In this document: in pieces, positions 1 to 64,000 of the stretch
Layout of the letters: each line of letters begins with the position of its first letter
How positions within the stretch are numbered: the stretch's first letter is position 1
Assembly (NCBI GenBank): GCA_949878575.1
Contig: CATLAX010000001.1
Coordinates: 320,220-384,219, forward strand
Length of the DNA stretch: 64,000 nt
Direction of reading: 5' to 3'
Source of the DNA: an uncultured Alphaproteobacteria bacterium
GTDB lineage: Bacteria; Pseudomonadota; Alphaproteobacteria; Rs-D84
The notes under the pieces: generated by a model
The model's input: only the letters and a program-made list of their open reading frames with translations
Told to the model about the DNA's origin: nothing
Databases searched by the model: none
Position numbers and translations under genes: made by a program

Positions 1-2581
1 GGGCGGCGGATGCATCCGCCAGGCCCGTGCCGGATATAAATCCGTTTGTAAATTTATAATCCGGATATTTTTCAAATTTAAACGATGCAGGTGTTAAAAT
101 TACGCGGGCGGATATCCGCTTGTCCGGGGCGGGTGTGCCAAACATGTTGCGCAAAGACACGTTGGCGGTCATATTCTGAGCGGCAATCCATCCGGCGCCG
201 TCGGCGCCCGGCATCGTGGCGCTGATTTTCAAATTGTCCGGGGTGAATTCTTCTATGCGGAAACTGCCGTATCCCAAAATATCCTGTATTTTGTTTTTTG
301 CGTTCAGCGAATACAGCTGCATGTTGTATTCGCCCAGGGGCGCCGTTTCAGGCAATGCATATTTTACGTCAAACATTCCGTCCGGTGTCAAAGAAAACAT
401 TTTTTCCAGCGAAATGCGGCCGCGGGCGTCGCGAACCTCCAGCTTTACGGGGATGCCGGGCAGTGCCTTGAAATTTTTGCCTTTTACAATTCCGGCAATG
501 ACGGCGTTTTCGCCCGGGCGATATATGCCGCGGTCTGTAAACAAAAATGCGTTCAGTGCGGTTGTGCCTGATGCATATACGCCGTCAACGTCAAATTTTG
601 AATATTCAACCATTTGGCCGCCGTCGTTGTATGGAATAAACGATACGTCGTTGCCGCGCCGCGCCACAATCGCCACCGGGGATTTTTCATTTCTGTATTC
701 GTCCCACGGCAGCGCCGGTATGTCCGCACGGCCGGAATTGTCCGTTTGACCGGCCCATACGGAATTTCCGTTGCGGCCCAGAACATATACCTCTACATTA
801 TCGGCGGGTGTCGCCGCGGTCAGATTTGACACGAACAGCGATGACGTGCCGTCCAAATTTACCTTGCGCAACAGGCCCAGATCCGTCAACAGTATCAGAC
901 GGCGGTCGCTGTAATCCGCCTCTGACTGGGACGGGCCGGTTTGAACAATGAATATTCCGGTTTTGTCAGCATGCGTTCTGTCCAGATAATCGCCCAGATC
1001 AACAGATGCATAGTTTACGTGCTTCATTGATGTGTCGGAAAATCCGATTTTCTTTTTGAACACCACCGCCATGTCGTATGCGTCAAAAGACCATGACTTG
1101 AACTCCATGTCGCCGAATATGTTATAGGTTTGGGAAATCAGGTGATTTATTTCCGCCGCCTTTACCTTGTAGAGGTTTATGTATGCCGCATCAACCCCGC
1201 CGCGTGCGGCAATCCCAAGCTGTTTTTCGCCGCCCAGTGCCAGTAACGCACCTGTGCCGGCGATTTTTACGGTGCGTGCCGGGTACGGCACGGCCAGTAC
1301 GCGCCCGCTGCCGTTTTTCAGTGTGAATCCGGATGCGGCCGACATGCCGGATGCAACGGATACATATATAAACCTGTCCTGATTTTCCGATACGTCATAT
1401 TCAAATGCATATTTGTATACCCCCGCCGGATTTTCAAATTCAACAGGTGCGAATTCCAATAATGTCGCTTTTTCCAAAACCTGGGGTGTTATTTCATCGT
1501 CCGCCCAATGGTGCGGGGCGTCGTCCGCCGCATCATTGTCGCGTTTTTTGGGCAATAAATACAGTTTTATGTAATTTTTCCATTTTACATCCCCGGCCGC
1601 GGCCGCCGTCATGTCCAGCAACAACAACTGCTGGGGCAGGCCGGTTCTGTCGTCTGCAACGGTTGTTTCAATTCCGGCGATTTTAAATATGTTGTCGGCG
1701 GATTCTATTGTGATATTCGCCGTCAGTTTTTTTGTGGCTGCGTCCATGCCTTCCGCCGGCAGGCGGTTTATTTTCAGGCGCAAAAACTGGGCGTTGTCGG
1801 TGATTTCAATGGGCGTTGTCGTCAAAAAGGCCGTTCTGTGAAATCTGTCAAATCTGACGCTGTATTCAATTTGCTTCCCGTCCAGCCGCATTGTCGCACG
1901 GTCGGCGAATTTTTTTGTGTCAACGGGATAGTTGAAAGAAATAATCGCAACCCCTATGACCGATTTTGGGGTGTCGGACGGATAGGTATTAAAACTGGCG
2001 ACGGTTGCGGTAAATTCATCGGTGGTAAAAGAAGTCTTGGATTTGGATATGCGGGCGTCCGGATTTGTCAAAGACGGGCTTATTTTTAAAGAAAAGCGCA
2101 TATCCGCGGGCCAGTCGTGTTCGGGTCGGAAAACAATCATGTTTGGTCCACGGCGCGACCATGTGCCGGCTACAGCCGGCGATATTTTTATTTTTTTTGC
2201 AATGTCCTGGTCGGTTAAATCCATTCGCAGCGCCGGCGCATACGGCCCCGATACCTGTTCATATGATACGATTAATTCGCCCGGGGCGCCGATTTCACGG
2301 TTGTTGTTCGGTTCTGGCAGGGCGTTTTGACCAACAAAGTCAATCGTGGCGTTATCTGTAAATGTTGCGGCGGAGGGCTGATTTACAACCAGGTCAAATC
2401 GGGCCGTATCTGCACCTGCGCGTGTTGCGTGCCATATGGCGACGCCGGTGCCGGCAATAATCATTGCCAGCAATAATGCGGCGACAATTTTTTGCCACAG
2501 TTTTAATTTTTCAATAAATTTAAAGGCCTTTGATACAGAATTATTTGTTTGTTTTGCGGATTTTTTTCTGATATTTCTCAT
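1..2581 (-). CDS. Alpha-2-macroglobulin family protein, N-terminal ~860 codons. The gene continues past the window start and is not in the supplied ORF track.
   Basis: My own minus-strand translation from the ATG at 2581..2579 (MRNIRKKSAKQTNNS..., then a TM/anchor segment LLLAMIIAGTGVAIW) runs with no stop to position 1. It contains MG-domain-like segments (e.g. ...IYRPGENAVIAGIVKGKNFKALPGIPVKLEVRDARGRIS...) resembling bacterial alpha2M (YfhM family). Confidence 0.6.
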   Translation of the reverse strand, partial: MRNIRKKSAKQTNNSVSKAFKFIEKLKLWQKIVAALLLAMIIAGTGVAIWHATRAGADTARFDLVVNQPSAATFTDNATIDFVGQNALPEPNNNREIGAPGELIVSYEQVSGPYAPALRMDLTDQDIAKKIKISPAVAGTWSRRGPNMIVFRPEHDWPADMRFSLKISPSLTNPDARISKSKTSFTTDEFTATVASFNTYPSDTPKSVIGVAIISFNYPVDTKKFADRATMRLDGKQIEYSVRFDRFHRTAFLTTTPIEITDNAQFLRLKINRLPAEGMDAATKKLTANITIESADNIFKIAGIETTVADDRTGLPQQLLLLDMTAAAAGDVKWKNYIKLYLLPKKRDNDAADDAPHHWADDEITPQVLEKATLLEFAPVEFENPAGVYKYAFEYDVSENQDRFIYVSVASGMSAASGFTLKNGSGRVLAVPYPARTVKIAGTGALLALGGEKQLGIAARGGVDAAYINLYKVKAAEINHLISQTYNIFGDMEFKSWSFDAYDMAVVFKKKIGFSDTSMKHVNYASVDLGDYLDRTHADKTGIFIVQTGPSQSEADYSDRRLILLTDLGLLRKVNLDGTSSLFVSNLTAATPADNVEVYVLGRNGNSVWAGQTDNSGRADIPALPWDEYRNEKSPVAIVARRGNDVSFIPYNDGGQMVEYSKFDVDGVYASGTTALNAFLFTDRGIYRPGENAVIAGIVKGKNFKALPGIPVKLEVRDARGRISLEKMFSLTPDGMFDVKYALPETAPLGEYNMQLYSLNAKNKIQDILGYGSFRIEEFTPDNLKISATMPGADGAGWIAAQNMTANVSLRNMFGTPAPDKRISARVILTPASFKFEKYPDYKFTNGFISGTGLADASAA

Positions 2582-2774
2582 GCCTGACCCTTCCCGTAAT
2601 AAATGCAAATATATTCTAAATCGCAAAGTCCGGAAAAACAAGTTTTTTGTTGTTTTGGGCTTTTTGTTTTGTGAAATTCATAATTCCATAGTTAAAACAG
2701 TGTGTTATAAATACTTTTTGGTGCGTCGGTTGGGGGATTGGTTTTACCCAAACAGACAAAAGAGGAATAGTATC

Positions 2775-3380
2775 ATGATTTACGGTTACATACGTGTGTC
2801 CACAGACCATCAGACAACAGAAAATCAGCGTTTTGAGATAGAGCGTTTTTGTGAAACAAACAATTTGAAAATTGACTGCTGGATAGAAGAAAAGATATCC
2901 GCTACAAAAGATTTAAACAAAAGGAAACTGGGGCGGCTGATAAAAAATTTAAAGAGTGAAGATTTGTTAATAGCGTCAGAGCTGTCGCGGTTGGGGCGCA
3001 ATTTGCTGCAGGTTATGAGCATACTGCATCACTGCATGAATGTCGGGGCGCGCGTCTGGACAATAAAGGACAATTATCGTCTGGGGGCGGATATTACAAG
3101 CAAAGTTTTGGCGTTTGCGTTCGGTCTGTCCGCCGAGATAGAGCGAAATCTGATTTCCCAGCGAACCAAAGAGGCGTTGGCCCGTTTGAAGTCTGAGGGC
3201 AAACCCATAGGGCGACCGCGCGGCGCGGCTGTTGCATGCAAGCTGGCGGGGCGCGAGAAATACATTTCAAAAAAATTAACCAGCGGCAGCAGCAAATATG
3301 AAATTGCACGGCGTCTGCGGGTGCACAGGGATACTCTTAATAAATTTATAGCTTTAAACGGCTTGGCGCCGACGGCGTAA
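2775..3380 (+). CDS. Small serine recombinase (resolvase/invertase family), orphan
   Basis: MIYGYIRVSTDHQTTENQ catalytic-serine motif near the N-terminus and a C-terminal HTH (KYEIARRLRVHRDTLNKF). An RBS aagaggaa precedes the ATG at 2775. The longer ORF 2436..3380 is an N-terminal over-extension. Confidence 0.8.
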   Translation: MIYGYIRVSTDHQTTENQRFEIERFCETNNLKIDCWIEEKISATKDLNKRKLGRLIKNLKSEDLLIASELSRLGRNLLQVMSILHHCMNVGARVWTIKDNYRLGADITSKVLAFAFGLSAEIERNLISQRTKEALARLKSEGKPIGRPRGAAVACKLAGREKYISKKLTSGSSKYEIARRLRVHRDTLNKFIALNGLAPTA

Positions 3381-3387
3381 TGATTGC

Positions 3388-5205
3388 CTAAAACGCGATT
3401 TTGCGTTTCGCCATGATATAAAATTCGTCCGTGCCGGCGGTGTTGTCAACGAATGCCGCCGTGACGTCCCTGTACGACAGCGAATATTCTATCGCGCCGC
3501 CGCCGCTTAACGATGTTTTGTAATCGTTGAACATCAGCGTGCCGTCCGCCGTGCGTGAACGGGGCATGCGCATATGCATGTCGCCGGCCAGAATCATGTC
3601 CGGAATGGCGACTGATGCGGCCCAGTTGCCCCGCCGCAGCCCGGTTGAAATGCCGGCGGTGTATATTCCGGAAAACTTTGTGACCATGGAATCCGTGCGG
3701 CCGCGTGGATGGGCGGCGCCGATTTCCGGGCGCAAGAATATTTTTGTGTGCCGGCCCGCGTCAAATTCACCGTTAATCGCGACAAATGTTATGGTGTTGT
3801 TTTCATCCGTCCCCAGCAGGCCGGCCGCTGATAAAAATTCACTGCGGCGGAATCCGAATTCCACGGGGCCGGCATTTGCGCTGAGTTTGCGCGGCCCGCG
3901 CAGCGCTTCAAATCCGCGGCCGTGGTTTTTAATTTTTATCTGGTCGCGCAGGTATGCCTCAAACGTGCGGCCGTAATCGTCCACGAATGCCAGCTTTATA
4001 TCGCTGTGCTGTAATTTGCGGCCGATTGCGGCCGGCACATGTGCCGCGCGCAGCGGTGCCGCGCCGCCCGCCGCCAGTGGCACCAGCTGCGTTCCGACAG
4101 GGCGCGATGCGCGTTCCAAATCCAGCATTCCGTGACCGTATACCGCGTCAACACCGGGGGCGCCCAAATCGCGCGCGGTGGTAAACAGCAGGTCGGTTAT
4201 CTGTTCCGGGGTCATGTATGGGAATGCTTCGCGTAATACGGCGACGGCGGCCGATACGACCGGTGCGGCAAAAGATGTTCCGGATACCACGCGGCCCCCG
4301 GCGTCAATTCCGCTTCCGGGGGCGGTGATGCAGTATTCCATTGTTGCGCCGCATGCGTTGCTGTATTCGGCCAGGGCGCCGCGTGCGTCATCCCATGCCA
4401 CAACGTTTATAAAATGACCGCGCATTTCCGGCACCACGCGGGGCAGGGCGGACAGTGCGCCCGGCTGTGCGGCGCCCTCGTTCCCGGCGGCCCATACAAA
4501 TATGGTGCCGCGCCGGGCCGCGGCGGCCATATTGTCTATGAAATTAACATCTGTTAGGTGTGCAACCTGTTCCCGGGAATGTACTGCGTTTGCCCGCATT
4601 TCCGTGTTCCAGCTGGCATTAATAATATCTGATGTTGCGGCGGCCGTGGCGATAACATCGCCGATTTCGCCATATGTTATGAATTTGTTGCCGCGGTCGG
4701 CTATCTGATAATGTGTCACGACGGCGTCCGGTGCAATCGGACCGGCGGCGATGGCGGCAACAGCCTTGCCGTGCCATGATGCGGAATCCAAAACGGCTAT
4801 GTTGGAATTTTTTCCCGTATACCCGCGGGCCAGCGAATACGCCAGGCGTATGGTGTCATATTGTGACTGATTTTTTATGTATGCGTCTGTTGCCATAACG
4901 GCGGACAGTTTTGCCTCTGTTACATCACCGCCGACATAGTTGTATGTGTTCATCGTCGGCATGGCGTCGCCGCCGCCACCACCGCCGCCCCCGCCGGACA
5001 TTCCCGCGGCCATCGCGACGCCGGCCGCCGTCGCGGCACCGCCCAGAACCAGGGCGGTGCCGATCCATGTTTTGGATGATTTTGCGCATTCCGCGGGATG
5101 GGCCTTGTTGTATATCGGATTATCGCATTTGTTTTGCGTCGCGCCGTTTGCAGGAAACGTGGCGATAATAATTGCGGCGATTAAAACAAATTTTGGCGTG
5201 TGCAT
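3388..5205 (-). CDS. S8 family (subtilisin-like) serine peptidase with signal peptide, poly-Gly linker and C-terminal extension (possible autotransporter beta-domain)
   Basis: The signal peptide is MHTPKFVLIAAIIIATFPANGA. There is a G9 run, an Asp motif (NIAVLDSASW) and GTSFAAPVVSAAVAVL with the catalytic Ser. The C-terminus ends in ...KIAF. Confidence 0.75.
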   Translation of the reverse strand: MHTPKFVLIAAIIIATFPANGATQNKCDNPIYNKAHPAECAKSSKTWIGTALVLGGAATAAGVAMAAGMSGGGGGGGGGDAMPTMNTYNYVGGDVTEAKLSAVMATDAYIKNQSQYDTIRLAYSLARGYTGKNSNIAVLDSASWHGKAVAAIAAGPIAPDAVVTHYQIADRGNKFITYGEIGDVIATAAATSDIINASWNTEMRANAVHSREQVAHLTDVNFIDNMAAAARRGTIFVWAAGNEGAAQPGALSALPRVVPEMRGHFINVVAWDDARGALAEYSNACGATMEYCITAPGSGIDAGGRVVSGTSFAAPVVSAAVAVLREAFPYMTPEQITDLLFTTARDLGAPGVDAVYGHGMLDLERASRPVGTQLVPLAAGGAAPLRAAHVPAAIGRKLQHSDIKLAFVDDYGRTFEAYLRDQIKIKNHGRGFEALRGPRKLSANAGPVEFGFRRSEFLSAAGLLGTDENNTITFVAINGEFDAGRHTKIFLRPEIGAAHPRGRTDSMVTKFSGIYTAGISTGLRRGNWAASVAIPDMILAGDMHMRMPRSRTADGTLMFNDYKTSLSGGGAIEYSLSYRDVTAAFVDNTAGTDEFYIMAKRKIAF

Positions 5206-5446
5206 TTAATCCTGCTCTTCTCTCTTTAAATATAAATACCAACTTTGTTTTTGTCAATACGGATTCAAGAAATTTTATTTTTATAAGGAATATGAAAAAT
5301 AGCTTGATTTTTGGGGATAGTTCGGCTATTATCGGCGTACGCGCTTTGCGTGAAGAACACAACCGTTGTGCAAGAATTTCTGTCCGGACATATATTTCGG
5401 TCTTGATGCACACGGCGAGGATAACAACAGAAAAAAGGATAAAATC

Positions 5447-6298
5447 ATGGCATTGCCAACATTTACTATGAAGCAGCTGATGGAAGCGGGCGTTCATTTT
5501 GGTCATCACACACGTCGCTGGAATCCGCTGATGACGCCGTATGTTTACGGGGTTAAGGATAAAATTCACATCATCAATTTGAACAAGACGGCACCCTTGC
5601 TGCATCGCAGCTTGGTTGCATTGGAAGCGATTGCCGCCGCCGGTGGCAAGATTCTGTTTGTCGCGACCAAGCATCAGGCCAAAGACATTGTCAAAGATGC
5701 GGCGGAACGCTGCGGCCAGTATTATGTTAACAACCGCTGGCTGGGTGGTATGCTGACAAACTGGACAACGGTGTCACAGTCTATTCGTCGTCTGAAAAAG
5801 ATGGAGGCGGACATTGAAAACGCCGACAAACTGGGGCTGACTAAAAAAGAAGTCGGCGTAATGACCAAAGAGGTTGAAAAGCTGCGCGGTATTTTCGGCG
5901 GTATTTTGGAAATGCACGGCACACCCCAGGCGATGATTGTAATTGACGTGCCGCGTGAAATGAACGCCGTACGTGAGGCCAAGACACTGGACATTCCGAC
6001 GGTTGCGATTTGTGATACGAATGCGAATCCGGAAATGGTTGACTATCCGGTGCCGGGCAACGACGACGCGGCCCGTGCGACACAGCTGTATTGCGACCTG
6101 TTTGTGGACGCCATTCTGTCCGGTATTGAAAAGCGCCTGGGCGGCGCGGCCGGCAAAAAGGTTGAATCCGATATGAAGGCGGCGGCGGCCGACGAATTTG
6201 AATCGGATGTCAAAGAACGCGAAGCACGCGCAAAATCCAAAATGACGGAAGCGCGCGCCGAACGTCGCGGCAAACTGGCCGACAAGGCGGATAAATAA
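5447..6298 (+). CDS. rpsB: 30S ribosomal protein S2
   Basis: MALPTFTMKQLMEAGVHFGHHTRRWNP... is the canonical S2 N-terminus. An RBS aaaaggataaaatc precedes the ATG. Confidence 0.95.
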   Translation: MALPTFTMKQLMEAGVHFGHHTRRWNPLMTPYVYGVKDKIHIINLNKTAPLLHRSLVALEAIAAAGGKILFVATKHQAKDIVKDAAERCGQYYVNNRWLGGMLTNWTTVSQSIRRLKKMEADIENADKLGLTKKEVGVMTKEVEKLRGIFGGILEMHGTPQAMIVIDVPREMNAVREAKTLDIPTVAICDTNANPEMVDYPVPGNDDAARATQLYCDLFVDAILSGIEKRLGGAAGKKVESDMKAAAADEFESDVKEREARAKSKMTEARAERRGKLADKADK

Positions 6299-6373
6299 AT
6301 CACCCGGTGGTGTGCGGCGCAAATGCGCCGCACACCGCGGGACAAATCAATCATATTTCAACGGGAGAAAACA

Positions 6374-7243
6374 ATGGCAGAAATAACAGCAAAACTGATT
6401 CAACAGCTGCGTGAAAAAACATCCGCCGGCATGATGGATTGCAAGAAAGCGCTGATAGAGGCAAACGGCGACATAGAGGCGGCTGCCGATTGGTTGCGTC
6501 AAAAGGGCATTGTAAAGGCCGCGTCAAAGGCGGGCCGTGTTGCGGCATCCGGTCTGGTCACGGTTGTTAAATGCGACGGTTTGGGTTGCGTTGTTGAATT
6601 GAATGCGGAAACGGATTTCGTGGCCAAAAATGACAAGTTCCAGAAACTGGTGGCGGATGTCGCCGCACGTGCGCTGGCGTTAAAGGGCGATTTTGATGCG
6701 ACACTGGCCGCGGTTAAGGATGATATTGCCGCAACGATTTCCACAATCGGTGAAAACATGAACCTGCGCCGTATTGCAAAGGTTTCCGGTGATCATATTT
6801 ATACATATGTGCACAATGCCATGGTTCCCGGCATGGGTCAGATTGGTGTTGCGGTTGCAATAAACGGTGATGGCGCCGCGATTGATGAAATCGGGCCGAA
6901 AATTGCGATGCACATTGCCGCGAACAAGCCGGAATTCATGACGATTGACGATGTTGATCCGGCGGCGGTTGAACGCGAAAAGAAGGTGTTTATTGAATCC
7001 GGCGCAACCGCGGGCAAACCGGACATGGTTGTTGAAAAGATGGTTTCGGGCCGTATTGCGAAATACTATGCCGAAAGCGTTCTGGAAGAACAGCCGTTCG
7101 TTATGGACCCGTCCAAAAAGGTTAAGGACGTCGTGGCCGAGGCTGGCGGAAAACTGGCCGGCTTTGCGTTCTATGTCCTGGGCGAAGGGATTGAGAAGAA
7201 AGACGACAACCTGGCCGACGAAGTGGCCAAGATGTTGGGCTAA
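6374..7243 (+). CDS. tsf: Elongation factor Ts
   Basis: MAEITAKLIQQLREKTSAGMMDCKKAL... lies directly downstream of rpsB, giving the conserved rpsB-tsf pair. Confidence 0.95.
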   Translation: MAEITAKLIQQLREKTSAGMMDCKKALIEANGDIEAAADWLRQKGIVKAASKAGRVAASGLVTVVKCDGLGCVVELNAETDFVAKNDKFQKLVADVAARALALKGDFDATLAAVKDDIAATISTIGENMNLRRIAKVSGDHIYTYVHNAMVPGMGQIGVAVAINGDGAAIDEIGPKIAMHIAANKPEFMTIDDVDPAAVEREKKVFIESGATAGKPDMVVEKMVSGRIAKYYAESVLEEQPFVMDPSKKVKDVVAEAGGKLAGFAFYVLGEGIEKKDDNLADEVAKMLG

Positions 7244-7269
7244 GTTATGCCGCGAATGGTCGGGAAAGG

Positions 7270-7298
7270 GTAAAAATCCGGCAAATGCCGGATTTTTA
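7270..7298 (+). terminator. Intrinsic terminator after tsf
   Basis: aaaaatccggcaaatgccggatttttac hairpin followed by a T-run. Confidence 0.6.
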
Positions 7299-7340
7299 CT
7301 GGCCTGGGGGTGCGCGGCGACAAATGCAAACGGATAAAAA

Positions 7341-7745
7341 ATGGAAATATATAAGGCTGCTTTTGTATATAACAAACCGGGTGCCAAATATTTGGAGGTA
7401 TGGCAGCCGAATTTTACACCGGCGCCGGTTTATATTCCGGTAATGTATCGTAATTTGTTACAAAGCGGAATGTACATACGGGTATACAAAAATCGTGACA
7501 ATGCCACGATGGCGTATGGATTCGGCAATAATTTGCTGTTCGTAAACCCGCCGACAACGCGTTATGAAATGCAGTTGGTGTTGAACAATATGCGCGATAT
7601 TTATTCCGGAAAACTGGACAGTCTGTTGTTTAAATACGATTTGCGCCGCTGTTTAAGCAAAAACGGACTGTGTCCGACACATGATGCCATAACAAATATG
7701 ATATTGTATGCGTTGGCGATGGATATATATCGCGGCGAACGGTAA
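7341..7745 (+). CDS. Hypothetical protein
   Basis: 134-aa ORF with no recognisable motif. Confidence 0.35.
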   Translation: MEIYKAAFVYNKPGAKYLEVWQPNFTPAPVYIPVMYRNLLQSGMYIRVYKNRDNATMAYGFGNNLLFVNPPTTRYEMQLVLNNMRDIYSGKLDSLLFKYDLRRCLSKNGLCPTHDAITNMILYALAMDIYRGER

Positions 7746-8055
7746 CCGTTTGCGTGTTTTTGTTTGATGTAAATTCGTTTGTTTTTTCGTCGATGTCATT
7801 GTTACGTTTGCGTCCGCGCGGGGTGCGGGCGGACAGGATGGCCCGGCGAATTTCTTTTTGGTTGGCCAGAGCCGGGGTACACCAGCCGACGTCGGGCCAT
7901 AAATTTCATATGATTTTGTTATAGGGCCGGGTGGCAGATAGCCCCACCTTTTTCTGATTGGAGATGAGAAGCAGGTAAAGAACCCATCATAAAAGCCACC
8001 CGGTAAAAATTAACCGCCAAAAGAAAGCCAGACGCATAATAAGGCTTTTAAAAGC

Positions 8056-8127
8056 GGTTGGAGGTTAAGAAACTATCATTCTAAGAAAATAGCCCGGTTT
8101 ATTCAATACATTCACCGGCCTCCAACC
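8056..8127 (+). repeat. Hairpin repeat element, copy 1 (GGTTGGAGG ... TTATTCAATACATTCAC ... CCTCCAACC)
   Basis: 9-bp terminal inverted arms ggttggagg/cctccaacc enclose a conserved internal motif. Confidence 0.8.
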
Positions 8128-8281
8128 AGCAAGGTCAGAGTGTTTTAACGTGCCCCGGCACGCTTAGAATGGAGGTTTCTTAAGCCTCACACTAATATCA
8201 TTAGTGCATATGAATAATATCATATATTTTTAATTGTATCAAGAAAAAAATAATGCAAAAACCATCCTCTAATTTTTAGAC

Positions 8282-8346
8282 GGTTGGGGGTAAGAACTAC
8301 CATTCAGAATAGCGCAGTTATTCAATATATTCACTGCCCCCCAACC
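8282..8346 (+). repeat. Hairpin repeat element, copy 2 (arms GGTTGGGGG/CCCCCAACC, compensatory change)
   Basis: Same internal motif ttattcaatatattcac. Both arms changed A->G / T->C so that pairing is preserved. Confidence 0.8.
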
Positions 8347-8459
8347 ATATGTTAGAGTATTTTTTATTTGAATGAATAGGTTCTTATGCCTATACCGGCA
8401 ACACACCGATACATAGACAATTATATATAATATTTTGCTGATTTCAATATATAAAAAGT

Positions 8460-8529
8460 TGGTCGGATGTTCTAAACTATATCAATGTGATAGAGTGGCT
8501 TATTCCGTATATTCGCCACCATCCGACCA
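8460..8529 (+). repeat. Hairpin repeat element, copy 3 (arms TGGTCGGATG/CATCCGACCA, compensatory changes)
   Basis: Internal motif ttattccgtatattcgcca. The arms differ from the consensus but remain complementary. Confidence 0.7.
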
Positions 8530-8626
8530 TGTGGGAATTATATCATATTTATATTGATGTTTATATGCTAAAAAGTTGCATGGGCGCCAAAAAGCTGATA
8601 TTATTTTTATTTGAAAAGGATTAGCC

Positions 8627-9841
8627 ATGCAAAACGAATTGTTGCGCGAATTGTCCGCGCGCGGATTTATTAATCAGGTTTCTAATATTGATGCATTAAA
8701 CGATGCCTTGAATTCCGGGAAAATTGCCGCATATTTGGGGTCCGACCCGACGGCCGATTCGTTGCATGTGGGGCATTTGGTGCCGGTGATGATGATGCGC
8801 TGGCTGCAAAAATACGGGCATCGGCCGATTATGCTGGTCGGCGGCGCAACAGGCCGCATCGGTGATCCGTCCGGCCGTGATAGCGGGCGCCCCATGATGA
8901 CAGAGGAAACGCTGGCCCGCAATATTGCCGGATTGAAAAAGTCTTATTCAAAATTCTTTCATTTCGGCGACGGGGACTCTGACGCAATCATGGTGGATAA
9001 TTACGACTGGATGGGGGGGTATTCGCATCTGGATTTCCTGCGCGATTTTGGAACGGATTTTACCGTGCCGCGCATGCTGTCCATGGAAAGCGTGAAGCGT
9101 CGTCTGGACAATGGAATGACATTTTTGGAATTTAATTACATGACGTTCCAGGCGGTGGATTTTTTAACCCTGTACAAGGATTACGGGTGCATATTGCAGA
9201 CATGCGGCGCCGACCAGTGGGGCAACGCCATTATGGGAATTGAATTAATACGCAAAAAACTGGGGAAAGAGGCGTTCGTTCTGTCCACGTCGTTAATTAC
9301 CGATTCCAACGGCAATAAAATCGGCAAATCCGCCGGAAACGCAATATGGGTGAACGAAGACAAGACGTCGCCATATGAATACTATCAGTATTTCCGCAAT
9401 ACGCCGGATGATTTGGTGGAAAAGTTTTTAAAGATATTTACGGAAATTCCGCTGGATGAAATTGCGCGCCTGGCCGCGCTGCGCGGGGCGGAATTGAACG
9501 AGGCGAAAAAGATTTTGGCGTTTGCCGCAACAGAAATCGCGCATGGAACCGCCGCGGCAACGGATGCCGCCGCCGCCGCCGCCGCGTTGTTTGGGGGCGG
9601 GGCGGATATGTCAAACGCCCCGTCTGTGACGATGCCGATGGCGGCGCCGATGGGGATTGTGGATTTTTTATGCGCGGCCGGCATGTTCACGTCAAAGTCA
9701 GAGGCGCGGCGCATGATAGAACAGGGCGGAATTCAAATTGACGGTGTCAAAATAACCGACCCGCGTGCAATGATTGCGCCGGCGTGCGACATCATGGTGC
9801 AAAAGGGCAAGAAAACTTTCCTGCGGGTGATGTGTAAATAA
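8627..9841 (+). CDS. tyrS: Tyrosyl-tRNA synthetase
   Basis: HVGHLVP (HIGH motif) and KIGKS (KMSKS motif), with a C-terminal S4-like domain. Confidence 0.9.
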   Translation: MQNELLRELSARGFINQVSNIDALNDALNSGKIAAYLGSDPTADSLHVGHLVPVMMMRWLQKYGHRPIMLVGGATGRIGDPSGRDSGRPMMTEETLARNIAGLKKSYSKFFHFGDGDSDAIMVDNYDWMGGYSHLDFLRDFGTDFTVPRMLSMESVKRRLDNGMTFLEFNYMTFQAVDFLTLYKDYGCILQTCGADQWGNAIMGIELIRKKLGKEAFVLSTSLITDSNGNKIGKSAGNAIWVNEDKTSPYEYYQYFRNTPDDLVEKFLKIFTEIPLDEIARLAALRGAELNEAKKILAFAATEIAHGTAAATDAAAAAAALFGGGADMSNAPSVTMPMAAPMGIVDFLCAAGMFTSKSEARRMIEQGGIQIDGVKITDPRAMIAPACDIMVQKGKKTFLRVMCK

Positions 9842-10917
9842 TGCGGCGTCTGGCGATAATCTTTGCGGTGTTTGTCTTGGCCGGGGCGCCCGCGATGGGG
9901 GCCAGTGAACTGGCCAAAATAAACGCCCAGATTCGCCAGACAGAACAGCAGGACAAAAAACTGTCGCAACAGGTGAAATCGTCTGAGCGTGATGTCGCCG
10001 CCACAAAAAAGAAACTGGTGCGGGCCGCCGACCAGGTCAGCACGCTGGAAGAACAGCGCGGCGCGATTGCAAAAAAAATTACGGAACTGGACAACAAAAT
10101 AGAAGGCCTGTCGGCTGAGATTGAACGCAACCGTGTCCGTATAGCAGAGGCCGCATCCAGTATCCTGTTTGTGGCGTCACACCCCAGTTTCAATACTGAT
10201 GACATGCGGCAATATGCACTGGCATCGGCGGTGTTGTCGGGTGCTGCACAACGTTTTGATGAAGAAATGGAACGGGCCGAGGCACAGATAAAAGAGTTGG
10301 CGGCGGCGCGTGAAGAACGGGCTATTGAAAAAGAAAAACTGGACAGGACGGCGAAAAAATATGCCGCTGAAAAGACCCAGCTGGACAAATTGTTGCGCCA
10401 GCGCGCGGCCCAGAATGAAAAACTGAAAAACCAGCAGGCGGCGGTTCGGAAAAAATTGCGCGAACTATCCGCCCGTGCAAAAAATATATCAGAGTTGTCC
10501 GCAGGTGTCGGGAGTTCAAAGATGTCGGGTGATGCAAGATTTTCACGACGCAAATTAAATCCGCCGGTGCGTGGGCGTCTGGTCGTGCGGTTTGGTGAAA
10601 AAACGGCGCTGGGGTTGAATTCCGACGGGTGGCGCATCCGCACGCGCGGTGACGCGCTGGTCATGGCGCCCGCGGATGGCGAGGTTAAGTTTGCAGACAG
10701 TTTTAAAGGATTTGGAAAGGTCATAATCATGTCCCACAAAAACGGATACAATACTGTCTTGACCAATTTGGGACAGATTGACGCCGTGGTTGGCCAAGAG
10801 GTTTTGGCCGGCGAGCCGGTCGGGCGCATGGATCCGAACAAGCCTGAAATGTATCTGGAGGTGCGGCGCGGCAACAAGGCTGTGAACCCGGAAAACATAT
10901 TTAAAGAACCGGAATAG
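9841..10917 (+). CDS. Coiled-coil M23/LytM-domain protein (EnvC-like murein hydrolase activator)
   Basis: Signal peptide, a long coiled-coil (EQQDKKLSQQVK...), and a C-terminal LytM-like domain (...MSHKNGYNTVLTNLGQI...EPVGRM...). Confidence 0.7.
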   Translation: MRRLAIIFAVFVLAGAPAMGASELAKINAQIRQTEQQDKKLSQQVKSSERDVAATKKKLVRAADQVSTLEEQRGAIAKKITELDNKIEGLSAEIERNRVRIAEAASSILFVASHPSFNTDDMRQYALASAVLSGAAQRFDEEMERAEAQIKELAAAREERAIEKEKLDRTAKKYAAEKTQLDKLLRQRAAQNEKLKNQQAAVRKKLRELSARAKNISELSAGVGSSKMSGDARFSRRKLNPPVRGRLVVRFGEKTALGLNSDGWRIRTRGDALVMAPADGEVKFADSFKGFGKVIIMSHKNGYNTVLTNLGQIDAVVGQEVLAGEPVGRMDPNKPEMYLEVRRGNKAVNPENIFKEPE

Positions 10918-10982
10918 ATTTGACAAAATATTGAATTTGTGTTATATTTGTTAATAAAGACTGTCTTTTAAAAGGGTAAAAG

Positions 10983-11900
10983 ATGAAAGATATTAATGAA
11001 TTGACGCATGGTCGTGAATCTTATGTCATGTATTATGGCGATTATGTTTTAAAGCGCCCGCTGCCGACGCTGGGGGAAGACGCGCGTCAAAAATGGCTTG
11101 AAAAACAGCACAGGACAAAGGATGTGGTTGATTCCATCCGTGCCGTAAACAACCCTGTTTATCATATCCCGCGCATGACATTTATAAACGACCAGGAATA
11201 TCAGATTCTGGAAGAACGCGCCGTCGGACAGCCTTTGACCGCCGCGCTGTTTGAAAAATTAACCCGCCGTCAAAAGGCCGAGGTTGTTATTAGTATCGCG
11301 AACTTTCTGGTTGATATGAATGAATCCCGCCCGGTAGAGGACTGGCGGCGTCATAAAATATCTGATGAATTGAAGTTTGCGCGTCTGGAAAATTTTGTCG
11401 GGAACAAAATGGCGCGCTGGTTTACTGATGGCGAAGTGCGGTATATGTCACAAATTCGCGATGAAATAGGAACTTTTGAATACGACACCCGGCCGGTATG
11501 GTCGCATTGTGATTTGAATTCCGGAAACGTTCTGTACGACAGCGACAACAGCCGTCTGTTCGTTATTGATTTTGCAGAGGCGAATTACAGATTCATCTAT
11601 CGTGACATATTTTCCTCTGTTGCAATGGAACTGGGCATTGGTGCGCAGATTTATGAAGAATATGCAAAGATTCATAATGACGCCCTGTATGATATTCCGT
11701 CACCGGATGATAAAAATTTGAAAAATATTATGAAATATCGCTTAATGACCGTATTGTTGCGGCGCTTTATAAAGGCGGCGGATGATTTGCGTGCGAATCC
11801 CGCGAATGAAAAAAGTGTTAAAAACAATGAAAACAAGGTCATTTTCATGCGCGAAACAATGAAACAGATAAAAGAGCTGGAAGCGGCGATGGCCAAATAG
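10983..11900 (+). CDS. Phosphotransferase-family protein (APH/choline-kinase fold), predicted active
   Basis: HCDLNSGNVLYD catalytic loop and VIDFAEANY (DFG-like). Confidence 0.6.
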   Translation: MKDINELTHGRESYVMYYGDYVLKRPLPTLGEDARQKWLEKQHRTKDVVDSIRAVNNPVYHIPRMTFINDQEYQILEERAVGQPLTAALFEKLTRRQKAEVVISIANFLVDMNESRPVEDWRRHKISDELKFARLENFVGNKMARWFTDGEVRYMSQIRDEIGTFEYDTRPVWSHCDLNSGNVLYDSDNSRLFVIDFAEANYRFIYRDIFSSVAMELGIGAQIYEEYAKIHNDALYDIPSPDDKNLKNIMKYRLMTVLLRRFIKAADDLRANPANEKSVKNNENKVIFMRETMKQIKELEAAMAK

Positions 11901-11920
11901 CCGATTAATGGCCGAACAAT

Positions 11921-11950
11921 AAAAAATCCCCGAAAACGGGGATTTTTTGT
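11921..11950. terminator. Bidirectional intrinsic terminator between convergent genes
   Basis: aaaaaatccccgaaaacggggattttttg. Confidence 0.7.
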
Positions 11951-11954
11951 CGCC

Positions 11955-12686
11955 TTATATTCTGGACTTTTTTAATGTTTTCAAGATTTCTTTCTGGGTC
12001 CGCAACAGCGTTTCCGACATATAGCCGGTGTATTCTTTGGTGTGGCCGTTCGCCATGGCGGTAATCGCCTCGCGATACTTTTGTTTGTCGGACGGCTTGT
12101 TGAACGTAATGGGACGGAATCCGCCCTGGATTAAAACCCAGTTCATGACCAGACGCGCAGTGCGCTTGTTGAAATCATCAAACGGCTGCAGTGCGATAAG
12201 ATCGTAATGGATGTTAAACGCGCGTGTTAAAACATCGCTTTTGTCGTTATGCAGGCGGTAGAGTATGTCATTTAACTGCGGCTCTATCTGGGTGTAATCC
12301 GGCGCATGCATGCGTCCGCCGTTTACAGTTATCTCTATTATTTTGTCGCTGGTACGGAACAGACCGCCCGTTATGTGCGTGCCGCTGCACAAAATGCTGT
12401 GCAGTTTGCGGATTGCGCCCGCATCAATCGGTGTGTCCGGATTGCTGATGATGTAATCGTATGCCGCACCCAGATTCGCCATGTTTGTGTGATCCAGAAA
12501 CGGCGCCTGGTCCCGCTTTGACATGTGAAACAATGTGCGCGGTTCTTCATATGATATTTGATGGCGCAGCCAGTTTAGATTGTTCAGACGCTTGTATGAA
12601 TCAGCCCCGCTTATCATTTTTGAAATGGCGTCGCGATTTTGAGCTATCTGGTCTCTTATCTTCTTCTTTTTCTGTTCTTGTGTCAT
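11955..12686 (-). CDS. Fic/DOC family protein with a degenerate active-site motif
   Basis: The Fic-fold region carries QPFDDFNKRTAR at the position of the canonical HPFx(D/E)GNGRxxR, so the catalytic His is replaced by Gln and both Gly are lost. Confidence 0.65.
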   Translation of the reverse strand: MTQEQKKKKIRDQIAQNRDAISKMISGADSYKRLNNLNWLRHQISYEEPRTLFHMSKRDQAPFLDHTNMANLGAAYDYIISNPDTPIDAGAIRKLHSILCSGTHITGGLFRTSDKIIEITVNGGRMHAPDYTQIEPQLNDILYRLHNDKSDVLTRAFNIHYDLIALQPFDDFNKRTARLVMNWVLIQGGFRPITFNKPSDKQKYREAITAMANGHTKEYTGYMSETLLRTQKEILKTLKKSRI

Positions 12687-12856
12687 CTGTTGCCTCTTTC
12701 TCTTGTAAATATAAGTTCTTAAAATTATTTTGTCAAGTTTTTGAAATTAAAATCTTAAAATTAGTAAAAAAACATGCTTGCGGTCCGCACCTTTTTGTTT
12801 TATTCTAAATTGATGTAATTTTATATTGCCGTTATGGGGTAAAGGAAGGGGATAAT

Positions 12857-14332
12857 ATGCTTAAAAAACTGTTGGTTTTACTGGTATTTGCAATGCCCGT
12901 GGCCGGTATTTGCGCACCGGGGGGCAAAAAAAAGGAAGAACCCGTAGTACATTTGACCGACGAACAGATTTATGAAGAGCTGAAAAAACTGGCCCTGGTG
13001 TTTGAGGTGGCCCGTGACAATTTCGTAGAAGAAGCGGACGAGAAAAAAATGCTGGAAGGGGCGATGAACGGTATGCTGGGTGCGCTGGACCCGCATTCTT
13101 CGTACCTGTCGGCGGATGATTTTAAGGATTTTAACGACAAATCACACGGGGAATTCGGGGGGCTTGGAATTCAAATTACCAGTGACCGCGGCGCCGTGCG
13201 CGTTATTGCGCCCATTGACGACACGCCTGCGGAAAAGGCCGGGATAAAGGCCGGCGATTACATAACGCATATTGACGACGAACAGGTTTTTGACCTAACC
13301 CTGAATCAGGCAACCCAGAAAATGAAGGGGCGGCCCGGCACAAAGGTTAAATTAAAGGTCGTATCCGACGGCGAAGAACCGCGTGACATAACCCTAAAAC
13401 GTGCAATTATTAAGGTAAAATCAGTTAAGTATGAGGATAAAAGTCTGGCGGATGACGATTCTGAGACGCCGGATAAAATCGGATATCTGCGCATATCTGA
13501 TTTCGGCGCCACAACGACCAAGGAATTAAAAGAGGCGATTGCCGCGCTGGAAAAGAAAAATGTTATCGGATATGTTGTTGACGTGCGAAACAATCCTGGC
13601 GGATACCTGACGGCGGCAATAGATGTTTCTGACGCGTTTTTGGATGGCGGTGAAATTGTTTCCACCCGCGGCAAGGACAAGGCGGATATAGAACGGGCCT
13701 TTGCGACACCCGGCGATTTAACAGGGGGCAAGCCTGTTGTGGTTCTTATCAATCACGGTTCTGCATCCGCGTCGGAAATTGTTGCCGGCGCCTTACAGGA
13801 TAACGGGCGCGCACTGGTCATGGGGTCTCAATCGTTCGGCAAGGGCAGCGTGCAACAGCAAAAGCCGCTGGGCGACGGCACGGCCATACATATAACCATA
13901 GCGCGTTATTACACGCCGTCCGGTCGTTCCATTCAAAACGAGGGGATTACCCCGGATATAGAGGTTCTGCACAGCAAGGTTGAAGTGCTGGAGAAAAAAG
14001 AAAGCATGTATTCTGAGGCGTCTTTTAAAAATTCGTTGAAAAACGAAATGGCCAAAAAGAAAGCCGATAAAAAGGACAAGGATGGAGATGAAGACGATGC
14101 GGAATTGACGGACGAGGAAAAAGACGCGTTGGATTATCAGTTGCAGCGAGCCATGGACATGGTGCGCGCCATGGCAAAGTTGAAAGAGCGTGCGCCTGTC
14201 GCCGCGGCGGAGCTTGAAGAAAACATGACGCCAACCGGTATTTCGCCCGCGCCTAAAAAAGACCAGACGGCGCCCGCAGTGGATGACAACATACGTGCGA
14301 ACAATACGGATTCCGAATCAAAAAAGAAATAA
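12857..14332 (+). CDS. ctpA: Carboxyl-terminal processing protease (S41 family, PDZ domain)
   Basis: Signal peptide, a PDZ region (GGLGIQITSDRGAVRVIAPIDDTPAEKAGIKAGDYI), the S41 catalytic region (INHGSASASEIVAGALQDNGRALVMGSQSFGKGSVQ), and an acidic C-terminal tail. Confidence 0.85.
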   Translation: MLKKLLVLLVFAMPVAGICAPGGKKKEEPVVHLTDEQIYEELKKLALVFEVARDNFVEEADEKKMLEGAMNGMLGALDPHSSYLSADDFKDFNDKSHGEFGGLGIQITSDRGAVRVIAPIDDTPAEKAGIKAGDYITHIDDEQVFDLTLNQATQKMKGRPGTKVKLKVVSDGEEPRDITLKRAIIKVKSVKYEDKSLADDDSETPDKIGYLRISDFGATTTKELKEAIAALEKKNVIGYVVDVRNNPGGYLTAAIDVSDAFLDGGEIVSTRGKDKADIERAFATPGDLTGGKPVVVLINHGSASASEIVAGALQDNGRALVMGSQSFGKGSVQQQKPLGDGTAIHITIARYYTPSGRSIQNEGITPDIEVLHSKVEVLEKKESMYSEASFKNSLKNEMAKKKADKKDKDGDEDDAELTDEEKDALDYQLQRAMDMVRAMAKLKERAPVAAAELEENMTPTGISPAPKKDQTAPAVDDNIRANNTDSESKKK

Positions 14333-14360
14333 AAACGGGGGGCGTCCCCCGTTTTTATTA
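14333..14360 (+). terminator. Intrinsic terminator after ctpA
   Basis: aaaaacggggggcgtcccccgtttttatt. Confidence 0.7.
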
Positions 14361-14431
14361 AAACTTGCCTTAATGGGATTTTAGAGGTATTATTTGCCTT
14401 GTGTAAATTATTTATTGCAAGGAAAGATAAT

Positions 14432-17400
14432 ATGTCAAATTTGATTGTGGATGGAAACTGGGCTGCGGCGGATGTCGCATACAGATGCGTTGATTTTGCG
14501 GCGATTTATCCCATTACCCCCAGCAGTACTATGGGCGAACTGGCCGATGAATGGTCGTTTCAGCACAAGAAAAACATTTGGGGCGCAACGCCGCAGATTA
14601 TAGAGATGCAGTCAGAGGCCGGCGCCGCCGGCGCGATGCATGGCGCGTTGCAGATGGGGGCGCTGGCGACGACGTTCACCGCATCCCAGGGATTGCTGTT
14701 GATGATTCCGAACATGTACAAGATTGCGGGCGAACAGACACCGTTTGTCATGCATGTTGCGGCGCGCGCGGTTGCGACGCACGCATTGTCAATCTTTGGC
14801 GATCACAGCGACGTAATGGCCGTCCGCCAGACAGGCTTTGCTTTGCTGTCCAGCCACAATGTTCAACAGGCGTCCGATATGGCGGCGATTGCGCATGCGG
14901 CGACGCTGCGCGCGCGCGTGCCTTTCCTGCATTTCTTTGACGGTTTCCGTACCAGTCACGAAGAATCGCGCCTGACGCGCGTGCCGGACGATGTGCTGCA
15001 TGAAATGATTCCGGATGCGCTTGTGTTGGAAAACCGTGCGCGCGGCATGACGCCGGATGCGCCGACCGTACGCGGAACCGCACAAAATCCCGATGTGTAT
15101 TTCCAAGGACGCGAGGCGGCAAATCCCTTATATGCAAAAACGCCTGAGATCGTACAGGAATGTATGGATAAATTCGCCAAACTGACGGGGCGTGCGTATC
15201 ACCTGGTGGATTATGTTGGCGATCCAAATGCAGAGAATGTTGTTGTCGCCATGGGAAGTGCGTGCGAAACAATAGAAGAAACACTGGCGCATTTGCCGGC
15301 GGGCCTGGGGCTGTTAAAGGTTCATTTATACCGTCCGTTCCCGCGGGATGCGTTTTTGGCGGCGCTGCCCAAAACGGTGAAACGCATCGCTGTTCTGGAT
15401 CGCACAAAAGAGCCGGGCGCCCTGGGCGAACCGCTGTATCAGGATGTAAAGACGGTTGTCGGCGACGCGGCCGATGTATTCGGCGGACGCTATGGTCTGG
15501 GGTCCAAAGAATTTAAGCCCCGTGATGTCAAGGCGGTGTATGAAAATCTGATGCGCGGTGACCTGAAACACAATTTCACCGTCGGGATAGATGATGATTT
15601 AACAAATCTGTCCTTAAAGACTGATCCGGCGTTTGCGGTTGAAGACCCGAATTTCAAAACGGCGATATTATACGGCATCGGTTCTGACGGAACGGTCGGC
15701 GCGGTTAAAAATATTGTAAAAATCGTGGGTGAAAATTCCGACCTGTACCCCCAGTCGTATGCGGTTTATGATTCAAAAAAATCAGGCGGGCTTACCGCGT
15801 CGCATATCCGCTTTTCCGATGCGCCGATAAAAAGCCAGTATCTGATAGAGGTGGCGGATTTCATCAGTGTGTCAAACTTTATGATTGCACAGCGTTTTGA
15901 CGTTTTCCGCGGTCTGCGGGCGGGCGGCACGGTAATGATTAACACGTCAATGGCGCCGGATGTGGCATTTGCAAACCTGCCGCGAGAGGCCCAGGAACAT
16001 TTGATAAGAATGCGTGCAAACGTATATTTCCTGGATGCCAACCGTGCGGCGCGTGATTTGGGCCTGGGGAACAGAATCAATACGTTTATAATGTTGAATT
16101 TCTTTAATTTGACGCGTGTGATTGACCCGGCGGTTGCGGCCGCGTCCGCCAAAATAGCGATAGAAAAAACGTATAAGAAAAAAGGCATGGATATTGTAGA
16201 GGCCAACTGGGCCGCGGTTGACCGGGCGTCGGAATTCTTGCACCGGTACACCTTGCCGTCGTCTGTTTCAAATTTTGCACCTGATTTTGTTCCCGCAATG
16301 ACTGCGGATGCGCCGGCGGAAATTGCCGGCACACTGGGCGAGATTGCCGCCCAGCGCGGCGACGCCATCCCCGTATCGCGGTTCCGTGTTGACGGTGCGT
16401 TTGGCGGCGGCCAGTATCCGGTCGGCACGGCAAAATATGAAAAGCGTGCGATTTCGGAAATGGTTGCCACATGCGATTTGGACAAATGTATTCAGTGCGG
16501 AAAATGCGCAATGCTGTGTCCGCATGCGGCGATACGGATAAAGGCCATGACCGCGGACCAGGCGGACCAGGCGCGCAGTGCCGGCATAATCGTTGTTCCG
16601 ATGAAAACGCCGGAACTGGGGCCGGATATGTATTTTACGTTGAATATTTCCGCGGCGGACTGTACGGGATGCAACATATGCGTAAACAACTGTCCGGTGC
16701 ACGCATTGGCGTTAAAGGCCGCGGCAGAGGTTGGCGCGCAAAATCAGGCGCGCTTTGACGCGGCGGAAAAGTTGCCGGATTTCCCGCAGGAAAAATTGAA
16801 TTTGAACTTGCCAAAGCATGTAGAATTGCTGCCGCATTATTTTGAATTCCCGGGTGCGTGTGCGGGATGCGGTGAAACACCGTATGTCCGTATGCTGTCC
16901 AGTCTGTTTGGCGACCGCATGGTTGTGGCGAATGCGACGGGATGTTCGTCTATTTACGGGGCAAACCTGCCGACAACGCCGTGGACAAAAGATTCAAACG
17001 GCCGCGGGCCGGCATGGTCAAATTCTCTGTTTGAAGACAATGCCGAATATGGTCTGGGGATGAGACTGGCCCTGAACCAAAAGCGGGACACATTAAAAAG
17101 TCTGCTGTTTGAGCTGGGCTTTGATAATGTGGAGGAAATGTTTGACGGCGATGCGGCCGCGTCGCGCAAGGCGGAGGCGGATGTTCGCGCGAAACTGGCC
17201 AAAATGGACGGGCCGCGGGCGCGTCTGGCGGAAAGTCTGGTCGGCGAGCTTGTTAACAAATCCGTATGGATTATCGGTGGTGACGGATGGGCGTATGACA
17301 TTGGTTACGGCGGTCTGGATCATGTCTTGCACAGTGGCGAAAATGTAAACATTTTGGTGCTGGACACAGAGGGGTATTCCAACACCGGCGGCCAGCAGTC

Positions 17401-17938
17401 AAAATCAACCCCGTTCGGCGCCAGCATGAAATTTGCCATCGGCGGCAAAGAGCATGCAAAGAAAGATTTGGGCATGATTGCGATGATGTCGGGCGCATAC
17501 GTCGCGCAGATCGCCATGGGGGCAAATCAGGTGCAGGCGCTGCGCGCCCTGCGCGAGGCGGAAAGTTTCCCCGGGCCGTCAATTATTCTGGCGTATGCGC
17601 CGTGTATTGCGCACGGGTTTGCGTTGCAGAACGGCCCGCAGCATCAGACGGCGATGGTAAACACCGGCGCATGGCCGCTGTACCGGTTTGATCCGCGCCG
17701 CATAGAGCAGGGGGAAAATCCGCTGATGATGGATTCGCCGACGGCCACGACGATTGCGTTGGAAGATTTTCTGAAAACGGAATCCCGTTTTGGCGCGGCG
17801 CGTGCAAACAATCCGCATTTTGACGCTTTGGTTGAAATGGCAAAGGCAAACAATCAGTACAAGACTGAGTTGAAAAAATACATCGCCCAGTTTGCGATGC
17901 ATGATATGCCAAACAAAAAGCGCAACGGAGAGGGTTAA
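14432..17938 (+). CDS. nifJ: Pyruvate:ferredoxin (flavodoxin) oxidoreductase, single-chain NifJ type
   Basis: 1169 aa. Two 4Fe-4S ferredoxin motifs (CIQCGKCAMLCP, CTGCNICVNNCP) and a TPP-binding region (GGDGWAYDIGYGGLDH). The start is taken at MSNLIVDG. Confidence 0.9.
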   Translation: MSNLIVDGNWAAADVAYRCVDFAAIYPITPSSTMGELADEWSFQHKKNIWGATPQIIEMQSEAGAAGAMHGALQMGALATTFTASQGLLLMIPNMYKIAGEQTPFVMHVAARAVATHALSIFGDHSDVMAVRQTGFALLSSHNVQQASDMAAIAHAATLRARVPFLHFFDGFRTSHEESRLTRVPDDVLHEMIPDALVLENRARGMTPDAPTVRGTAQNPDVYFQGREAANPLYAKTPEIVQECMDKFAKLTGRAYHLVDYVGDPNAENVVVAMGSACETIEETLAHLPAGLGLLKVHLYRPFPRDAFLAALPKTVKRIAVLDRTKEPGALGEPLYQDVKTVVGDAADVFGGRYGLGSKEFKPRDVKAVYENLMRGDLKHNFTVGIDDDLTNLSLKTDPAFAVEDPNFKTAILYGIGSDGTVGAVKNIVKIVGENSDLYPQSYAVYDSKKSGGLTASHIRFSDAPIKSQYLIEVADFISVSNFMIAQRFDVFRGLRAGGTVMINTSMAPDVAFANLPREAQEHLIRMRANVYFLDANRAARDLGLGNRINTFIMLNFFNLTRVIDPAVAAASAKIAIEKTYKKKGMDIVEANWAAVDRASEFLHRYTLPSSVSNFAPDFVPAMTADAPAEIAGTLGEIAAQRGDAIPVSRFRVDGAFGGGQYPVGTAKYEKRAISEMVATCDLDKCIQCGKCAMLCPHAAIRIKAMTADQADQARSAGIIVVPMKTPELGPDMYFTLNISAADCTGCNICVNNCPVHALALKAAAEVGAQNQARFDAAEKLPDFPQEKLNLNLPKHVELLPHYFEFPGACAGCGETPYVRMLSSLFGDRMVVANATGCSSIYGANLPTTPWTKDSNGRGPAWSNSLFEDNAEYGLGMRLALNQKRDTLKSLLFELGFDNVEEMFDGDAAASRKAEADVRAKLAKMDGPRARLAESLVGELVNKSVWIIGGDGWAYDIGYGGLDHVLHSGENVNILVLDTEGYSNTGGQQSKSTPFGASMKFAIGGKEHAKKDLGMIAMMSGAYVAQIAMGANQVQALRALREAESFPGPSIILAYAPCIAHGFALQNGPQHQTAMVNTGAWPLYRFDPRRIEQGENPLMMDSPTATTIALEDFLKTESRFGAARANNPHFDALVEMAKANNQYKTELKKYIAQFAMHDMPNKKRNGEG

Positions 17939-17946
17939 ACGTCAAA

Positions 17947-17978
17947 TGAAAATCCCGCCAAACGGCGGGATTTTCTTT
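17947..17978 (+). terminator. Intrinsic terminator after PFOR
   Basis: aaatcccgccaaacggcgggattttctttg. Confidence 0.65.
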
Positions 17979-18069
17979 GCAATGTGCTCTTTTTATGCTA
18001 TAATTCATAATGCATCGGGTGACGCCCGGTGCGGGGTGTAGTAACCTCGTGTAGTTTTTTCTCCAACCC

Positions 18070-18135
18070 GGTTGGAGGGCTGTGATATATTTGAATAAGC
18101 AGCACTATTGCTACAGTAGTTACTAACCTCCAACC
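18070..18135 (-). repeat. Hairpin repeat element, copy 4 (inverted orientation)
   Basis: The reverse complement reads ggttggagg ttagtaactactgtagcaatagtgctgc ttattcaaatatatcacag ccctccaacc. It lies just upstream of XRE gene 18189. Confidence 0.8.
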
Positions 18136-18188
18136 GCCCATTCGTCACGGGCGGTGTTTTTAATTAAAAAAACAATGGAGTGTAAACT

Positions 18189-18500
18189 ATGAAAACACAA
18201 TTGAACAAGCGTCCGGCCGACCCGGCACGTCGTATAAAGGTACATCCTGTTATTGCGAAAAGATTTTCACACAGTCTGCCGCCGAATGTTTTGCTGTTTC
18301 GGGCGCGTCAAATGATGGGCGTATCGCGGCAGCTGTTGGCCGAAGAAATGGGAATTTCACGGGCTTTGTTACGTAAATATGAATGCAGTGAGGTAAAAAT
18401 ACCGGCAAGTTTTCTGTTAAAGATTTTTATGTTTGGTCTGGATTTTTGGACTGACGGAATTTACTGGAATATTGATGGTTCGGAACAAACACAGAAATAA
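18189..18500 (+). CDS. XRE-family HTH transcriptional regulator (small)
   Basis: HTH segment RARQMMGVSRQLLAEEMGISRALLRKYE. Confidence 0.6.
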   Translation: MKTQLNKRPADPARRIKVHPVIAKRFSHSLPPNVLLFRARQMMGVSRQLLAEEMGISRALLRKYECSEVKIPASFLLKIFMFGLDFWTDGIYWNIDGSEQTQK

Positions 18501-18502
18501 CA

Positions 18503-18528
18503 AAACGGCCCCGTGGGGCCGTTTTATT
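18503..18528. terminator. Bidirectional terminator shared by convergent genes
   Basis: aaacggccccgtggggccgttttattt. Confidence 0.7.
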
Positions 18529-21500
18529 TAGAACCGGTATGAACCAGACAGCTTTATCTTATGCATTTGGATGTCTGCATTGTACTGATAACGGTAATCC
18601 AGACCAACCTGAACACCGGTTACAGACAAGAATTCCATGCCGCCACCGATATTCGCCCACAGCGGGTCTATATCAACATCGTATTTTGTAAAGTGCTTTG
18701 CCGCCGCAAACTTGTACTTTGCATTGTCCGGCGCGCCCAGTACGTCATATTCCACGCCGATGGCCGCATACGGACGCAACTGGAACCATGCGGACGGATA
18801 TATGCGCTTTTGCGCGGTTAACGTATACCCCGGCGTTACAATCATGTACCCGTCTGATTTCAATTTCATGTAATCGTCGCCGGCGGCCTTTTCCTTAACG
18901 GAAAATCCAAAATTGTATCCGACGCGGGCGTAAACATTGCCGACAATGTATTGATTCAACCAGTCGTGCATTAACCCCCATTCCGATATTAGGCTAAACG
19001 CTGTTCCGTCGCCGTCAATTTTGGACATATATGTCTGGTCGCGCGTAACATCCAGCCAGTGCAGGTCCAGGAATGCGTTCCCGTACAGGCGCATTTTTGT
19101 CCCCAGATTCTGCATCATATATGCACCCAGACCAAAATTTGTGTCAGATACGGTCGTATTAACACTGCCCGCAATGTACTGGCCCGGCAGATAGCCCAGA
19201 TCCATCGCGTCGTCATTGTCGCCCGACATGTGGGAAACACGGCCCGCCAGTCCCAGAATCAATGTTTCCGTTTCCTGCCAGTCGTATCCGCCGGTAAAGC
19301 CGAATCGGTCTGATGCGACGCGTTTGCCGTCGTCAACCTTTTGGCGTGCCGTGCCGAAATCAAATTCGCCCCAGGCCTTGCGCAAATGACGGTTGCGGTT
19401 CCATATGAATTCATCCAGCATGCGGTCTTCAAAATCACGGAAAGACGTATGTTCGTTCAGAACGACGCTGCCGGCCATCTGTTCTATTTCACGCGGCTGG
19501 AACAGGCGGCTAAAGCGGGCCAGACCGCGACCATCACGCGTGGTGTTGTAGTATTCCATGCGGTTTAACAGTTCTTTGGACATTTCTTCCATGTTTGTGC
19601 CGGCGAATGCAACCGGTATCGCCTCTATCGGTGTGCGGTTATAGAATTTCGCATCGGCCAGACCGCCCGCAATCAAATCATCCAATGCACCGGCGGTTGT
19701 GTATTCACCCTTTGTATGGTCGTTTTCACGTTCAACGATGGGTTGAATCTTGAACACCTGTACCGGGCCGCCAAAGCGCGGATCAAATACCAGATACAGA
19801 CTGTCCGCGGTGCCGTCGCTGTTATAATCACGAACAGATATGTATGCCGGCAAATCGGTTCCCGTTTCATTCAGGCCCTGTGTCGGCTTGAAATAATCAA
19901 AGCATTTGCTGCCGTCCGCGTTGCAGAATTTTACGGCAACATTGCGGATTTTCGTACCTTCTTCGCGGATGCCGCCGTCTGCATGCAGCAGCCATATTGC
20001 GGTACCCTGATCAATCATGTCAAATATTTGTACGCCCATCTGGCCATCGTTTAACAGACCCGTATCATTGTTGATGTTGTCGCCCAGGTTTGTAATGAAC
20101 GTGCCGTTTACGGAAATCAAAGGCTCCGGATTCGGGTGTTTTGACGGGTCGTGTATAATCTGGCCCAGGGTTTTGTCATCGGCCAGGCTGACGTTCGCCC
20201 AATAGTCATATATTGTTGAATTCATGCCGCCACCCGCCGCATAGGGTAAAATCGCCATGTTCAGACCACTGTTGGAATCGTATGTATAGTTCCCCGTTAT
20301 TTTCATGTGTTCCAGACCGGTAAATTTCACGCCGCCTGATACGTTGCCCGTAACACCAACGTTTAGCCAGTTTGTTGCCGGCGTTGCCGCAACGGTCAAA
20401 TCTGTGGCGTCAATATTGCCGCCGACTGTGAAGTCACTGGTTCGCAGTGTTAGGCGCCCGGATTCCTGGGCCACGCCGGCAAAGGTTGCACTTGACGTTG
20501 TTATTGTATAATTGTTGGACATTACATTTATATCGCGTGCGTATACGGCGCCCGTATAATTTTGGCGCAACATGTTTTGCGAAAGTGCGCCGTTTGTTGT
20601 TAAACCCGCCCCCGCCAGTGTTGTTGTGCCGTTAAACATAGCATCCGCCACGTTTGTAATACCCGTGCCCGAATCCAGCGTTATGTCGCCGCCGGACATG
20701 ATGTTGTTCGCATCAATTCCGGTGCCGCCCGCCAGACGCAGCGTGCCGCTGTTTACGACGTTTGTCGTGGTTAGCTTGCCGCCGGCGGCAATGTCGGCAT
20801 CGGCCCCGGATGCCACGGTTACGTTTCCAGCGATTCGTGCGGCCCCCGTAAATACATAGTCAACCGATTCGCCCTGTGCTTTAAAATCACCCGTAACATT
20901 TAACGATTCGCCCGTAAAACGCCCGCTTTTTGTTATGTTCAGGCCGGCGGATTGCGCACCCTGGGTCATGTCGCCGTAAACGGATACCGGGCCGCCGATG
21001 TTTGTGTTCGCAACATCTATTGTTGCGGTTGCGCCGGATAAAACCGTCAATAGGCCAGTCGCGGTCAGTCTGTCGCCGATTATGGTCGTGGTGCCGGCAT
21101 TGGCGTTGATGGCGCCGGCATCAATGTTTGTTGCAACCAGTTTGGCCGTGCCGCTGTTGTTCAAATCCATCATGTCTATATAAGATGCATCAATGTTCAG
21201 CGCACCGGTATTCGCAACGGTTGCATCACCGCCCAGCGTGGCGATTTCCGCCGCGGTGATGTTTAATTCCCCGTTTGCAGTAATCCCGCCGTCAACAATG
21301 GCGTGTTTTGCAGACAATATGTTTAATGTCTTGCCGGATGACATTTCTATACCGCCGACAAAGATGCTTTTTCCGTCCGGTTGTGTCGTTAATGTGAACG
21401 TATCCGTATCTTTTACAATCAGGCCTGTCGCCGGGTCTGTTGACGGATTGTTAAACCATATTGTGTCATCAATGTGTATGGAATCCGTGGCGGCAATCTG

Positions 21501-23672
21501 TTGGCCGTGCATGATATATTGACCATTGCCGGACAAAGAGCCAACTTTTACCTCATTCCCATAGAACTCAATGGAGCCGGCATTGTTTGCCAGATCTTTG
21601 GCCGTTGTAACATCGCCCTTGATTGTTGTGGCGCTGTTTTCATTGTTTCCGAATATCAGGTGGCCCAGTCCCGCGGCATCAGCGTTGCCGTCCACCGTTA
21701 TAACATTATTGCCGGCTATGAATTGTGCCGTGCGGGAAACGTCGCTTTGCACGGCGGCGATATTGCCCCCGATTGTCATGCCGCCATCTGACGTTAATAC
21801 AAAATTTTGGGTGCCGTTGCCGCCGATGTTCACAGCGCCCGGCGCATCCGCGGGCAGGGCCTGTGTCGCGGATAGTGTTACGTCGCCGGCGATTTTTGTT
21901 TCGCCTGTTACGTGCAGATCCGTTGTTGCGTCGCCGATGTTTATGACGCCGGCCGTGGTATACAAATTGCCGTTTACCGTCATCGGGCCGATTAATGAGT
22001 TCAGATTCGTTGTGCCGCCATCGGCGCGTATCGCCCCCAGTGTTACGGCGCCCCCGTTTTTATCAGAGCCCAATATTGACAGCGTGCCGCCTTTGGTTGT
22101 GATTGTGTCTTTTATGTCAATGGTGCGGGCATTAATATTCATTTCACCGCTTTCGTTTGTGACAGTGCCATAAACAATTACCGCACCGGTCGGCGATGTG
22201 GCGGCGGAAATGTTCATATTGCCGGCATTTGTTATGGACGTTGCCGCGGTAAGCGTGCCGAATTTTACGCTGTCCTCGTTAAGTATGTTTATGGTTGCGC
22301 CGGAATTGCTGACAACCGCACCGTTTATCTGCATGTCGCTGGCGCCAGATATGGTGGTAATGCCAGAATTCCCGGTGATGCCGTTCGCTATTGTTATGGC
22401 GTCGCCGGCGGATGTATCTGTTGCCGTAATGTTTAAGTTTTTGCCGGAATTTGTAACGGAATTTGCAGAAATATTTTGCGCCGTTACGGTCATGTTTGCG
22501 TTCGTGTTGGAAACGGCATCAGACTGACCATTGATTATGTTTGTGTTCAGTGCCAAATCACCGTTTTTTACGATTACTGTAAAATTGTTCAATTTATTTG
22601 AAAACAGCTGCAGCCAGTTTTCATCCCCGCCGACATTCAGCGTCCCGGCGGACAGATAAAATTCGTTTGTAGTCTGCATCGCGCTGTTGTCAAAACCGTT
22701 CGCCAGGCTTAAGGCACCGGTAATATTCAATGTCAAATCACCGCTGTTTACAAAAGATGCGTTGTTGTGCGTGGCGTCTGTTCCGGTAACGGTCAGGCTG
22801 TTTGCACGGACAATCATAGTGCCGCCTTCGTTTGTCATGGCGCCGCCCGCGGTTACAGCGCTGCCTGTGGTAATATCCAACAGTTCGCCGCCCTTGTTTT
22901 CAATGACGCCGGCGGAATTTACGGCCCCGGATGTCTTTATGTACATTTTCCCGGCGTTGTTTTGCACGTTGCCGGATGTGACGGACGCGGCGTTAATGCT
23001 TGTTTCCGTGGCGGCCCCGGATGTCGTTATTGCCGCCGTGCCGGTATTCAGGCCGCCCGTCATTATAATATTGCCGTCCGAATCGAGATGGCCGATGGTC
23101 ATTTTTCCGCTGGTATTTTCAATGGCGCCGGTTGTCATGGAAACCGCGTTTATATCCAGTTCCATGGCCCCGGTATTGTTGCGAATCGCACCGGTGGATG
23201 TAAACGTGCCGATATTGGTCAAATCAAGCCGCGCCAGGTTATCAATGGATCCCACGGTCATGTTTGTTGGGGAAACGCCGTCGCTTTGGCCTATTTTCAG
23301 ATAGTTCCCAGCCTCTACCTGCAACATGTTTGCTATTTTTATCGGGCCGTCGGATGCGATGGTAAATCCGTTTGCCGTGCCGGCCGCCGTTTCATTTAAT
23401 ATAAATATCCATCCCGTATCGGCGCCCGTATTGTGTCCGACAATCATTCCGCCCGCTATATCAATGCCGTTTGTGCCGACATTCATGTTTTTGGCGACGG
23501 TTCCGTTGTTTGGATCGTTTCTGACAACAACACTGGATGTGTCCGTGTCAATGTTTAATGTCGTATCCGTTACGGCAATGGTGCCGTTTGCATCCGGATC
23601 CAAATAAGTGGGGACCGCCATAGCACCGAACGGCGCCATGCAGAAAATAAAAGAAAATAGCTTTTTTATCAT
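18528..23672 (-). CDS. Giant autotransporter (type Va) adhesin-like protein, about 1715 aa
   Basis: Signal peptide MIKKLFSFIFCMAPFGAMA. About 1300 aa of T/G/N/A-rich imperfect repeats (beta-helix-like passenger). A C-terminal ~280-aa beta-barrel region ends ...LSGSYRF (terminal aromatic). Confidence 0.75.
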   Translation of the reverse strand: MIKKLFSFIFCMAPFGAMAVPTYLDPDANGTIAVTDTTLNIDTDTSSVVVRNDPNNGTVAKNMNVGTNGIDIAGGMIVGHNTGADTGWIFILNETAAGTANGFTIASDGPIKIANMLQVEAGNYLKIGQSDGVSPTNMTVGSIDNLARLDLTNIGTFTSTGAIRNNTGAMELDINAVSMTTGAIENTSGKMTIGHLDSDGNIIMTGGLNTGTAAITTSGAATETSINAASVTSGNVQNNAGKMYIKTSGAVNSAGVIENKGGELLDITTGSAVTAGGAMTNEGGTMIVRANSLTVTGTDATHNNASFVNSGDLTLNITGALSLANGFDNSAMQTTNEFYLSAGTLNVGGDENWLQLFSNKLNNFTVIVKNGDLALNTNIINGQSDAVSNTNANMTVTAQNISANSVTNSGKNLNITATDTSAGDAITIANGITGNSGITTISGASDMQINGAVVSNSGATINILNEDSVKFGTLTAATSITNAGNMNISAATSPTGAVIVYGTVTNESGEMNINARTIDIKDTITTKGGTLSILGSDKNGGAVTLGAIRADGGTTNLNSLIGPMTVNGNLYTTAGVINIGDATTDLHVTGETKIAGDVTLSATQALPADAPGAVNIGGNGTQNFVLTSDGGMTIGGNIAAVQSDVSRTAQFIAGNNVITVDGNADAAGLGHLIFGNNENSATTIKGDVTTAKDLANNAGSIEFYGNEVKVGSLSGNGQYIMHGQQIAATDSIHIDDTIWFNNPSTDPATGLIVKDTDTFTLTTQPDGKSIFVGGIEMSSGKTLNILSAKHAIVDGGITANGELNITAAEIATLGGDATVANTGALNIDASYIDMMDLNNSGTAKLVATNIDAGAINANAGTTTIIGDRLTATGLLTVLSGATATIDVANTNIGGPVSVYGDMTQGAQSAGLNITKSGRFTGESLNVTGDFKAQGESVDYVFTGAARIAGNVTVASGADADIAAGGKLTTTNVVNSGTLRLAGGTGIDANNIMSGGDITLDSGTGITNVADAMFNGTTTLAGAGLTTNGALSQNMLRQNYTGAVYARDINVMSNNYTITTSSATFAGVAQESGRLTLRTSDFTVGGNIDATDLTVAATPATNWLNVGVTGNVSGGVKFTGLEHMKITGNYTYDSNSGLNMAILPYAAGGGMNSTIYDYWANVSLADDKTLGQIIHDPSKHPNPEPLISVNGTFITNLGDNINNDTGLLNDGQMGVQIFDMIDQGTAIWLLHADGGIREEGTKIRNVAVKFCNADGSKCFDYFKPTQGLNETGTDLPAYISVRDYNSDGTADSLYLVFDPRFGGPVQVFKIQPIVERENDHTKGEYTTAGALDDLIAGGLADAKFYNRTPIEAIPVAFAGTNMEEMSKELLNRMEYYNTTRDGRGLARFSRLFQPREIEQMAGSVVLNEHTSFRDFEDRMLDEFIWNRNRHLRKAWGEFDFGTARQKVDDGKRVASDRFGFTGGYDWQETETLILGLAGRVSHMSGDNDDAMDLGYLPGQYIAGSVNTTVSDTNFGLGAYMMQNLGTKMRLYGNAFLDLHWLDVTRDQTYMSKIDGDGTAFSLISEWGLMHDWLNQYIVGNVYARVGYNFGFSVKEKAAGDDYMKLKSDGYMIVTPGYTLTAQKRIYPSAWFQLRPYAAIGVEYDVLGAPDNAKYKFAAAKHFTKYDVDIDPLWANIGGGMEFLSVTGVQVGLDYRYQYNADIQMHKIKLSGSYRF

Positions 23673-23759
23673 ATTTTTTTGTTTATTTTTGGTTTTGATT
23701 GTGCTCTTATTGTTCAACAAATTGGTAGTATAAGGCAAGTTAAAAAATCTTGTTTGTAA

Positions 23760-25052
<1,293 letters not shown>

Positions 25053-25112
25053 TTAAAAATACGGTTTCCCGCGCCAAACATTTGGCGCGGATTCCGGAAA
25101 AGGAAGGGGAAA

Positions 25113-25319
25113 ATGCGGGTATCGCCCGATATATTGCTTTATATAAAATATGCGGCCGCGGTGGCGATTTTAATCGTGATATTTTTGGCGCCCGCATGGC
25201 TGGCGCGCCAGACCAAAAAAGGCAAATTTGACATGGGGGTTGTCCGTATCGCCAGCTGGCTGTTCGGGTGGACCGGTGTCGGATGGCTGGTCGCGCTGTA
25301 TTGGGCGGTGCGTAAATAG
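25113..25319 (+). CDS. Small membrane protein (2 TM)
   Basis: 68 aa with two hydrophobic segments. A bidirectional terminator follows. Confidence 0.35.
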   Translation: MRVSPDILLYIKYAAAVAILIVIFLAPAWLARQTKKGKFDMGVVRIASWLFGWTGVGWLVALYWAVRK

Positions 25320-25320
25320 T

Positions 25321-25353
25321 AAAACAGGCGAGCAAATGCCCGCCTGTTTTTAT
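25321..25353. terminator. Bidirectional terminator
   Basis: aaaacaggcgagcaaatgcccgcctgtttttatttt. Confidence 0.7.
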
Positions 25354-25700
25354 TTTGCGGCGATAATGGATTGAGCCAGTTCCATAATAAGTTTCCGTTG
25401 TTCCCGGTTCATTTTATACATTAATTTGATTACCTCTGTTATGTCGCGGTCGTGTGCGTATGTTTGTGACACACCGTCCAGCAGCTGGCCGACGGTCATT
25501 TCAAAAACATTTGCTATTTGTATCAGGGTACCCACATATATTCTGTTGCCGCCTGTTTCGTATTTTTGTACCTGTTGAAATGTAACGTTCAGATGTTTTG
25601 CCAAACCTTTTTGAGACATGCCCATGCGTCGCCGTGATATTGCAATAATTTCCCCGATGCGAATATCGTATTCGGACGGTGTGCTTTTTTTACCCGCCAT
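25350..25700 (-). CDS. XRE-family HTH transcriptional regulator
   Basis: SRRRMGMSQKGLAKHLNVTFQQVQKYETG HTH. It is paralogous in type to 18189..18500. Confidence 0.7.
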   Translation of the reverse strand: MAGKKSTPSEYDIRIGEIIAISRRRMGMSQKGLAKHLNVTFQQVQKYETGGNRIYVGTLIQIANVFEMTVGQLLDGVSQTYAHDRDITEVIKLMYKMNREQRKLIMELAQSIIAAK

Positions 25701-25756
25701 TTTGCCTTCCCCTGTTGTGTTATATGTTAAATAAAAACCACTTGAAAAATTCAGGT

Positions 25757-25833
25757 GGTTGGAGGTTCATACTACACAAGGTATAGCGCGCTTATTAGCC
25801 GACCATAGGCCGGGGTATTCACGCCCTCCAACC
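25757..25833 (+). repeat. Hairpin repeat element, copy 5 (long-loop subtype)
   Basis: ggttggagg ... gcttatt[insert]tattcacg ccctccaacc. It is followed by the second conserved hairpin at 25900..25928. Confidence 0.75.
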
Positions 25834-25899
25834 CGATTAAGGTATTGAAGGGCTGCGTTTTTTATATCTCTGCATATTTGATACAGCCATACAGAGAAA

Positions 25900-25928
25900 A
25901 CCTTGTGGGGATATGAAGCCCCATAATG
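25900..25928 (+). repeat. Second conserved hairpin of the composite unit (ccttgtGGGGatatgaaGCCCCataa)
   Basis: It recurs at 26139..26166 with a compensatory change (AGGG/CCCT). Confidence 0.6.
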
Positions 25929-26017
25929 GATGGTTAGTTCCATTACTTTAATGATTATACTAAATTTATGAAAAACATTCAAATAAAAAAGCCTCAAATA
26001 ATATTGAGGGCTGGAGG

Positions 26018-26087
26018 TTCATATTACACAAGGTGTATAGTGCTTATTATAATGGCATGCCATTAATATTCAGACACCCTCCAACCC
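26018..26087 (+). repeat. Hairpin repeat element, copy 6 (long-loop subtype)
   Basis: gggctggagg ... gcttatt[atggcatgccat]taatattcagacac cctccaaccc. Confidence 0.7.
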
Positions 26088-26138
26088 GTAAAGATTGAAG
26101 GTGTTTTACATATGGATACTTAAAATGTATCCGCTATA

Positions 26139-26166
26139 ACCTTGTAGGGATATGAAACCCTATAAC
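26139..26166 (+). repeat. Second conserved hairpin, copy 2 (ccttgtAGGGatatgaaACCCTataa)
   Basis: Covaries with 25900..25928. Confidence 0.6.
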
Positions 26167-26252
26167 AGTACGTTACTACTTGCTACAATGGGCAGTATAT
26201 CCTAAAAAACGGTGCAAAGCCAGCATAAAAAATCCCCCGTTCGGGGGATTTG

Positions 26253-26813
26253 TTACGAATCGTCTTCCATTTCATCATCATCGTCGCCGTCGGCGGCGTT
26301 AAGGTCTATTTCTTTGGGAATGCCCAAAATATCCTCTATCTTGTCCGATGCCTCGTCCAGGTCTATTTTATGCAGGACCGCAAATTCTTGGGCCATGCGT
26401 TCCAGTGCGCGCAGATATAGCTGGCGTGCCGAAAACGTCATGGTGTCCGTCGCACTGCGCCGCTGCAGGTCGCGTACAACCTCGGCCAGTTTCATGGGGT
26501 CGCCGGAATTAATATTTTCCTCGTACTGGGCGGCACGGCGCGCCCAAATCATGCGCTTTGCACCGGCCTTGCCCTTGGCGGCGGCAATCGCTTCATCCAT
26601 CTTTTTGGCGGATGTCAACGGACGCAGTCCCGATATTTCCGCGCGTTCAACCGGCACGCGCAGGGTCATGTGGTTGCGCTCAAAATCAATGACCAGCATT
26701 TTTATTTTCTGGTCGCCGATGGTCTGTTCCTCTATTCGCAACAGTTTTCCGACACCCTGGGTCGGGTACACTACATATTGTCCTGTTTTAAAATCTAACT
26801 TCTTGCTTGCCAT
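26253..26813 (-). CDS. CarD/CdnL-family RNA-polymerase-binding transcription factor
   Basis: YVVYPTQGVGKLLRIEEQTIGDQKIKMLVIDF... N-terminal RNAP-interaction (Tudor-like) domain and an acidic C-terminal tail. Confidence 0.85.
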   Translation of the reverse strand: MASKKLDFKTGQYVVYPTQGVGKLLRIEEQTIGDQKIKMLVIDFERNHMTLRVPVERAEISGLRPLTSAKKMDEAIAAAKGKAGAKRMIWARRAAQYEENINSGDPMKLAEVVRDLQRRSATDTMTFSARQLYLRALERMAQEFAVLHKIDLDEASDKIEDILGIPKEIDLNAADGDDDDEMEDDS

Positions 26814-26934
26814 TTGGCCGTACCTTTTTACGTTGCCATTCTCTCTGACATAGTTGGTATTATATCATAAAATAAACAAAAAACAAACCGCTGGGGTAAA
26901 AATAAAAAAAGCCCCGTTTCGGGGGCCTGATTTC

Positions 26935-27474
26935 CTAAAACGTGCGCCGGCGCAAAGTCCCCGTACGGCGTACACTGGACGCGCGACTGCCGACGTCACT
27001 GCCGCTGGCCGTGGCGCAGTGCCATTCGCCGTTCATTAATACCGCCGTTTCGCCGTTCGGACAATTCGGTTTTTCCAGGCGCCATGCAAAACAGCCGCCT
27101 TTCTGGTATGAAATATACGTCGCATTGTCGCCGCCGCCGCGCGTGTACGCGCCGTATTCGGGATTCCATACGCCAGCCGTTTCACCCCCGCACCATTTGC
27201 GGTCGCCAAAGCATTCCACACAGTTCCCGCGCGCGTCACACAATTCCACCGGGGCCGATGTTGATTTGTATCCCGATGATGCGGAATTGTTTTTGCCCAT
27301 CGTCTTGCCGTTTTCCAAATCCGTGCACCACAGTTTTTGGCATTCCGCGGCGTTTATGCCGTCAATTTTGGCGTGGGTGTTTAAAATATAGCCCAGGCCG
27401 CACGACGTAAACGCGGCATTGGCGCCGCCAAACATTAAAGCAAATATGGAAACTGTAAAAATTATCTTTTTCAT
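26935..27474 (-). CDS. Secreted Cys-rich hypothetical protein
   Basis: Signal peptide MKKIIFTVSIFALMFGGANA and many Cys. Confidence 0.4.
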   Translation of the reverse strand: MKKIIFTVSIFALMFGGANAAFTSCGLGYILNTHAKIDGINAAECQKLWCTDLENGKTMGKNNSASSGYKSTSAPVELCDARGNCVECFGDRKWCGGETAGVWNPEYGAYTRGGGDNATYISYQKGGCFAWRLEKPNCPNGETAVLMNGEWHCATASGSDVGSRASSVRRTGTLRRRTF

Positions 27475-27533
27475 TTGGGTATTCCGTTACAGATATATTT
27501 TACACTTTTTGACCCATAATCGCAAATGATTTG

Positions 27534-27962
27534 TTACTGGCCCAGTCCGGCGGGGGTAAATCGGCCGATGTTGTTGAACAGTTCCTGCAGCGCGTTTAAC
27601 TCTATTGCGGCGGGTATTTCCGTTTCGCCGTCCGCAATTTCAACATCCGGCAGGTCGTCGTCATGCAAAATCTGTGTTTTTACAACGCTGTCGCCGCGCA
27701 CCCATGCCAGCAGAACCGTCCGGTTGTCAAAGGTATGGGGCAGGGGGCCGCGATAGTTTTCATCCGCGCCGTAATAAATCCAGATGCTGTCGCCGTATTG
27801 CGTTTTTACCTGAGGCATGCCTATTTTGTCGGTCAGGTCGCGCGTTGTTTTTACTGATGCAATCTGGGTATCCAAATCTGATGGAAAGACATAGCCGCGA
27901 TGTTTCGTTTGAAACGTGCAGGCGGAAAGAACAACCGTTAAAAACAATAAAACTTTTTTCAT
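27534..27962 (-). CDS. Lipoprotein, unknown function
   Basis: Lipobox LSAC after the signal peptide. It lies downstream of lptB. Confidence 0.45.
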   Translation of the reverse strand: MKKVLLFLTVVLSACTFQTKHRGYVFPSDLDTQIASVKTTRDLTDKIGMPQVKTQYGDSIWIYYGADENYRGPLPHTFDNRTVLLAWVRGDSVVKTQILHDDDLPDVEIADGETEIPAAIELNALQELFNNIGRFTPAGLGQ

Positions 27963-28020
27963 GCCTTAAACCTACAATAATTTCATGACTGCGTGCAACC
28001 AAAAAAATGCCGCGCTGTTT

Positions 28021-28749
28021 CTACATTACAAAATCTTCGCCCAGATAGACTTTTTTTACCATTTCATCCTTGACTATTTCGGCGGTTGTTCCGTGTTTCA
28101 GGATTTTTCCGTCGTGCAGAACATAACTGCGGTCGGTAATGCCCAGTGTTTCCCGCACGTTGTGGTCGGTGATTATAACGCCCAGACCGCGATTTTTCAG
28201 CTGTGAGACCAGACTGCGGATTTCGTTTACCGCAATGGGGTCTATGCCGGCAAACGGTTCGTCCAGCAGGATGAATTTCGGGTCGTTGGCCAATGCGCGC
28301 GCAATTTCAACACGGCGGCGTTCACCGCCGGACAGGGCGGTTGCCGGACTGCGGCGCAGTGATGATATGGAAAATTCTTCCAGCAGCGCGTCCAGTTTCA
28401 TTTTGCGCTTTTTACGGCTGGGTTCCACAACCTCCAGTATCGCCATGATGTTTTGTTCAACTGTTAAACCGCGGAAAACGCTGTTTTCCTGGGGCAGATA
28501 ACCTATGTGCAGGCGCGCCCGCTGATAAAACGGCAGGTGGGTTATATCCTGGGAATTTAAGAATATCTGGCCGCCGGTTGCCCCCAGCTGGCCGGTAATG
28601 CAATAAAAAGCCGTTGTTTTTCCGGCGCCGTTCGGCCCCAGCAGACCAACCGATTCGCCCTGGCGCGCAATCAGCGATATGTCGCGGATTACCATGCGCT
28701 TGCCATAAGATTTAGATAAATGTTCAACGCGTAATACGGATTGTTTCAT
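28021..28749 (-). CDS. lptB: LPS export ABC transporter ATP-binding protein
   Basis: Walker A GPNGAGKTT, signature LSGGERRR and Walker B ILLDEP, in a 242-aa LptB-like protein. Confidence 0.9.
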   Translation of the reverse strand: MKQSVLRVEHLSKSYGKRMVIRDISLIARQGESVGLLGPNGAGKTTAFYCITGQLGATGGQIFLNSQDITHLPFYQRARLHIGYLPQENSVFRGLTVEQNIMAILEVVEPSRKKRKMKLDALLEEFSISSLRRSPATALSGGERRRVEIARALANDPKFILLDEPFAGIDPIAVNEIRSLVSQLKNRGLGVIITDHNVRETLGITDRSYVLHDGKILKHGTTAEIVKDEMVKKVYLGEDFVM

Positions 28750-29225
28750 AATTTTATTACCAATTCTTTTGTTATTATGCGGTCGCCGTTGCTGGAGTTT
28801 ATATTTACATCCCCGGTCAGGCGAATGGATTTGTTCGCGCGGTTATACTGGCCCCGGCGCGCCGTTATATCCTGGGTTACGGTGCCGCCGCCGGATTTGC
28901 GGGTTATGGTGCCGGATACTATGTCCATAAATATTATGTCCGGGTTGTTGTATTCCTGGCGTGCGGTGGCCGCGCGCATGCGGAACGGCGAACCGTTTTT
29001 GTCCGTGCCGGCAAAAGACGCGCCGGACATTTTAAACTGATTGCTGATTACGTCCGTCATGTTGACGGCGGAAATGGGCGTCCATAGCAACTGCTGTGTA
29101 AACAGTGCGCCCGCAACCAGCGCGGCGACCATTACCAGGCCCCATCCTGTAAAGAAAAACTGCCACAGGCGCATCCAGCGCTTGTGTTTTGAGAAAATAA
29201 TAAAACTTCTTTTGTCTTTCTGCAC
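28746..29225 (-). CDS. LptC/OstA-like LPS transport protein (membrane-anchored)
   Basis: N-terminal TM helix plus an OstA-like beta-jellyroll segment, directly upstream of lptB. Confidence 0.55.
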   Translation of the reverse strand: MQKDKRSFIIFSKHKRWMRLWQFFFTGWGLVMVAALVAGALFTQQLLWTPISAVNMTDVISNQFKMSGASFAGTDKNGSPFRMRAATARQEYNNPDIIFMDIVSGTITRKSGGGTVTQDITARRGQYNRANKSIRLTGDVNINSSNGDRIITKELVIKL

Positions 29226-29309
29226 GCATGCAGTGTAGACCGAACCGAGCCAAAAAGCAATTTTTATATTTGAGCAGTTTGTTTTTTGTGTTATAATGAC
29301 GCAGAGAGA

Positions 29310-30116
29310 ATGAAAAAAGCCCTTGTCTTTTTTACCGCTATGTTGTCATTGTGCCCCGAATTGGGGCATGCGGCGGCTACTATCAAAAAGGCCGCCCCGG
29401 TCGCATCACAGCAAAAATCCGCAATGGACAGTACGGGCAGTCTGGTGCCGACGGTGCTGGGGCTGGTAAGTTCGGTTCAGTCGTTAAGTGCCAAAACCAA
29501 AGAGTTAACGGCGGAATGCGTGCCGTCGTCCGCGGATATAACCTTTGTTAACAATGTTGTCAAGGAATGGGCGAAAACAGGGGCCGCAACCGCTGACGAG
29601 GCAGAGAAGTCTTTGGGAATGCGTCGGTGCCCAAATATGCCCAGCGGCGGATATGCGCATTACATGGAACTTTATGCGGGTGATGCGGAACAGGAGATTT
29701 GCACCGACTGGTTCGGAGATGAATCAGAGAAAGACATGGTGTGGTACGGATTCCCAAAGGCTGCGGTTGCAACTGTTTGTTCTGACGGCTCGTACGATTG
29801 TGGCAATTCAAAGAAAAAGACCGTTTCAAACATATACAATGTTTTTAACCTGGTTGATTTTGGAATAGATGACTATACCAAGAGAGAGGCGCAAACGGCG
29901 GCAAGTCTGTTAAATAAAATAGAAAAATGCTCTGATGCGAAATTAAGTGCCAGAAAGCGCGAAATGTGGGGTGATTTCCTGATAAATACTTTGGGCAATG
30001 TCGGGCAGTCCACCAACACCGGTGCGATAATGCAGTCCGTACAGAGTGTTTCCGGCAGCGGTCTGGGCGGCTTGTCGTCTATTTCCGGGTTGGCGACGGA
30101 TCTGCTTAACAAATAA
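29310..30116 (+). CDS. Secreted hypothetical protein
   Basis: Signal peptide MKKALVFFTAMLSL. The start is taken at an internal Met of ORF 29286..30116. Confidence 0.4.
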   Translation: MKKALVFFTAMLSLCPELGHAAATIKKAAPVASQQKSAMDSTGSLVPTVLGLVSSVQSLSAKTKELTAECVPSSADITFVNNVVKEWAKTGAATADEAEKSLGMRRCPNMPSGGYAHYMELYAGDAEQEICTDWFGDESEKDMVWYGFPKAAVATVCSDGSYDCGNSKKKTVSNIYNVFNLVDFGIDDYTKREAQTAASLLNKIEKCSDAKLSARKREMWGDFLINTLGNVGQSTNTGAIMQSVQSVSGSGLGGLSSISGLATDLLNK

Positions 30117-30248
30117 AACCAAAGACGCGTGCTGCGCTTTAGAGGTTTATAATCGTTGATATGTTCAATGTTTTTATCTGTTCTTTTTCTGCTTTACTCG
30201 TGACTGTAAAAATCGTATAATATGGACGATAATATAAAGGAAATGGGG

Positions 30249-31787
30249 ATGAAAAATAAATCTGTTGCATCAACATGGATTATTGCGCGGATGTTTGCGG
30301 CGGTCTCGGTTGTGGCACTGGGCGCGTGTTCGGGGACTGCCCGCAACGATAATTATTCATCGGCTGCGACGCCGACGGTGGATTATGTGGAATCCCTGGA
30401 TGTTTATTCGGCCCCGCACAAGGATTCTTTTTTGAATCAGCTGGCGATGAATTATCGTTCTTATGCGATTTACAACGCCCGGACCAGTGGTTATACCGAT
30501 ATGGGGGAATTGTTCGCTCAGAAGGCGGTGGCGGCTTTTTCCGGTGAACTGCCGTTCCCGGAAAGTCTGGCAAACTGGCCTGTGGCGGACGAGCAGACCG
30601 CTTTTGAGCTAAATACCGCATACAATGATTTGATGAACGAATTGAAAAACGACGCCAGTGAAAACAACCCGGAACTGGCGGCAGAGGCGCAGGCTAAATT
30701 TGACTGCTGGCTGTCGGCAGAGGCGTCAGGCCAGACCGCCACGGCCCGTGAATGCCGCACCAGGTTTAACAAGACCTTGACTGCGTTGCGCGATTGTCGC
30801 GGGGGCAAGATTGTAAATCCGCGCAAGACGGTTACACAGACGGAAACAATTGCCGTTGAAACATCCACGCGTCGTGCGGATGCCCAGACTTATTATCCGG
30901 ATACACGTGATATGGCGGCAATGCGCGGGGCGGGGCGCGCCCGCGAAGGCGTGATTATTGTAAACAACGTCAATGTGCCGGAACATTTGATTAATCCAGT
31001 GCCGGTACAGCCCATGGTGTTCAATCAGAACATATACGGCGGCGACAAATCTATGAGCAACAGTTTGAACAACAACGAAATTTCCGAGTTTTCGGAATGT
31101 GTTGACGGTGCGCCGTGTGCAACGGGTGCCGTTGTGCCGCAATCAGGCGGTGCGTCATCTGCCATGGTGGGCGGCGGTGATGAAATTCCGATGATTGGCG
31201 ATGAAATGGTTAGTCGTGAAGAGTTTATAAACATGATGATGGCGATGCGTGCGGAACTGCAGGCGATTAATGCACGCCTGGACAAGATTCAGGCCGCCCA
31301 GAACGACAAGACCATGATAAAGGTTCAGCAGATTCCGTTGGAACCGTCGCAGCACATAATGGAAGAGGTTTTTGAGATTCATTTTGACTTTAACAAGGCC
31401 ACAATCAAGCCGGAATATCAGGAATTGATCAGAAAACTGGCCGGGGCGACACAGGCAAATAAAAATATAAAGGTGTCTGTTGTCGGCCATACTGATACGG
31501 CAGGTTCAAAGGATTACAATTATTCTTTGGGCGGACGTCGTGCCGAGGCCGTGCAAAACATGCTGATAAAATACGGTATCCCGGCCAGCCAGATAGTCGC
31601 CGTTTCCGCCGGCGAAGAAGATTTGAAGGTTCCGACACCGGATGGTGTGCCGAATGCACAAAATCGCCGTGTTCGTGTCGTCAAAGAGGTTTATACCACT
31701 GATGACGCGCCGGCGGCTGCGCCTGTCGCAATAGAGGTGCAAGAAGTGTCCGCCGGTGATTGCGGTGAATATGGATGTGGCCAGTAA
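30249..31787 (+). CDS. OmpA-family lipoprotein
   Basis: Lipobox LGAC and a C-terminal OmpA domain (VVGHTDTAGSKDYNYSLGGRRAEAV). Confidence 0.75.
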   Translation: MKNKSVASTWIIARMFAAVSVVALGACSGTARNDNYSSAATPTVDYVESLDVYSAPHKDSFLNQLAMNYRSYAIYNARTSGYTDMGELFAQKAVAAFSGELPFPESLANWPVADEQTAFELNTAYNDLMNELKNDASENNPELAAEAQAKFDCWLSAEASGQTATARECRTRFNKTLTALRDCRGGKIVNPRKTVTQTETIAVETSTRRADAQTYYPDTRDMAAMRGAGRAREGVIIVNNVNVPEHLINPVPVQPMVFNQNIYGGDKSMSNSLNNNEISEFSECVDGAPCATGAVVPQSGGASSAMVGGGDEIPMIGDEMVSREEFINMMMAMRAELQAINARLDKIQAAQNDKTMIKVQQIPLEPSQHIMEEVFEIHFDFNKATIKPEYQELIRKLAGATQANKNIKVSVVGHTDTAGSKDYNYSLGGRRAEAVQNMLIKYGIPASQIVAVSAGEEDLKVPTPDGVPNAQNRRVRVVKEVYTTDDAPAAAPVAIEVQEVSAGDCGEYGCGQ

Positions 31788-32053
31788 ACTTAATAATACT
31801 TGACAAAAAGATATTATTAGTATAACGTGGCTGTGTCAGAGAGATGTTTTTGAAAGAGGCATTGAAAATGACTGATAAGGTAAATGAATTTAACAAGGCC
31901 GGGATGGCGATGCAGCGTGCGGTGGGATATCGTCGCGGAATGGCACAGGTTGTAAACCTGGCAGAGGCGTTCGGACGTCGCGGAATTACGTTTGGTGGAA
32001 TGGATAATCTGCCCGGACAGATTGAAAAATAATATCTCTGGAACAACAAACTG

Positions 32054-32095
32054 TCACAAGGGGCCTTTTACGGGGCCCCTTGTGCGTTTTTTGCA
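32054..32095 (+). terminator. Intrinsic terminator
   Basis: caaggggccttttacggggccccttgtgcgttttttg. Confidence 0.6.
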
Positions 32096-32398
32096 TTTTA
32101 TTATATCCCGCCGATTCCGATTGGGGCTGTTATTCCGGGGGCAGTCGTCTGCAGCGCAAAAGGCTGTTTGGATTGGATAAAATGCTGGAATCGTTAAATA
32201 AATCTTGTCTGTTGTTGCGTGGTTATCTGCTGTATTTTTGTGTGTTGTAAATGATATTGTTGCGGGCTGATGTTGCATAAATTTTATCTTATGCATTAGA
32301 TGGAGCGGGGGTAAAATGAACTGGTGCCATAATAAAACAAACCGCCGAAAAGGGCGGTTCGTATAATATCCGGGCAATATTGAATGCCGTATTGTTTT

Positions 32399-32863
32399 TT
32401 AAAACGGTATATCGTCGCCGATTTCCGCAACAGAAATTTCTTCGCGCGGGGTTGCGGGGGCCGCCGGTGCCTGGCCGTAATCGCCGCCCGGCATGCCGCC
32501 GTCCAGTGCTTTTACCCCGCCCAGTATCACCATCTGACCCATGAACGGATTTAATACAACTTCCGTGGTGTATACGTCCATTCCCTGCTGATTCTGCCAT
32601 TTGCGTGTTTTTAATGCGCCTTCCAGGTACAGTTTTGTTCCTTTTTGCAACATGCGTTCCGCAACATCAATCAGATTTGGGTTGAATATGACAATGCGGT
32701 GCCATTCTGTTTGTTCTTTTTGTTCGCCTGTCTGGCGGTCGCGCCAGCGTTCGGATGTTGCCAAAGAAAAGCTGACAACCTTTTGTCCGCTTTGCATTGT
32801 GCGCACCTGCGGGTCTTGACCCACGTTGCCAACAAGTATTACTTTATTTATGCTGCCTGCCAT
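32399..32863 (-). CDS. ssb: Single-stranded DNA-binding protein
   Basis: MAGSINKVILVGNVGQDPQVR... OB fold with a C-terminal DDIPF tail. Confidence 0.9.
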   Translation of the reverse strand: MAGSINKVILVGNVGQDPQVRTMQSGQKVVSFSLATSERWRDRQTGEQKEQTEWHRIVIFNPNLIDVAERMLQKGTKLYLEGALKTRKWQNQQGMDVYTTEVVLNPFMGQMVILGGVKALDGGMPGGDYGQAPAAPATPREEISVAEIGDDIPF

Positions 32864-33039
32864 ATCGCTTCCTTTTGTTATTCCTATTGGTAAATAAGAG
32901 CAGGAAAAGCTAATAAAAGCAAGGGAAAAACACAGTGTTTGACCGCGTGACTTGACTTTTTGTACTGTTTTATATATAATATTAAACTAAGGAGAGTATG
33001 GTTCCATTACTCTATATATTTCCCGATAAAGGATTTTAC

Positions 33040-34308
33040 ATGCATATAAATGAGTTAAAGGCTAAATCGCCCAAACAACTTTTGAAAATGGCCGAGGATA
33101 TGGGAATTGAAAATCCGGCACAGTTAAATGTTCAGCAGTTGCGCTTTGCGGTTATGCGCGCATATGCCGCCGATAACAAGGTTACCTTAATCGGCGACGG
33201 CGTTTTGGAACGCATGCAGGATGGTTTCGGTTTCCTGCGCGCGCCGGAAAGCAATTATCTGGCCGGGCCGGATGATTTGTATGTTTCGCCCGCACTGATA
33301 AAAAAATACGGTCTAAAAACCGGTGATTATGTAGAAGGCCAGATTCAGGCCCCGCAAAACGAATCGGAACGCTATTTCGCACTGGAAACGATAGAACGGG
33401 TAAACGGCGGCGACCCGGAAAAACTGCGTCATCGCGTGTCGTTTGACGACATGACGCCGCTGTACCCCGACGAACAGCTAAAGATGGAGATAGAGGGCGA
33501 CAAGGACAAGGGGCGCAGTCTGTCCGCGCGTGTGATAGATTTGATTTCGCCCACCGGCAAGGGCCAGCGCAGTTTGATTGTTGCACCGCCGCGTACCGGT
33601 AAAACCGTAATGCTGCAAAACATTGCCCATTCCATTGCGACGAATTATCCGGATGTTAAGTTAATTGTCTTATTGATCGACGAACGACCGGAAGAGGTTA
33701 CGGACATGCAGCGCAGCGTCAAAGGCGAGGTTATTTCCAGTACTTTTGACGAACCGGCCGCCCGTCACATACAGGTTGCGGAAATGGTGATAGAAAAGGC
33801 CAAACGTTTGGTGGAAGCCGGCCAGGATGTTGTCATTCTGTTGGATTCCATAACGCGTCTGGGGCGTGCGTATAATACATGCGTACCGTCCAGCGGCAAG
33901 GTTTTGACGGGCGGTGTTGACGCATACGCCCTGCAGCGGCCAAAAAGATTTTTCGGCGCGGCCCGCAACATAGAAGGCGGCGGCAGCCTGACCATTATTG
34001 CGACGGCGCTGGTTGATACCGGATCCAAAATGGATGAGGTTATTTTTGAAGAGTTCAAGGGTACAGGTAACAGTGAAATCATCCTTGACCGCAAACTGTC
34101 AGATAAGCGCGTATACCCGGCGATTGATATTACAAAATCCGGCACACGCAAGGAAGATTTGCTGGTGGGAAAGGAAATGCTGTCCAAAATGTACGTGTTG
34201 CGCCGTATTATAAATCCGATGGGTACGTTGGAGGCGATGGAGTTTTTGCTGGACAAGCTGCGTCTGACCAAAACAAACGCGGATTTCTTTGGATCCATGA
34301 ATCAATAA
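33040..34308 (+). CDS. rho: Transcription termination factor Rho
   Basis: [25 protein letters not shown]..., Walker A PPRTGKT, and a long 5' leader upstream. Confidence 0.92.
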
Positions 34309-34338
34309 AAACAAAGCGCCCCGTCCGGGGCGCTTTGT
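34308..34338 (+). terminator. Intrinsic terminator after rho
   Basis: aaaaacaaagcgccccgtccggggcgctttgtttt. Confidence 0.7.
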
Positions 34339-34592
34339 TTTGGGAAGCGATGATGAACAAATTGTATTTTTTCGTATTGATTTGCGCGGCCGGTGCCGCG
34401 CTTTATTGTTTGGGCCGCGGCGTCGGCGGGGCGCTGTGTCGGGAAAAATCGGCCGCGTACAATGCAAACGCCGCACTTGTATTGCAGACAAAAATTATTG
34501 AAAAACAAAGGAAGATAGATGTTGAGGTTGTTAATACCGGGGGTGATGATATTCGTCGCATCCTGCGCGAGAAATACACAATTACAGAATAA
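34335..34592 (+). CDS. Small membrane-anchored hypothetical protein
   Basis: 85-aa ORF with an N-terminal hydrophobic helix. Confidence 0.3.
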   Translation: MFWEAMMNKLYFFVLICAAGAALYCLGRGVGGALCREKSAAYNANAALVLQTKIIEKQRKIDVEVVNTGGDDIRRILREKYTITE

Positions 34593-34732
34593 TATATGCA
34601 TGCCGGCAACGTGCCGGCCCATATACGGCAGGGCGGCGGACTGGGATGTAATCAGTGATGATTTGGCGCGCAATATTTACAGGCATAATAAAATGTGTGA
34701 AGAATGGAAATGATATTGACAAATAGTGCTAG

Positions 34733-35680
34733 TTGTCTATAATAAGACTCATGGATTTACAGAATGATACTTTTTCTTCGGCTAAAAAATTGCCAAAGCA
34801 TGCGTCGTTGACGCATCTGTTGCGTCATAAATGGATGGCCAGTCCTGACTCGTGGCGTTATATTTTGTCAAAATGTAATGTTGACCATCACTTGGGGGCT
34901 TTGCCGCCGGAATTGCGTGCGCGCGTGCCAAAAGAGAAACTGTCAGAGGTTACGTATGAATTCCGCGTGCGTTTGGATCGGTTTTTGATAGAAAAAGCCC
35001 CGGAAATACGCAACCGCTCCAACCGATCAAGATACAATGTTGCAGAAATAGGTGATTTGTTTGGCACATCCTGCATAATAAAGACTGGAGCGGTTAATGT
35101 ATACGGATGGCGCAAATGGGAGGGCCGCTATGGCGTTGTGTGCAAGATGCAGTTTCCGCAAATACAGGCCGAATATGCGTTAAAGATTTTTTTGCCGCTG
35201 CCAAAAGAAGAAAGCCAAGAACATGTTGGCCATGGTGCTTCTTATGAGATACCTACGGCGTTTGCTGCTTCTTATGCAGAACAAGCGGACAACGTGCATG
35301 TTTATATGGCGTCCTTGTGTGCGGAGAATTATATCCTGGCCGCCTGGGAAGGCGATATTGCAGACGGTAAAATCCGTAACAATAAGAACAAGATTTTTGT
35401 TTCAGACATTTTGGAAACAGAAGCGCGTAACTATCGCGCCGGCCGCCGGATTGATTTTGGCGCCACTTTTCTTACACCTTACGGTCGGCTGCCGTATGAC
35501 GTGCGCAAATTGTACCGTTGTATGATAAATGCCGCCCGCAAATTTGATGTGGACACTTTTGCCAAAGTTGTCGCCGGTGTCCCGCACCAAAAAATTCAGG
35601 CCGTGATAGATACGGCAAATGTCAATGACCGCATGTTTATACGTGATATGATGGCGCGGCTGGGCATGCAGCAGCGTTAG
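34733..35680 (+). CDS. Hypothetical protein (possible kinase-like fold)
   Basis: 315 aa. VYGWRKWEGRYGVVCK resembles a G-loop/beta3-Lys arrangement. This is weak. Confidence 0.35.
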   Translation: MSIIRLMDLQNDTFSSAKKLPKHASLTHLLRHKWMASPDSWRYILSKCNVDHHLGALPPELRARVPKEKLSEVTYEFRVRLDRFLIEKAPEIRNRSNRSRYNVAEIGDLFGTSCIIKTGAVNVYGWRKWEGRYGVVCKMQFPQIQAEYALKIFLPLPKEESQEHVGHGASYEIPTAFAASYAEQADNVHVYMASLCAENYILAAWEGDIADGKIRNNKNKIFVSDILETEARNYRAGRRIDFGATFLTPYGRLPYDVRKLYRCMINAARKFDVDTFAKVVAGVPHQKIQAVIDTANVNDRMFIRDMMARLGMQQR

Positions 35681-36513
35681 CTGTTTGCCACAATCCCGAC
35701 AAGCTCGCGAACCGCATCCGCCGTAGCCTGGTCGCCGGCCGGGGCGTATTCCACGAATTCAAAACTGTGTGCATCGGCAAATTCACGTGCAAGACGCCGT
35801 GCGGCATACATGCTGATGCCGTTTGGTTCCGGCACCAGAACATCTTTGAAATACTGCGGGTCTATTGCGTCAAAATCAAAAGAAACCACAAACGGGCGTC
35901 CGTCCAGGCGTCTGCGTATTTCCGTAATGGCATCGTCCAGGTCGCCGTCGGTCTGCAGTGCGTCCGCCCCGCGCATGAAAATTCCGTTTTCACGCACAAA
36001 ACTTATTTCTGCCGGCTCGTAAGAGCGGCTGGCCAGATAAAACAGATTTTCCGGACGCAGTGCCGGGAACTTTGACTGCAGTGACAGCCAGCGCGCGTCA
36101 CCTTCGCCCAGGTTGGCGCGGACATTTGTTCCGTGCGGTGCCCCCGATGCCTCCGCCTTTGAACTTTCCGGCGTATGAATATCCAAATGCGCGTCAATGT
36201 ATACCAGGCACAGATCCTCGTCCGGCATTGTATCGGCAACGGCCGCAAAATGGCCAAAGTTTACAGAATGGTCGCCGCCAATAAGAATATGGCGCCCGGC
36301 CGGTGTCGCGGCATATATTTTTTTATGAACTTCAAATGCGTCGCCAAAACGGTCGGCCATGCATACATCCGCCGGAACCGGATCCGCCGTAATCATTGTC
36401 CAGTTCGCCTTTGGAAACATTTCGCGCACGGCCCCCGGCCCCAGGGCGGGCCCGCCTTCCACTATCTTTGCGGTTGCACCGCGTCCGTATTCCACACCTA
36501 TAAAGTTAGTCAC
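35677..36513 (-). CDS. Arginase/agmatinase/formiminoglutamase-family ureohydrolase
   Basis: GGDHSVNFG, DAHLDIHTPESS and SFDFDAIDP metal-binding motifs. Confidence 0.75.
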   Translation of the reverse strand: MTNFIGVEYGRGATAKIVEGGPALGPGAVREMFPKANWTMITADPVPADVCMADRFGDAFEVHKKIYAATPAGRHILIGGDHSVNFGHFAAVADTMPDEDLCLVYIDAHLDIHTPESSKAEASGAPHGTNVRANLGEGDARWLSLQSKFPALRPENLFYLASRSYEPAEISFVRENGIFMRGADALQTDGDLDDAITEIRRRLDGRPFVVSFDFDAIDPQYFKDVLVPEPNGISMYAARRLAREFADAHSFEFVEYAPAGDQATADAVRELVGIVANS

Positions 36514-37510
36514 TGTATGCCTCCACTATGCTTTCGGCGGCGTTTTTTATTTTTGCCAGGCCGGATTCGTATGATGCGCAATCGCGTGCTATTTCAGAAC
36601 GATATGCATCGCGCATGTTTGTCGCCATATAGGCACAGCCGCGTAAATGTTGTACGCAGTAATCATGCCCTGTGGCGAATGTCTGCTGGCCGCGCACACG
36701 GCTTTCCGTGCCGGCCCAGTTGATGTTTAGTGCATTTTCCAAATTTACCCATGAATTGTCACCGGTGTATTTCCCGATTGTATTCATCCAATATTGATTC
36801 ATTTCTTCATCAGACCACGTGTTTGTGCTTTGCAGGCGCAGTATTTTTTGAATCAGCCCATCTATTGCCGGTTGATATTCGGCATCAATCCGGGCCAGCT
36901 TTGCACTGCAGTAACACCTGTTATAGGTGGTGTTTTCCCGGCGGCAATATCCGTTCATACATTCCGTGTAATCCGCCAGACAGCGTGCTGCCGGCAGGCT
37001 TTCCGTTGTGTCCGCTGCGGCCGCGGCGGCGGCCCCCAACGCCGTTTGCGATGTCTGGGATGCATCACCGCGGGCACTGCGTGCGGCCATATTTCCGCGC
37101 ACCGCCGCACGTGGTACCACGCGGCGCGTGCCGGATGATGTCGCCGCCCCGCCATTTTGTGTCGTGCGCAGTCCTGCGCGCGCGGCGGTATTGCCCGCGG
37201 CTACACCGGTTCCGGCGGCGTTTGCACTGCGTGCGGCGTTGCGCGACACAACCCGCCGCGGCGCCGACAACTGTTCCGTGCGCGTAATTACGTTTATCGG
37301 ATTTGAACCCTGGTTTGGCGTAACACCGGGGTTTAAATCAGTGCGCATTTGATTGTTTAGATATGGATACATATAGTTGTAATTGTATGCCGCGTTTGGC
37401 GATGCGGTCGCACTGCGTGCACCGGTGTTGCGCGTGGTCACCGCCGATGCCGGCATGGCCGCGGTTATAAATATGAATACAAAAGCAAAAAGGCATCGCA
37501 CTGACATCAT
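36506..37510 (-). CDS. Secreted Cys-rich hypothetical protein
   Basis: Signal peptide MMSVRCLFAFVFIFITAAMPASA. The supplied 440-aa ORF (36506..37828) is trimmed to this Met because the longer version runs through tRNA-Pro. Confidence 0.45.
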   Translation of the reverse strand: MMSVRCLFAFVFIFITAAMPASAVTTRNTGARSATASPNAAYNYNYMYPYLNNQMRTDLNPGVTPNQGSNPINVITRTEQLSAPRRVVSRNAARSANAAGTGVAAGNTAARAGLRTTQNGGAATSSGTRRVVPRAAVRGNMAARSARGDASQTSQTALGAAAAAAADTTESLPAARCLADYTECMNGYCRRENTTYNRCYCSAKLARIDAEYQPAIDGLIQKILRLQSTNTWSDEEMNQYWMNTIGKYTGDNSWVNLENALNINWAGTESRVRGQQTFATGHDYCVQHLRGCAYMATNMRDAYRSEIARDCASYESGLAKIKNAAESIVEAYSD

Positions 37511-37596
37511 GATGCATTTTAGAAATTTTACGAAAACGAAACAAGCATAAAAATTTGCAATTTTGAAAAAGATTGATATACTTTTGCATTGTATAT

Positions 37597-37673
37597 CGGG
37601 GCGTAGCTCAGTCTGGTAGAGTGCTTGCTTTGGGAGCAAGATGTCGCATGTTCGAATCATGTCGCCCCGACCA
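37597..37673 (+). tRNA. tRNA-Pro (anticodon TGG)
   Basis: Cloverleaf: acceptor CGGGGCG/CGCCCCG, anticodon stem CTTGC/GCAAG, loop TTTGGGA, T-arm GTTCGAATC, 3' CCA encoded. Confidence 0.9.
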
Positions 37674-37686
37674 AGTGGTTTAATAA

Positions 37687-37713
37687 AACGGGTGTCATCG
37701 GCGCCCGTTTTAT
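37687..37713 (+). terminator. Intrinsic terminator after tRNA-Pro
   Basis: aacgggtgtcatcggcgcccgttttatt. Confidence 0.6.
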
Positions 37714-37773
37714 TACATTTCTTATATGATTGAATAAAAAAACGCTGGCCTGTGGTGAAAATGATAATGATAT

Positions 37774-37883
37774 AAAAAAAGCCCGACAAGCGGGCCGATA
37801 GAGGATGTTGTTGCCAACAGAGCCCCACAGAGTATTTCTTTATTGTAGATTGCTTTCCAATTCAGTCCGTAATTTAGAAATAC
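37774..37883 (-). ncRNA. Predicted tracrRNA of the type II-C system
   Basis: The minus strand reads 5'-...CUGAAUUGGAAAGCAAUCUACAAU AAAG AAAUACUCUGUGGGGCUCUGUUGGCAACAACAUCCUCUAUC GGCCCGCUUGUCGGGC UUUUUUU. The 22-nt anti-repeat pairs with 19 contiguous bp (plus wobble) to the crRNA repeat 5' end GUUGUAGAUUGCUUUCCAAAUUGG. A Neisseria-like ACAAUAAAG junction is present, and a terminal GC hairpin plus U7 forms the terminator. Confidence 0.65.
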
Positions 37884-37890
37884 ATTGCGC

Positions 37891-37918
37891 ATTGTAGTTA
37901 TAGGAATTAGAATGTCAA
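37891..37918 (-). promoter_or_regulatory. Sigma70-like promoter for the tracrRNA (TTGACA-N16-TACAAT)
   Basis: On the minus strand, TTGACA lies at 37918..37913 and TACAAT at 37896..37891. The predicted TSS is about 37883. It is divergent from cas9. Confidence 0.6.
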
Positions 37919-37934
37919 GAAAAAGACAATAAAC

Positions 37935-40900
37935 ATGCGGATATTTGGTTTTGATTTGGGAATTGCAAGCATCGGCTGGGCGGTTGTTGACATAGAAAAA
38001 GAAAACAATAACCCAGAGGTGGAACGTGCCACTGTTGGTAAAATACAGCAGTCTGGGGTGCGTATTTTTAGTGTCGCAGAAAACCCAAAGGACGGTTCTT
38101 CATTGGCGGCACCGCGCCGCGAGAAGCGGCGGGTCCGTCGTGCGTTGCGCAGGAAGGCGCTGCGAATGAAAGAAATTCGCGCATTGTTGGAAAATAGCGG
38201 CCTGGGCAACCAAAATATCGTTGTTAATTCTGATGATATTGATGTCTGGGCTTTGCGTGCCGAAGATGCCTTTTGCCGCAAGTTGTCGCCACGTGAACTG
38301 TCGCGTGTACTGGTTCATATGGCCAAACATCGTGGGTATAAGTCAATGCGTAAGTCCGCAGAGGAAAACGATAAAGAAACCGGAAAGGTCCTTGTTTCAA
38401 TCGCGCGAAATCGCGAACGTATGGGCGAGTATAAAACAATGGCCCAAATGATTTATAAGAGCGGCTGCAATGATGCAAAAAAATATCGCAATGGTGATGG
38501 CGTATATGATAATTCAATCCCGCGGGAAGAAATAGAGAGGGAACTGGATTTAATTTTTGACGCTCAGCAAAAATATGGGTTGTTTACGCCAGAATTACTG
38601 GAACAATACAAAAAAATCGCATTTCGTGTGCGGCCGATGCAGTCTGTTGGTAAAATGGTTGGCGGGTGTACGTTAGAGCCGAATTGTTTGCGCGCACCGA
38701 AAGAGGCGCCCACGGCAGAATTATTTGTGGCGCTGACCCGTATAAACAACATGAAAATTGTTATTGATGGTGAAGTTCGCTCTGTAAATGATGAAGAACG
38801 GACGGCCATCCTGGATTTGTTGCGCAAGACGCAAACGGTTAAATATAAAACATTGCATAACAAAATATGGAAGGGGCAAGACGTCGTTTTTCGCGGTGTA
38901 AAAGAAGAAACTCAAGATTTTTATTCCATGGCCGGATGGCATAAATTAAAGAAAATCTTGAATGATGCCGATATGGCGGATATGCGAATGCTTGACCGGA
39001 TTATGAAGGTTGTTGCAACCCAGAAAGATGAAGCGGCAATAGCAAAAGAATTACGACGCAAGAAAGTCCCAGAAAAATATATTGCAAAATTAAAGGAATT
39101 GTCTACGTCCAAATTCATAAATCTGTCTTTGCAGGCCTTGTATAAAATTGTCCCGGAAATGATGCGCGGGCTGACGTATGACAAGGCTTGTGCGGCGGTC
39201 GGCTATGATTTTAAAACCAAAGTATCCGGGGATGTAAAGGTGGATAATGGCTGCATTGCAGAGATTTCAGAATGGACGCGTGTCCCGGTTGTTAATCGTA
39301 CTGTAGCACAGTTTCGCAAGGTGTACAATGCGCTGGTCCGGAAATATGGCGCCCCGGATCAGGTGAATTTAGAGGTTGGACGCGAATTAAAGAATAACTT
39401 TGATGATCGTAAAAAAATAGAACGTCAACAGAATGAAAATCGCGATAAAAATGATAAAGCGCGCGCAGAATATGAGGGGCTGGTCGGGCGCAAGGCAACG
39501 GCCAAAGAAGTCTTAAAATATAAACTGTATCAGGACCAAAACTGCCAATGCATGTATTCTGGCGAGGCGATTGATTTAGCGCATCTGGATGATTATGAGA
39601 TTGATCATATCTTGCCGTATTCGCGGTCGTTGGATAATTCTTATACCAACAAGGTTTTGGTTAAATACACAGAAAATCAGGCAAAAGGCAACAAGACGCC
39701 ATATGAATATCTTGGCAATACCGCACGCTGGGACGCGTTTGTCGGGCGTGTGTCCGCAATCAAGACTGCCTTGGGGGGACGTAAGATTGCAAATCTATTG
39801 AACAAAGATTTTGAAGCAAAAGAAGAGGATTTTCGCGAACGCAATGCAAATGATAACGCGTATGCATCCCGCCATATCCGCCAGATTTTAAGCATCGCTT
39901 TCCCGGAATTGCGTGTTGATGTTCGCGCCGGGGCATTGACACATTATTTGCGCGGGCAATGGGGGCTGGAAAAATCGCGTACGGAATCAGACAGGCACCA
40001 TGCCCAGGATGCGATTGTTGTCGCCTGTGCAACACAGGGGATGGTGCAGTATTTGTCAACAATATCTGGGTTGTTTGAAAATAAACGTAACGAGAAGGAT
40101 AAACCGTGGTGGAATAGGTTAAAACAAAACATTCAAGAACCGTGGGATGGATTTCGTGCCGATGTTTTGCGGTCGTTGGATGAAGTGTTTGTTTCGCGCA
40201 CGGTGCGTGGCAAGGCAACGGGCTCGGCGCATAAGGATACCATCAATTCACCAAAAACTAATAAAGGCAGCATGATTTTGCCGCGTGGACGCGCCGATAA
40301 AGACAATATGTTCCGCATGGATATCTTTAAAAAAGACGGAAAATATGTGGTTGTGCCAATATTTGTGGCAGACACGGTTGACAAAAAACGCCAAGATATA
40401 TTTTACCCACAACCCGCCAAGGCGCATAATCCGGTCGCAGTTGATGATACTTATGAATTTGTTATGACATTGCACAAGGATGATTATATCAAGATCACGA
40501 CAGCAGATGACAAAATATATGAGGGGTATATTGTTCAATGCAATATGCCTGTTGGACAGTTTGTTATAAGAAGTACTGATAATTCCGCGGTATTTTCTGT
40601 CAAAACAGATACCTTTGAACCAGACAATTTTATTGTCATAGATGGTAATTTGTGTAAAGTTAAGGATTATGAATGCGGTAAATTGCGTGCAGTGCGCATG
40701 AATGGTGTTGTTGAGGAAATTGATGCCATGAAGAAGCACATGCGTAGTGGCGAGGTCGCGAAAAAGCAAATACAGACAGTAGATAAATATGAAAAGCGTG
40801 ATGCGCAAAAAACGATAAATGTTGGTACTTTTAAAAACTTGCAAAAATTTCATATTGATGTTTTGGGCGATAGGTCAGAGGTTAAATCTGAACATCGTGC

Positions 40901-41006
40901 GCCGGTCTGCGCTATAAAACCGCAATCAGAAAAAAGAAAAGGAAGGAAGCAACCTAAAAGGAATAAAAATGGGGTGGCGAATCCTTCAACTAACGAAACC
41001 GTGTAA
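37935..41006 (+). CDS. cas9: Cas9, type II-C, compact (1023 aa)
   Basis: RuvC-I is MRIFGFDLGIASIGWAVV (catalytic Asp). An Arg-rich bridge helix (RREKRRVRRALRRKALR) follows. The HNH region is YEIDHILPYSRSLDNSYTNKVLV...N. RuvC-III is HHAQDAIVVACATQG. Confidence 0.95.
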   Translation: MRIFGFDLGIASIGWAVVDIEKENNNPEVERATVGKIQQSGVRIFSVAENPKDGSSLAAPRREKRRVRRALRRKALRMKEIRALLENSGLGNQNIVVNSDDIDVWALRAEDAFCRKLSPRELSRVLVHMAKHRGYKSMRKSAEENDKETGKVLVSIARNRERMGEYKTMAQMIYKSGCNDAKKYRNGDGVYDNSIPREEIERELDLIFDAQQKYGLFTPELLEQYKKIAFRVRPMQSVGKMVGGCTLEPNCLRAPKEAPTAELFVALTRINNMKIVIDGEVRSVNDEERTAILDLLRKTQTVKYKTLHNKIWKGQDVVFRGVKEETQDFYSMAGWHKLKKILNDADMADMRMLDRIMKVVATQKDEAAIAKELRRKKVPEKYIAKLKELSTSKFINLSLQALYKIVPEMMRGLTYDKACAAVGYDFKTKVSGDVKVDNGCIAEISEWTRVPVVNRTVAQFRKVYNALVRKYGAPDQVNLEVGRELKNNFDDRKKIERQQNENRDKNDKARAEYEGLVGRKATAKEVLKYKLYQDQNCQCMYSGEAIDLAHLDDYEIDHILPYSRSLDNSYTNKVLVKYTENQAKGNKTPYEYLGNTARWDAFVGRVSAIKTALGGRKIANLLNKDFEAKEEDFRERNANDNAYASRHIRQILSIAFPELRVDVRAGALTHYLRGQWGLEKSRTESDRHHAQDAIVVACATQGMVQYLSTISGLFENKRNEKDKPWWNRLKQNIQEPWDGFRADVLRSLDEVFVSRTVRGKATGSAHKDTINSPKTNKGSMILPRGRADKDNMFRMDIFKKDGKYVVVPIFVADTVDKKRQDIFYPQPAKAHNPVAVDDTYEFVMTLHKDDYIKITTADDKIYEGYIVQCNMPVGQFVIRSTDNSAVFSVKTDTFEPDNFIVIDGNLCKVKDYECGKLRAVRMNGVVEEIDAMKKHMRSGEVAKKQIQTVDKYEKRDAQKTINVGTFKNLQKFHIDVLGDRSEVKSEHRAPVCAIKPQSEKRKGRKQPKRNKNGVANPSTNETV

Positions 41007-41874
41007 ACTATCGGTAAAACAAAAACAATTATTTTACGAATCAGATGATACCAAAACAACGATTCCGATAGAGGATTTATCGGTCGTTGTTTTGGAAACC
41101 GGCTTTGTGCAACTAACGGGACATGTCTTGTCAGAATTTGCGGCAAACGATGTTGTGCTGCTGACCTGCGATGCATCGCATTTGCCGGCGGGAACCTTTT
41201 TCCCGTTTCACGATAACTCGCGTTATTCGGAAATGGCGCATATTCAAATTTCGGCCAGCGAACCATTAAAAAAGCGTGTCTGGCAATCGGTTGTGCAGCA
41301 AAAGATTCTGAACCAGTCGGCGGTATTGCATGCATTTGGAACAGAAAACGCATTGTCTGAAATTGCAAAACGCGTACAAAGCGGCGATAGTGATAATCGT
41401 GAGGCCCATGCGGCGCAATTATATTGGCGATTGTTGTTTGGTGATTTTACGCGACGTGATGATGCGAACATTATAAATAAAGCACTAAACTATGGATATG
41501 CCATTGTGCGCGGCTGCGTGGCGCGTAATATTGTTGCGTCCGGATTATTGCCATGTTTTGGTATCCATCATGATAATCAGCTGAATCAATTTAATCTGGT
41601 TGATGACATGATGGAACCGCTGCGCCCGTTTGTGGATTATAGTGTGGCAAAGTTGGACTTGTCCGATTGCTCAGACTTAACACCAGAATTAAAAAATAAA
41701 CTAATATCAGTATTATTATGTAACGCAAATGTGGGGGGTGAAGCAATATCGTTGCTTAAGTGTGCAGAAATGATGTCGGCATCACTGTCCAAGGTATTTA
41801 GACAAAAGGATTGTCGTTTATTGGTGTTGCCGGTGTTTGATAATTCTCTGCTGGATATGGAGGATTTTGACTAA
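40969..41874 (+). CDS. cas1: Cas1 integrase
   Basis: 301 aa. MGWRILQLTKPCKLSVKQKQLFYESDDTKTTIPIEDLSVVVLE is a typical type II Cas1 N-terminus. Its start overlaps the cas9 3' end by 38 nt. Confidence 0.93.
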   Translation: MGWRILQLTKPCKLSVKQKQLFYESDDTKTTIPIEDLSVVVLETGFVQLTGHVLSEFAANDVVLLTCDASHLPAGTFFPFHDNSRYSEMAHIQISASEPLKKRVWQSVVQQKILNQSAVLHAFGTENALSEIAKRVQSGDSDNREAHAAQLYWRLLFGDFTRRDDANIINKALNYGYAIVRGCVARNIVASGLLPCFGIHHDNQLNQFNLVDDMMEPLRPFVDYSVAKLDLSDCSDLTPELKNKLISVLLCNANVGGEAISLLKCAEMMSASLSKVFRQKDCRLLVLPVFDNSLLDMEDFD

Positions 41875-42203
41875 TGGCGCAATATGGGGAACGATTTATG
41901 AGAATGATAGTATTTTTTGATTTACCAACACTGACAAAGCAAGACAGAAAACAAGCGTCCAAATTTCGTAATGCCTTGTTAAAGGATGGGTACTATATGA
42001 TGCAACTGTCTGTTTATTCAAGGATTTGTAAGGGTATGGCACAGGTTGAAAAACATGCCGGACGCCTAAAATGCTTGATTCCGCCCAGTGGAAGTGTTAG
42101 ACTGATGACGGTAACAGAAAAACAGTTCGCTGATATGGAAATATTGGTCGGCGAATCGAAAAAACAAGAAAAAATAGGTGCAAAGCAACTTGTTATGTTT
42201 TAG
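41874..42203 (+). CDS. cas2: Cas2
   Basis: MRMIVFFDLPTLTKQDRKQASKFRNALLKDGYYMMQLSVYSRI. The ATG overlaps the cas1 stop. Confidence 0.9.
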   Translation: MAQYGERFMRMIVFFDLPTLTKQDRKQASKFRNALLKDGYYMMQLSVYSRICKGMAQVEKHAGRLKCLIPPSGSVRLMTVTEKQFADMEILVGESKKQEKIGAKQLVMF

Positions 42204-42227
42204 TTTTTCTTTAAAGAATTACAAAAT

Positions 42228-42256
42228 AACCCGCTATATTCAGCGGGTTGTTTTGT
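42228..42256. terminator. Hairpin terminator between cas2 and the array (usable from either strand)
   Basis: aacccgctatattcagcgggtt + gttttgtt. Confidence 0.55.
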
Positions 42257-42260
42257 TGGT

Positions 42261-42956
42261 ATTATATCAAAACCAATTTGGAAAGCAATCTACAACCGTA
42301 TCGTCTTGTTTGGGAACATTGGAAAGATTATATCAAAACCAATTTGGAAAGCAATCTACAACTATGCCTCGTTCTCAATATCGTGACTTTATATTATATC
42401 AAAACCAATTTGGAAAGCAATCTACAACCACATTCATCGTCAAATACGCCAAGACGGTATTATATCAAAACCAATTTGGAAAGCAATCTACAACCGTAAA
42501 TTGTTTGGTACGCGCTTGTTATCTATTATATCAAAACCAATTTGGAAAGCAATCTACAACGTGAAGACCTCTTTTATGACTTTAAACAGTATTATATCAA
42601 AACCAATTTGGAAAGCAATCTACAACAAGAGTGTTGGCGTGAAATTCAGTTGCCTTATTATATCAAAACCAATTTGGAAAGCAATCTACAACGACCGATT
42701 TGACTGGTGGCATCCGGAATTTATTATATCAAAACCAATTTGGAAAGCAATCTACAACCTACCCGATATTCTTAAATGATGACCATCTATTATATCAAAA
42801 CCAATTTGGAAAGCAATCTACAACATTGATTGGCATAAATGCCGTTGCTCGTAAATTATATCAAAACCGATTTGGAAAGCAATCTACAACCGCTTGTTGG
42901 GGCTGTATGTTTCCTGCAATATTATATCAAAACCAATTAGAAAAACAATCTATAGA
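42261..42956 (-). CRISPR. CRISPR array: 11 x 36-bp repeats, 10 x 30-bp unique spacers. It is transcribed on the minus strand.
   Basis: Repeat (plus strand) ATTATATCAAAACCAATTTGGAAAGCAATCTACAAC with an exact 66-bp period from 42261. Repeat 10 has one SNP (CCGATTT). Terminal repeat 11 (42921..42956) is degenerate. The reverse complement GTTGTAGATTGC...TTTTGATATAAT matches the II-C repeat style and carries an extended -10. Confidence 0.95.
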
Positions 42957-43198
42957 GTTGTGGGTTATTATTAAGAGCTATTTTATTGTATAAAAAAATC
43001 GGTTCGGAGTTTGCCGAACCGATTCATCGCCTTCTCATCTCATTTATAATATTACATAATTTTTATGTCTTTTCCAGTATTATTTTTTTTGCCAGTGCTG
43101 TGAAAACAGTTGTTTTATAGTTAAAATTTGTAATAATTATGAAACGATAATAATCCCATATGATTTTTGCCGCCCGGGGCGGTAAAATTATGTAAAAC

Positions 43199-44035
43199 TT
43201 GTCGGAGAGAGAAATGCCAAAAAAGAAAAAACAGACAAATAATGAAATTCCGTCCGCGGTGCCGGCGGATACTGTTGCAAGTGATGCGGCGCGAAAAAAA
43301 CGTCGCCGCATGGCGTACATTGTCGGCATTGTGGCGGCATTATGCGTTGGGGCTGTTGTGTTAAAGCATGTTTTGACATCCGGACCGTTTATGTATGCCG
43401 GAACACTGGAAACCACAAAGGTGACACTGGCGGCGCGTGTTTCGTCCGATATATCCAATGTTTTTGTGTCAGAGGGCGATTACGTTCTGCGCGGCCAGCC
43501 TCTGATGGAGCTTAGCTGTGACACATATAAGATTTTGGCGACACAGATAGATAATGATTATGGCCGCGCCCAGGCGCTGTCTCAGCGCGGGCACATGTCC
43601 CAGGCGGAGTTTGATGTTTTGACCCGCAACAAGCAGGACAATGATTTGAAATTGCAGTGGTGTAATGTAACGGCGCCGATTGACGGCATAATCACCACAA
43701 AGTTTCGTGAGCCTGGCGAGATTGTGGCGCCTGGAACCGCGTTGATATCGCTGGCGAATCCATATGAAATATGGGCGTATTTTTATGTGCCGTATACAAT
43801 GCTGCACAAATTGCGCGTTGGTCAGCAGGTTACGGGAATCCTGCCGGAGGCGGATAACAAAAAATTTCAGGGAAAAATAATCAAAATCAGTGAAGAGGCG
43901 GAGTTTACACCCAAAAACGTGCAAACTCGCGAGGAAAGGACCCGCCTGGTCTATGGTGTAAAGGTTCAGTTTGAAAATTCTGATCTTAGTTTGAAATCCG
44001 GAATGACGATTGAAAGTGCGCTGGTTGATGAATAA
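43199..44035 (+). CDS. HlyD-family periplasmic adaptor (membrane fusion protein)
   Basis: N-terminal TM helix, coiled-coil and beta-barrel/lipoyl-like segments. It is the first gene of the exporter operon. Confidence 0.8.
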   Translation: MSEREMPKKKKQTNNEIPSAVPADTVASDAARKKRRRMAYIVGIVAALCVGAVVLKHVLTSGPFMYAGTLETTKVTLAARVSSDISNVFVSEGDYVLRGQPLMELSCDTYKILATQIDNDYGRAQALSQRGHMSQAEFDVLTRNKQDNDLKLQWCNVTAPIDGIITTKFREPGEIVAPGTALISLANPYEIWAYFYVPYTMLHKLRVGQQVTGILPEADNKKFQGKIIKISEEAEFTPKNVQTREERTRLVYGVKVQFENSDLSLKSGMTIESALVDE

Positions 44036-44756
44036 GGTTGAAATCAATATTTCAAATATATCAAAGCAGTTCCGGGATGTGGCCGCCCTGGACAATGTTT
44101 CAATGCATTTTGAAACAGGCAAACTGTACGGCATAATAGGTCCGGCCGGCGCGGGTAAAACCACCTTGTTTAGAATTATGCTGCAACTGATGCGCGCGGG
44201 GGCTGGAACTGTTGAATACCTGGCCGACGGGCGTGCGGTAAAGTTTTCTGATTTCAGCGAACATATAGCCTATATGCCGCAGAGTCAAAGTCTGTATGCT
44301 GATTTGTCCATAGACGAGCATCTGGATTTTTTTAAAAAACTGTACGGAATAGATGACGATGAGTATCGCAAGCGTAAGCAGGAGCTGATTCAGTTGGCGC
44401 GTTTGGATAAATTTTTAGATCGTACGGCGGGTCATTTGTCCGGCGGCATGTATAAAAAACTGGGGCTGATGTGCGCGTTGCTGCGGTCGCCAAAGGTAAT
44501 GTTACTGGACGAGCCTACAAACGGTGTTGATCCCATTAGCCGCCGCGAATTTTGGAGTCTTTTGCACGAATCTCTGGGGCGGGGGATTTTGGTGATAATG
44601 ACCACCGCGTATATGGACGAGGCCGAACGCTGCAGCGAAGTGGTGCTGATGGAGGGGGGGCGCGTTCTGGGAACGGGCGAACCACGAGAGCTGCTGGCGC
44701 GGCACGGGTGCGCGAATTTTGATGAGTTCTTTTTAAAGCGCGGGGGTGAAAAATGA
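44025..44756 (+). CDS. ABC transporter ATP-binding protein (first of a split pair)
   Basis: Walker A GPAGAGKTT, signature LSGGMYKK and Walker B LLDEP. Confidence 0.85.
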   Translation: MMNKVEINISNISKQFRDVAALDNVSMHFETGKLYGIIGPAGAGKTTLFRIMLQLMRAGAGTVEYLADGRAVKFSDFSEHIAYMPQSQSLYADLSIDEHLDFFKKLYGIDDDEYRKRKQELIQLARLDKFLDRTAGHLSGGMYKKLGLMCALLRSPKVMLLDEPTNGVDPISRREFWSLLHESLGRGILVIMTTAYMDEAERCSEVVLMEGGRVLGTGEPRELLARHGCANFDEFFLKRGGEK

Positions 44757-45664
44757 CCGCGGCTATTGTTGACGTTCAGGATTTATCTGTTATATTCGGG
44801 GATTTTTACGCCGTGCGTGACGTCACCTTTCGTGTGGCGCCGGGTGAAATATTTGGATTCCTGGGGGCGAACGGGGCGGGAAAGACGACCACAATACGCG
44901 TGTTGTGCGGCCTGTTGCCGGGCAGTCGCGGGCGCGTTGTCATAGACGGCGAAGAATTTGTCCGTGGGCGCGAAAACATAATAAAGCAAAAGGTCGGATA
45001 CATGTCGCAGCGGTTTACGCTGTATGACGGGTTGTCGGTAAAAGAGAATTTTGATTTTGCCGCGTCACTGCGCGGATTGACGCGTGATGAATATTTGGCG
45101 TCCCGGGAAAGACTGCTGGAATTTATAGGCTTTGATAAAAATTTAAATACTGTGGTAAAAAATCTGCCCGGCGGAATAAAACAGGAGGTGGCGCTGTGCG
45201 TGGCGCTGCTGCATAATCCGAAAATCGTTTTTTTGGACGAGCCGACGGCCGGTGTCGCACCTGTGGCGCGCGATCGTTTCTGGAAACTTATAAAAGATTT
45301 GGCCGCCGCCGGCAAAACGGTTTTTGTCACAACCCATTACATGGACGAGGCGGAAAACTGCAACCGCATTGCGCTGATGCGGGCCGGAGAGCTGATTGCG
45401 GTGGATTCGCCCGCAAATTTGAAGCGCCGCACGTTTGGCGACGGCCTGTATAACTTTACCCCGCGGCGTTCGGGCGTGGTGCTGCGCATGGGGGGCGATA
45501 TGGAGATTTGTGAACCGTACGGTCTGCACTGGCATGTAAAATTCAGAAACGGTGTTGACGCCGCCGCGGCCGTAAAAAAATACAGAAATGATTTTGAAAT
45601 AGAAAAAATTCCGCCGTCGCTGGAAGATGTCTTTATCCGTCTGGTGGAGGGACAAAATAGATGA
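44753..45664 (+). CDS. ABC transporter ATP-binding protein (second of a split pair)
   Basis: Walker A GANGAGKTT, signature LPGGIKQE and Walker B FLDEP. Confidence 0.85.
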   Translation: MTAAIVDVQDLSVIFGDFYAVRDVTFRVAPGEIFGFLGANGAGKTTTIRVLCGLLPGSRGRVVIDGEEFVRGRENIIKQKVGYMSQRFTLYDGLSVKENFDFAASLRGLTRDEYLASRERLLEFIGFDKNLNTVVKNLPGGIKQEVALCVALLHNPKIVFLDEPTAGVAPVARDRFWKLIKDLAAAGKTVFVTTHYMDEAENCNRIALMRAGELIAVDSPANLKRRTFGDGLYNFTPRRSGVVLRMGGDMEICEPYGLHWHVKFRNGVDAAAAVKKYRNDFEIEKIPPSLEDVFIRLVEGQNR

Positions 45665-46785
45665 AAATGTTTTCCATGCGCCGAATGGGGGCCATATTTT
45701 CCAAAGAGTTCAAACATATATTCCGTGATCCGTTTACGTTGCTGATGGCGCTGATGCTGCCGCTGGCGATTGTGCTGATACTGGGCAATTCCATTGAGTT
45801 TAATGTACGGTCAATCAATATGGCGTATCATGACGCCGACAGGACGGAAAGTTCGCGCAAGCTGATAGAGACTTTTGCCAGTTCCAATTATTTCCGCCCG
45901 TATGAGATTGAAAATCCGGACGGCGGTTTTTCCGATATTGTGGACGAGCGGGCGCGGGTCATGGTTTCTGTTTCGCCGGATTTTGAGAAAGATGTAAAAG
46001 GCGGCGGCACGGGCAGGGTGCAGGTTTTGATGGATGGCGCGGATAATTCGTCCGTTATGGCAGTCATGAATTATCTGACAACAATCAACCGGATGGCTTA
46101 TTTCAAAATCATGGATATGCCGCGCAGTGTGGCGTCGCCCCAGATGTCTTTTAAAACGCGGTATCTGTTTAATCCGGAATTAAATTCCCGCTGGTTTTCG
46201 GTGCCGGGGTTGTCCGCGGTTATAATTGCGCTGGTGGCGATTATGCTGACCACGCTGACCATATGCCGCGAATGGGAGCGCGGATCAATGGAAATGCTGT
46301 TGTCAACGCCGGCGACATCGCTGGAAATTATTTTGGGCAAGGTTTTGCCGTATGCGATTTTAAGTTTTGTCGGGTTCGTGTTGGTGTTCATAGTGGCGCG
46401 TGTCGTGTTTGGCGTCCCGTTTGTCGGCAGTTATGCGACACTGATACTGGGGACGCTGCTGTTTATTCTGGGCTATCTGGCGATAGGGCTGTTTATTTCC
46501 ATTTCCACGCACAAGCAAGAGGTTGCGATTCAGTTTGCCTGTATAATAGGCTTGCTGCCGACGGTGGTGCTGTCGGGGTTTGTGTTTCCAGTGGAATACA
46601 TGAGCCGTGGTTATCAGGTGTTTTCATCGCTGTTTCCCGCGCGTTTTTACATGGACATAACACGCGACCAGTTTTTAAAAGGCAGTTCGCTGATAGATTT
46701 GTGGGTGCCGTTCGCGTTGCTGGGGCTGCAGGCGGTTGTGCTGATGGTGGCGTGTATCGCGCATTTTAAAAGGACGCTGGAATGA
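45661..46785 (+). CDS. ABC-2 family permease
   Basis: 374-aa polytopic membrane protein with an N-terminal periplasmic loop. Overlapping start/stop codons link the five genes 43199..47873; tolC follows after a 16-nt gap. Confidence 0.8.
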   Translation: MKMFSMRRMGAIFSKEFKHIFRDPFTLLMALMLPLAIVLILGNSIEFNVRSINMAYHDADRTESSRKLIETFASSNYFRPYEIENPDGGFSDIVDERARVMVSVSPDFEKDVKGGGTGRVQVLMDGADNSSVMAVMNYLTTINRMAYFKIMDMPRSVASPQMSFKTRYLFNPELNSRWFSVPGLSAVIIALVAIMLTTLTICREWERGSMEMLLSTPATSLEIILGKVLPYAILSFVGFVLVFIVARVVFGVPFVGSYATLILGTLLFILGYLAIGLFISISTHKQEVAIQFACIIGLLPTVVLSGFVFPVEYMSRGYQVFSSLFPARFYMDITRDQFLKGSSLIDLWVPFALLGLQAVVLMVACIAHFKRTLE

Positions 46786-47873
46786 ACAAACTGATAGGCT
46801 TTTTTAAGAAAGAATTAATCGGTCTGTTGCGCGATCCGGTGCTGCTGGTGGCGGTTATGGTTATGCCGGCGGTGCAGCTGGTGGTGCTTAGCGGGGCCAT
46901 CACGCTGGAGGCAAAAAATCTGCGTCTGGCGGTGGATACCGGCGCCCATGACATGATGATGGAAAAAATTTACAATCACGCCATTGGATCCGGATGGTTC
47001 GTGCGCGCCCCGGATACGGATAAGGATCCGGTGGCCGCGGTGCAAAGCGGCCGCGCCGATGTGGCGATTGTTGCGCCAGAGGGCGGCCTGACGCGCGCGG
47101 TGGGACGCGGCGAAGGAGAAATTCAGGTTTTAATAGATTCCATGAATATTTTAAAGGCGCAAAGTATAGAGGCTTATTTGCAGGGGGTGACGGCGCGTGC
47201 GGCGGCCGACATGAATTATTCCATTGGCGCGTCGCCCATAGAATTCAACGTGCGCATTCTGTTTAACCCGCAGTTGAATACAAAATGGTTCATGGTGCCG
47301 TCGTTGATTGCCGTGCTGGTGTTTATAGCGTTGCTGGTGCTGATAACCATATCCATTGCAAAGGAAAAGGAAACCGGCACGATAGAAACACTAATATCGG
47401 CGCCGGTGTCAAAGTATGACATAATAATCGGCAAAGTTGTTCCGTACATACTTGTCTCGTTTTTAATAATGCTGTCCATTCTGGTCATCGGCCTGATTGT
47501 GTTCGGAATACCGTTTGTGGGGTCCGGGCTGATGTTTCTGCTGGGTTTTCTGGCGTTCTGTGTGCCGGGTGCCGCCATTGCGGTATTGTTGGCCAATTAT
47601 ACGCACAATCAGCAGCAGGCGCTGCTGGGTATCGTTATTGTGGCGTTTTTGTCGCTGATGCTGTCGGGGGCGCTGATTCCGACGGAAAACATGCCGACAC
47701 TGCTGCAGTATGTCAGTTATATAAATCCGCTTAGCCATTATTCGTACATGGTGCGCAGCATAATATTAAAAGGACCTGACTGGTCGTATTTTGCTGCGCA
47801 TGCGTTTGTTATGATTCTGGTCGGGGGGCTGATATGGGTTATCGCTGTTAAAAAGTTTAAAACCACGCTATAA
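46782..47873 (+). CDS. ABC-2 family permease
   Basis: 363 aa and paralogous to the preceding permease. Confidence 0.8.
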   Translation: MNKLIGFFKKELIGLLRDPVLLVAVMVMPAVQLVVLSGAITLEAKNLRLAVDTGAHDMMMEKIYNHAIGSGWFVRAPDTDKDPVAAVQSGRADVAIVAPEGGLTRAVGRGEGEIQVLIDSMNILKAQSIEAYLQGVTARAAADMNYSIGASPIEFNVRILFNPQLNTKWFMVPSLIAVLVFIALLVLITISIAKEKETGTIETLISAPVSKYDIIIGKVVPYILVSFLIMLSILVIGLIVFGIPFVGSGLMFLLGFLAFCVPGAAIAVLLANYTHNQQQALLGIVIVAFLSLMLSGALIPTENMPTLLQYVSYINPLSHYSYMVRSIILKGPDWSYFAAHAFVMILVGGLIWVIAVKKFKTTL

Positions 47874-47889
47874 TAAGAAGGAAGGAACG

Positions 47890-49170
47890 ATGAAAAACAG
47901 TATTTATTTTTGTTGGGTTTGTATTCTGGCCTCTTTGCCGGCGCGTGCGGATATGTATTCCGCCCTGCAGGGGGTGTATGACAGCAATCCCGTGATAGAG
48001 CAGGCGCGCAGCGCCGTCGGCATCGCGAACAGCGAACTGGCCGCCGCGCGCACGGAAACAAAGCCGTATCTGGGCGTTTCGGCGAATGCCGGACTGGCCC
48101 GGACCAAGGTTTTTGACCAGACGTTTGACACCACGCCGACAGAGGTTGGCGCCACTTTTCAACAAAACGTCTTTCAGGGTTTTTCCACCATGGCAAAGAT
48201 AAAGGGGGCCAAAGGCGGCGTCGCCGCCAGCCAGGCCGCACTGTACGCCACGCAGCAGGATGTTTTTCTGGATGCGATAAACGCGTATATAAACGTGTTG
48301 AACGCACAGGAGGTTTTAAATCTAAAGAAAAACAATCAGCGCGTCTTACAGGAATACTATGATTTGTGCCGCCAAAAGCAGGAAGTTGGTGTTTTGACTG
48401 CAACCGATGTGGCCCAGGCATCCGCCCGCCTGGAAGGCGCGAAGTATCAGACCATAGACGCCGATGCGGAATATCAGAACGCACAGGAAACCTTTCGGCG
48501 CATATACGGACGGACAGAGGAAAAATATTCCGATATCAGCCTAAAGCGCATGCAGCATTTGTTCCCGGATTCTGTGGAAGAGGCCGAAGAGTATGCGATA
48601 AAAAACCATCCGGCGCTGATTGCTCTTAACGCCCAAGAGGCCGCCGCGCGCGAAAATATAACCGTGGCGCGCAAATCCCGCCTGCCGTCGGTTGACATCA
48701 AGGCGTCCGCCATGCAGATAAACGATATTCCCGTTGCGGACAAACTGCGTGACGGCCGGGTCGGTATATATTTAAGCATGCCTTTGTACGACAAGGGGAA
48801 CGCATCCGCAAATGTTGAAAAAGTGCGGCACACCGTTGCCGGCATACAGGACAAGACAGTTGATACGCGTCGCATGATTGTTGAGCATCTGCGCCAGGCG
48901 TGGAACATGTACGAGGCCCAGGATTCCGCAATCAGCGCCGCCCAGGCCGGTGTCCGTGCCAGCCAGCTGGCGCTGGACGGAACGCGTGAAGAGCAGGCGC
49001 GCGGCCGCCGTACAGTTTTGGACGTTCTGAATGCCGAACAGGAACTGTTGAATTCCAAAGTGTCGCTGGCGCATGCGCGTCACGGCAAGGTGGCCGCATA
49101 TTTTGCCGTTTTGGCCGCAACCGGAAAACTAAGTGCGGAAAATCTGGGAATTAAAATAGAAGAAAAATAG
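47890..49170 (+). CDS. TolC-family outer-membrane efflux protein
   Basis: Signal peptide and two TolC-type repeats in a 426-aa protein. Confidence 0.8.
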   Translation: MKNSIYFCWVCILASLPARADMYSALQGVYDSNPVIEQARSAVGIANSELAAARTETKPYLGVSANAGLARTKVFDQTFDTTPTEVGATFQQNVFQGFSTMAKIKGAKGGVAASQAALYATQQDVFLDAINAYINVLNAQEVLNLKKNNQRVLQEYYDLCRQKQEVGVLTATDVAQASARLEGAKYQTIDADAEYQNAQETFRRIYGRTEEKYSDISLKRMQHLFPDSVEEAEEYAIKNHPALIALNAQEAAARENITVARKSRLPSVDIKASAMQINDIPVADKLRDGRVGIYLSMPLYDKGNASANVEKVRHTVAGIQDKTVDTRRMIVEHLRQAWNMYEAQDSAISAAQAGVRASQLALDGTREEQARGRRTVLDVLNAEQELLNSKVSLAHARHGKVAAYFAVLAATGKLSAENLGIKIEEK

Positions 49171-49180
49171 GTGTTGGCTT

Positions 49181-50131
49181 ATGAGCAGGGATGAAATACA
49201 AAAATTTTTGGAAAAGAAATTTCCGGGCGAGACCGTAAAATATGTCGGATGCGGCACGGATTCCACCGCGTTCAAGGTCGGCGACAGGATATGCCGTTTT
49301 CCTCATAACAGTGCGGATGTTTACAAGATGGAGGCGGCGTTGTGCGATTTTATCCGCCCAAACATTTCCGTTGACATTCCGAATGTTGAAATAGTTTCCG
49401 ACGGAGGATCCGTGTTTGCAATACATAAAATGATACAGGGCGGCAAATGGTCGTGGCATAAATTTTCGTGGCACCCCCGTCGCCAGCGCAATTTGTCGCG
49501 ATCGTATGCACGTTTTCTGGCCGAATTGCACGGCGTGGATGCGGCGTCCTTGCAACGGCGCGTCCCGGAACTGCGCGAATCGGTGCCTTACTGCGATATA
49601 GATGAAATTTCCGATTTTTTGGCCCGCTTTATGACGCCCGGCCAGTTGCGCTTTTTTAGAAAAAATTACGAACGCATTACCGGTGCGCCCGTGGCGCCGA
49701 GCGACATGGTCTTTATACACATGGGGATGAAGGGGGCGAATTCCGTCGTTGGGAATGACGGCGCGATATGCGGCGTGTTTGATTTCTGCAGCGGCGGTGT
49801 TTACGAACGCTGGCGCGATTTTGTTTTGGTGTATTTGGGGCGCAACGCCCGCATGTTTCGCCAGGTGCGGCGCGAATATGGCAAATTAACGGGGCTGCGC
49901 CCCGATGCGGGCCGCATCGCCGATTTGGCGGTGATAGAATTTTTATGGCGCCGCCGGCTGTATCCAAACGGTGTGTTCGCGCCGCGCAACGACCATTTTA
50001 TAAAGAAAAATATTGCCGTGGCGTTAACGCGCTTTCATCGTCTGCCAAAAAAGATGTCATGGATAATTTATGCACGCATGTCGCTGCATGACCGGATTGT
50101 GGCGCGTCGCCGCCGCGGACATGTTTCCTGA
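49181..50131 (+). CDS. Phosphotransferase-fold protein with degenerate catalytic motifs (possible pseudokinase). It is a paralogue of 10983..11900.
   Basis: GCGTDSTAFKVGDRICRFP resembles a G-loop/Lys region. The position of HxDLxxxN holds IHMGMKGANSVV (no catalytic Asp), and GVFDFCSGG is DFG-like. Confidence 0.4.
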   Translation: MSRDEIQKFLEKKFPGETVKYVGCGTDSTAFKVGDRICRFPHNSADVYKMEAALCDFIRPNISVDIPNVEIVSDGGSVFAIHKMIQGGKWSWHKFSWHPRRQRNLSRSYARFLAELHGVDAASLQRRVPELRESVPYCDIDEISDFLARFMTPGQLRFFRKNYERITGAPVAPSDMVFIHMGMKGANSVVGNDGAICGVFDFCSGGVYERWRDFVLVYLGRNARMFRQVRREYGKLTGLRPDAGRIADLAVIEFLWRRRLYPNGVFAPRNDHFIKKNIAVALTRFHRLPKKMSWIIYARMSLHDRIVARRRRGHVS

Positions 50132-50201
50132 AGGTGAATCTGCCGGACTGTGATATAATACGCCTTGTAATTATGATGCTATAAGGCAAGGAGGTGTTAC
50201 C

Positions 50202-50834
50202 ATGCAAAAACAAAGAAAAAATGTCGCAGCGAACGCGTCCGGCGGTCGTCGGCGTGCGCCGTCAAATCCCATGTATGCGTATATTCAAAACCTGTATAAC
50301 CGCAGCGCCCCGCTGTTGATATGCGAGGCGGCCCTGCTTGGTTTCGCGGCCATACTGATGGTGTTTCGGCCGATAGAAATGCTGGCCATGATGACGTTTG
50401 TCATAGGGGTTGCATTGATACTGTTCGGCCTGTACCGCACGATTGCGGGATTTACGGTGTCCCGTGTGCCGGGGGGCGGATGGATAGACGTGATATTCGG
50501 TCTGACGAACATTATTCTGGGCGTGCTGTTTTGCGCATATCCGACCAGTGCATCCATGGGAATCGTATATGTGTTTATAGCCCTGTTGGTGTTCAAGGCG
50601 ATAAAGGCGCTGATTTTTGCAATAAACATGGCGCGGGCACGTGTCGGGCATTATGCGATGGATTTGACGGTCGCGGCCGTGCTGTTCCTGTTGGCAGTAC
50701 TGCTGATGTTCTTTCCGGCCGTGGGCGGCGTCACCCTTATATACATGATGGCAATTATATTGCTGTTGTATGCCGCCTCAGACATTTATATGTTTGTAGA
50801 GCTGTTTCATCTTAAAAACAAAATAAAAGAATAA
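50202..50834 (+). CDS. Polytopic membrane protein (HdeD/DUF308-like internal repeats)
   Basis: Six predicted TM helices in a 3+3 internal repeat. Confidence 0.45.
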   Translation: MQKQRKNVAANASGGRRRAPSNPMYAYIQNLYNRSAPLLICEAALLGFAAILMVFRPIEMLAMMTFVIGVALILFGLYRTIAGFTVSRVPGGGWIDVIFGLTNIILGVLFCAYPTSASMGIVYVFIALLVFKAIKALIFAINMARARVGHYAMDLTVAAVLFLLAVLLMFFPAVGGVTLIYMMAIILLLYAASDIYMFVELFHLKNKIKE

Positions 50835-50960
50835 AACCGGGGCGTTTTGCCCTGGTTTTATTCAATATGGCACCTTTTCTGTATTTCGGCCCAGTCGGTT
50901 GCGGCATAGCCGCGCTGATGTTCCGGCTTGTTCATTTCCATGACACAGTCTTTTTGTATA

Positions 50961-51188
50961 TCAGTCGGGCATCGCCAGCACGCCTTTAATGCTTCCTGTG
51001 ATATGCGGTTCATACTGCTTTTGGGAATGCATTGTTTTTTCTGTCTGTCTGTCAAAAAATTCCGTGTCTTTGTCGCATCCTTCGCCGCACGGGACAACGC
51101 CCGCGCCGTGTTTGTGGTCTGCGATGGCGGGGGCGTTTATGGCGCATGATATGGCAATAATGATTGCCGGCCAATGGAAAATCTTCAT
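50961..51188 (-). CDS. Small secreted hypothetical protein
   Basis: Signal peptide MKIFHWPAIIIAISCAINAPAIA, 75 aa. Confidence 0.3.
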   Translation of the reverse strand: MKIFHWPAIIIAISCAINAPAIADHKHGAGVVPCGEGCDKDTEFFDRQTEKTMHSQKQYEPHITGSIKGVLAMPD

Positions 51189-51480
51189 TTGTCGTCCTTT
51201 TTTATAGCAAAGAAAAACCACCAAGCAGATTTGGTGGTCGGGGGGTTAGAAAAATCAGTTCATCAATGATTCCGATCGCTTTTGGAATAAACCTGTTTTA
51301 TAACGACCGCCACCCGACGAAATAAATCGGGGAACAAACGGTGCAAATGCATCGCAATACCAGATAACGATGCATTTGTTTTGCACCGGATGAACGTCAG
51401 GCTTTCTAAGGCCCCGAACCACATCCATGCGGTTCGGAATAAGTTTATTGAAGTTTGTTTAATCGGTTAATAATAAAAAA

Positions 51481-51557
51481 TGGCGCGCCCTGCAGGATTC
51501 GAACCTGCGACCTGCGGATTAGAAATCCGATGCTCTATCCAGCTGGGCTAAGGGCGC
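51481..51557 (-). tRNA. tRNA-Arg (anticodon TCT)
   Basis: Reverse complement GCGCCCTTAGCCCAGCTGGATAGAGCATCGGATTTCTAATCCGCAGGTCGCAGGTTCGAATCCTGCAGGGCGCGCCA. The anticodon loop is TTTCTAA, the T-loop GTTCGAATC, and CCA is encoded. Confidence 0.9.
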
Positions 51558-51784
51558 ACTTATGTTTCATTTTATAACAAAATTTTGTCAATTTCAAGCC
51601 CAGCACAACATTTTATCTGGCAAATCAGGCGATATTTCTTAAAAATAGTTGTTGCAGGCCGGTTTTTAAAAGGTTAGAATGCAATTACTCAAGTGATTTT
51701 CCGCACCGCGTGACTCTTGACATATTGGTGCGGCAAAAAGCGGGGGCTTTGGTCGTTTTTCATTCAAATTAAAAGGAGAACATA

Positions 51785-52147
51785 ATGAAAAAACTGTTTG
51801 TATTGCCGATGTTGTGCGGTGCGTTGCTGGCGGGCTGCAGCAAAGATAACTCTGTGGAAGTTCTGGGTCAGAAGTGCGAAAAAATCGCAACTGGCGAACG
51901 TGGCGATTTCTTGGCGAAATGCCCGGTTGTTCCGGAATTGGACGCTATCCGCAATGCTGACAAGAATGCAATGTTCCTGTCTGTTGCACCGAGCGAAGAA
52001 GTAATCGCAGATGTTGAAAGCGTTTATGTTGATGTTGTTCCGGCGAACACAGTAGAAGGCGTTGCGGTTAACTGCTATCGCGTTCTGGGTGTAAACCCGA
52101 CCGTTGACGGTGAAGCAATGTATGCGGTTGAAGTTTGCGAACAGTAA
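51785..52147 (+). CDS. Lipoprotein, unknown function
   Basis: Lipobox LLAGCS, 120 aa, followed by a terminator. Confidence 0.5.
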   Translation: MKKLFVLPMLCGALLAGCSKDNSVEVLGQKCEKIATGERGDFLAKCPVVPELDAIRNADKNAMFLSVAPSEEVIADVESVYVDVVPANTVEGVAVNCYRVLGVNPTVDGEAMYAVEVCEQ

Positions 52148-52378
52148 ACTTTTATGGCTCTTGATTAAAAACCGCCGCGAATGCGGCGGTTTTTAATATA
52201 ACCGGCCAAAATATGATTTTGGCCGGTTGGTGCGTCTTCTCAGCTCCGTGGGGATTATTACATATTATATTATGATTTGCTAATATTATTTTTTGTGTAA
52301 ATTCATGGGGAAATGCTTCCTGTGAGTATGCTGGTAAAATGGTGTTATAATGGTGGCAACAATACAAAGGCAAATTTT

Positions 52379-52852
52379 ATGAAAAAGATTTTACAGTTTG
52401 TATGCGCTATGTTTTTTGCTTTTTTACCTGGTTTCTTCGGAATTATGTTTACACCCAGCGGTGCGTCGGACATGTGGTATAACGCCCTTGGCAAATCCGT
52501 GGTAACGCCAGAGGGATGGGTTTTTGGCGTCGCCTGGGCCGTATTGTACGCATTGTTGGGAATTGCACTGTTTCTGGTGATTAGCAGTGAGCGCGCCGGT
52601 CCCGGCAAGACAAAGTCTTATGCGCTGTTCGGGGTTCAGATGATCTTGAACGGTTTGTGGTCTTATTTGTTCTTTGGACTGCATATGGCAGGTGTCGCGT
52701 TTGCTGTTATAATAGCGTTAATAGCCGTTGCGGTGTGGATGATGCGGGCTTTTTATCCCATCAGCAAAACCGCCGCATATCTAATAGTTCCGTATATTTT
52801 ATGGCTGATTTTTGCGGCTTATTTAAACGGTGTGGTTTTGTATTTAAATTAG
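52379..52852 (+). CDS. TspO/MBR (tryptophan-rich sensory protein) family
   Basis: Trp-rich five-TM protein. MKKILQFVCAMFFAFLPGFFGIMFT...WYNAL matches the TspO N-terminal region. Confidence 0.75.
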   Translation: MKKILQFVCAMFFAFLPGFFGIMFTPSGASDMWYNALGKSVVTPEGWVFGVAWAVLYALLGIALFLVISSERAGPGKTKSYALFGVQMILNGLWSYLFFGLHMAGVAFAVIIALIAVAVWMMRAFYPISKTAAYLIVPYILWLIFAAYLNGVVLYLN

Positions 52853-52868
52853 GAAACGGGGCGGGGTG

Positions 52869-53204
52869 CTATATTTTTAGTATTTTGTAGTCCGCATCCC
52901 CGATGTTTAAGTATTTCAGCCCCAGTTCTTCAACATAATCAGGGCTGTAATCCTGCAGCAATTTAATATGTTGCTGTAACGCCTCCATATTCTTCTGCTC
53001 TGTTTCCAGCTGCTGCTGTTCAGAATTCAGGCGCCATATGTTTATTATGAATTTTTGTACATTAACCTCGCCCCAAAAGATGCGCACAAACATAAACGCG
53101 GCAAATACTGCGAATAATATTCCTATCTTGCCGCGGATGCCGCCGCACCACGCGCGCCCCATAAATCCAAAGAAATTTTTGATTTTTTCCATCATAGATG
53201 TCAT
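52869..53204 (-). CDS. FtsB/septum-formation-initiator family protein
   Basis: TM helix followed by a coiled-coil (QQQLETEQKNMEALQQHIKLLQD). Confidence 0.6.
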   Translation of the reverse strand: MTSMMEKIKNFFGFMGRAWCGGIRGKIGILFAVFAAFMFVRIFWGEVNVQKFIINIWRLNSEQQQLETEQKNMEALQQHIKLLQDYSPDYVEELGLKYLNIGDADYKILKI

Positions 53205-53214
53205 TATATCACAA

Positions 53215-54144
53215 ATGCTTACTGATAATCAAATTTTTGCAGCACCCCTGGCCGGTGTTACCGATCGACCGTTTAGGCGCATTGTGCGTGAATTTGCGCC
53301 AAACGCCCCGATTGTGACGGAAATGATATCTTGTCATTCTTTGGTGGGGGGGCATAAAAATTGTCTGCGTAATTTTGACAGGTATGATGATGAAGCGCCC
53401 ATCGGCGCCCAGATATTCGGCGCTGACAAAGATTTAATGGCGGAGGCGGCACGAATGTTGCAGGACGCCGGTGCCGGCTGGATTGATATAAACATGGGTT
53501 GTCCCGTGCCAAAGGTTGCGACGCGCGCCGGTGCGGGGGCTTTTTTGATGCGCGATCATAAACTGGCCGGGCAAATAATGCATGACGTTGTTCGGGCGGT
53601 AAAGATTCCTGTTTCCATAAAGACCCGCCTGGGCTGGGATTCAGAACATACGGATTGGCGTGATCTGTTGGGGATTGCGGCCGACTGTGGCGTGCGTTTT
53701 GCCACATTGCACGGGCGTACCCGGGCGCAGCTGTATCTGGGGCCGGCCGTGTGGCCCGATGTTTCGGATTGTCCGATTCCCGTTATTGCGAACGGTGATA
53801 TAAAAAATGCCGATGACGCCATGCGCGCAATGCGGCTGGGGTACAGCGGTGTAATGATTGGGCGCGCAATGTTGGGGCGGCCGTGGATAATAGGGTGCAT
53901 GGCCGGTGGCGACGCCCCGGATAAAATCGGGGATGTTGTATTGCGGCACCTGGATTATGCGGTGGAATATTACGGTGCCGCGGTCGCAGTACCCATGTTT
54001 CGCAAACATGCCGCATGGTACAGTGCCGGGATGCCGAATTCCGCTGATTTTCGTATTCGGGTAAACAGGATTGTCGATGTTTCGGAACTGCGTGATGCAA
54101 TTTGCGAATTTTGGGGTTGCGATTTGCCGTGCCAGATTCTATGA
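53215..54144 (+). CDS. tRNA-dihydrouridine synthase
   Basis: IFAAPLAGVTDRPFRRIVREF... and the DINMGCPVPKV FMN/catalytic Cys region. Confidence 0.85.
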   Translation: MLTDNQIFAAPLAGVTDRPFRRIVREFAPNAPIVTEMISCHSLVGGHKNCLRNFDRYDDEAPIGAQIFGADKDLMAEAARMLQDAGAGWIDINMGCPVPKVATRAGAGAFLMRDHKLAGQIMHDVVRAVKIPVSIKTRLGWDSEHTDWRDLLGIAADCGVRFATLHGRTRAQLYLGPAVWPDVSDCPIPVIANGDIKNADDAMRAMRLGYSGVMIGRAMLGRPWIIGCMAGGDAPDKIGDVVLRHLDYAVEYYGAAVAVPMFRKHAAWYSAGMPNSADFRIRVNRIVDVSELRDAICEFWGCDLPCQIL

Positions 54145-54172
54145 TAGGCCTAACAGCAGGGGATTGTTCAAG

Positions 54173-55084
54173 ATGAATGAAAACACAAATATAAAAGAAA
54201 AAGAAGATGTAACAGAAAATGTGGAAATGACGGCGGGTGAAATGTTGCGTAACGCCCGTACAACCGGTCGTCGCAAGCGCGAAATACCGACTATTTCCAA
54301 ACAGCTGTGCATACGCGAAGAATTTTTACAGGCGCTGGAAAGCGGGGATTATTCCGAAATACCCGAACCCGTTTATATTCTGGGCTTTGCGCGCAACTAT
54401 GCAATGGAGCTGGGGCTGGATCCAGATGAAATCGTATCAAAAATTAAGCGCGAGATGGGGATTTCAACCGATTGCACGCCAGAGGCCGACGGCGGCGAGG
54501 CGGCGGCATGCGCGGTGCCGCATGTAACGGCGGCCGGCGTGATGTCACGTGTGTTGAAGTTCATGCGCGCACGGTGGAAATGGTTTGCCGCCGGTGGCGC
54601 GGTGTTGGCGGCAGTTGTGCTGGCGGTTATTATCATTGTTTCGCTTGTGCGCACCGATAGCCCCGCAGATGTTGCAAATGCGCCGGTTGCGCTGGTTCAT
54701 ACCGTGACAGAACCCACGTATAACAAAGAGGTTCGCGAACGTTTCGGGGCCGAAAACCGCGACAGCGCCCGCATCATTCTGCAGTCTGTGCAGGAATCGT
54801 GGGTAAAGGTTGAAGATGCCCGCGGAAACACCGTGTTTAGCCGTGTTTTGGTGCCGGGTGATGTGTATTATGTTCCGTCCGGTACAGGTTACAAGGCCAC
54901 ATTCGGAAATGCCGGCGGTGTTGATATTTGGGTTGATGGCAAGGCTGCGGCCAAAGCGGGCCCGGCACATACGCGTAAATCCGGAATAGAGCTGGATGCG
55001 GACGCGCTGGCCAAGACGGCCGGGTCGGCCAAAGCGGACGAAGATGTACAGCCGGAAGAGGCATCGGCGCCTGCGGGTGAATAA
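54173..55084 (+). CDS. RodZ-like HTH/TM protein
   Basis: N-terminal HTH (GEMLRNARTTGRRKREIPTISKQLCIREEFLQALE), then a TM helix, then a C-terminal periplasmic domain. Confidence 0.6.
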   Translation: MNENTNIKEKEDVTENVEMTAGEMLRNARTTGRRKREIPTISKQLCIREEFLQALESGDYSEIPEPVYILGFARNYAMELGLDPDEIVSKIKREMGISTDCTPEADGGEAAACAVPHVTAAGVMSRVLKFMRARWKWFAAGGAVLAAVVLAVIIIVSLVRTDSPADVANAPVALVHTVTEPTYNKEVRERFGAENRDSARIILQSVQESWVKVEDARGNTVFSRVLVPGDVYYVPSGTGYKATFGNAGGVDIWVDGKAAAKAGPAHTRKSGIELDADALAKTAGSAKADEDVQPEEASAPAGE

Positions 55085-55289
55085 AACTGTTTTATTTTTT
55101 AACGGGGGCAACCCCGTTTTTATTTGTTATATATGGTTGACAAAAACATAAAAGTGTGTTAAGTTTGTTGTTGTAAAATTCCTGCGAATCATTGTTTTTG
55201 GTGCTGGGAATATATGTATGCGGAGCGGAATATATTTTTCGCTCTTTTTGTTGAAATTTTTGGTAAAATATCTATATTTGGTGATGAAG

Positions 55290-58166
55290 ATGGCTAACGT
55301 GATAAAAATTCGCGGCGCACGCGAAAACAATCTTAAAAATATTGATTTGGACATACCAAAAAACAAGTTGGTGGTGTTTACCGGCGTATCCGGTTCGGGT
55401 AAGTCGTCGCTGGCCTTTAATACCATTTACGCAGAGGGCCAGCGCAGATATGTTGAATCGCTGTCGTCTTATGCGCGCCAGTTCCTGGATATGCAGAAAA
55501 AACCGGATGTTGACCTGATAGAGGGCTTGGCGCCGGCTATTTCCATAGAACAAAAAACAACATCAAAAAATCCACGTTCAACGGTGGGAACCGTGACGGA
55601 AATATATGATTATCTGCGATTGCTGTGGGCGCGCATCGGCGTGCCGCATTCGCCGGTAACGGGGCTGCCGATTAAATCACAGTCTATATCGGAAATGGTT
55701 GATTGGACCATGAAGCTGCCGGCGGGAACAAAAATTTATGTTATGGCGCCGCTGGTCCGCGACCGCAAGGGTGAATACAGAAAAGAAATAGCATTTTTGA
55801 TAAAGCAGGGGTACAGCCGCGCAATAATTGACGGCGAGCTGTACGATTTGTCTGCGGCGCCGGCGCTGGATAAAAATAAAAAGCATAATATTCTGGTAAT
55901 TGTTGACCGGTTGGCGATACCGTCGCCTGATTCCGATAACGATGAGTTCCGGTCGCGTTTGTATGCTTCTTTTGAGGGGTCCTTGCGGCTGGTGCCGGGC
56001 TCTGTTCTGGTGCGGCGTTTGGATACGGGCGAAGACACGCTGTATTCGCAGAACTATGCGTGTCCGGTCAGCGGGTTTACAGTGCCAAAGATAGAACCGC
56101 GGCTGTTTTCATTCAACGCCCCGGTTGGTGCCTGTCCGTCCTGTGACGGTTTGGGTGTACAGTTGAACATGTCGCCGGATTTGGTTATACCCGATCCGTC
56201 AAAGTCTATTTTGGATGGGGCGATTGCACCGTGGTCGCGCGGCGGCATGCTTAGCCAGTTTGAGCATCTGTTAAGCGCGCTGCATAAAAAATACAAGATT
56301 CCGCTGACACGGCCGTGGCACATGCTTAGTGAAGAGCAGAAAAATCTTATTTTGTACGGCAGCGGGGACGAAACCATAAAAATCAACTGGAACGGTTTTG
56401 TATATGAAAAACCGTACGAAGGGGTAATTCCGAACATAGAACGCCGCTGGCGCGAATCGGATTCAGAGGCGATGCGGACAGAGCTTGCCAAATATCAATC
56501 GGAAAAACCGTGCCCGATGTGTCATGGAAAGCGGTTAAACATTCAGGCGCTGTGTGTAAAGATAAACGGCATGGACATCATGGATGTGTGCGACATGTCC
56601 GTGGATGATGCTGCGCAGTGGTTCGTTGACCTGCCGACGCATCTGACGCAAAAGGAAAACGATATCGGCCGTATTGTTTTGCGTGAAATAACAAGCCGCC
56701 TGCAGTTTTTGCAAAACGTCGGTCTAGGCTATCTGACAATGTCGCGCATGGCGGGAACCCTGTCCGGGGGCGAGGCCCAGCGCATCCGTCTGGCGTCCCA
56801 GATAGGCAGCGGCCTGTCCGGTGTCTTGTATGTGCTGGACGAGCCGTCCATCGGTCTGCACCAAAGTGATAATGACAAGCTGCTTGAAACGTTGAAAATG
56901 CTGCGTGACAAGGATAACACCGTGATAGTTGTGGAACACGACGAGGACGCCATGCGCGCGGCGGATTATCTGGTTGACATCGGTCGCAATGCCGGTGTGA
57001 ACGGCGGCCGGGTCATTGCCGCAGGAACGCCGGCCCAGGTTATAAAAAACAAGGATTCTTTAACCGGAATGTATTTGTCCGGCAAGAAAAAGATAGAAGT
57101 GCCGAAAAAGCGCCGTGACGGAAACGGCAGGTCAATCATTGTTCACGGTGCGCGCGAACATAATTTGAAAAACATAGACGTGGAATTTCCGCTGGGAAAA
57201 TTTATCGCGCTGACCGGGGTGTCGGGGTCCGGCAAATCAACGCTGTTGCTAAATACGCTGTATCCGGCGCTGATGCGTGCGCTGTATAATTCCAAGATGG
57301 AAACCGGCGCCCATGATATTATTCGCGGGATGGAAAACGTGGACAAGGTTGTTGACATAGACCAGTCGCCGATAGGCCGCACGCCGCGCAGCAACCCGGC
57401 CACGTATACGGGCGTGTTTTCAAACATTCGTGACTTTTTCGCCGGTCTGCCGGAGGCAAAGGCGCGCGGATATACGTCGGGCCGTTTTTCATTTAACGTA
57501 AAGGGCGGCCGGTGCGAGGCATGCCAGGGCGACGGCCAGATAAAGATAGAGATGAACTTTTTGGCCGATGTCTACGTGGAATGCGACAAGTGTCACGGTG
57601 CGAGGTATAATGAGGAAACACTGGCCGTAAAGTATAAGGGAAAATCCATTGCGGATGTTTTGGACATGACCGTTGAAGAGGCGTACAGGTTCTTTGTAAA
57701 TGTTCCGCAGATTGCGCGCAAACTGGAGCTGCTGAAACGGGTGGGGCTGGATTATATAAAGCTGGGGCAGAGTTCGTTGGACCTGTCCGGGGGCGAGGCT
57801 CAGCGTATCAAGCTGTCCAAGGAGCTGGCGGCGCGCAGCACCGGACAAACCATTTATATTCTGGACGAGCCGACAACAGGACTGCATTTTGAGGATATAA
57901 AAATGCTGTTGTCCGTCTTGCACGAACTGGTGGAGCAGGGCAATACCGTAATAGTCATAGAGCATAATCTGGAGGTTATAAAAACCGCGGACTGGGTCAT
58001 AGACCTGGGGCCGACGGGCGGCGCCGGCGGCGGCCGTGTTATCGCATGCGGCACGCCGGAACAGGTGGCGGCGGTTGACGCGTCGCCAACGGGGCGCTAT
58101 CTTAAGAAATATCTGCCGTCCGTGCATGCGGCGAAAAGAACAGTTTCAACAAAGGAGAAAGCATAA
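55290..58166 (+). CDS. uvrA: Excinuclease ABC subunit A
   Basis: Two ABC modules ([23 protein letters not shown]) and Zn-finger Cys clusters ([16 protein letters not shown]). Confidence 0.95.
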
Positions 58167-58690
58167 TGTTTGGTTTTGGAAAAAAGAAAGCAAAAGAAAA
58201 CGTACAGGCCGGGGCGGCATCGGCCGCACCGAATTTGGACGATGTAAAGATGCCGGCCGGCATGAAGGAGACGGCCGCACGCATGATGGCGGGACAGTTT
58301 GATTTGAACGACATGCTGGCCCAGTTGAAGCAGATTAAGAAAATGGGAAATTTCAGCGGATTGTTAAAGATGGTGCCGGGCATGTCCGGGGCCGTCGCCG
58401 CGATGAAGGAAAAGATAAAGGACGGCAGTGTTGACGCCCAGATAAAAATTCTGGAGGCAATGACGCCCGAAGAGCGTGCGAATCCGGACAAGATTTTTGC
58501 TAATGCAAAAACACGCATCTCAGAAACGGCGGGATGCACCGTGCGCGATGTTGAACATATAATAAAGCAGCACGCAAAAATGAAACAGCAGATGGCCATG
58601 ATTCAACGCATGGGCGGCATGGAGGCCGTGATGCAGAAAATGCAGGCGGCCCAGGGTGCCGGCGGCATGCCGGGCGGCGTAAAGGCGTAA
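58166..58690 (+). CDS. Stand-alone SRP54 (Ffh) M-domain-like protein
   Basis: GQFDLNDMLAQLKQIKKMGNFSGLLKMVPGM ... MTPEERANPDKI ... RISETAGCTVRDVEHIIKQHAKMKQQMA aligns along the whole Ffh M-domain (FDLNDFLEQLRQMKNMGG...MTMKER..P.II...R..RIA.G.G..V.DVN.LLKQ...M). No N/G domain is present, and the ATG overlaps the uvrA stop. Confidence 0.55.
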   Translation: MFGFGKKKAKENVQAGAASAAPNLDDVKMPAGMKETAARMMAGQFDLNDMLAQLKQIKKMGNFSGLLKMVPGMSGAVAAMKEKIKDGSVDAQIKILEAMTPEERANPDKIFANAKTRISETAGCTVRDVEHIIKQHAKMKQQMAMIQRMGGMEAVMQKMQAAQGAGGMPGGVKA

Positions 58691-58698
58691 TAAACTCG

Positions 58699-59370
58699 GT
58701 GTTGGCGGCAATGAAAATACTAAACAAAAAAATTGCGGCGAAAAAATCATCCGTTGCCTGGCTGCAGCGCCAGGCGGCGGATCCGTATGTTGCGCGTGCG
58801 CAGAAAGAGGGGTATCGTGCACGCGCCGCCTATAAGCTGCTGGAGATGAACGAACGTTTCCGGTTTCTTAAAAACGGCCAGGTTGTTGTTGATTTGGGTG
58901 CGGCGCCGGGATCATGGACACAGTATGTAATGCGTGAATTTCCGCACAGCAAAGTGTTCGCCATGGATTTGCTGGAAATAAAACCGATTCCTGGTGTTGA
59001 ATTTTATCAGGGTGATTTTACAAGCGACGAGGCCCTGGCGTGGCTGACCCAAAAATTGAACCTGTTGGATGAGGGGACGGCGGGCGGCACTGTTGACGTC
59101 GTTTTGTCCGATATGGCGCCAAACACCGTTGGACACAAAAAGACCGATCATATACGCCAGATGGTATTGCTGGAATACGCGTTTGATTTTGCTCTGCGTG
59201 CGTTAAAGCCGGGCGGAACCTTTGTCGCAAAGTCTTTTACAGGTGGAACAACAAACGAACTGCTTAAACAAATAAAAGAAAAATTTGAGGCGGTTCATCA
59301 TATCAAGCCGCCGTCTTCGCGCAAAGATTCTGTTGAAATGTTTATTGTGGCGACTGGATTTCGTGGGTAA
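58699..59370 (+). CDS. rlmE: 23S rRNA U2552 2'-O-methyltransferase
   Basis: [37 protein letters not shown] SAM-binding motif. Confidence 0.88.
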   Translation: [223 protein letters not shown]

Positions 59371-59434
59371 AACTTGACAAATTTATTCCAGTGTGTCAAA
59401 CTTAAATAAGTTATAGAGAAGCAAGGAATATAAA

Positions 59435-60151
59435 ATGAAAAAGACTTATTCTATTTTGACTCGTGGTGTGGCCGGATTGACAGTTTCTTTGTTGATGTTG
59501 GCGTGTGCAAAAAAAGACCGTGGCGCCGCCGTATCCGGTGATCTGCAGGCCAGAATAGATTCCATAGAAAACCTGCGCTCAGAACAGTTGCGCAATTTGG
59601 ATTCGTGCATTATGCGGGCGGATATTGCAATGGGCTCATACGGCCAATATGCGGATAATATGGTTACGGAATACCAGAAAATGATTGACTCCAAATATTT
59701 GTTAAGCAGGTATATAATCCCGGGCGAGTTGGATCATATAATAGACACGGCTGACAACTGGCTGCCCGATTCCGCGCGTAAAACGGATGAGTATAAAAAA
59801 CTGCACATAGACAAGGCGACGCTGGTGGATTTGTATACGCTGTTTGAAAAGTTTGCGGGTCGCGCAGATATAGATGCGTGCAACAAGGAACTGATGGGTG
59901 TTTTGGAATATGTGCGCAAAAAAGACGGTTCCGGATATGATTTAAGATTTTCCGATGACATGCTGGCGCGCCAGTTTCAACGTCAAAAAGCGGACTATGT
60001 AAACATGGAAATGTATCATAACAGCCGTCGTCAGATTAGTGACGCCGTGCGTGCCATTGCCGATACAGCCGCGGCTGTGCGCGGGCGCGTGGCCGATTAT
60101 GACGCCCAGTTAAAGATATTGCGTGCTCGTGCGGCCGGACGTCAGAAATAA
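59435..60151 (+). CDS. Lipoprotein, unknown function
   Basis: Lipobox LMLACA. Confidence 0.4.
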   Translation: MKKTYSILTRGVAGLTVSLLMLACAKKDRGAAVSGDLQARIDSIENLRSEQLRNLDSCIMRADIAMGSYGQYADNMVTEYQKMIDSKYLLSRYIIPGELDHIIDTADNWLPDSARKTDEYKKLHIDKATLVDLYTLFEKFAGRADIDACNKELMGVLEYVRKKDGSGYDLRFSDDMLARQFQRQKADYVNMEMYHNSRRQISDAVRAIADTAAAVRGRVADYDAQLKILRARAAGRQK

Positions 60152-60158
60152 CCGGAAT

Positions 60159-60554
60159 ATGCAGATGCGTTTTAAGTATGGAAATTTGTCAAAGCCGGCG
60201 CTGTGTCTGCTGATGCCGATAATGGCGGCGTGCGGCCGTTCGAACAATGGTGATGTTACCGCCGAAATTGAAGAGGCCAACCGATCTTATGATTCCATTG
60301 TCGCGTTGTGCGATAAAACAGATGCCCATAATGAACGGCTGATGGCGTCGCTGATTTTGTTGGAATCGGATTATGGTGCGCATTATGTAAACTGTCGTGT
60401 AAAAAATCCTAAGATTACGGAGTGCAAGAAAAAACAAATGCGTCTGATATGTGACAGTTTGTTAATAAACGCTTTGCAAAAGAGGGCCTTGATAGATGAA
60501 AAAATAATGCTGCAGGCGCGTTTGCAACAGCTGCGCATGCAAAAAGACAAATAA
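60159..60554 (+). CDS. Lipoprotein, unknown function
   Basis: Lipobox MAACG, followed by a bidirectional terminator. Confidence 0.35.
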   Translation: MQMRFKYGNLSKPALCLLMPIMAACGRSNNGDVTAEIEEANRSYDSIVALCDKTDAHNERLMASLILLESDYGAHYVNCRVKNPKITECKKKQMRLICDSLLINALQKRALIDEKIMLQARLQQLRMQKDK

Positions 60555-60580
60555 AAACGCCCGTTCGGGCGTTTTTATTT
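60555..60580. terminator. Bidirectional terminator
   Basis: aaaaacgcccgttcgggcgtttttatttt. Confidence 0.7.
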
Positions 60581-61036
60581 TAAACTTTCAGCGGCGGTGC
60601 GCGCCAATTCGTCACAGCGCTCGTTCATTTCTTCGCCGGCGTGTCCCTTGCACCAATGCCAATGAATTTTTATCTTTGACGCCGCCTCGTCCAGGGCCAT
60701 CCACAGGTCTTGGTTTTTTACGGGCTTTTTATCGGCCGTGCGCCAGTTGTTGCGTTTCCAGTTGCGCATCCACGACTGCATGCCGTTTTTTACATATTGG
60801 CTGTCGGTGTGTATTTCAACCTCTGCATGGCGGCGCGCCGCGGTCAGCGCACGCAGCACCGCCATCAGTTCCATTCTGTTGTTTGTCGTGTCGCGTTCGG
60901 CGCCGCAACGCTCAGCGGTATCTTTTCCGTTTGTTGCCACAAATGCCCAGCCACCGGGGCCCGGGTTGCCCAAACAGCTGCCGTCGGTCCATATTTTTAA
61001 CATTTTTTTAATATCCTTTTTGTGATATAATATCAT
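60575..61036 (-). CDS. rnhA: Ribonuclease HI
   Basis: KIWTDGSCLGNPGPGGWAFV ... ELMAV ... HTDSQYV ... WHWCKGHAG. Confidence 0.9.
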   Translation of the reverse strand: MILYHKKDIKKMLKIWTDGSCLGNPGPGGWAFVATNGKDTAERCGAERDTTNNRMELMAVLRALTAARRHAEVEIHTDSQYVKNGMQSWMRNWKRNNWRTADKKPVKNQDLWMALDEAASKIKIHWHWCKGHAGEEMNERCDELARTAAESLK

Positions 61037-61039
61037 AAA

Positions 61040-62833
61040 ATGATGTACGATTCCAAAGATTTGAAAGAAATGTCAAACGCGGTGCGTGCGGACGCGCTGC
61101 GCTCTATTATTTCCGCGCGCAGCGGACATGTGGGCATCGTCCTGGGGGCGGCCGATGTTGTGACGGATGTGTATGCGAATTTTCTGCGGCCGGGAACGGA
61201 TGTGTTTGTTTTGTCCGCCGGTCATGGCAGTGCGCTGTTATATTCCGTTTTACGGCTGTCCGGGTACATGTTGCCGCCTGTGAATTCATTCCGGCAAATT
61301 GATGGTTTGCCCGGACATCCGGAATTCGGAATACCCGGGGTGTATGCGACAACGGGACCGCTGGGCCAGGGAATCGGGAATGCGGCCGGTCTGGCCATGG
61401 CGGCCAAACTGCGTAAGCAGGACGGCCGCGTGTATTGTCTGTGCAGTGACGGCGACTTGATGGAGGGTGTCGCGCAGGAGTCGGTTGCCTTTGCCGGGCG
61501 GTACGGTTTGGACAATCTTGTTTTGATTTGGGACGACAACGGGGTCAGCATAGACGGTGCGGCCCAGACTGATATTGATGTTCCCGCCCGGATGGAGGCC
61601 GCCGGATGGCATGTCATGTCAATAGACGGTCATGATTTTGAACAAATTACAGATGCGTTGGATGATGCCGGCGATTGTGACAGACCTGTATTTATTCAGG
61701 CGAAAACAGTTTTGGGCCGCGGAACATCCGCGGCCGGCACGCCGCGTGCGCACGGCCTGGGGATAAAAATAGAAGAGCTGCAGGCGTTGGCGAATACTTT
61801 TTCATCCGACAGGGGATTGCAGTTGTGGAACGAGGTTGCCGGGCGTTTTGGTCGTGATGCGGGGGGGCGCGCGGCGTGGCCTGTGCCGGATATGGGGGGC
61901 GCGGCGCTGGATATTGATGCCGGCGCACAGATTTCCACGCGTGAACTGTCCGGGGATTTTTTAAGACAGATGCTGGCCGCGGGCGCGGATCTGGTTGTCG
62001 GCAGCGCCGATCTGGGGAGCAGCACAAATCTAAAAAGTGACGCCACGCATGATATAACAGCGGAAAATTTTACGGGCAATTATATAAATTACGGCGTGCG
62101 GGAACACGCGATGGGTGCGGTTATGAACGGGCTGGTTGCGGCCGGTATGCGGGCGGTCGGCGGAACGTTTCTTGTCTTTTCGGATTATATGCGCCCCAGC
62201 ATACGTCTGGCCGCGTTGTCGTGTCTGCCGGTGATATATGTTTTTACGCATGACAGTATCGCCGTTGGCGAAGACGGTCCCACGCATCAGCCCATAGAAC
62301 AGTTGCCTTCATTGCGTTTAATGCCGAATTTGAATGTTTTTCGGCCGTGCAACGGGGCAGAGGTTGTTTATGCATGGACAGAGGCTTTGTCGGATACTTC
62401 GCGTCCGTCGTGTCTGATTTTGTCGCGGCAGAAAATATCACAGGTTGCGACGCCTGTAAACGCAGATATTACGCGCGGCGGATATGTTATGCGTCCGGCG
62501 GCGCGTCGTGCGCGTGTGACGATTATAGCAACCGGTTCTGAGGTTCCGCTGGCGTTGGATGTGGCGGGCCGTCTGGGTGACGACGTTCAGGTGGTCAGCA
62601 TGCCGTGTGTTTCGCGGTTTCGTGCGCAGCCGGCGGAATACAAGGCTGATGTTCTGCGCGGATATATCGTTGCAATAGAGGCCGCGGCGTCCGCGGCATG
62701 GTTTGAATTTGCCGATGCTGTCGTTGGAATTGACGAGTTTGGGATTTCCGGGCTGGGCGATGCCGTATACAAACGCGGCGGATTTGACGCGGACATAATC
62801 GCGCGGCAAATACGGCGGAAACTAAAAAAGTGA
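61040..62833 (+). CDS. tkt: Transketolase (short form)
   Basis: TPP-binding region GHGSALLYS...GPLGQG...DGDLMEG and THDSIAVGEDGPTHQPIEQL. Confidence 0.85.
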   Translation: MMYDSKDLKEMSNAVRADALRSIISARSGHVGIVLGAADVVTDVYANFLRPGTDVFVLSAGHGSALLYSVLRLSGYMLPPVNSFRQIDGLPGHPEFGIPGVYATTGPLGQGIGNAAGLAMAAKLRKQDGRVYCLCSDGDLMEGVAQESVAFAGRYGLDNLVLIWDDNGVSIDGAAQTDIDVPARMEAAGWHVMSIDGHDFEQITDALDDAGDCDRPVFIQAKTVLGRGTSAAGTPRAHGLGIKIEELQALANTFSSDRGLQLWNEVAGRFGRDAGGRAAWPVPDMGGAALDIDAGAQISTRELSGDFLRQMLAAGADLVVGSADLGSSTNLKSDATHDITAENFTGNYINYGVREHAMGAVMNGLVAAGMRAVGGTFLVFSDYMRPSIRLAALSCLPVIYVFTHDSIAVGEDGPTHQPIEQLPSLRLMPNLNVFRPCNGAEVVYAWTEALSDTSRPSCLILSRQKISQVATPVNADITRGGYVMRPAARRARVTIIATGSEVPLALDVAGRLGDDVQVVSMPCVSRFRAQPAEYKADVLRGYIVAIEAAASAAWFEFADAVVGIDEFGISGLGDAVYKRGGFDADIIARQIRRKLKK

Positions 62834-63537
62834 TGTCGGTTTCAACATATGTTTTTACAACATCAGACGGGGAAGAAATACCTGTACATGTTGCCGCGCG
62901 TCGCGGAATTCGCAATATAACATTGCGGCCAAAGGTGGGTGCGACGCGTGAAATACATATTTCAAAGCCGTGGTTGGTGCGTGACGCGGCGGCACTGCGT
63001 TTTTTGGAATTAAAGCGGCGCTGGGTTGAAGGTGTGTTCGGGCGTGCGCCGGTGCGTGAACGTGTGCGGCCCGGAATGTGTCTGGAAATCTTTGGCCGTA
63101 TTGTCGCCATAGAACATGATGCATCGCAACATTCAAATACGTACAGTCCTGACGGTCTGCACTTGATTATAGGGGGTGGGGCGGATATGTTTGAACGCCG
63201 CCTGCGCGATGTTATAAAGAAAGAGTTTGTGTCAGAGGCAAAAAAAATGATTCATACTTGCCCGCGGGAGTTGTGGCCGCGGCGAATCGCGGTTAAAGAC
63301 ACGACGTCGCGCTGGGGCAGCTGTTCCAGCACGGGGACAATCTCTTTTTCTTGGCGTCTGGCCTTTGCGCCGCCTGATGTTATGCGGTATGTCGTCATGC
63401 ATGAAATGGCGCATCGCAGGCATATGGACCATTCGCCAGAGTTTTGGGCGACCGTATCGGAACTGTATGGTTTCGGTGTGGAACGGGCAAAGCGCTGGCT
63501 GAATGTGCATGGCGGCGAATTGCACAAATTTTTGTGA
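62830..63537 (+). CDS. YgjP/DUF45-family (WLM-like) metal-dependent hydrolase
   Basis: C-terminal HEMAH motif (VVMHEMAHRRHMDHSPEFW). Confidence 0.7.
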   Translation: MMSVSTYVFTTSDGEEIPVHVAARRGIRNITLRPKVGATREIHISKPWLVRDAAALRFLELKRRWVEGVFGRAPVRERVRPGMCLEIFGRIVAIEHDASQHSNTYSPDGLHLIIGGGADMFERRLRDVIKKEFVSEAKKMIHTCPRELWPRRIAVKDTTSRWGSCSSTGTISFSWRLAFAPPDVMRYVVMHEMAHRRHMDHSPEFWATVSELYGFGVERAKRWLNVHGGELHKFL

Positions 63538-63726
63538 CGCTTGTTTTTTGTTGAAATATCAGAACAATGCGCTAAAATTAAAGAGATGTGTAATTTGAAT
63601 TTCTTTTTGTCGTTAATTTATCATTTCCGTCATGCGGCGTATTAGCTATTTTTGTTATATTGTGATATAATCAGAACTCAGAACGTTAATCGCGCAATAG
63701 CCGCAAAAAACATATAGGATTTCATT

Positions 63727-64000
63727 ATGGATTTAAAGCCTACAAAACCACTGTCCGGATTTGTTGAATTACTGCCCGCGGCGCAGCGTTGTTTTGATTA
63801 TTGTGCGGGCCGCATGCTAAATGTGTTGCAGAATTCCGGGTTTTCTGTTCTGGATCTGCCGGCGATAGAACGGGCCGAGGTTTTGACCGACAAGGATAAC
63901 TGGGACGAAATAGAAACACAGATGTTCCTGTTTCAAAAAGGCGAGACAAAAATGGGCCTGCGTTATGACGGAACCGTTGGTCTGGCGCGCTATGTCGCCG
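63727..64000 (+). CDS. hisS: Histidyl-tRNA synthetase or HisZ, N-terminal part (the gene runs off the window end)
   Basis: MDLKPTKPLSGFVELLP...GFSVLDLPAIERAEVL...EIETQMFLFQKGETKMGLRYDGTVGLAR follows the class II HisRS N-terminal pattern. Confidence 0.55.
   Translation, partial: MDLKPTKPLSGFVELLPAAQRCFDYCAGRMLNVLQNSGFSVLDLPAIERAEVLTDKDNWDEIETQMFLFQKGETKMGLRYDGTVGLARYVA

Follow-up and report, generated by a model that had tools for sequence, protein, structure and literature searches.

Introduction

Upstream of the start codon of tyrS, at distances of 100–570 nt, three hairpins lie in a gap that is otherwise free of open reading frames (ORFs). What kind of element they are, which strand carries them and whether they have anything to do with tyrS are the questions considered here. 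An earlier note on this DNA, that is, on the whole 64-kb stretch analysed (hereafter, the window), took them for a novel family of covarying repeats in an AT-rich, ORF-free gap of about 880 nt, and compared them with REP/BIME-like elements or with small RNAs. The description of the gap is accurate: the flanking ORFs are separated by 881 nt with 39% GC, as compared with 49.5% for the window, and no ORF of at least 60 amino acids was found in it.

Three Covarying Hairpins

The elements are 65–72 nt long and have the following limits and arms (letters of the plus strand).

8056-8127: element of unit 1, arms GGTTGGAGG (8056-8064) and CCTCCAACC (8119-8127)
8282-8346: element of unit 2, arms GGTTGGGGG (8282-8290) and CCCCCAACC (8338-8346)
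8461-8528: element of unit 3, arms TGGTCGGATG (8460-8469) and CATCCGACCA (8520-8529)

As the earlier note had observed, the arms differ between copies and remain complementary, and an internal motif is conserved. This motif, TTATTCAATAYATTCAC on the plus strand, is found at 8099 and 8318 and, with three mismatches, at 8500. A stricter pattern made up of motif and arms matches three times, against 0.00 expected from 100 shuffles. The inner, second stem covaries too (CCGGT/ACCGG, GCAG/CTGC, GTGGC/GCCAC). The claim that compensatory changes reflect selection on structure also holds, with 97.3% of cells paired and 8 of the 17 pairs varying on both sides, values reached by none of 500 shuffles; slid controls gave 28–52% paired.

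A Three-Way Junction on the Minus Strand

The earlier note implied the plus strand. However, the structure belongs to the minus strand. Among well-defined pairs, 44 are G.U and one is A.C, and units 1–3 score 64–68 bits with the covariance model on the minus strand, against 17–18 bits on the plus strand. In the RNA orientation, 117 of 130 copies of the family have a terminator-like hairpin and a U-run behind them, against 22 of 130 in the opposite orientation; a ribosome binding site (RBS) and an ORF follow 74 of 101 copies, against 11 of 101. The G.U/A.C asymmetry, the model scores, the terminators and the downstream ORFs thus identify the minus strand as the functional one at units 1–3. A switch on the plus strand had first seemed favoured, copies 1 and 2 having G.U pairs in their long inverted repeat, but the family-wide counts reversed this. 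Read on the minus strand, the hairpin is a three-way junction composed of P1 (GGUUGGAGG/CCUCCAACC), P2, with the near-invariant loop GAAUAUANNGAAUAA at its tip, and P3.

The strand bears directly on the possible link with tyrS. Aminoacyl-tRNA synthetase genes are often regulated by their leaders in other phyla, and the position of the hairpins in front of the start codon would suit a plus-strand cis-regulatory leader of tyrS, for example one with T-box-like or tRNA-mimicking autoregulation. We consider such a leader extremely improbable. Neither a T-box nor any other Rfam family is matched (RF00230 gives nothing at E<=10 on either strand), the plus-strand scores are low, no copy occurs in the 7.2-kb tyrS loci compared from relatives with 84–88% TyrS identity and, across the family, the element precedes unrelated genes on the other strand. 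Hence "upstream of tyrS" is right as a position, but not as a regulatory link, since the units are oriented away from tyrS and these relatives lack them at the corresponding place.

Some other candidates were rejected. ARAGORN found no tRNA or tRNA-like match at the locus, and mimicry of the tRNA-Tyr anticodon fails because GUA is not conserved between copies. A kissing-loop dimer through AAUAUAUU was set aside because the two central loop positions vary, so that the palindrome is not conserved, and an operator for a helix-turn-helix (HTH) protein in the loop because the conserved bases form a direct, not an inverted, GAAUA repeat.

A Family Found Mainly in Gut Alphaproteobacteria

A genome collection was searched with an exact pattern. 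This pattern was found at 119 loci or more and, among the matches listed, nearly all hosts are Candidatus Enterousia or uncultured alphaproteobacterial gut metagenome-assembled genomes; nhmmer on the fetched DNA gave 144 copies. The terminal arms are near-invariant across the family, and the invariance in alignment A2 of the columns fixed by the search pattern (GGTYGG, the loop and CUAU) is partly by construction. No similar DNA was found in plasmid and phage collections. Three matches on viral contigs resemble ordinary chromosomal leaders.

The novelty claimed for the hairpins stands: a scan of Rfam 15 at gathering thresholds, covering the whole window and eight canonical loci, returned only tRNAs, permissive scans of 7700-8700 and 17950-18200 yielded no relevant match, and no description of this RNA was found in the literature on Enterousia, Rs-D84 and the motif. 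The hairpins thus belong to a structured RNA family that had not been described before and that occurs in gut Alphaproteobacteria with reduced genomes. In the permissive scan of 7700-8700, a single Rfam model had E<0.1, namely sRNA-Xcc1 (RF02221), which matched unit 1 on the minus strand (26.3 bits, E = 0.044). The topology is the same, with two neighbouring hairpins, a closing helix of 9 bp, a short joining strand on the 3' side and a tail rich in U. Nevertheless, the score is far from the gathering threshold of 53, the canonical copy at 18070 has no match at E<=10 and no motifs are shared, and the likeness is treated as a chance resemblance in shape.

The sRNA-Xcc1 model is associated with integrons. 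Its weak match, together with imperfect palindromes of 65–72 nt having variable arms and tandem arrays of short ORF-less "cassettes", would fit sites of recombination at the DNA level, for example the attC sites of integrons, in which structure and not sequence is conserved. This reading has hardly any chance of being correct. Indeed, the core triplets are reversed, with GTT in the 5' arm and AAC in the 3' arm, as opposed to R''(RYYYAAC)...R'(GTTRRRY), and GGTTGG...CCAACC is read on both strands. The Xcc1 match disappears for the canonical copy, there is no integrase among the genes called at the tyrS loci, and the arrangement of terminator, RBS and ORF is unlike that of an integron cassette, the units carrying their own promoter-like sites and terminators.

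The three copies listed by the earlier note are not alone in the window. The covariance model finds six copies there, the three others being as follows.

18070-18135, plus strand: canonical member, 57.2 bits; promoter-like site TTGCAA-16-TATAAT at 17977-18004, 5' domain 18012-18069, predicted terminator 18133-18164, then a 103-aa HTH_3 ORF at 18189-18500
25757-25833, minus strand: member whose P2 loop carries an inserted hairpin, 40.5 bits; predicted terminator 25760-25736
26009-26086, minus strand: ORF-less tandem member, 26.4 bits; own terminator at about 26012-25985

The 25757 member precedes a 116-aa XRE-type HTH ORF at 25700-25350. The 26009 unit is directly upstream of this member, and the two are nearly alike in the variable segments of the 5' domain and P3.

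The Usual Setting: A Leader with Two Folds

A predicted terminator is present in 125 of 130 copies, and in 95 of these 125 its 5' arm begins at the AACC/ACC of P1, that is, in the last 3–4 nt of that helix. An RBS and an ORF are found within 110 nt of 89 of the 118 pattern-selected copies. Among 83 downstream ORFs scanned, XRE-type HTH domains were matched by up to 15 for a single Pfam family; the others are for the most part without a Pfam match, a few giving ephrin-receptor-like, TNFR-like or Flg_new matches. Signal-peptide-like N-termini and Cys richness were judged by eye from the translations.

With 17 full leaders, RNAalifold predicts a long-range helix, an alpha:beta hairpin, P2 and the terminator, and three of the long-range pairs show 3–4 pair types each. 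The 5' domain pairs with the P3/J3-1 region of its own copy at a median of -22.6 kcal/mol, as compared with -12.9 kcal/mol for non-cognate regions (p = 9e-49). Two alternative sets of structures are thus each supported by covariation, P1/P2/P3 on the one hand and, on the other hand, the terminator with the long-range helix and the alpha:beta hairpin. Because the 3' end of P1 starts the terminator and the 5' domain makes a covarying alternative fold, the leader looks like a two-state transcription attenuator. Inspection of the leader sequences revealed no consistent leader peptide: several 5' hairpins begin with AUG and open ORFs of 10–16 codons, but others have none, so that this is not a feature of the family.

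This layout also bears on the comparison with REP/BIME elements, according to which the hairpins would be selfish repeats (REP, BIME or MITE), their complementary arms being terminal inverted repeats recognised by a transposase. Such repeats would account for a dispersed, multi-copy element with 9-bp inverted termini of near-constant sequence, for a copy number that varies by strain and for the 9-bp direct repeat that bounds one unit. The comparison does not hold, and we regard it as very unlikely. The orientation is fixed relative to the next gene, the elements standing in 5' leaders followed by a terminator that overlaps the 3' arm and by an ORF. Target-site duplications are lacking: direct repeats of k>=4, searched from 4 to 9 nt, flank the arms in 0 of 130 copies, and a 6-mer repeat appears in only 1 of 130 when offsets are allowed. 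The direct repeat at unit 3 encloses promoter and element, not the arms. Covariation reaches internal stems and the long-range helix beyond the "element", the G.U asymmetry denotes a constraint on one strand, at the RNA level, and plasmid and phage collections are without match.

Units 1–3 in Detail

In contrast with the usual setting, units 1–3 have no ORF. Their features, all on the minus strand, are listed in the 5' to 3' direction of that strand.

Unit 3
8537-8571: promoter-like site TTAGCA-18-TATGAT, 9/12 consensus match
8461-8528: three-way junction element, 68.0 bits (17.0 on the plus strand)
8528-8520 with 8469-8461: P1
8519-8515 with 8499-8495: P2, loop GAAUAUACGGAAUAA at 8514-8500
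8493-8490 (CUAU) with 8480-8477 (AUAG): P3
8453-8460: AACUUUUU, immediately past P1 and the only terminator-like feature of the unit

Unit 2
8420-8447: promoter-like site TTGAAA-16-TATAAT, 11/12 consensus match
8347-8414: 5' domain, with H1 at 8413-8391
8282-8346: element, 66.3 bits (17.9 on the plus strand)
8346-8338 with 8290-8282: P1
8337-8334 with 8317-8314: P2, loop at 8332-8318
8312-8309 with 8300-8297: P3, one U.G pair included; J3/1 at 8296-8291
8245-8285: predicted terminator, AACCGUC 8285-8279 with GAUGGUU 8266-8260, U-rich tail to 8245, as read from the sequence

Unit 1
8214-8242: promoter-like site TTGATA-17-TATTAT with an upstream TG, 10/12 consensus match
8128-8207: 5' domain, seen as an inverted repeat, with H1 at 8207-8189, an H3 hairpin at 8162-8149 and alpha CUCUGACC at 8140-8133
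8056-8127: element, 64.0 bits (17.8 on the plus strand)
8127-8119 with 8064-8056: P1
8118-8114 with 8098-8094: P2, loop GAAUGUAUUGAAUAA at 8113-8099
8092-8089 with 8076-8073: P3; J3/1 at 8072-8065
8004-8059: terminator-like hairpin, AACCGC(U) 8059-8053 with (G)GCGGUU 8018-8012, then AAUUUUUA at 8011-8004

Unit 3 is without a 5' domain, and its minimum free energy (MFE) fold is the three-way junction (z -4.4). The promoter-like site, which is overlapped by TGnTATAAT at 8545-8537, stands back to back with a possible tyrS promoter, and the predicted RNA start is 1–2 nt ahead of P1. The 9-bp direct repeat CAACTTTTT has its first copy at 8578-8570 and its second at 8461-8453, where it spans AACUUUUU.

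In unit 2, segment 8390-8369 is complementary to the P3 loop and J3/1 of the same unit, and the 5' arm of P1 is a possible partner of the alpha segment CUCUAAC (8357-8351). The whole unit retains the three-way junction in its MFE fold. In unit 1, segment 8188-8163 has the complement of the P3 loop, of J3/1 and of CCUCC, and the MFE fold of the whole unit is the other one, with long-range helix, alpha:beta hairpin and terminator (z -6.3). A terminator overlaps the end of P1 in units 1 and 2, but not in unit 3; in unit 2 its 5' arm begins in the last 4 nt of P1, and the terminator-like hairpin of unit 1, whose loop is enlarged and paired within itself, departs more from the canonical form than is usual in the family. 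A degenerate leader-like stretch is seen after unit 1, at 7927-8003.

Is the Array Maintained or Decaying?

With 64–68 bits, as compared with 75–90 bits for typical copies, units 1–3 are among the most divergent members of the family. Strains that have 94% TyrS identity also carry an array, on the same flank of tyrS and with two or three units. No copies were found in the 7.2-kb tyrS loci of relatives with 88%, 87% and 84% TyrS identity, in which the gaps are only about 80–370 nt. These comparison loci were obtained through TyrS homologues, as tblastn showed no orthologous tyrS loci among the 119 loci of the scan.

The units might therefore be decaying relics, that is, leader-plus-gene cassettes that were duplicated beside tyrS, lost their ORFs and have left non-functional, eroding leaders. 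The scores below the family norm, the lack of a 5' domain and of a terminator hairpin in unit 3, the variable number of units and the degenerate stretch after unit 1 are in line with this. In addition, comparison with the orthologous locus L122 shows unit 3 plus its promoter-like site as an indel of 117 bp, bounded by the 9-bp direct repeat, and in one unit of L122 the conserved P2 loop is gone, with a GUAA tetraloop in its place. However, substitutions between orthologous units preserve the helix between the 5' domain and P3: the cognate duplex reaches -16.6 kcal/mol in unit 2, against -8.1 kcal/mol with the orthologous partner from L122, and -25.9 kcal/mol in unit 1, against -14.1 kcal/mol for the cross pairing. 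Duplexes are thus stronger within a genome than across genomes, which denotes compensatory change between strains. P1 has likewise changed in a compensatory manner (GGGGG/CCCCC here, GGGGA/UCCCC in L122), promoter-like sites match the consensus at 10–11 of 12 positions, and ORF-less arrays recur in unrelated genomes, such as L068, with four abutting modules between one promoter and one terminator in a single predicted transcript, and also L091, L098 and L074.

Decay of the array as a whole is for these reasons the less plausible view, although one that retains some weight. The compensatory changes argue that units 1–3 are maintained, while the low scores, the gaps of unit 3, the loop of unit 1, the variation in copy number and the lost loop in L122 fit relaxed constraint on at least some units.

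Proposed Mechanism

The hairpins are probably best explained as an undescribed, Enterousia-type RNA family on the minus strand, whose usual form is a two-state attenuator leader and of which units 1–3 are ORF-less members. According to this model, the usual setting would be a 5' leader of about 150–200 nt. In state one, the three-way junction would form, and P1 would hold the AACC needed by the 5' arm of the downstream terminator. In state two, the upstream CUCCAACC would pair with the 5' arm of P1 and the 5' segment with the P3 loop, J3/1 and CCUCC of its own copy, so that the terminator would form. From this model we infer which of the folds is "on". An effector, either a protein or a ligand, would set the balance, and the invariant P2 loop is its most likely binding site.

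Each of units 1–3 has a promoter-like site and a predicted terminator or a U-run, carries no ORF and points away from tyrS, so that the three would be transcribed into short RNAs of about 75, 160 and 200 nt. The suggestion of small RNAs was near the truth. A fuller proposal can be made only tentatively: a lineage-specific attenuator RNA might govern a large regulon, made up of XRE-type regulators and of proteins that are secreted or located at the surface, with an effector sensed by the GAAUAUANNGAAUAA loop, a fast co-evolving, copy-specific self-pairing "address", and ORF-less tandem copies acting in trans as decoys that titrate the same effector.

Enterousia-type bacteria (order Rs-D84) are uncultured gut residents with genomes of about 0.75–1.0 Mb and few recognisable regulators (PMC12306168). 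Six copies occur in the 64 kb of the window, and those found elsewhere stand mostly ahead of genes for small HTH regulators and for secreted, Cys-rich proteins. The family therefore has the look of a major level of control, in this lineage, over genes that face the host or a partner. Its more than 140 copies at about 120 loci and the clear covariation in two competing folds make it a new and well-populated candidate for the discovery of a riboswitch or an RNA-binding protein. An unusual trait is that the matched variable segments of each copy stay complementary even between close strains. If true, the regulon and decoy reading would describe a new class of regulatory RNA together with its own sponge RNAs.

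Comparison with Known Systems

REP and BIME elements are simple imperfect palindromes of 20–40 nt, often located at the 3' ends of genes and in either orientation. Like them and like MITEs, the present elements are short, multi-copy and intergenic, with inverted termini. They differ in being three-way junctions of 65–72 nt, with a fixed 5'-UTR orientation, termini that overlap terminators, no target duplications and a strand-specific covariation acting at the RNA level.

The family is closer to terminator/antiterminator riboswitches and to protein-dependent attenuators (RAT/LicT-SacY and ANTAR/EutV leaders). As in those systems, the RNA is located in 5' leaders, and the closing helix of its conserved domain overlaps the 5' arm of an intrinsic terminator. 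It likewise has helices that exclude one another, among them one of an upstream segment resembling an anti-antiterminator, and many genes per genome under the same domain, that is, a regulon. In contrast, it is unlike any of the 4227 Rfam families in sequence or structure, has an extra, copy-specific long-range helix and serves XRE-type regulators and secreted proteins rather than metabolic genes. It is also distinguished by frequent ORF-less copies, the modules abutting in one promoter-to-terminator unit in at least L068.

Finally, these ORF-less copies recall the decoys EutX/Rli55 and CsrB/RsmZ. EutX sequesters the ANTAR protein EutV, and CsrB sequesters CsrA. As in these systems, a module of mRNA leaders recurs, sometimes in tandem, in short, terminated, ORF-less units, which are predicted here: the four modules of L068, the three units at the tyrS locus and the 26009 unit ahead of the 25757 leader. 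The module itself is different, being a 66-nt three-way junction and not paired hexaloop hairpins or GGA loops, and two of the three tyrS-side units, in contrast to the known decoys, retain the full switching apparatus. By analogy with these systems, the tyrS-side units are possibly decoy small RNAs.

Three Hairpin Elements Beside tyrS

An earlier note had described three tandem hairpins with differing but complementary arms, read on the plus strand, in an AT-rich gap upstream of tyrS. All three copies, with the quoted arms, are found in an 881-nt gap having a GC content of 39%, vs. 49.5% for the whole window, and the conserved internal motif is seen in each of them. The features are as follows, arms being given on the plus strand.

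7341-7745 (+), ORF of 134 aa, one border of the gap
8056-8127 (-), copy 1 (unit 1), arms GGTTGGAGG (8056-8064) and CCTCCAACC (8119-8127)
8282-8346 (-), copy 2 (unit 2), arms GGTTGGGGG (8282-8290) and CCCCCAACC (8338-8346)
8461-8528 (-), copy 3 (unit 3), arms TGGTCGGATG (8460-8469) and CATCCGACCA (8520-8529)
8627-9841 (+), tyrS, other border of the gap

A pattern combining internal motif and arm gives three matches vs. 0.00 expected from shuffles. Compensatory differences among the copies also occur in the inner 4-5-bp stem enclosing the motif.

An Undescribed RNA Family

An exact-pattern scan over a collection in which each species is represented by one genome gave at least 119 loci. Among the loci listed, all but two belong to Candidatus Enterousia or to unnamed alphaproteobacterial MAGs from animal or human gut, and several contigs of a genome often carry copies; the two others, in Lysinibacillus, are chance matches. 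The consensus, strongly conserved among the scan loci, reads in RNA sense GGUUGGAGG-GCGGY-GAAUAUAUUGAAUAA-RCCCGC-UAU...AUAG-UUUCGAA-CCUCCAACC. A covariance model, for which 107 distinct copies were used, detects further copies that the pattern missed in loci fetched from other genomes, where nhmmer finds 144 copies, and six copies in the window, namely units 1-3 and the following.

18070-18135 (+), canonical leader (followed by a terminator and an ORF), preceding a 103-aa XRE-type HTH gene (18189-18500)
25757-25833 (-), canonical leader, preceding a 116-aa XRE-type HTH gene (25350-25700)
26009-26086 (-), ORF-less unit in tandem with the 25757 leader, on its upstream side, the variable segments of the two being nearly identical

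Genomes of the host order, Rs-D84, are about 0.75-1.0 Mb (PMC12306168). The organism of the window probably belongs to the same lineage, to judge by the RNA family they share and by its TyrS homologues, which carry the name "Alphaproteobacteria bacterium". Searched against Rfam 15, the element matches no family at threshold, either in the window or at eight canonical loci; the sole sub-threshold lead, sRNA-Xcc1 (26.3 bits vs. 53), disappears for a canonical copy. As no description of the RNA was found in full-text searches either, the novelty proposed in the earlier note holds: this is an undescribed, well-supported structured RNA family.

Structure and Covariation

The element is a three-way junction made up of a 9-bp P1, a 4-5-bp P2 capped by GAAUAUANNGAAUAA, a P3 formed by CUAU/AUAG with a variable loop, and a variable joining strand of 7-8 nt, J3/1. 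Over the 107 sequences, 97.3% of cells pair and both sides change in 8 of 17 pairs, the search pattern having fixed some columns beforehand and left the 3' arm, AUAG, and the inner-stem partners free. None of 500 shuffles reaches these values, and pairing falls to 28-52% when partners are slid. Selection on structure, as first proposed from the arms, is thus borne out. P1 is almost unchanging family-wide, its rare changes being compensatory or G.U (GGUUGGAGU/ACUCCAACC, GGUUGGAUG/CAUCCAACC, GGUUGGGGA/UCCCCAACC, and window copies 2 and 3), so that the arm covariation first noticed is genuine but comes from family outliers. The P2 loop accepts a hairpin between its GAAUA/AAUAA halves, as in copies 25757 and 26009 (21-24 nt) and at locus L068 of another genome.

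The Functional Strand

Four lines of evidence agree in placing the functional RNA on the strand opposite to that first read. In flank profiles on the plus strand, the element is closely preceded by an A-run and a small hairpin; on the other strand this becomes a hairpin, then a U-run, just 3' of the element. Of 130 copies, 117 have a terminator-like hairpin and U-run behind them in the RNA orientation, vs. 22 in the opposite one. Similarly, a ribosome-binding site with an ORF of at least 50 aa begins within 110 nt of 74 of 101 copies, vs. 11 of 101. Finally, well-defined pairs contain 44 G.U wobbles vs. 1 A.C. Units 1-3 score 64-68 bits on the minus strand vs. 17-18 on the plus strand, and the sites within the gap that best resemble a sigma-70 promoter also lie on the minus strand, one before each unit.

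8571-8542 (-), promoter-like site of unit 3, 9/12 match
8447-8420 (-), promoter-like site of unit 2, 11/12 match
8242-8214 (-), promoter-like site of unit 1, 10/12 match

The likeness to REP or BIME elements drawn in the earlier note, or to a MITE, is rejected, given the lack of target duplications, the fixed orientation, the RNA-level asymmetry, and the lack of similar DNA in plasmid and phage collections. An attC site is rejected as well, the core triplets being reversed in order and no integrase being seen among the genes called at the tyrS loci.

A Proposed Two-State Leader

A terminator lies downstream of 125 of 130 copies, and in 95 of these 125 the last AACC or ACC of P1 doubles as the start of the terminator's 5' arm. 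P1 and the complete terminator stem are therefore mutually exclusive. Upstream, the 5' domain of most copies contains a variable hairpin H1, a GGGG-loop-CCY hairpin, an optional hairpin H3, and an alpha segment, CUCCAACC, located 3-6 nt 5' of the element and able to pair with the 5' arm of P1. This domain is complementary to the P3 loop, J3/1, and CCUCC of its own element, the median duplex with P3/J3-1 being -22.6 kcal/mol for cognate vs. -12.9 kcal/mol for non-cognate partners (p = 9e-49). RNAalifold on 17 full leaders yields the long-range helix, an alpha:beta hairpin, P2, and the terminator, and three pairs of the long-range helix show three or four pair types each. Since the three-way junction covaries too, both folds have covariation support.

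As modeled, the leader is governed by an antiterminator / anti-antiterminator / terminator logic. In state A, the intact three-way junction would act as antiterminator, P1 holding AACC/ACC away from the terminator. In state B, the alpha segment would take the 5' arm of P1 and the 5' domain would take the P3 loop, J3/1, and CCUCC, acting as anti-antiterminator and letting the terminator form. For whatever tips the balance, the obvious point of contact would be the invariant P2 loop. No consistent leader peptide was found in the family leaders.

Two leaders without a terminator precede a 594-aa ABC transporter in other genomes (L012 2014-2121, L032 5400-5508). There, the element is followed by GCCUGUGUGG, complementary to the leader's own hairpin H1, and this suggests a different, possibly translational, expression platform.

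Genes Behind the Leaders

Among 83 distinct downstream ORFs searched with Pfam, XRE-type HTH domains are found in overlapping sets (HTH_31, 15; HTH_3, 10; HTH_19, 10), and two ORFs are ABC transporters. A few match ephrin-receptor-like, TNFR-like, or Listeria-Bacteroides repeat families. The majority of the rest have no Pfam match; many of these appear, from translations judged by eye, cysteine-rich with signal-peptide-like N-termini. In the window, the HTH gene under the 18070 leader (18189-18500) is directly followed by a convergent 1736-aa ORF (18528-23738, -).

Anatomy of Units 1-3

No ORF was found behind any of the three units.

8528-8461 (-), unit 3, directly after a TGnTATAAT-like site, without 5' domain, followed only by AACUUUUU
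8414-8282 (-), unit 2, 5' domain 8414-8347, element 8346-8282, 7-bp terminator 8285-8260 overlapping AACC, U-rich tail
8207-8056 (-), unit 1, 5' domain 8207-8128, element 8127-8056, AACCGC/GCGGUU hairpin 8059-8012 with enlarged loop, then AAUUUUUA

The minimum free energy fold is the long-range "terminator" fold for unit 1 (z -6.3) and the three-way junction for units 2 and 3. Unit 1 and the 134-aa gene converge, the unit running toward the gene's 3' end. Downstream of it lies a 77-nt hairpin (7927-8003), CCGGGTGGC...GCCACCCGG, with a leader-like stretch (GGGUUCUUUACC, CUCCAAUC, GGUGGGG, CUAU); its 17-mer CTTCTCATCTCCAATCA (7955-7971, -) is the same at a related tyrS locus, L122, despite differing surroundings. 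This hairpin, missed by the covariance model, could be a fourth unit that has degenerated. TTGCAT-17-TATTAT (8575-8603, +), a plausible promoter for tyrS, stands back to back with the promoter-like site of unit 3; should both sites be genuine, two divergent transcription units would share a region of about 70 nt.

The tyrS Locus in Related Strains

No copy occurs in the fetched 7.2-kb tyrS loci of relatives with 88%, 87%, and 84% TyrS identity, in which the gap upstream of tyrS is only about 80-370 nt. The elements are thus not a conserved tyrS leader; a T-box or plus-strand leader is rejected on the same absence, the wrong strand, and the lack of an Rfam match. The structural inference of the earlier note was right; its strand, its REP/BIME comparison, and its link to tyrS were wrong.

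Strains with 94% TyrS carry the array on the same side of tyrS and in the same orientation, with two units in L122 and L129-L131 and three in L132, L133, and L134; the far-side gene differs in L134. Relative to L122, a 117-bp indel between 9-bp direct repeats, CAACTTTTT (8578-8570, 8461-8453), comprises unit 3 and its promoter. L122 has a single CAACTTTTT without the segment, which may represent either an insertion or a microhomology deletion. The unit 1 orthologue (L122 2541-2593, -; L129-L131 2041-2093) has a GGAC-GUAA-GUCC tetraloop hairpin in place of the 15-nt P2 loop, and retains P1, P3, the long-range complementarity, and the terminator. The far-side ORF (134 aa in the window, 153-154 aa in 94% strains; L122 1828-2289, +) has no Pfam match. 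Because this ORF is missing in the 84-88% relatives, the whole tsf-tyrS segment is lineage-specific.

Function of the ORF-Less Units

Units 1-3 could simply have no function: their model scores are lower, their terminators are imperfect, copy number differs among strains, and the GUAA tetraloop supplants the conserved loop in one L122 unit. However, when the window is set against L122, changes are seen both in the variable 5' segment and in the P3/J3-1 region pairing with it, with the match retained, duplexes reaching -16.6, -22.4, -25.9, and -23.2 kcal/mol within a genome vs. -8.1 to -14.1 kcal/mol across genomes. P1 shows a compensatory change, G-C to A-U, between the same two loci, and in four strains every unit has its own matched segment pair. 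ORF-less arrays also occur elsewhere, as with the 26009 unit beside the 25757 leader. At L068 (2805-3119, -), four abutting elements with 8-9-nt linkers have one TATAAT-like site before them, one terminator after them, and no ORF, the first two with a hairpin between GAAUAA and AAAUAAG of the P2 loop. On these sequence comparisons, the ORF-less units most probably represent small RNAs that are being maintained.

Attenuation of transcription through competing helices is already known as a kind of mechanism; what is new is the family, along with the long-range helix specific to each copy and the arrays lacking ORFs. Judged by architecture only, the ORF-less units might titrate the family's effector. 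The analogy is with the known systems EutX/EutV and CsrB/CsrA.

Follow-up and report, generated by a model that had tools for sequence, protein, structure and literature searches.

A family of structured leader RNAs, probably two-state transcription attenuators, ahead of small regulators and secreted proteins in gut Alphaproteobacteria

The question raised by this locus is what role is played by an inverted repeat, GGTTGGAGG...CCTCCAACC, which occupies positions 18070-18135 directly ahead of a gene for a small XRE-type regulator. In the window, by which we mean the whole 64-kb stretch of DNA analysed, the gapped pattern has three exact matches against 0.00 expected by chance. Alignment brings the total to six copies, copy 4 being opposite in orientation to the other five, and covariance model R1, run over the whole window, located no copy beyond these six. 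The first-pass annotation had noticed the hairpin upstream of two XRE genes, described it as antisense to both, and offered as possible roles an operator or leader structure, an antisense sRNA, or a mobile unit carrying the XRE gene. The geometry that it reported is right: the repeat ends 53 nt before the ATG of the gene at 18189; of the two copies ahead of the gene at 25700..25350 (minus strand), copy 5 stands 56 nt and copy 6 about 310-390 nt upstream; the element is oriented alike towards the HTH gene at the two loci; and a plus-strand hairpin with a T-run follows copy 4 (stem 18133-18155, T-run 18157-18161). The reading that we favour, and consider probable, is that the hairpin belongs to a family of structured 5' leader RNAs working as two-state transcription attenuators. 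The two regulator genes are as follows.

18189..18500, plus strand: XRE-type HTH gene 1, 103 aa (HTH_3 22.4 bits, E 1.2e-4, just under the cutoff of 23)
25350..25700, minus strand: XRE-type HTH gene 2, 116 aa (HTH_3, E 1.3e-8)

As to the surroundings of these genes, a 1736-aa ORF without Pfam match (18528-23738, minus strand), convergent with XRE gene 1, may encode a large surface protein peculiar to the lineage. Beyond the 3' end of XRE gene 2, and convergent with it, a 68-aa protein with a superinfection-immunity domain (PF14373; 25113-25319, plus strand) hints at accessory or prophage-derived surroundings of that gene. Elsewhere in the window, a complete type II-C-like CRISPR-Cas locus of low G+C content (0.40-0.46) extends over 37935-42960 and comprises Cas9 (1023 aa, 37935-41006, with HNH and RuvC domains), Cas1 (40969-41874), Cas2 (41874-42203) and a CRISPR array (42258-42960) of 11 repeats of 36 nt with a 66-nt period.

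The transcription unit and its strand

The reported 66-nt hairpin is only the 3' half of a structured RNA unit of about 125-190 nt. On the sense strand, the unit begins with hairpin P1 at the transcript start, followed by hairpin H2 (stem GRGG/CCYC, with a loop made of YGU and a variable segment a), a variable linker segment b, often a third hairpin (H3), and an A-rich stretch. The second part consists of c' (CUCCAAC), c (GGUUGGAGG), hairpin d with conserved GAAUA...AAUAAG, hairpin e (stem CUAU/AUAG, the loop of which carries b'), a', c'' (CCUCCAACC) and the terminator; the reported hairpin is the portion from c through c''. Read along the gene strand, the order is promoter, 5' hairpin, second hairpin, reported hairpin, terminator, about 52 nt, and then the RBS and start codon. 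The features of the six copies are listed below, beginning with copy 4.

18010..18161, plus strand: whole copy 4 unit
17977..18004, plus strand: copy 4 promoter (-35 TTGCAA, 16-nt spacer, TG-extended -10 TATAAT; 10 of 12 consensus matches)
18010..18069, plus strand: copy 4 5' domain (covariance-model match 18010-18135, 92.6 bits)
18012-18032, plus strand: copy 4 P1
18033-18048, plus strand: copy 4 H2, with segment a in its loop at 18039-18044
18050-18054, plus strand: copy 4 linker segment b
18061-18068, plus strand: copy 4 c' (CTCCAACC)
18070..18135, plus strand: copy 4 3' domain, the reported hairpin, a three-way junction
18070-18078, plus strand: copy 4 c
18079-18103, plus strand: copy 4 d
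18105-18119, plus strand: copy 4 e, with loop segment b' at 18111-18115
18120-18125, plus strand: copy 4 a'
18127-18135, plus strand: copy 4 c''
18133..18161, plus strand: copy 4 intrinsic terminator (stem 18133-18139 with 18149-18155; U-run 18157-18161)
8056..8242, minus strand: copy 1 (reported hairpin 8056-8127; promoter 8242..8214; RNA 8209..8056; 94.7 bits)
8259..8447, minus strand: copy 2 (reported hairpin 8282-8346; promoter 8447..8420, 11 of 12 consensus matches; RNA 8414..8282; terminator about 8285..8259)
8461..8571, minus strand: copy 3 (reported hairpin 8461-8530; 3' domain only, 8530..8461; promoter-like site 8571..8542)
25757..25982, minus strand: copy 5, whole (reported hairpin 25757-25833; RNA 25948..25757; 56.9 bits; long form with an extra inner hairpin in d)
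25982..25954, minus strand: copy 5 promoter (TTGAAT-17-TATAAT)
25833..25825 and 25765..25757, minus strand: copy 5 closing helix, c and c''
25731..25761, minus strand: copy 5 terminator (AACCACCUGAAUUUUUCAAGUGGUU, then a U-run), overlapping the last 4 nt of c''
25985..26181, minus strand: copy 6 (reported hairpin 26009-26086; RNA 26181..26009; terminator 26012..25992 and a U-run; 57.3 bits)

A sigma-70-like promoter lies 60-130 nt upstream of the hairpin, on the gene strand, in five of the six window copies, and a convincing hairpin with U-run directly follows the element in copies 2, 4, 5 and 6. Copy 1 has a weak terminator and no ORF longer than 35 aa behind it, and copy 6, in tandem upstream of copy 5, is likewise without an ORF of its own. 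In copy 3, TATAAT stands immediately 5' of c, and AAC and UUUUU come after the closing helix with no separate terminator hairpin; this copy, which lacks the 5' domain, is a minimal form that resembles the 88-nt sRNA-Xcc1, discussed below, in its layout. The 310-nt stretch after copy 1 (7745-8056, minus strand), itself without an ORF longer than 35 aa, shares GCTTCTCATCTCCAATCA, including a c'-like CTCCAATC, with a locus from another source (L044), where it lies downstream of 70-216, after a tandem array. This shared stretch may be a decayed further copy or some other conserved non-coding element.

The 'antisense' label of the first-pass annotation has to be reversed, for promoter, terminator, G-U pairs and the high covariance-model score all fall on the strand of the downstream gene. 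Model R1 gives the six window copies 57-95 bits in the sense direction and 15-30 bits in the antisense direction; copy 2, although outside the seed alignment, reaches 89.3 bits. Across 107 relatives among the matches listed, a position-specific TGnTAnAAT ends 7 nt before the 5' hairpin, with TTG at -35. G-U pairs are frequent (at the base of P1, for example, in 76 of 121 sequences among the matches listed) and would become C-A mismatches if the other strand were read, so that the element is strand-specific; the closing helix of copy 6 illustrates this with a U-G pair on the sense strand and C-A on the opposite one. An antisense sRNA, running against the direction of the XRE gene as first proposed, could appeal to the fact that the opposite strand folds too (-57.1 kcal/mol, z-score -4.79), but no conserved promoter or terminator is found there, the model scores are low and the G-U pairs turn into mismatches. 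We regard it as the least credible of all the readings considered, with next to no chance of being correct.

Relatives and covarying architecture

Relatives were sought in one genome per GTDB species with the pattern GGTTGGAGGTT..TTATT..CCTCCAACC, which is anchored on c and c''. At least 119 stretches matched; among the matches listed, nearly all of the genomes are MAGs of gut or rumen Alphaproteobacteria, many of them named Candidatus Enterousia, and several genomes contribute two to four loci each. Model R1 detected at least 121 sense-strand copies in 100 sources, about a dozen of which the pattern had missed, and its matches include tandem arrays such as the four copies in L044. A protein identical to that of XRE gene 1 is encoded on contigs of MAG GCA_948844765.1. 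Carriage by phages was considered and set aside, as 2.9 million viral contigs yielded only five matches. A tblastn search of all loci with tyrS and two neighbouring ORFs, directed at synteny of the tyrS-adjacent orphan array, gave no match, because the arrays sit at the ends of the loci. The literature searched contained no prior description of this RNA.

The element is a structured RNA, and a chance palindrome is excluded. Two alignments of sequences among the matches listed were analysed, A2 (MAFFT, 107 sequences) and A3 (model-fitted, 121 sequences). Both were seeded by a pattern that fixed c and c'', and A3 was moreover fitted to the fold described below as fold A, so that A2 provides the fairer figure: 89.2% of cells are paired, compared with 77.5% after shuffling, and covariation is 0.331 against 0.141. 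The corresponding values for A3 are 94.3% against 76.2% and 0.481 against 0.151. In neither alignment did any of 500 shuffles reach the score, and slid controls were 35-45% paired.

Two long-range helices, a/a' and b/b', tie the 5' half to the reported hairpin, and both covary. The a/a' helix is 98-99% paired (99.1% on A3) with changes on both sides at five of its six pairs, one of which occurs as AU 55 times, UA 24, GC 18 and CG 16. Since b/b' is too variable in length to align, it was assessed by an alignment-free test, in which the median number of contiguous pairs was 8 within a sequence and 4 between sequences (Mann-Whitney p = 3e-43). The closing helix c:c'' is 99.7% paired with changes on both sides at six of nine pairs, and compensated variants are found both in the window (GGUUGGGGG/CCCCCAACC in copy 2, GGUCGGAUG/CAUCCGACC in copy 3) and in copies recovered by the model only (GGUUGGAGU/ACUCCAACC in five copies, GAUUGGAG/CUCCAAUC and GGGUUGGACAG/CUGUCCACCC). 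P1, H2, H3 and e covary as well, exemplified by an H2 pair that is GC in 70 sequences, AU in 27 and GU in 20, and by an e pair that is UA in 91 and AU in 29. Hairpin d has partial covariation support, its hand-drawn pairs being only 70-72% paired because two subfamilies use different registers. A further covariation, seen once, between columns 33 and 122 of the filtered alignment links the Y of the H2 loop (GGGG-Y-GU) with a base in the 3' arm of d (U-A, C-G; 92% paired) and could be a tertiary contact or subfamily structure.

Two coding interpretations were tried and rejected. With regard to a small ORF within the hairpin, copies 4 and 5 contain GTG-initiated ORFs of 14 and 16 codons, in which the conserved AATAAGC, as judged by eye, falls in different frames. 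Leader-peptide attenuation was discarded on the grounds that the 5' domain has neither an SD nor a start codon and that its indels are not multiples of three.

The pairing constraints also bear on two interpretations at the level of DNA. A MITE- or REP-like mobile element, with GGTTGGAGG and CCTCCAACC as 9-bp terminal inverted repeats, would suit a multi-copy, intergenic and sometimes tandem distribution in which the repeat is nearly invariant and the interior varied. Near-identical copies bounded by terminal repeats and duplications are, however, not what is found: the copies are old and divergent (mean column identity 52% across the six window copies and 40% across the 107 relatives among the matches listed), they carry compensatory changes, and inspection of the flanks by eye showed no target-site duplication. 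Moreover, the conserved unit reaches 60-110 nt past the 'repeat' on one side only, keeps a fixed position with respect to promoter, terminator and start codon, bears strand-specific G-U pairs and is nearly absent from the viral contigs, with the five matches mentioned above. Such an origin is very improbable. An operator bound by the adjacent XRE repressor, to which the two window copies and the roughly 30% of relatives (among the matches listed) that adjoin small HTH genes would lend themselves, deserves slightly less credence still. The two arms of the repeat are 47 to 68 nt apart depending on the copy, the promoter lies upstream of the site, secreted proteins follow about half of the copies, and the constraint is one of RNA pairing, expressed in compensatory base-pair changes, G-U pairs and long-range helices.

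Downstream genes and two predicted folds

An SD-preceded ORF of at least 50 aa begins 35-70 nt after c'' in 94 of 126 copies, compared with one of 126 on the opposite side of the element (both counts among the matches listed). The distance from c'' to the ORF start has a median of 52 nt and an interquartile range of 46-56, and the gap between the U-run and the SD, about 10-25 nt, leaves no room for a promoter, so that the gene would have to be reached by read-through. XRE gene 1, a member of a 23-member downstream family, has an SD-like TGGAGTG at 18177-18183. Together with the unit's own promoter and intrinsic terminator, this arrangement supports the one proposal of the first-pass annotation that we retain, that of a leader structure.

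What the leaders precede is varied. Among 110 downstream ORFs in the matches listed, about 58 have signal peptides and about 32 encode small HTH proteins, the latter falling into families of 23, 6 and 3 members. The signal-peptide ORFs form several lineage-specific families, mostly without Pfam match, and include one outer-membrane beta-barrel and one protein with a Gly_rich_2 domain; an ABC exporter and an EcoRI-type methylase are found among the remaining ORFs. The association with XRE genes is therefore genuine but partial, small XRE genes following about 30% of the copies and secreted proteins about half (among the matches listed). Nor does the hairpin travel with its regulator as a mobile unit: the proteins of XRE genes 1 and 2 align with just 27% identity over 56 residues, revealing no duplicated XRE cassette, and most copies stand before other genes. 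The short form of the leader, without H3, is found before small proteins in 12 of 13 cases and before signal-peptide proteins in 0 of 47 (among the matches listed). Leader subtype thus tracks gene class, which indicates that leader and gene evolved together.

The most substantial competing explanation holds that the copies are stand-alone genes for trans-acting sibling sRNAs, in which the terminator does no more than end the sRNA, and the genes behind it are either incidental or expressed on their own. Each copy has its own promoter and terminator, orphan and tandem copies without an ORF occur (in the window, copies 1-3 and 6; in L044, a tandem array of four), and sRNA-Xcc1, the top Rfam match, is visible on Northern blots (PMC2996969) and arranged in tandem in Xylella (PMC12189769). 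This explanation is nevertheless hard to reconcile with the narrow range of distances at which an ORF follows c'' in 94 of 126 copies (matches listed), leaving no room for a promoter, or with a closing helix that overlaps the terminator. The conserved d loop was considered as a site for a trans target and dropped, its complements in the window all lying within the elements themselves. We judge a purely stand-alone function unlikely; the sRNA and leader roles are not mutually exclusive.

In the attenuator model that we prefer, each unit would have a sigma-70 promoter of its own and be transcribed codirectionally with the gene behind it, and its RNA could adopt either of two folds. In fold A, c (GGUUGGAGG) would pair with c'' (CCUCCAACC) and close a three-way junction with d and e, loop segment a of H2 would pair with a' just before c'', and linker b with b' in the loop of e. 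With c'' thus occupied, the terminator stem would be short of the 3-4 pairs at its start, and polymerase would continue into the gene. In fold T, c would pair with c' (CUCCAAC) upstream, which would free c'', permit the terminator to form and give a terminated RNA of about 150 nt. The combination of c':c and terminator would be the stop state, and c:c'' locked by the 5' domain the read-through state. Orphan and tandem copies would produce the short RNA alone, which may also act in trans. A small ligand, a protein or another RNA could set off the switch.

Anatomy, strand, covariation, gene spacing and the overlap between closing helix and terminator are shown by the sequence comparison. In 99 of 123 copies, the terminal 3-4 nt of c'' (AACC) form the start of the terminator's 5' arm, and the terminator hairpin weakens from a mean of -10.2 to -3.75 kcal/mol when c'' is blocked (both among the matches listed). 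For copy 4, whose terminator stem shares the last 3 nt of c'', the change is from -13.6 to -6.6 kcal/mol, and for copy 5 from -9.1 to -1.4 kcal/mol. Like a terminator riboswitch, the family possesses a structured domain supported by covariation, and its closing helix and terminator are mutually exclusive as judged by computation alone.

Support for the individual helices differs in kind. Covariation favours those of fold A (c:c'', H2 and e); in the helices that occur in fold T alone, most of the variation is one-sided. The c':c helix is 95-97.5% paired, and its variation consists almost entirely of C to U or A to G changes, by which a wobble pair between c' and c is kept. By energy, c' is the preferred partner of c in 121 of 123 copies, and in 104 of these the minimum-energy structure contains the terminator as well (matches listed). 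For copy 4, nearest-neighbour folding yields a minimum-energy structure (-64.5 kcal/mol, z-score -5.26) that combines c':c with a long GGGG-a-b / b'-a'-CCUC helix and the full terminator. Enforcing c:c'' costs 10.7 kcal/mol on average, a figure that ignores pseudoknots and gives no credit for a/a' and b/b'.

Departures from the consensus are also informative. In three divergent copies (L044:290-441, L044:964-1114 and L019:7133-7294), c' is uncompensated. Two further copies, which we term type 2 (L044 about 6328-6560 and L037 4008-4095, locus coordinates of c to c'', both minus strand), have changed three segments jointly, c' to UCCCGAC, c to GG(Y)CGGGG and c'' to CCCCGACC, and retain a/a', b/b' and the overlap with the terminator, with a signal-peptide ORF behind each. 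Neither was reported by R1 at E up to 1e-4, and one was matched by the Rfam model for sRNA-Xcc1 (32.7 bits). A requirement that c match both c' and c'' would explain the near-invariance of these segments.

Further observations count against the attenuator reading. The terminator overlap amounts to only 3-4 nt, and copies 1, 2, 3 and 6, four of the six in the window, are not followed by a gene, as would befit a stand-alone sRNA. No single metabolite or pathway emerges from the genes that the leaders precede. On balance, we infer that the RNA probably does switch between the two folds in the cell and that read-through drives the gene.

sRNA-Xcc1 and other known systems

At Rfam 15 gathering thresholds, the window contains two tRNAs only, and no Rfam riboswitch model matches the element. 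The likeness to terminating riboswitches and the trp leader lies in a conserved pseudoknotted fold directly upstream of an intrinsic terminator and in nucleotides shared by closing helix and terminator. The alternative 1:2/3:4 and 2:3 pairings of four-segment attenuators find their counterparts in c':c plus terminator and in c:c''. Unlike riboswitches, the family precedes a heterogeneous set of genes that share no ligand-indicating pathway and point to no metabolite, and orphan copies without a gene are common; unlike either class, it has no known ligand or leader peptide. A parallel in distribution is offered by the c-di-GMP-I/GEMM leaders, which occur in many copies per genome, some in tandem, and often before genes for surface or secreted proteins, as the present leaders often do before secreted proteins. 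Type III toxin-antitoxin (ToxIN-like) systems also combine tandem RNA units with a terminator and a gene reached by read-through. The units described here, by contrast, measure 150-250 nt and possess individual promoters and terminators, and the proteins are HTH or secreted proteins and not endoribonucleases, which places the family outside that class.

On the reading preferred here, uncultured gut Alphaproteobacteria (the Enterousia group) would have a control element ahead of dozens of their lineage-specific secreted proteins and small regulators; the genes concerned may constitute a regulon serving interaction with host or community. With more than 120 sequences among the matches listed, clear covariation and two alternative folds, the family is well suited to the search for a ligand or protein and to studies of co-transcriptional folding.

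The known RNA that comes nearest is sRNA-Xcc1 (RF02221), which was first found in an integron cassette of Xanthomonas campestris. It is described as a trans-acting sRNA, not an attenuator; the 2011 paper on it is reportedly to that effect, judging by its title as cited in other papers. It is found upstream of an ORF6N-domain protein in APSE phages. On Northern blots from Xanthomonas, it appears as an 88-nt RNA (PMC2996969), it lies upstream of symE in Xanthomonas integron cassettes (bioRxiv 10.1101/2025.06.18.660453), and Xylella has seven copies, five of them in tandem (PMC12189769).

At relaxed thresholds, RF02221 is the sole recurrent Rfam match to the element, in every case to the sense strand and along the full model, with 26.3 bits for copy 1, 26.7 for copy 5, 36.8 for a copy in L012 and 32.7 for the type 2 copy at L044:6328-6422; these scores stay below the gathering score of 53 bits, and copies 2, 3, 4 and 6 give no match at E <=10. 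Full-length alignment to the RF02221 structure recovers a three-way junction with a 9-bp closing helix and two hairpins. Both RNAs have a G+C-rich closing helix of 9 bp, two inner hairpins, a U-rich 3' junction and then a U-run, both are multi-copy and tandem, and both stand directly upstream of small accessory genes. Copy 3 and the type 2 copies (GG(Y)CGGGG/CCCCGACC) are the most similar to the sRNA-Xcc1 consensus. The sRNA-Xcc1 transcript of about 88 nt starts from the 5' strand of the closing helix; in copy 3 a TATAAT immediately precedes c, and the other five copies and more than 100 relatives would begin 60-110 nt upstream, at P1. From this sequence and structural likeness, we consider sRNA-Xcc1 a probable distant relative of the element.

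There are differences as well. Most copies here have an extra 5' domain of 60-110 nt, made up of P1, H2, c' and often also H3, which two covarying long-range helices connect to the junction. The sequence of the closing helix and the conserved d loop (GAAUA...AAUAAG) differ, and the hosts are gut Alphaproteobacteria, compared with Beta- and Gammaproteobacteria for sRNA-Xcc1. The 5' domain and the proposed switch have not previously been described for the sRNA-Xcc1 family, which is annotated in many pathogens and mobile elements and whose function is poorly understood; our findings suggest a cis-regulatory role for it. More speculatively, and as a possibility that we ourselves hold doubtful, the leaders may constitute a new riboswitch-like class that senses one global signal, for example a second messenger, through a three-way-junction aptamer clamped by two hypervariable long-range helices, and that switches on a regulon of secreted proteins and small XRE regulators. 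In that case, both RNAs would belong to one attenuator superfamily with sRNA-Xcc1 as its minimal core, and the widespread sRNA-Xcc1 copies of integrons, phages and genomic islands would be attenuators and not ordinary base-pairing sRNAs.

Follow-up and report, generated by a model that had tools for sequence, protein, structure and literature searches.

Tandem C4/CI-like RNA units upstream of an XRE-type regulator gene in an uncultured gut alphaproteobacterium

C4- and CI-type RNAs, known from phages P1, P7 and P4, are the textbook but rare case of immunity controlled by RNA alone, and phages P1 and P7 carry differing C4 codes. In phage P1, two 5' hairpins, the second with site a1 in its loop and site b1 just 3' of it, are followed by a further hairpin and by a three-way junction, in which a junction strand (a') is complementary to a1 and the loop of the second hairpin (b') to b1. 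Two hairpins of phage P1 also involve the closing stem: one competes for its 5' arm, and the other, after c4, re-uses its 3' arm. Regulation in P1 is exerted at a2/b2, a second site pair that covers the ribosome-binding site downstream. For the upstream a1/b1, the P1 record still marks the role as 'putative'. CI of phage P4 pairs with seqA and seqC, causing premature transcription termination (PMC4825925), and both C4 and CI are cut by RNase P (PMC5499578). IsrK of Salmonella Gifsy-1 has been described as a structural homologue of the P4 seqA RNA; from the isrK promoter come a short isoform, formed by some of the transcripts, and longer read-through, with the stable STnc1160 downstream (PMC4825925). 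A further RNA, sRNA-Xcc1 (RF02221), is portrayed in the descriptions consulted as trans-acting, with five tandem copies in Xylella.

Here we describe two tandem units in a 64-kb stretch of DNA (the window) from an uncultured alphaproteobacterium. The units are an expanded chromosomal variant of this known kind of RNA. We favour, at a probability of about 0.65, the reading that the tandem pair constitutes C4/CI-type antisense RNA modules that have a common a/b code and lie upstream of an XRE gene, the mechanism being one we infer. In the resources searched, this large chromosomal family, with a separate pairing code for every dispersed copy, is not annotated.

Comparison with known antisense RNAs

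The order of parts in the units is that of the C4 RNAs of phages P1 and P7 with their a1/b1 regions (Rfam RF01695 and RF03163, clan CL00128), from the paired 5' hairpins to the three-way junction. The pairs UUCAUA(U)/(A)UAUGAA and (C)ACAAGGU/ACCUUGU(G) match the P1-type a/b rule, and the competing hairpin and the re-used 3' arm have their counterparts in the units as well. Nevertheless, there are clear differences. The units lack a2/b2, so the P1 mechanism is not simply transferable. Unlike the C4 of phage P1, they have a canonical intrinsic terminator directly after the junction, a closing stem of 9 bp rather than about 17, and a large, conserved AU-rich loop in hairpin A. They are chromosomal, occur in many copies and lie by housekeeping genes, whereas the C4 of phage P1 serves phage immunity and has icd/ant-type genes downstream. 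A phage origin was considered and rejected: a search of 2.9 million viral contigs gave only five matches, and the viral unit examined is an ordinary one, ahead of an ORF whose N-terminus is hydrophobic.

The precedent for the mechanism proposed below is CI of phage P4, where, as in the units, a leader-derived RNA is complementary to an upstream site of the same transcript. P4 differs in having a second target, seqC, downstream, the like of which was not seen for the units, and in having one module, for replication genes, where the units belong to dozens of modules with differing codes and unrelated genes. The isrK model (RF01394) spans, on phage P1, the a1/b1 hairpins and the next hairpin, a region that corresponds to hairpins H1, H2 and H3 of the units. 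The terminator of the units follows the three-way junction and not, as in IsrK, the 5' domain, and what comes after H3 is a run of A rather than of U.

At gathering thresholds, Rfam returned only two tRNAs from the window, and its C4, c4-a1b1 and isrK models gave no match there at E up to 10. As a positive control, the Rfam scan of phage P1 gave 68.8 and 51 bits, and the C4 and c4-a1b1 matches there show the same topology as the units. Our own covariance model of the junction, R1, found no match in P1 c4. The likeness to C4 is therefore architectural, and sequence homology is not demonstrated. The sole Rfam signal came from sRNA-Xcc1, at 26.7 bits (25749-25833, minus strand) and 26.3 bits (8048-8127, minus strand), both far below the gathering threshold of 53 bits; the typical short-loop copy at 18070 was not matched. 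sRNA-Xcc1 and the units share the same three-way junction and the motifs GAAUAC/AAUAA, CUUGU and UGAaCC. According to the descriptions consulted, sRNA-Xcc1 likewise forms tandem arrays and precedes, in the same orientation, a gene (symE, an ORF6N gene). Neither a 5' domain nor a/b pairings appear in those descriptions, which place sRNA-Xcc1 in integrons of Xanthomonadaceae and in the APSE phage of the gammaproteobacterium Hamiltonella, whereas the units occur in gut Alphaproteobacteria. A literature search for non-coding RNA of Enterousia found nothing.

The units and their relatives

A repeat search of the window places the two units 252 nt apart, start to start (25729 and 25981). The first-pass annotation had proposed two tandem composite units here, and this holds: the 24-nt core CTGGAGGTTCATAYTACACAAGGT occurs at 25759 and 26011 only, where chance would give none. 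Their location had been given as 25757-26166; the real extent is larger, reaching to about 26204 on one side and about 25729 on the other. Measured from predicted sigma-70-like promoter to intrinsic terminator on the minus strand, the units span about 26199-25985 and 25982-25729, and each is predicted to encode a single two-domain folded RNA, about 210-220 nt long (Table 1). The pair is flanked by the XRE gene and a CarD-like gene; the window neighbours are tsf, tyrS, pyruvate:ferredoxin oxidoreductase (PFOR), eno and carD, and no IS or transposase gene was seen in the surrounding gene content. The locus is identical in two further assemblies.

Each unit contains, as had been claimed and as direct sequence match bears out, an element with a nested palindrome and a second hairpin. 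The elements, armed by GGTTGGAGG/CCTCCAACC (with GGCTGGAGG on the plus strand in the second), enclose the palindromes CCGGCC..GGTCGG and ATGGCATGCCAT. At the RNA level, the GGTTGGAGG element corresponds to a three-way junction made of a 9-bp closing stem, P1 (GGUUGGAGG/CCUCCAACC), and hairpins A and B, of which hairpin A has a conserved GAAUA..AAUAA loop. The second hairpin belongs to a conserved 5' domain of three hairpins, H1, H2 and H3, and is H2 among them. It is present in both units, as the first-pass annotation had it; its 'atatgaa' loop, on the other hand, is not free, being complementary to TTCATA(T) beside the closing stem P1 of its own unit. That annotation saw neither the RNA of the opposite strand, nor the two covarying long-range pairings, nor the architecture of C4/c4-a1b1 (phage P1) and CI/seqA (phage P4).

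Table 1. Features of the two tandem units, the downstream gene and the other copies in the window
Feature	Positions	Strand	Basis or remark
Unit 1 promoter-like site, TTGAAT-17-TATAAT	25954-25982	-	10/12 consensus matches; R2 aligns family -10
Unit 1 hairpin H1 (AAUGG..CCAUU)	25925-25944	-	RNA fold, R2 alignment
Unit 1 hairpin H2 (GGGG-CUUCAUAU-CCCC)	25907-25922	-	Sequence, R2; earlier second hairpin; plus strand GGGG-atatgaa-(G)CCCC
Unit 1 a1-like site UUCAUA, H2 loop	25912-25917	-	Complementary to J at 25766-25771
Unit 1 b1-like site CACAAGGU	25900-25907	-	8-nt Watson-Crick match to hairpin B loop 25775-25782; duplex -11.8 kcal/mol
Unit 1 hairpin H3 (CUCUG..CAGAG)	25868-25896	-	Sequence, fold
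Unit 1 anti-P1 segment (CCUUCAAUACC region)	25843-25852	-	Pairs with P1 5' arm, -9.9 kcal/mol
Unit 1 three-way junction	25757-25833	-	R1 39.6 bits, E 1.8e-9
Unit 1 P1	25825-33 with 25757-65	-	
Unit 1 hairpin A, with inserted hairpin CCGGCC..GGUCGG	25788-25824	-	
Unit 1 hairpin B	25772-86	-	Contains b' ACCUUGUG (25775-82)
Unit 1 J = a' UAUGAA	25766-71	-	
Unit 1 predicted intrinsic terminator (AACCACCUGAA..UUCAAGUGGUU, then U-run)	25729-25760	-	-9.1 kcal/mol; AACC in common with P1 3' arm
Unit 2 candidate -10 box TATACT	26194-26199	-	R2 aligns to family -10 (TATAAT); -35 weak (TGGCTT, 26217-26222); weak promoter, not called by consensus scan
Unit 2 hairpin H1, 5' domain	26162-26186	-	R2 alignment; RNAfold
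Unit 2 hairpin H2 (AGGG-UUUCAUAU-CCCU)	26146-26161	-	Sequence, R2; earlier second hairpin; plus strand AGGG-atatgaa-(A)CCCT
Unit 2 a1-like site UUCAUAU, H2 loop	26150-26156	-	Complementary to J 26018-26024
Unit 2 b1-like site ACAAGGU, directly 3' of H2	26139-26145	-	Complementary to hairpin B loop 26028-26034; duplex -9.9 kcal/mol
Unit 2 hairpin H3 (GGAUAC..GUAUCC)	26114-26132	-	Sequence, fold
Unit 2 anti-P1 segment CCUUCAAUC	26093-26101	-	Pairs with P1 5' arm; -11.2 kcal/mol, z -4.7
Unit 2 three-way junction	26009-26086	-	R1 33.3 bits, E 1.5e-7; absent from R1 seed alignment
Unit 2 P1	26078-26086 with 26009-26017	-	
Unit 2 hairpin A, with inserted palindrome AUGGCAUGCCAU	26040-77	-	
Unit 2 hairpin B	~26025-37	-	Contains b' ACCUUGU (26028-34)
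Unit 2 J = a' AUAUGAA	26018-24	-	
Unit 2 predicted intrinsic terminator (GCCCUCAA..UUGAGGC, then U6)	25985-26011	-	Terminator scan (26009-25992); -8.4 kcal/mol; GCC in common with P1 3' arm
Downstream gene, 116-aa XRE/HTH_3 regulator	25350-25700	-	SD (GGGGAAGG) and ATG start 56 nt after junction
Paralogous unit	8056-8224	-	Junction 8056-8127, 5' domain 8118-8224, promoter-like site 8242-8214; R1 70.0, R2 64.9 bits
Paralogous unit, covarying P1 (GGUUGGGGG/CCCCCAACC)	8282-8430	-	Junction 8282-8346, promoter-like site 8447-8420; R1 66.1, R2 46.6 bits
Paralogous junction alone (P1 GGUCGGAUG/CAUCCGACC)	8461-8528	-	R1 69.9 bits; no R2 match for a 5' domain
Paralogous unit	17994-18165	+	5' domain 17994-18079, junction 18070-18135, terminator to ~18165; R1 76.2, R2 40.4 bits; XRE-like gene (HTH_3) follows at 18189-18500

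The homologue search that the first-pass annotation had called for was made with R1 and gave 124 matches in 100 sources (the window and 99 loci), or 123 once one antisense duplicate was removed. These relatives, more than 120 in number, belong to gut Alphaproteobacteria (Ca. Enterousia and its allies). Four of the further copies lie in the window itself, which thus holds six, about one per 10 kb. Across the family the 9-bp arms of P1 are nearly invariant. According to RNAalifold and pair counts over the 124 matches, 96% of cells in the junction helices are paired, compared with 86% in shuffles, although the alignment was fitted to the model and the pairing percentages are somewhat inflated by this; double changes occur at 15 of the 20 junction pairs (236 cells), a level reached by none of 500 shuffles. 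In 46 5' domains, H1, H2, H3 and an anti-P1 hairpin were predicted independently, with compensation at 13 of 19 pairs. A compensatory change, G:C to A:U, had been noted between the H2 hairpins of the two units; it is confirmed, and the corresponding pair of the family (columns 59:72) varies in the same manner (GC 33, AU 10). R2, a model of the 5' domain that was built without either unit, detects both, at 35.2 and 28.1 bits.

On the minus strand, the R1 scores of the two junctions are 39.6 and 33.3 bits; on the plus strand they fall to 18.0 and 12.1 bits. The junction helices contain 129 G.U cells as opposed to 25 A.C cells, which implies that one strand is under selection. A terminator-like hairpin follows 113 of the 123 elements on the modelled strand, but only 23 of 122 on the other. 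To judge from the R1 scores, this G.U/A.C asymmetry and the positions of predicted promoters and terminators, the functional strand is the minus strand. The first-pass view that this is a structured RNA family rather than a MITE accords with these results: the helices are compensated, the 5' domain is detected by a separate model, and promoter and terminator signals fall on one strand.

Two other identities were discarded. The arms read GGTTGG..CCAACC on both strands and never in the AAC..GTT order of R''/R', as an integron attC would. A 58-aa ORF over unit 1 (25943-25767) was called in one assembly but not in the identical DNA of the second, and the corresponding frame of unit 2 has stops, so a small protein was ruled out.

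Pairing codes and the predicted switch

Two long-range pairings covary across the family and reach 40-60 nt beyond the GGTTGGAGG/CCTCCAACC arms. The first joins the H2 loop (a1-like) to junction strand J (a'), and the second joins the segment just 3' of H2 (b1-like) to the loop of hairpin B (b'). The a1-like and b1-like sites are 3-6 nt apart, the distance being the 3' arm of H2, and the b1-like site lies about 38-50 nt upstream. A perfect complement of at least 7 nt to the hairpin B loop is found in the copy's own upstream region in 89 of 123 cases, as against 4.9% for non-cognate regions; likewise, J is complementary to its own H2 loop in 109 of 122 cases, and to non-cognate ones in 1.9%. 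The a/b sequences thus match within their own copy while varying between dispersed copies, with 107 distinct hairpin B loops in 123. Among 81 copy pairs in 13 genomes, only three have both codes in common, and all three are tandem neighbours, units 1 and 2 included.

Apart from the units themselves, no trans target with both an a and a b site was found in the 64-kb window. Downstream a2/b2-like sites were sought within 150-160 nt, where complementarity to the hairpin B loop is about the same for cognate and non-cognate regions. A slight enrichment of J-type downstream targets (12 of 119, against 2%) was not accepted as a signal. CACAACAGGGG, in the XRE leader, was rejected as a target of b' because the pairing would need a 2-nt bulge.

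A further set of pairings concerns P1. A segment ahead of the junction, anti-P1, can pair with the P1 5' arm over 7 bp or more in 106 of 122 copies, compared with 12 of 122 for a control window, and the terminator takes 3-4 nt of P1 in 101 of 113. When P1 retains these common bases, the mean energy of the terminator hairpin drops in strength from -9.4 to -2.8 kcal/mol. In the fold of lowest energy for unit 1 (-78.9 kcal/mol), anti-P1 is paired and the terminator is complete; forcing P1 gives -65.5 kcal/mol, before the long-range duplexes of -4.8 and -11.8 are counted; such fold energies take no account of pseudoknot geometry. Four segments stand in a row: anti-P1 (CUCCAAC), the two arms of P1 (5' before 3') and the 3' arm of the terminator (GGUU). 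Numbered 1 to 4, they could pair either as 1:2 with 3:4 or as 2:3. On the modelled folds, this layout would be that of a four-segment attenuator preceding genes for XRE regulators, secreted proteins and methylases.

We propose that, when P1 forms, presumably aided by both long-range pairings, the terminator would lose 3-4 bp and transcription could read through into the gene behind it. If, instead, the anti-P1 hairpin sequesters the P1 5' arm, the full terminator would form, and only a short RNA would be made. By analogy with CI of P4 and C4 of P1, the released junction RNA, possibly cut by RNase P, might bind a1/b1 on nascent transcripts of the same code. Such occupation in trans would block the cis fold and favour termination, which would amount to gene-specific negative feedback. 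In a tandem pair of one code, the upstream unit may, by the same analogy, supply additional repressor RNA for the downstream leader. An RCY follows P1 in 104 of 121 copies and U stands at position -1 in 69 of 123, a pattern consistent with putative RNase P processing as in the phage RNAs. The promoters and 3' ends, like the processing and the read-through, are predicted from sequence.

A Shine-Dalgarno sequence and an ORF on the same strand follow 100 of the 123 elements, mostly about 25-60 nt past the junction. Among the 84 proteins encoded downstream, at least 24 belong to the XRE-type HTH class, two are DNA methylases, and other products are secreted proteins. Unit 2 and the array at 8056-8528, in contrast, have no gene behind them, and for such units a role as cis-attenuator alone is insufficient. 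These units count in favour of another reading, that we are dealing with stand-alone genes for trans-acting sRNAs, in which the hairpin B loop and J would be the seeds, masked by the upstream sites. The position ahead of genes would then be incidental. Every unit does have its own promoter-like site and terminator, and the weak match to sRNA-Xcc1, trans-acting and tandem as far as the descriptions consulted go, points the same way. We nevertheless consider this reading improbable, at odds of perhaps a few to one against, since the ORFs follow at a near-constant short distance, the overlap of terminator and P1 and the conserved anti-P1 would be needless in a plain sRNA gene, and both variable segments have their partners in their own unit only, as searches of the 64 kb and of the 8-kb loci indicate.

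The overlap of the P1 3' arm with the terminator, in competition with anti-P1, is also the classic expression platform of a riboswitch, and the strong conservation of the hairpin A loop and of the P1 sequence would suit an aptamer. On that account, the junction with its GAAUA..AAUAA loop would bind a ligand that stabilises P1 and prevents the terminator, as an ON switch. We regard this as highly improbable: the downstream genes have no metabolic theme, the pseudoknot partners are hypervariable, which is unusual for ligand pockets, six copies lie within 64 kb, and antisense RNAs that act without a ligand have the same architecture. Least credible of all is a MITE or REP-like DNA repeat with the GGTTGGAGG/CCTCCAACC arms as terminal inverted repeats and stems at the DNA level, for, although many intergenic copies occur per genome, some of them in tandem, and the arms are nearly invariant, the interiors of the copies have diverged strongly, three helices showing compensatory changes, G.U far exceeds A.C, promoters and terminators are strand-specific, covarying pairings extend well outside the 'inverted repeats', no transposase gene is nearby, and the locus is the same in the other assemblies.

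Implications for Enterousia and its allies

The antisense-module reading of the tandem pair invites a wider one, which we put forward only tentatively and hold to be possible rather than probable: that the Enterousia group turned a phage-type immunity RNA into genome-wide, gene-by-gene regulation, with private a/b addresses and feedback confined to the same address. If so, dozens of leaders would be built on one scaffold, tandem duplicates with the same address would be additional doses, and nature would have provided a library of RNA-RNA attenuators that are orthogonal to one another. Should the private codes indeed prevent cross-talk, they would offer ready-made orthogonal RNA regulators.

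For the phage systems, the family is a natural collection of over 120 variants that covary in a1/b1 and a'/b' and lack a2/b2, so that the upstream interaction is isolated. This interaction is moreover tied to the competition among anti-P1, P1 and terminator, so that what a1/b1 does can be tested directly. The scaffold, missed by Rfam annotation, is here in chromosomal use ahead of ordinary regulators and surface proteins, and bears on the control of surface proteins and XRE regulators in uncultured gut Alphaproteobacteria.

Tandem units and their three-way junction

The 552-nt spacer at 25701-26252, with an XRE/HTH_3 gene on one side and a CarD-like gene on the other, contains two tandem units with a period of 252 nt (family D8 in a repeat search of the window), and their 24-nt core occurs in the window only at 25759 and 26011, where none is expected by chance. 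The first-pass annotation had described two such units, each with a GGTTGGAGG...CCTCCAACC element that holds a nested palindrome and each followed by a second hairpin; all of these are present. The same DNA recurs unaltered in two further assemblies of an uncultured gut alphaproteobacterium. Four further elements with the same arms occur in the window (8056, 8282, 8461 and 18070), two of them with covarying arms (GGTTGGGGG/CCCCCAACC and GGTCGGATG/CATCCGACC). The proposed search for homologues in related genomes proved productive: when one genome from each species was scanned for the pattern, at least 119 stretches were returned and, among the matches listed, nearly all belong to metagenome-assembled genomes of Candidatus Enterousia and other gut Alphaproteobacteria, sampled from humans, ruminants, birds, horses and mice. 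Typical members also turn up in bins with Bacteroidota names, namely L004, L033, L047 (from a bin named Muribaculaceae) and L014 (from one named Bacteroides fragilis). At L014, the element and the protein encoded behind it are almost identical to their counterparts at L007 and L060, two loci on alphaproteobacterial contigs. Mis-binning of these four contigs, rather than transfer, is the probable explanation.

Forty aligned copies fold as a three-way junction that comprises a 9-bp closing stem (P1, distinct from phage P1), a hairpin A whose loop, GAAUAUAUUGAAUAA, is conserved, a hairpin B (CUAU...AUAG) whose loop is hypervariable, and a 7-nt junction strand, J (UUNNNAA). What had been called a long-loop subtype is an extra hairpin inserted in the loop of hairpin A. 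A covariance model of the junction (R1), whose building set excluded both units, gives 39.6 and 33.3 bits for them when run on the minus strand, and 18.0 and 12.1 bits on the plus. Across 124 matches, paired cells make up 96% of the total versus 86% in shuffles, and 15 of the 20 pairs show double-sided changes (236 cells); no shuffled or slid control came near the observed pairing or compensation. The units are real, and the earlier reading of them as a structured RNA family was right. It was the strand that had to be reversed: they had been written on the plus strand, and since the junction helices hold 129 G.U cells against 25 A.C cells, the RNA sense is minus, where R1 also scores higher.

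Features of the tandem units and of other loci in the window
Feature	Position	Strand	Detail
XRE/HTH_3 gene	25350-25700	minus	
CarD-like gene	26253-26813	minus	
GGTTGGAGG...CCTCCAACC elements	25757-25833; 26009-26086		
Second hairpins	25907-25922; 26146-26161		GGGG/CCCC; AGGG/CCCT
R2 matches	26077-26204; 25824-25964	minus	35.2 bits; 28.1 bits
Unit 1 a-type pair	25912-25917 with 25766-25771	minus	UUCAUA with UAUGAA
Unit 1 b-type pair	25900-25907 with 25775-25782	minus	CACAAGGU with ACCUUGUG
Unit 2 a-type pair	26150-26156 with 26018-26024	minus	UUCAUAU with AUAUGAA
Unit 2 b-type pair	26139-26145 with 26028-26034	minus	ACAAGGU with ACCUUGU
Sigma-70-like promoter sites	25982-25954; 8447-8420; 8242-8214; 8571-8542	element strand (minus)	
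68-aa ORF	25113-25319	plus	
1736-aa ORF	18528-23738	minus	
tRNA genes	37597-37670; 51484-51557	plus; minus	
Cas9-size ORF	37935-41006	plus	judged by size
Cas1-size ORF	40969-41874	plus	judged by size
CRISPR array	42258-42960		11-12 repeats of 36 nt (ATTATATCAAAACCAATTTGGAAAGCAATCTACAAC), period 66 nt

The 5' domain and its pairings with the junction

The copies share an order of parts ahead of the junction: -10 box, H1, H2, a variable segment, H3, an A-rich stretch and CUCCAAC(C), which lies only a few bases 5' of P1. In the family, H2 has the form GGGG-cUUNNNAA-CCYC. RNAalifold, unprompted, returns H1, H2, H3 and a CUCCAAC:GUUGGAG hairpin, with 13 of the 19 pairs compensated. A covariance model of this 5' domain (R2), again built without either unit, matches both. 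The second hairpin of the first-pass annotation is part of this domain, which pairs with the junction, and the compensatory change noted there recurs in the family, 33 sequences having G:C as the outer H2 pair and 10 having A:U. The copy at 8461-8528 (minus), first of a three-unit array with no gene behind it, is a three-way junction alone (R1, 69.9 bits; no R2 match), with a promoter-like TTAGCA-18-TATGAT immediately upstream.

Two long-range pairings connect the domains. In 89 of 123 copies, a stretch of 7 nt or longer, lying roughly 38-50 nt upstream of the junction, is perfectly complementary to the hairpin B loop of the same copy (4.9% of non-cognate pairs), and the H2 loop is complementary to J in 109 of 122 (1.9% of non-cognate pairs). 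Between the two upstream sites stands the 3' arm of H2, which sets them 3-6 nt apart. Hairpin B loops come in 107 distinct sequences and J strands in 51, so these pairings covary massively. Both the a and b codes are common to just 3 of 81 copy pairs (13 genomes), all of them tandem neighbours: the present units and those at two other loci, L074 and L088. In the present units, P1, H2 and hairpin A have diverged through compensatory changes and a single code has been retained. Such a pattern fits, without proving, both trans action between same-code units and selection against cross-talk among dispersed ones.

A switch-like, terminator-linked layout before genes

A hairpin and U-run directly follow the element in 113 of 123 copies on the modelled strand, versus 23 of 122 on the other. 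In 101 of these 113, the final 3-4 bases of the P1 3' arm (AACC) also serve in the 5' arm of the terminator; withholding the shared bases weakens the mean hairpin energy from -9.4 to -2.8 kcal/mol. The upstream CUCCAAC segment (anti-P1) pairs with the P1 5' arm over at least 7 bp in 106 of 122 copies, where a control window gives 12 of 122. The anti-P1 hairpins of the two units come to -9.9 and -11.2 kcal/mol. Four segments thus stand in order (anti-P1, P1 5' arm, P1 3' arm, terminator 3' arm), and they can pair either as 1:2 and 3:4, which would leave the terminator intact, or as 2:3, in which P1 would form and the terminator be crippled. In the nested minimum-energy fold of unit 1 (-78.9 kcal/mol), the anti-P1 hairpin and the complete terminator form together with a long a/b duplex. 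Forcing P1 to form gives -65.5 kcal/mol, an energy that excludes the two long-range duplexes (-4.8 and -11.8), which a nested model cannot hold; once these are added, the two states are predicted to be similar in stability.

A Shine-Dalgarno sequence and ORF lie downstream of 100 of the 123 elements, mostly ~25-60 nt past the junction. The downstream proteins (n=84) include at least 24 small XRE-type HTH proteins, 2 DNA methylases and 4 with Flg_new repeats; many of the remainder have signal-peptide-like N-termini, as read by eye, and no Pfam match. Convergent with the XRE gene at 25350-25700 is a 68-aa ORF with a weak Imm_superinfect (PF14373) match on record, possibly the remnant of a phage-type immunity pair. 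Likewise, a 1736-aa ORF, for which Pfam gives no match at E up to 0.01, converges with the XRE-like gene (18189-18500) behind the unit at 18070, and a similar ORF of 1714-1736 aa sits at the corresponding place in loci L001 and L002. Elsewhere in the window lies a CRISPR-Cas locus (37935-42960), which from its repeat and gene sizes we take to resemble type II-C.

Given the fold, strand, two long-range pairings, competing segments and position before genes established here, the sequence suggests that P1 and the long-range pairings would together prevent termination, so that the XRE gene is transcribed, and that the anti-P1 hairpin would permit it. By the precedents of P4 and phage P1, the junction RNA would be released, possibly through RNase P, and would bind the a1/b1-like sites of same-code nascent transcripts, causing termination. 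Consistent with RNase P processing, 104 of 121 copies have RCY after P1 and 69 of 123 have U at position -1. Orphan units do exist, as expected of a stand-alone trans-acting sRNA, but the fixed distance to the ORF and the overlap of P1 with the terminator speak against one. A riboswitch would account for the layout, though not for the gene set or the hypervariable pseudoknots. A MITE is disfavoured by the covariation, strand asymmetry and strand-specific signals.

Relation to C4 and CI antisense RNAs

At gathering thresholds, Rfam finds two tRNAs in the window and nothing else. Permissive scans bring up sRNA-Xcc1 at two copies on the minus strand (26.7 and 26.3 bits; threshold 53) and no match at the copy at 18070. 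In the literature, sRNA-Xcc1 is described upstream of symE in integron cassettes of Xanthomonas and, in APSE phages, upstream of an ORF6N gene; in Xylella it occurs five times in tandem, and in another strain of Xylella it adjoins matches to C4 and isrK.

The most telling comparison is with phage P1 (L128, NC_005856 47900-49000), whose record annotates "putative a1", "putative b1", a 77-nt c4 RNA, and a2 and b2 before icd, and in which Rfam detects C4 (68.8 bits) and c4-a1b1 (51 bits). As in the family, a1 lies within the loop of the second of two 5' hairpins with b1 just 3' of it, and in c4, b' lies within the second-hairpin loop of a three-way junction and a' within its junction strand. Like the family, phage P1 also has a strong hairpin (-22.1 kcal/mol, z -4.65) that competes for the closing stem's 5' arm, and another past c4 that re-uses the 3' arm, with a2 in its loop (both read in L128 positions 418-550). 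Cataloguing of the c4 and c4-a1b1 motifs, for Proteobacteria and phages, dates from 2010 (PMC2864571). In P4, CI RNA has pairing partners both upstream (seqA) and downstream (seqC), leading to premature termination, and IsrK of Gifsy-1 has been called a structural homologue of the seqA RNA (PMC4825925); C4 and CI are among the substrates of RNase P (PMC5499578).

Nevertheless, the family differs from these systems. No a2/b2- or seqC-like target was found downstream of its elements, a canonical terminator is fused to the P1 stem, the closing stem is short and nearly invariant in sequence, and the hairpin A loop is AU-rich and conserved. The present units are chromosomal, among tsf, tyrS, PFOR, eno and carD, and the window carries six copies per 64 kb, yet 2.9 million viral contigs yielded 5 matches. 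Given these differences, and with no reciprocal covariance-model match between the family and phage P1 C4, we file it by its predicted C4/CI-like working and its architecture, not as a demonstrated Rfam member. The units are a previously undescribed, expanded chromosomal form of C4/CI-type antisense RNA with upstream target sites; a literature search on Enterousia non-coding RNA found nothing on the family. Here the poorly understood a1/b1 interaction stands isolated and is tied to an attenuator layout, and the family may constitute a natural set of orthogonal RNA regulators.

What the first reader, a model, noticed from the sequence alone, without database searches (positions are those of the whole stretch)
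37774..42956. Complete, compact type II-C CRISPR-Cas locus (tracrRNA, cas9, cas1, cas2, array)
The sequence shows a 1023-aa Cas9 with RuvC-I (GFDLGIASIGWAV), an Arg-rich bridge helix, HNH (DHILPYSRSLDNSYTNKVLV) and RuvC-III (HHAQDAIVV) all intact. Cas1 and Cas2 follow with overlapping starts. An 11-repeat, 10-spacer array has strictly regular 36/30 spacing. csn2 and cas4 are absent, which places it in subtype II-C. At 1023 aa the protein is shorter than NmeCas9 (1082 aa) and close to CjeCas9 (984 aa). Together with a readily predicted tracrRNA, this makes a candidate small programmable nuclease. Its ortholog identity, PAM and activity are unknown from sequence alone.
Basis: partly seen in the sequence, partly recalled or inferred. 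Interest (0 to 1): 0.85.

Follow-up and report, generated by a model that had tools for sequence, protein, structure and literature searches.

The report
Intact type II-C CRISPR-Cas9 locus
This is a real and complete but ordinary Neisseria-type (II-C) CRISPR-Cas9 immune locus from an uncultured gut alphaproteobacterium; its newest spacer matches small single-stranded-DNA phages (Microviridae) found in rodent faeces, so it adds one more compact Cas9 to a well-known family and not a new kind of system.

Summary
Window 37773-42956 carries a tracrRNA gene on the minus strand, cas9 (1023 aa), cas1, cas2, a conserved 57-nt leader and an array of 11 repeats of 36 nt with 10 spacers of 30 nt. There is no csn2 or cas4.

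All Cas9 catalytic residues are present (D7, E480, H558, N586, H689, D692). The C-terminal 280 aa fold like the WED/PI domains of CjeCas9, GeoCas9 and Nme1Cas9.

- crRNAs and tracrRNA are read from the minus strand, antisense to the cas operon.
- Every repeat ends in an extended -10 box (TGATATAAT), as in Neisseria meningitidis. The degenerate terminal repeats keep exactly that half.
- Three spacers match Microviridae from animal faeces. The best two protospacers carry a 3' GAAY flank, which is only a tentative PAM.

The identical 12-kb locus is present in an NCBI MAG (GCA_948990175.1). Cas9 relatives of 76-98% identity occur in other uncultured Alphaproteobacteria, in different genomic neighbourhoods. 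The locus is therefore not a chimera, and it is mobile.

Nearest solved structure: Nme1Cas9 (E 2e-131 over residues 3-745). Verdict: a new member of a known kind. At 1023 aa it is average for II-C. Interest is modest.

The parts
37773..37884 (-). tracrRNA gene, about 112 nt. The 5' end is inferred from the promoter. It contains a 5' leader, the anti-repeat, a conserved hairpin (GGGG..UGUUG-GCAA-CAACA..CCUC) and an intrinsic terminator (stem 37780-37796 plus a T7 run).
   Evidence: Conserved in all 11 related loci. Three base pairs show compensatory changes; 97.5% of cells are paired against 43-67% when partners are slid. Terminator found. A fused sgRNA folds at -49.5 kcal/mol, z = -6.6.
37842..37865 (-). 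Anti-repeat of the tracrRNA (5'-CUGAAUUGGAAAGCAAUCUACAAU-3' on the minus strand). It pairs with the first 24 nt of the minus-strand repeat transcript: 19 bp, a 1-nt mismatch, then 4 bp.
   Evidence: Repeat and anti-repeat change together in L001, L007 and L010 (UUAGG/UAGG versus UUGG).
37891..37918 (-). tracrRNA promoter, TTGACA-16 nt-TACAAT. It is divergent from cas9, and its -35 box lies 17 nt from the cas9 ATG.
   Evidence: Best sigma-70 match (11 of 12) in 37500-43300. Conserved in all related loci.
37935..41006 (+). cas9, 1023 aa, type II-C. Catalytic residues: RuvC D7, E480, H689, D692; HNH H558, N586. Arg-rich bridge helix at 61-82. WED/PI domains at about 745-1000. The last ~20 aa form a disordered Lys/Arg-rich tail encoded over the cas1 start.
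40969..41874 (+). cas1, 301 aa, type II (NMENI) subfamily.
   Evidence: TIGR03639 295 bits; PADLOC Cas1_II 347 bits.
41874..42203 (+). cas2, 109 aa.
   Evidence: TIGR01573 87 bits; PADLOC Cas2_II 150 bits.
42204..42260 (.). Conserved 57-nt leader between cas2 and the array. It holds a hairpin (42228-42249) followed by a T-run on both strands. This hairpin is inferred to terminate the cas operon on the + strand and the crRNA transcripts on the minus strand. The leader is also inferred to be the integration site for new spacers.
   Evidence: Conserved in 8 loci, with a compensatory G-C to A-U change in L004. Minus-strand terminator found. By analogy, the N. meningitidis leader sits next to the last-transcribed repeat (PMC12477760).
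42261..42956 (-). CRISPR array of 11 repeats and 10 spacers. In the crRNA sense (minus strand) the repeat reads GTTGTAGATTGCTTTCCAAATTGGTTTTGATATAAT. Its last 9 nt, TGATATAAT, form an extended -10 box.
   Evidence: The orientation follows from the tracrRNA strand.
42921..42956 (-). Degenerate terminal repeat, farthest from the cas genes and first in the direction of transcription. It is mutated in the half that pairs with the tracrRNA, but its promoter half (GTTTTGATATAAT) is intact.
   Evidence: The same pattern holds in the terminal repeats of L004, L005, L008, L010 and L024.
42297..42326 (-). Spacer 1, next to the leader and so presumably the newest. It matches a conserved site near the 5' end of the major capsid gene of gut Microviridae at 26-29 of 30 positions.
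42693..42722 (-). Spacer 7. It matches the major capsid gene of bajarodmic microviruses (Peromyscus and Neotoma faeces) at 26-29 of 30 positions.
42429..42458 (-). Spacer 3. A weaker match (26 of 30) to a nonstructural gene of bajarodmic virus 100.

Best explanation
This is a functional, horizontally acquired type II-C CRISPR-Cas9 adaptive immune module built on the Neisseria meningitidis plan.

Shown by sequence:
- cas9-cas1-cas2 form one overlapping operon on the + strand.
- A tracrRNA gene is transcribed divergently from a strong promoter directly next to the cas9 start.
- The array lies downstream of cas2.

Inferred:
- crRNAs are made from the minus strand, antisense to the cas operon. Each starts at an extended -10 promoter (TGATATAAT) in the 3' end of the preceding repeat, so transcription begins a few nucleotides into the spacer and gives guides of about 22-25 nt.
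- The repeat part of each crRNA pairs with the tracrRNA anti-repeat.
- Cas9 loaded with this pair cuts double-stranded DNA that matches the guide and carries a 3' PAM. The PAM may be GAAY directly next to the protospacer, but this is weakly supported.
- Cas1-Cas2 insert new spacers at the conserved leader next to cas2.

The natural targets include gokushovirus-like Microviridae of the rodent gut.
For: Gene content and family scores come, and PADLOC.

Catalytic residues align with Nme1Cas9 D16, H588 and N611, and with the RuvC-II and RuvC-III motifs.

The tracrRNA has a promoter matching 11 of 12 positions, an anti-repeat, hairpins and a terminator, all on the minus strand. It is conserved in 11 loci, with 3 compensatory pairs. 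Repeat and anti-repeat co-vary.

The extended -10 box is conserved as TGATATAAT or TGATACAAT in all related arrays. It is retained in the degenerate terminal repeats, while their tracr-pairing half decays.

The N. meningitidis precedent covers repeat-embedded promoters, a start at the 6th nucleotide of each spacer, and a leader next to the last-transcribed repeat (PMC12477760).

Spacers 1, 7 and 3 hit about 75 Microviridae records, and the leader-proximal spacer matches best. A sister strain (L024) carries a different spacer at the same site.

The locus is 41.7% GC against 50.2% for the rest of the window. The same unit sits in different neighbourhoods in relatives.
Against: No expression or cleavage data exist. 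The repeat-embedded promoter is a motif, not a mapped start site. The cas9 promoter was not located: the gap between the tracrRNA promoter and the ATG is only 17 nt. Seven of the ten spacers have no identifiable target. The PAM rests on two good independent protospacers plus one weak one. In every phage record checked, the spacer 1 protospacer has a mismatch in the PAM-proximal seed, so immunity against those particular phages may be compromised.
Confidence: 0.85

Rival explanations
1. The array is transcribed in the same direction as the cas operon, from a promoter in the leader next to cas2 (as in type II-A). The tracrRNA would then come from the + strand.
For: The leader lies between cas2 and the array, and the degenerate repeat is at the far end. 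This is the usual polarity for leader-driven arrays.
Against: On the + strand the anti-repeat is followed only by the cas9 start, with no hairpins and no terminator. On the minus strand there are an 11-of-12 promoter, conserved hairpins with compensatory changes and a terminator. The leader holds a terminator hairpin, and the scan found no leader-embedded promoter reading into the array. N. meningitidis II-C has the same apparently inverted polarity.
Confidence: 0.04
2. The locus is an inactive relic: it is retained but no longer defends the cell or acquires spacers.
For: A sister strain (L024) has cas2 split into two ORFs and only one spacer. All matched phages carry seed mismatches to spacer 1.
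Against: In the window all three genes are full length with intact catalytic residues. The identical protein is found on at least 30 contigs from many samples. The tracrRNA, the leader and the repeat promoters are under visible constraint. Spacer content differs between strains. The leader-proximal spacer matches present-day phages at 29 of 30 positions.
Confidence: 0.07
3. The locus is an assembly chimera, with a foreign low-GC fragment joined into this contig.
For: GC drops to 0.40-0.45 across the locus, against about 0.50 around it.
Against: An independent NCBI assembly (GCA_948990175.1) is identical over 12 kb, including both junctions. The same upstream genes (Rho, arginase) and downstream genes (HlyD/ABC) flank the locus in L003, L024 and L025-L027, which come from other samples. 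A GC dip is normal for a horizontally acquired defence module.
Confidence: 0.01
4. Cas9 mainly regulates host genes here (scaRNA-like or self-targeting use) and does not serve phage defence.
For: Such roles are known for some type II systems, namely Francisella and an N. meningitidis scaRNA (abstracts listed).
Against: No spacer matches the 64-kb window or the related loci beyond chance. Three spacers match phage genes.
Confidence: 0.03

Closest known systems
Neisseria meningitidis type II-C CRISPR-Cas9 (Nme1Cas9; PDB 6JDQ, 6KC8)
   Same: The operon holds only cas9, cas1 and cas2. Repeats are 36 nt and spacers 30 nt. The repeat starts with GTTGTAG and ends in an extended -10 box (TGnTAnAAT). 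crRNAs are read antisense to the cas operon, with the leader next to the last-transcribed repeat. It is the best sequence match among solved structures (E 2e-131, residues 3-745), and the PI fold is related.
   Different: This Cas9 is 59 aa shorter. WED/PI identity is only about 20% and the sequence alignment there is patchy. The C-terminus adds a Lys/Arg-rich tail that overlaps cas1. The tracrRNA lies upstream of cas9 and is divergent from it. The host is a gut alphaproteobacterium, and the likely PAM is not N4GATT.
Campylobacter jejuni Cas9 (CjeCas9, 984 aa; PDB 5X2G/5X2H)
   Different: The sequence match over the whole protein is much weaker (E 4e-72). CjeCas9 is about 40 aa shorter, and its repeat and tracrRNA sequences are unrelated.
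GeoCas9, ThermoCas9 and HpaCas9 (other structurally solved II-C Cas9s)
   Different: They come from different phyla, and no more than about a quarter of PI residues are identical. Their PAMs cannot be transferred to this enzyme.

Membership tests
Type II CRISPR-Cas | A single large effector, Cas9, with a split RuvC domain and an inserted HNH nuclease domain, and with catalytic residues present | tested here: met
   TIGR01865 668 bits. Pfam HNH_4, RuvC_III and Cas9_RuvC all hit. A PADLOC Cas9 profile covers residues 2-991. D7, E480, H558, N586, H689 and D692 are present and align to Nme1Cas9.
Type II CRISPR-Cas | A tracrRNA gene with an anti-repeat complementary to the CRISPR repeat, followed by 3' hairpins and a terminator | tested here: met
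   Minus strand, 37773-37884. It forms a duplex of 19+4 bp with the repeat. It is conserved in 11 loci with compensatory changes. Expression was not tested. No Rfam family matched.
Type II CRISPR-Cas | The adaptation genes cas1 and cas2 of the type II lineage lie next to cas9 | tested here: met
   TIGR03639 cas1_NMENI 295 bits; PADLOC Cas1_II and Cas2_II.
Subtype II-C | No csn2 (which marks II-A) and no cas4 (which marks II-B) in the locus | tested here: met
   The locus is bounded by tRNA-Pro and the tracrRNA on one side and by the array and then HlyD/ABC genes on the other. Neighbouring ORFs have no cas or PADLOC hits. Relatives have the same three-gene content.
Subtype II-C | Cas9 groups with II-C Cas9s and not with II-A or II-B | tested here: met
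   The top solved relatives include Nme1, Nme2, Hpa, Geo, Thermo and Cje Cas9 (E 1e-131 to 4e-72), all II-C. SauCas9 scores 1e-53 and SpyCas9 1e-13. This is a ranking by similarity only; no formal tree was built.
N. meningitidis-type, processing-independent crRNA biogenesis | Each repeat carries its own promoter (an extended -10 box at its 3' end), and transcription starts inside the spacer | tested here: inconclusive
   The motif TGATATAAT or TGATACAAT is present in every repeat of every related array. It is selectively retained in the degenerate terminal repeats. Transcription start sites cannot be tested with these tools.
Programmable Cas9 nuclease | RNA-guided, PAM-dependent cleavage of double-stranded DNA | not testable with these tools
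   There is only indirect support: intact active sites and phage-matching spacers. The 3' flanks are GAACA[A/T]AG for spacer 1 (GGAC in one of the five records), GAATTTCA for spacer 7 and GTTCTTTG for the weak spacer 3 match. That is too few independent sites to define a PAM.

The most novel reading that the evidence does not exclude
This alphaproteobacterial Cas9 clade may read a short PAM that directly abuts the protospacer (about 5'-GAAY-3' at +1 to +4). Its structurally characterised II-C relatives instead read N4-spaced PAMs. Two of the three matched crRNAs are complementary to the packaged (+) strand, so the system may also act on the incoming single-stranded genome of Microviridae. If both held, this would be a compact enzyme with an unusual PAM register and a natural role against ssDNA phages.
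Probability: 0.15. Interest if true: 0.45.

Novelty: new member of a known kind. Interest (0 to 1): 0.3.

Why it matters
The practical value is modest. It adds a 1023-aa II-C Cas9 with a defined repeat, a defined tracrRNA (and so an sgRNA design) and a first PAM hint, which could be tested as an editing enzyme. Many II-C orthologs of similar or smaller size are already characterised.

Biologically it gives a concrete host link between an uncultured rodent-gut alphaproteobacterium and gokushovirus-like Microviridae, whose hosts are mostly unknown. It also gives a second, phylogenetically distant example of the N. meningitidis arrangement (repeat-embedded promoters and an antisense array). Here the selective conservation of the promoter half of decayed terminal repeats supports that arrangement from sequence alone.

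Tried and rejected
- **Rfam:** nothing matched the tracrRNA, and only sub-threshold hits to CRISPR-DR50 appeared. A whole-window Rfam scan found only two tRNAs.
- **Self-targets:** no spacer matches the window or the fetched loci; all hits were 11-15-nt chance matches.
- **PLSDB plasmids:** only chance-level hits.
- **Arrays of related loci against INPHARED:** L001, L005 and L010 gave nothing at E <= 0.01. A pooled query of 51 related spacers at E <= 5 gave one gapped, low-complexity hit to a Dipodomys microvirus, which I rejected as a protospacer.
- **IMG/VR scans:** 18-mer scans covered spacers 2, 4, 5, 6, 7, 8, 9 and 10. Those that matched anything gave only chance matches of 20-22 of 30 positions, and spacers 4 and 7 matched nothing.
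- **Metagenome scan with the repeat pattern:** one useless contig end.
- **More spacers from strains with the same Cas9:** assemblies break at the array, and only one extra spacer was recovered, in L024.
- **Literature:** a full-text search for the repeat and anti-repeat sequences found no paper.
- **Apparent missing domain:** I considered that the patchy alignment to Nme1Cas9 after residue 745 meant a missing WED domain or a novel C-terminal domain. I rejected this after the AlphaFold model matched the WED/PI of Cje, Geo and Nme Cas9.
- **Flanking direct repeat:** I considered the 20-nt imperfect direct repeat flanking the locus (37723-37742 and 42979-42998) as an insertion scar. It is probably chance. 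It is AT-rich and 17 of 20 identical. It lies outside the unit conserved between genomic contexts, which ends at the tracrRNA terminator and at the terminal repeat.
Full report
**Observation**

The ORF map shows cas9 at 37935-41006 (+, 1023 aa). cas1 follows at 40969-41874 and overlaps cas9 by 38 nt. cas2 follows at 41874-42203 and overlaps cas1 by 1 nt. The repeat finder and TRF give one array at 42261-42956: 11 copies of a 36-nt repeat with a strict 66-nt period and ten 30-nt spacers. The tenth repeat has one substitution and the last repeat is degenerate. There is no other array in the 64-kb window. Curated models score far above their cut-offs: TIGR01865 Cas9 668 bits against 100, TIGR03639 type II Cas1 295 against 120, and TIGR01573 Cas2 87 against 24.5. 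Pfam and PADLOC agree, and one PADLOC Cas9 profile covers residues 2-991.

**Cas9**

The best solved relative is Nme1Cas9 (6JDQ, E 2e-131), aligned over residues 3-745. HpaCas9, GeoCas9, ThermoCas9 and CjeCas9 are among the next hits, and all of these are II-C. SauCas9 and SpyCas9 are far weaker. In that alignment D7, H558 and N586 pair with Nme1 D16, H588 and N611. The RuvC-II (NLE480VGRE) and RuvC-III (H689, D692) motifs are intact.

**tracrRNA**

Reading the minus strand upstream of cas9 gives, in order:
- the best sigma-70 match in the region, TTGACA-16-TACAAT, 11 of 12 positions, at 37918-37891;
- a short leader;
- a 24-nt anti-repeat at 37865-37842;
- a conserved hairpin;
- an intrinsic terminator, with stem 37796-37780 and a T7 run.

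The same element is present in all 11 related loci examined. Across them the two 3' hairpins keep 97.5% of cells paired, against 43-67% when partners are slid. Three pairs change on both sides. All three compensatory changes come from the most distant locus, L011, so this counts as one independent event set. Repeat and anti-repeat also change together in L001, L007 and L010. A fused crRNA-repeat/tracrRNA folds into a 19+4-bp duplex plus the two hairpins at -49.5 kcal/mol, z = -6.6. No Rfam family matches it.

**Orientation and crRNA biogenesis (inferred)**

The tracrRNA is a minus-strand RNA whose anti-repeat has the sense of the + strand repeat. The crRNAs must therefore be minus-strand transcripts, antisense to the cas operon. 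In that sense the repeat reads GTTGTAGATTGCTTTCCAAATTGGTTTTGATATAAT. Its last nine bases are an extended -10 box. The box is TGATATAAT or TGATACAAT in every related array.

This is the arrangement described for N. meningitidis II-C. There, crRNAs start from repeat-embedded promoters at the 6th nucleotide of each spacer, and the acquisition leader sits next to the last-transcribed repeat (PMC12477760).

Two sequence features support the same logic here:
- The degenerate terminal repeat is first in the direction of transcription. In the window and in L004, L005, L008, L010 and L024 it has decayed in the half that pairs with the tracrRNA but keeps the promoter half, ATTATATCAAAAC on the + strand.
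- The 57 nt between cas2 and the array are conserved in eight loci. They hold a hairpin with a T-run on both strands and show a compensatory G-C to A-U change in L004. This fits a combined terminator and leader.

Transcription itself was not tested. The cas9 promoter was not located.

**Targets and PAM**

A BLAST of the array against INPHARED phages hit about 75 Microviridae records from rodent, pig, primate and other faeces.
- Spacer 1 is next to the leader and so presumably the newest. It matches a conserved site near the start of the major capsid gene at 26-29 of 30 positions.
- Spacer 7 matches another capsid site in bajarodmic viruses at 26-29 of 30.
- Spacer 3 matches a nonstructural gene at 26 of 30.

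The 3' flanks in crRNA sense are GAACA[A/T]AG for spacer 1 (one record has GGAC), GAATTTCA for spacer 7 in four records, and GTTCTTTG for spacer 3. GAAY at +1 to +4 is thus a hint only, resting on two good independent sites. No N4-type motif is evident.

Seven other spacers found no target in IMG/VR. The arrays of relatives found nothing usable in INPHARED. No spacer matches the window itself.

**Origin and integrity**

The exact Cas9 sequence is on at least 30 contigs from NCBI, ENA and Logan. One NCBI MAG contig (GCA_948990175.1, CARHSV010000002) is identical to the window over 12 kb, including both junctions and all ten spacers. Other samples show the same flanks: Rho and arginase upstream, HlyD/ABC downstream. 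An assembly chimera is therefore excluded.

The nearest named relatives are MAGs labelled Alphaproteobacteria bacterium. About 17 Cas9 clusters at 76-98% identity form a tight clade. The next relatives drop to 61%, 52% and then 48% or less.

In these relatives the unit from the tracrRNA terminator to the terminal repeat sits in quite different neighbourhoods, often beside restriction-modification, Abi or resolvase genes. In the window it is 41.7% GC against 50.2% for the rest. It behaves as a mobile defence module. A sister strain (L024) has a different single spacer, a split cas2 and an extra island at the 3' end of tRNA-Pro.

**Comparison and verdict**

Every defining feature of type II and of subtype II-C that can be tested by sequence is met. 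The N. meningitidis-like promoter-in-repeat feature is met at the motif level only. The system works like, and is a member of, subtype II-C. It is a new ortholog, about 20% identical to solved Cas9s in the PI region, with a previously unpublished repeat and tracrRNA pair (no paper holds these sequences). Homologues in the database are 945-1089 aa long, so 1023 aa is average and longer than CjeCas9.

A specialist would not be surprised by this locus. The added value lies in the sgRNA design, the tentative PAM and the Microviridae host link.

Noticed in passing
window 42297-42326, 42693-42722, 42429-42458: Three spacers match Microviridae from rodent, pig and primate faeces (Peromfec, Sigmofec and bajarodmic viruses and others). 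This gives a CRISPR-based host link between these gokushovirus-like phages and an uncultured gut alphaproteobacterium, and it suggests the sample is of rodent-gut origin.
   Followed up: yes
window 42297-42326 and 42693-42722, against L012-L015 and L042-L046: The crRNAs of spacers 1 and 7 are complementary to the coding strand of the phage, which in Microviridae is the packaged single strand and the mRNA sense. Spacer 3 has the opposite polarity. With only three cases this may be chance, but it raises the question of single-stranded DNA targeting.
   Followed up: partly
L012, L013, L015, L045, L046 (spacer 1 protospacers): All five phage records examined differ from spacer 1 at position 28, and three of them also at position 29. 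These positions lie in the PAM-proximal seed, while positions 9-27 are almost invariant. This could reflect escape variants or simply codon wobble.
   Followed up: no
window 37773-42956 versus its flanks; L001, L004, L005, L008-L010: The locus is about 8 GC points poorer than its surroundings. In related genomes the same unit (tracrRNA terminator to terminal repeat) lies in different neighbourhoods, next to restriction-modification, Abi, KAP NTPase or resolvase genes. It behaves as a mobile module in defence islands.
   Followed up: partly
L024 1-4232 and 8440-8928: A sister strain with a Cas9 more than 90% identical has cas2 split into 43-aa and 55-aa ORFs and an array collapsed to one, different, spacer. 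It also carries an extra island (KAP NTPase, Eco57I-like methylase/restriction genes) whose boundary falls at the 3' end of tRNA-Pro (window 37667).
   Followed up: partly
L010 9152-9641 and 9943-10236: In a related array a block of four spacers is duplicated in tandem, and one further spacer occurs twice. This points to recombination within the array.
   Followed up: no
window 42996-43025 (minus strand): A strong minus-strand terminator-like hairpin (12 bp followed by a T-run) lies 40 nt upstream of the array in the crRNA direction. No convincing minus-strand gene lies before it. It may insulate the array from read-through.
   Followed up: no
window 37723-37742 and 42979-42998: A 20-nt AT-rich imperfect direct repeat (17 of 20 identical) brackets the whole CRISPR-Cas unit at similar distances on both sides. 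It lies outside the unit conserved between genomic contexts, so it is probably chance and not an insertion scar.
   Followed up: partly
window 37870-37879 and 37828-37837 (minus strand; tracrRNA): The tracrRNA 5' leader (GUAUUUCU) can form an 8-bp helix with the segment just after the anti-repeat (AGAAAUAC). In the free RNA this would enclose the anti-repeat in a hairpin. The leader segment is invariant in all 11 loci; the 3' segment differs only at its last base (C to U in L004 and L011), which keeps a G-U wobble.
   Followed up: no
window 36506-37510 (minus strand): The conserved upstream neighbour is a 333-aa ORF with no Pfam or PADLOC hit. It contains an internal repeated DNA motif (GCACTGCGTGCGG, three copies 150-186 nt apart). 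It accompanies the arginase gene in several related contigs.
   Followed up: no
window 42252-42428: The repeat gives sub-threshold hits (26-28 bits, gathering score 47) to Rfam CRISPR-DR50. The aligned consensus shares GTTGT..ATTGCTTTC..AAATTG with this repeat, which hints at a common ancestry of the repeat families.
   Followed up: no
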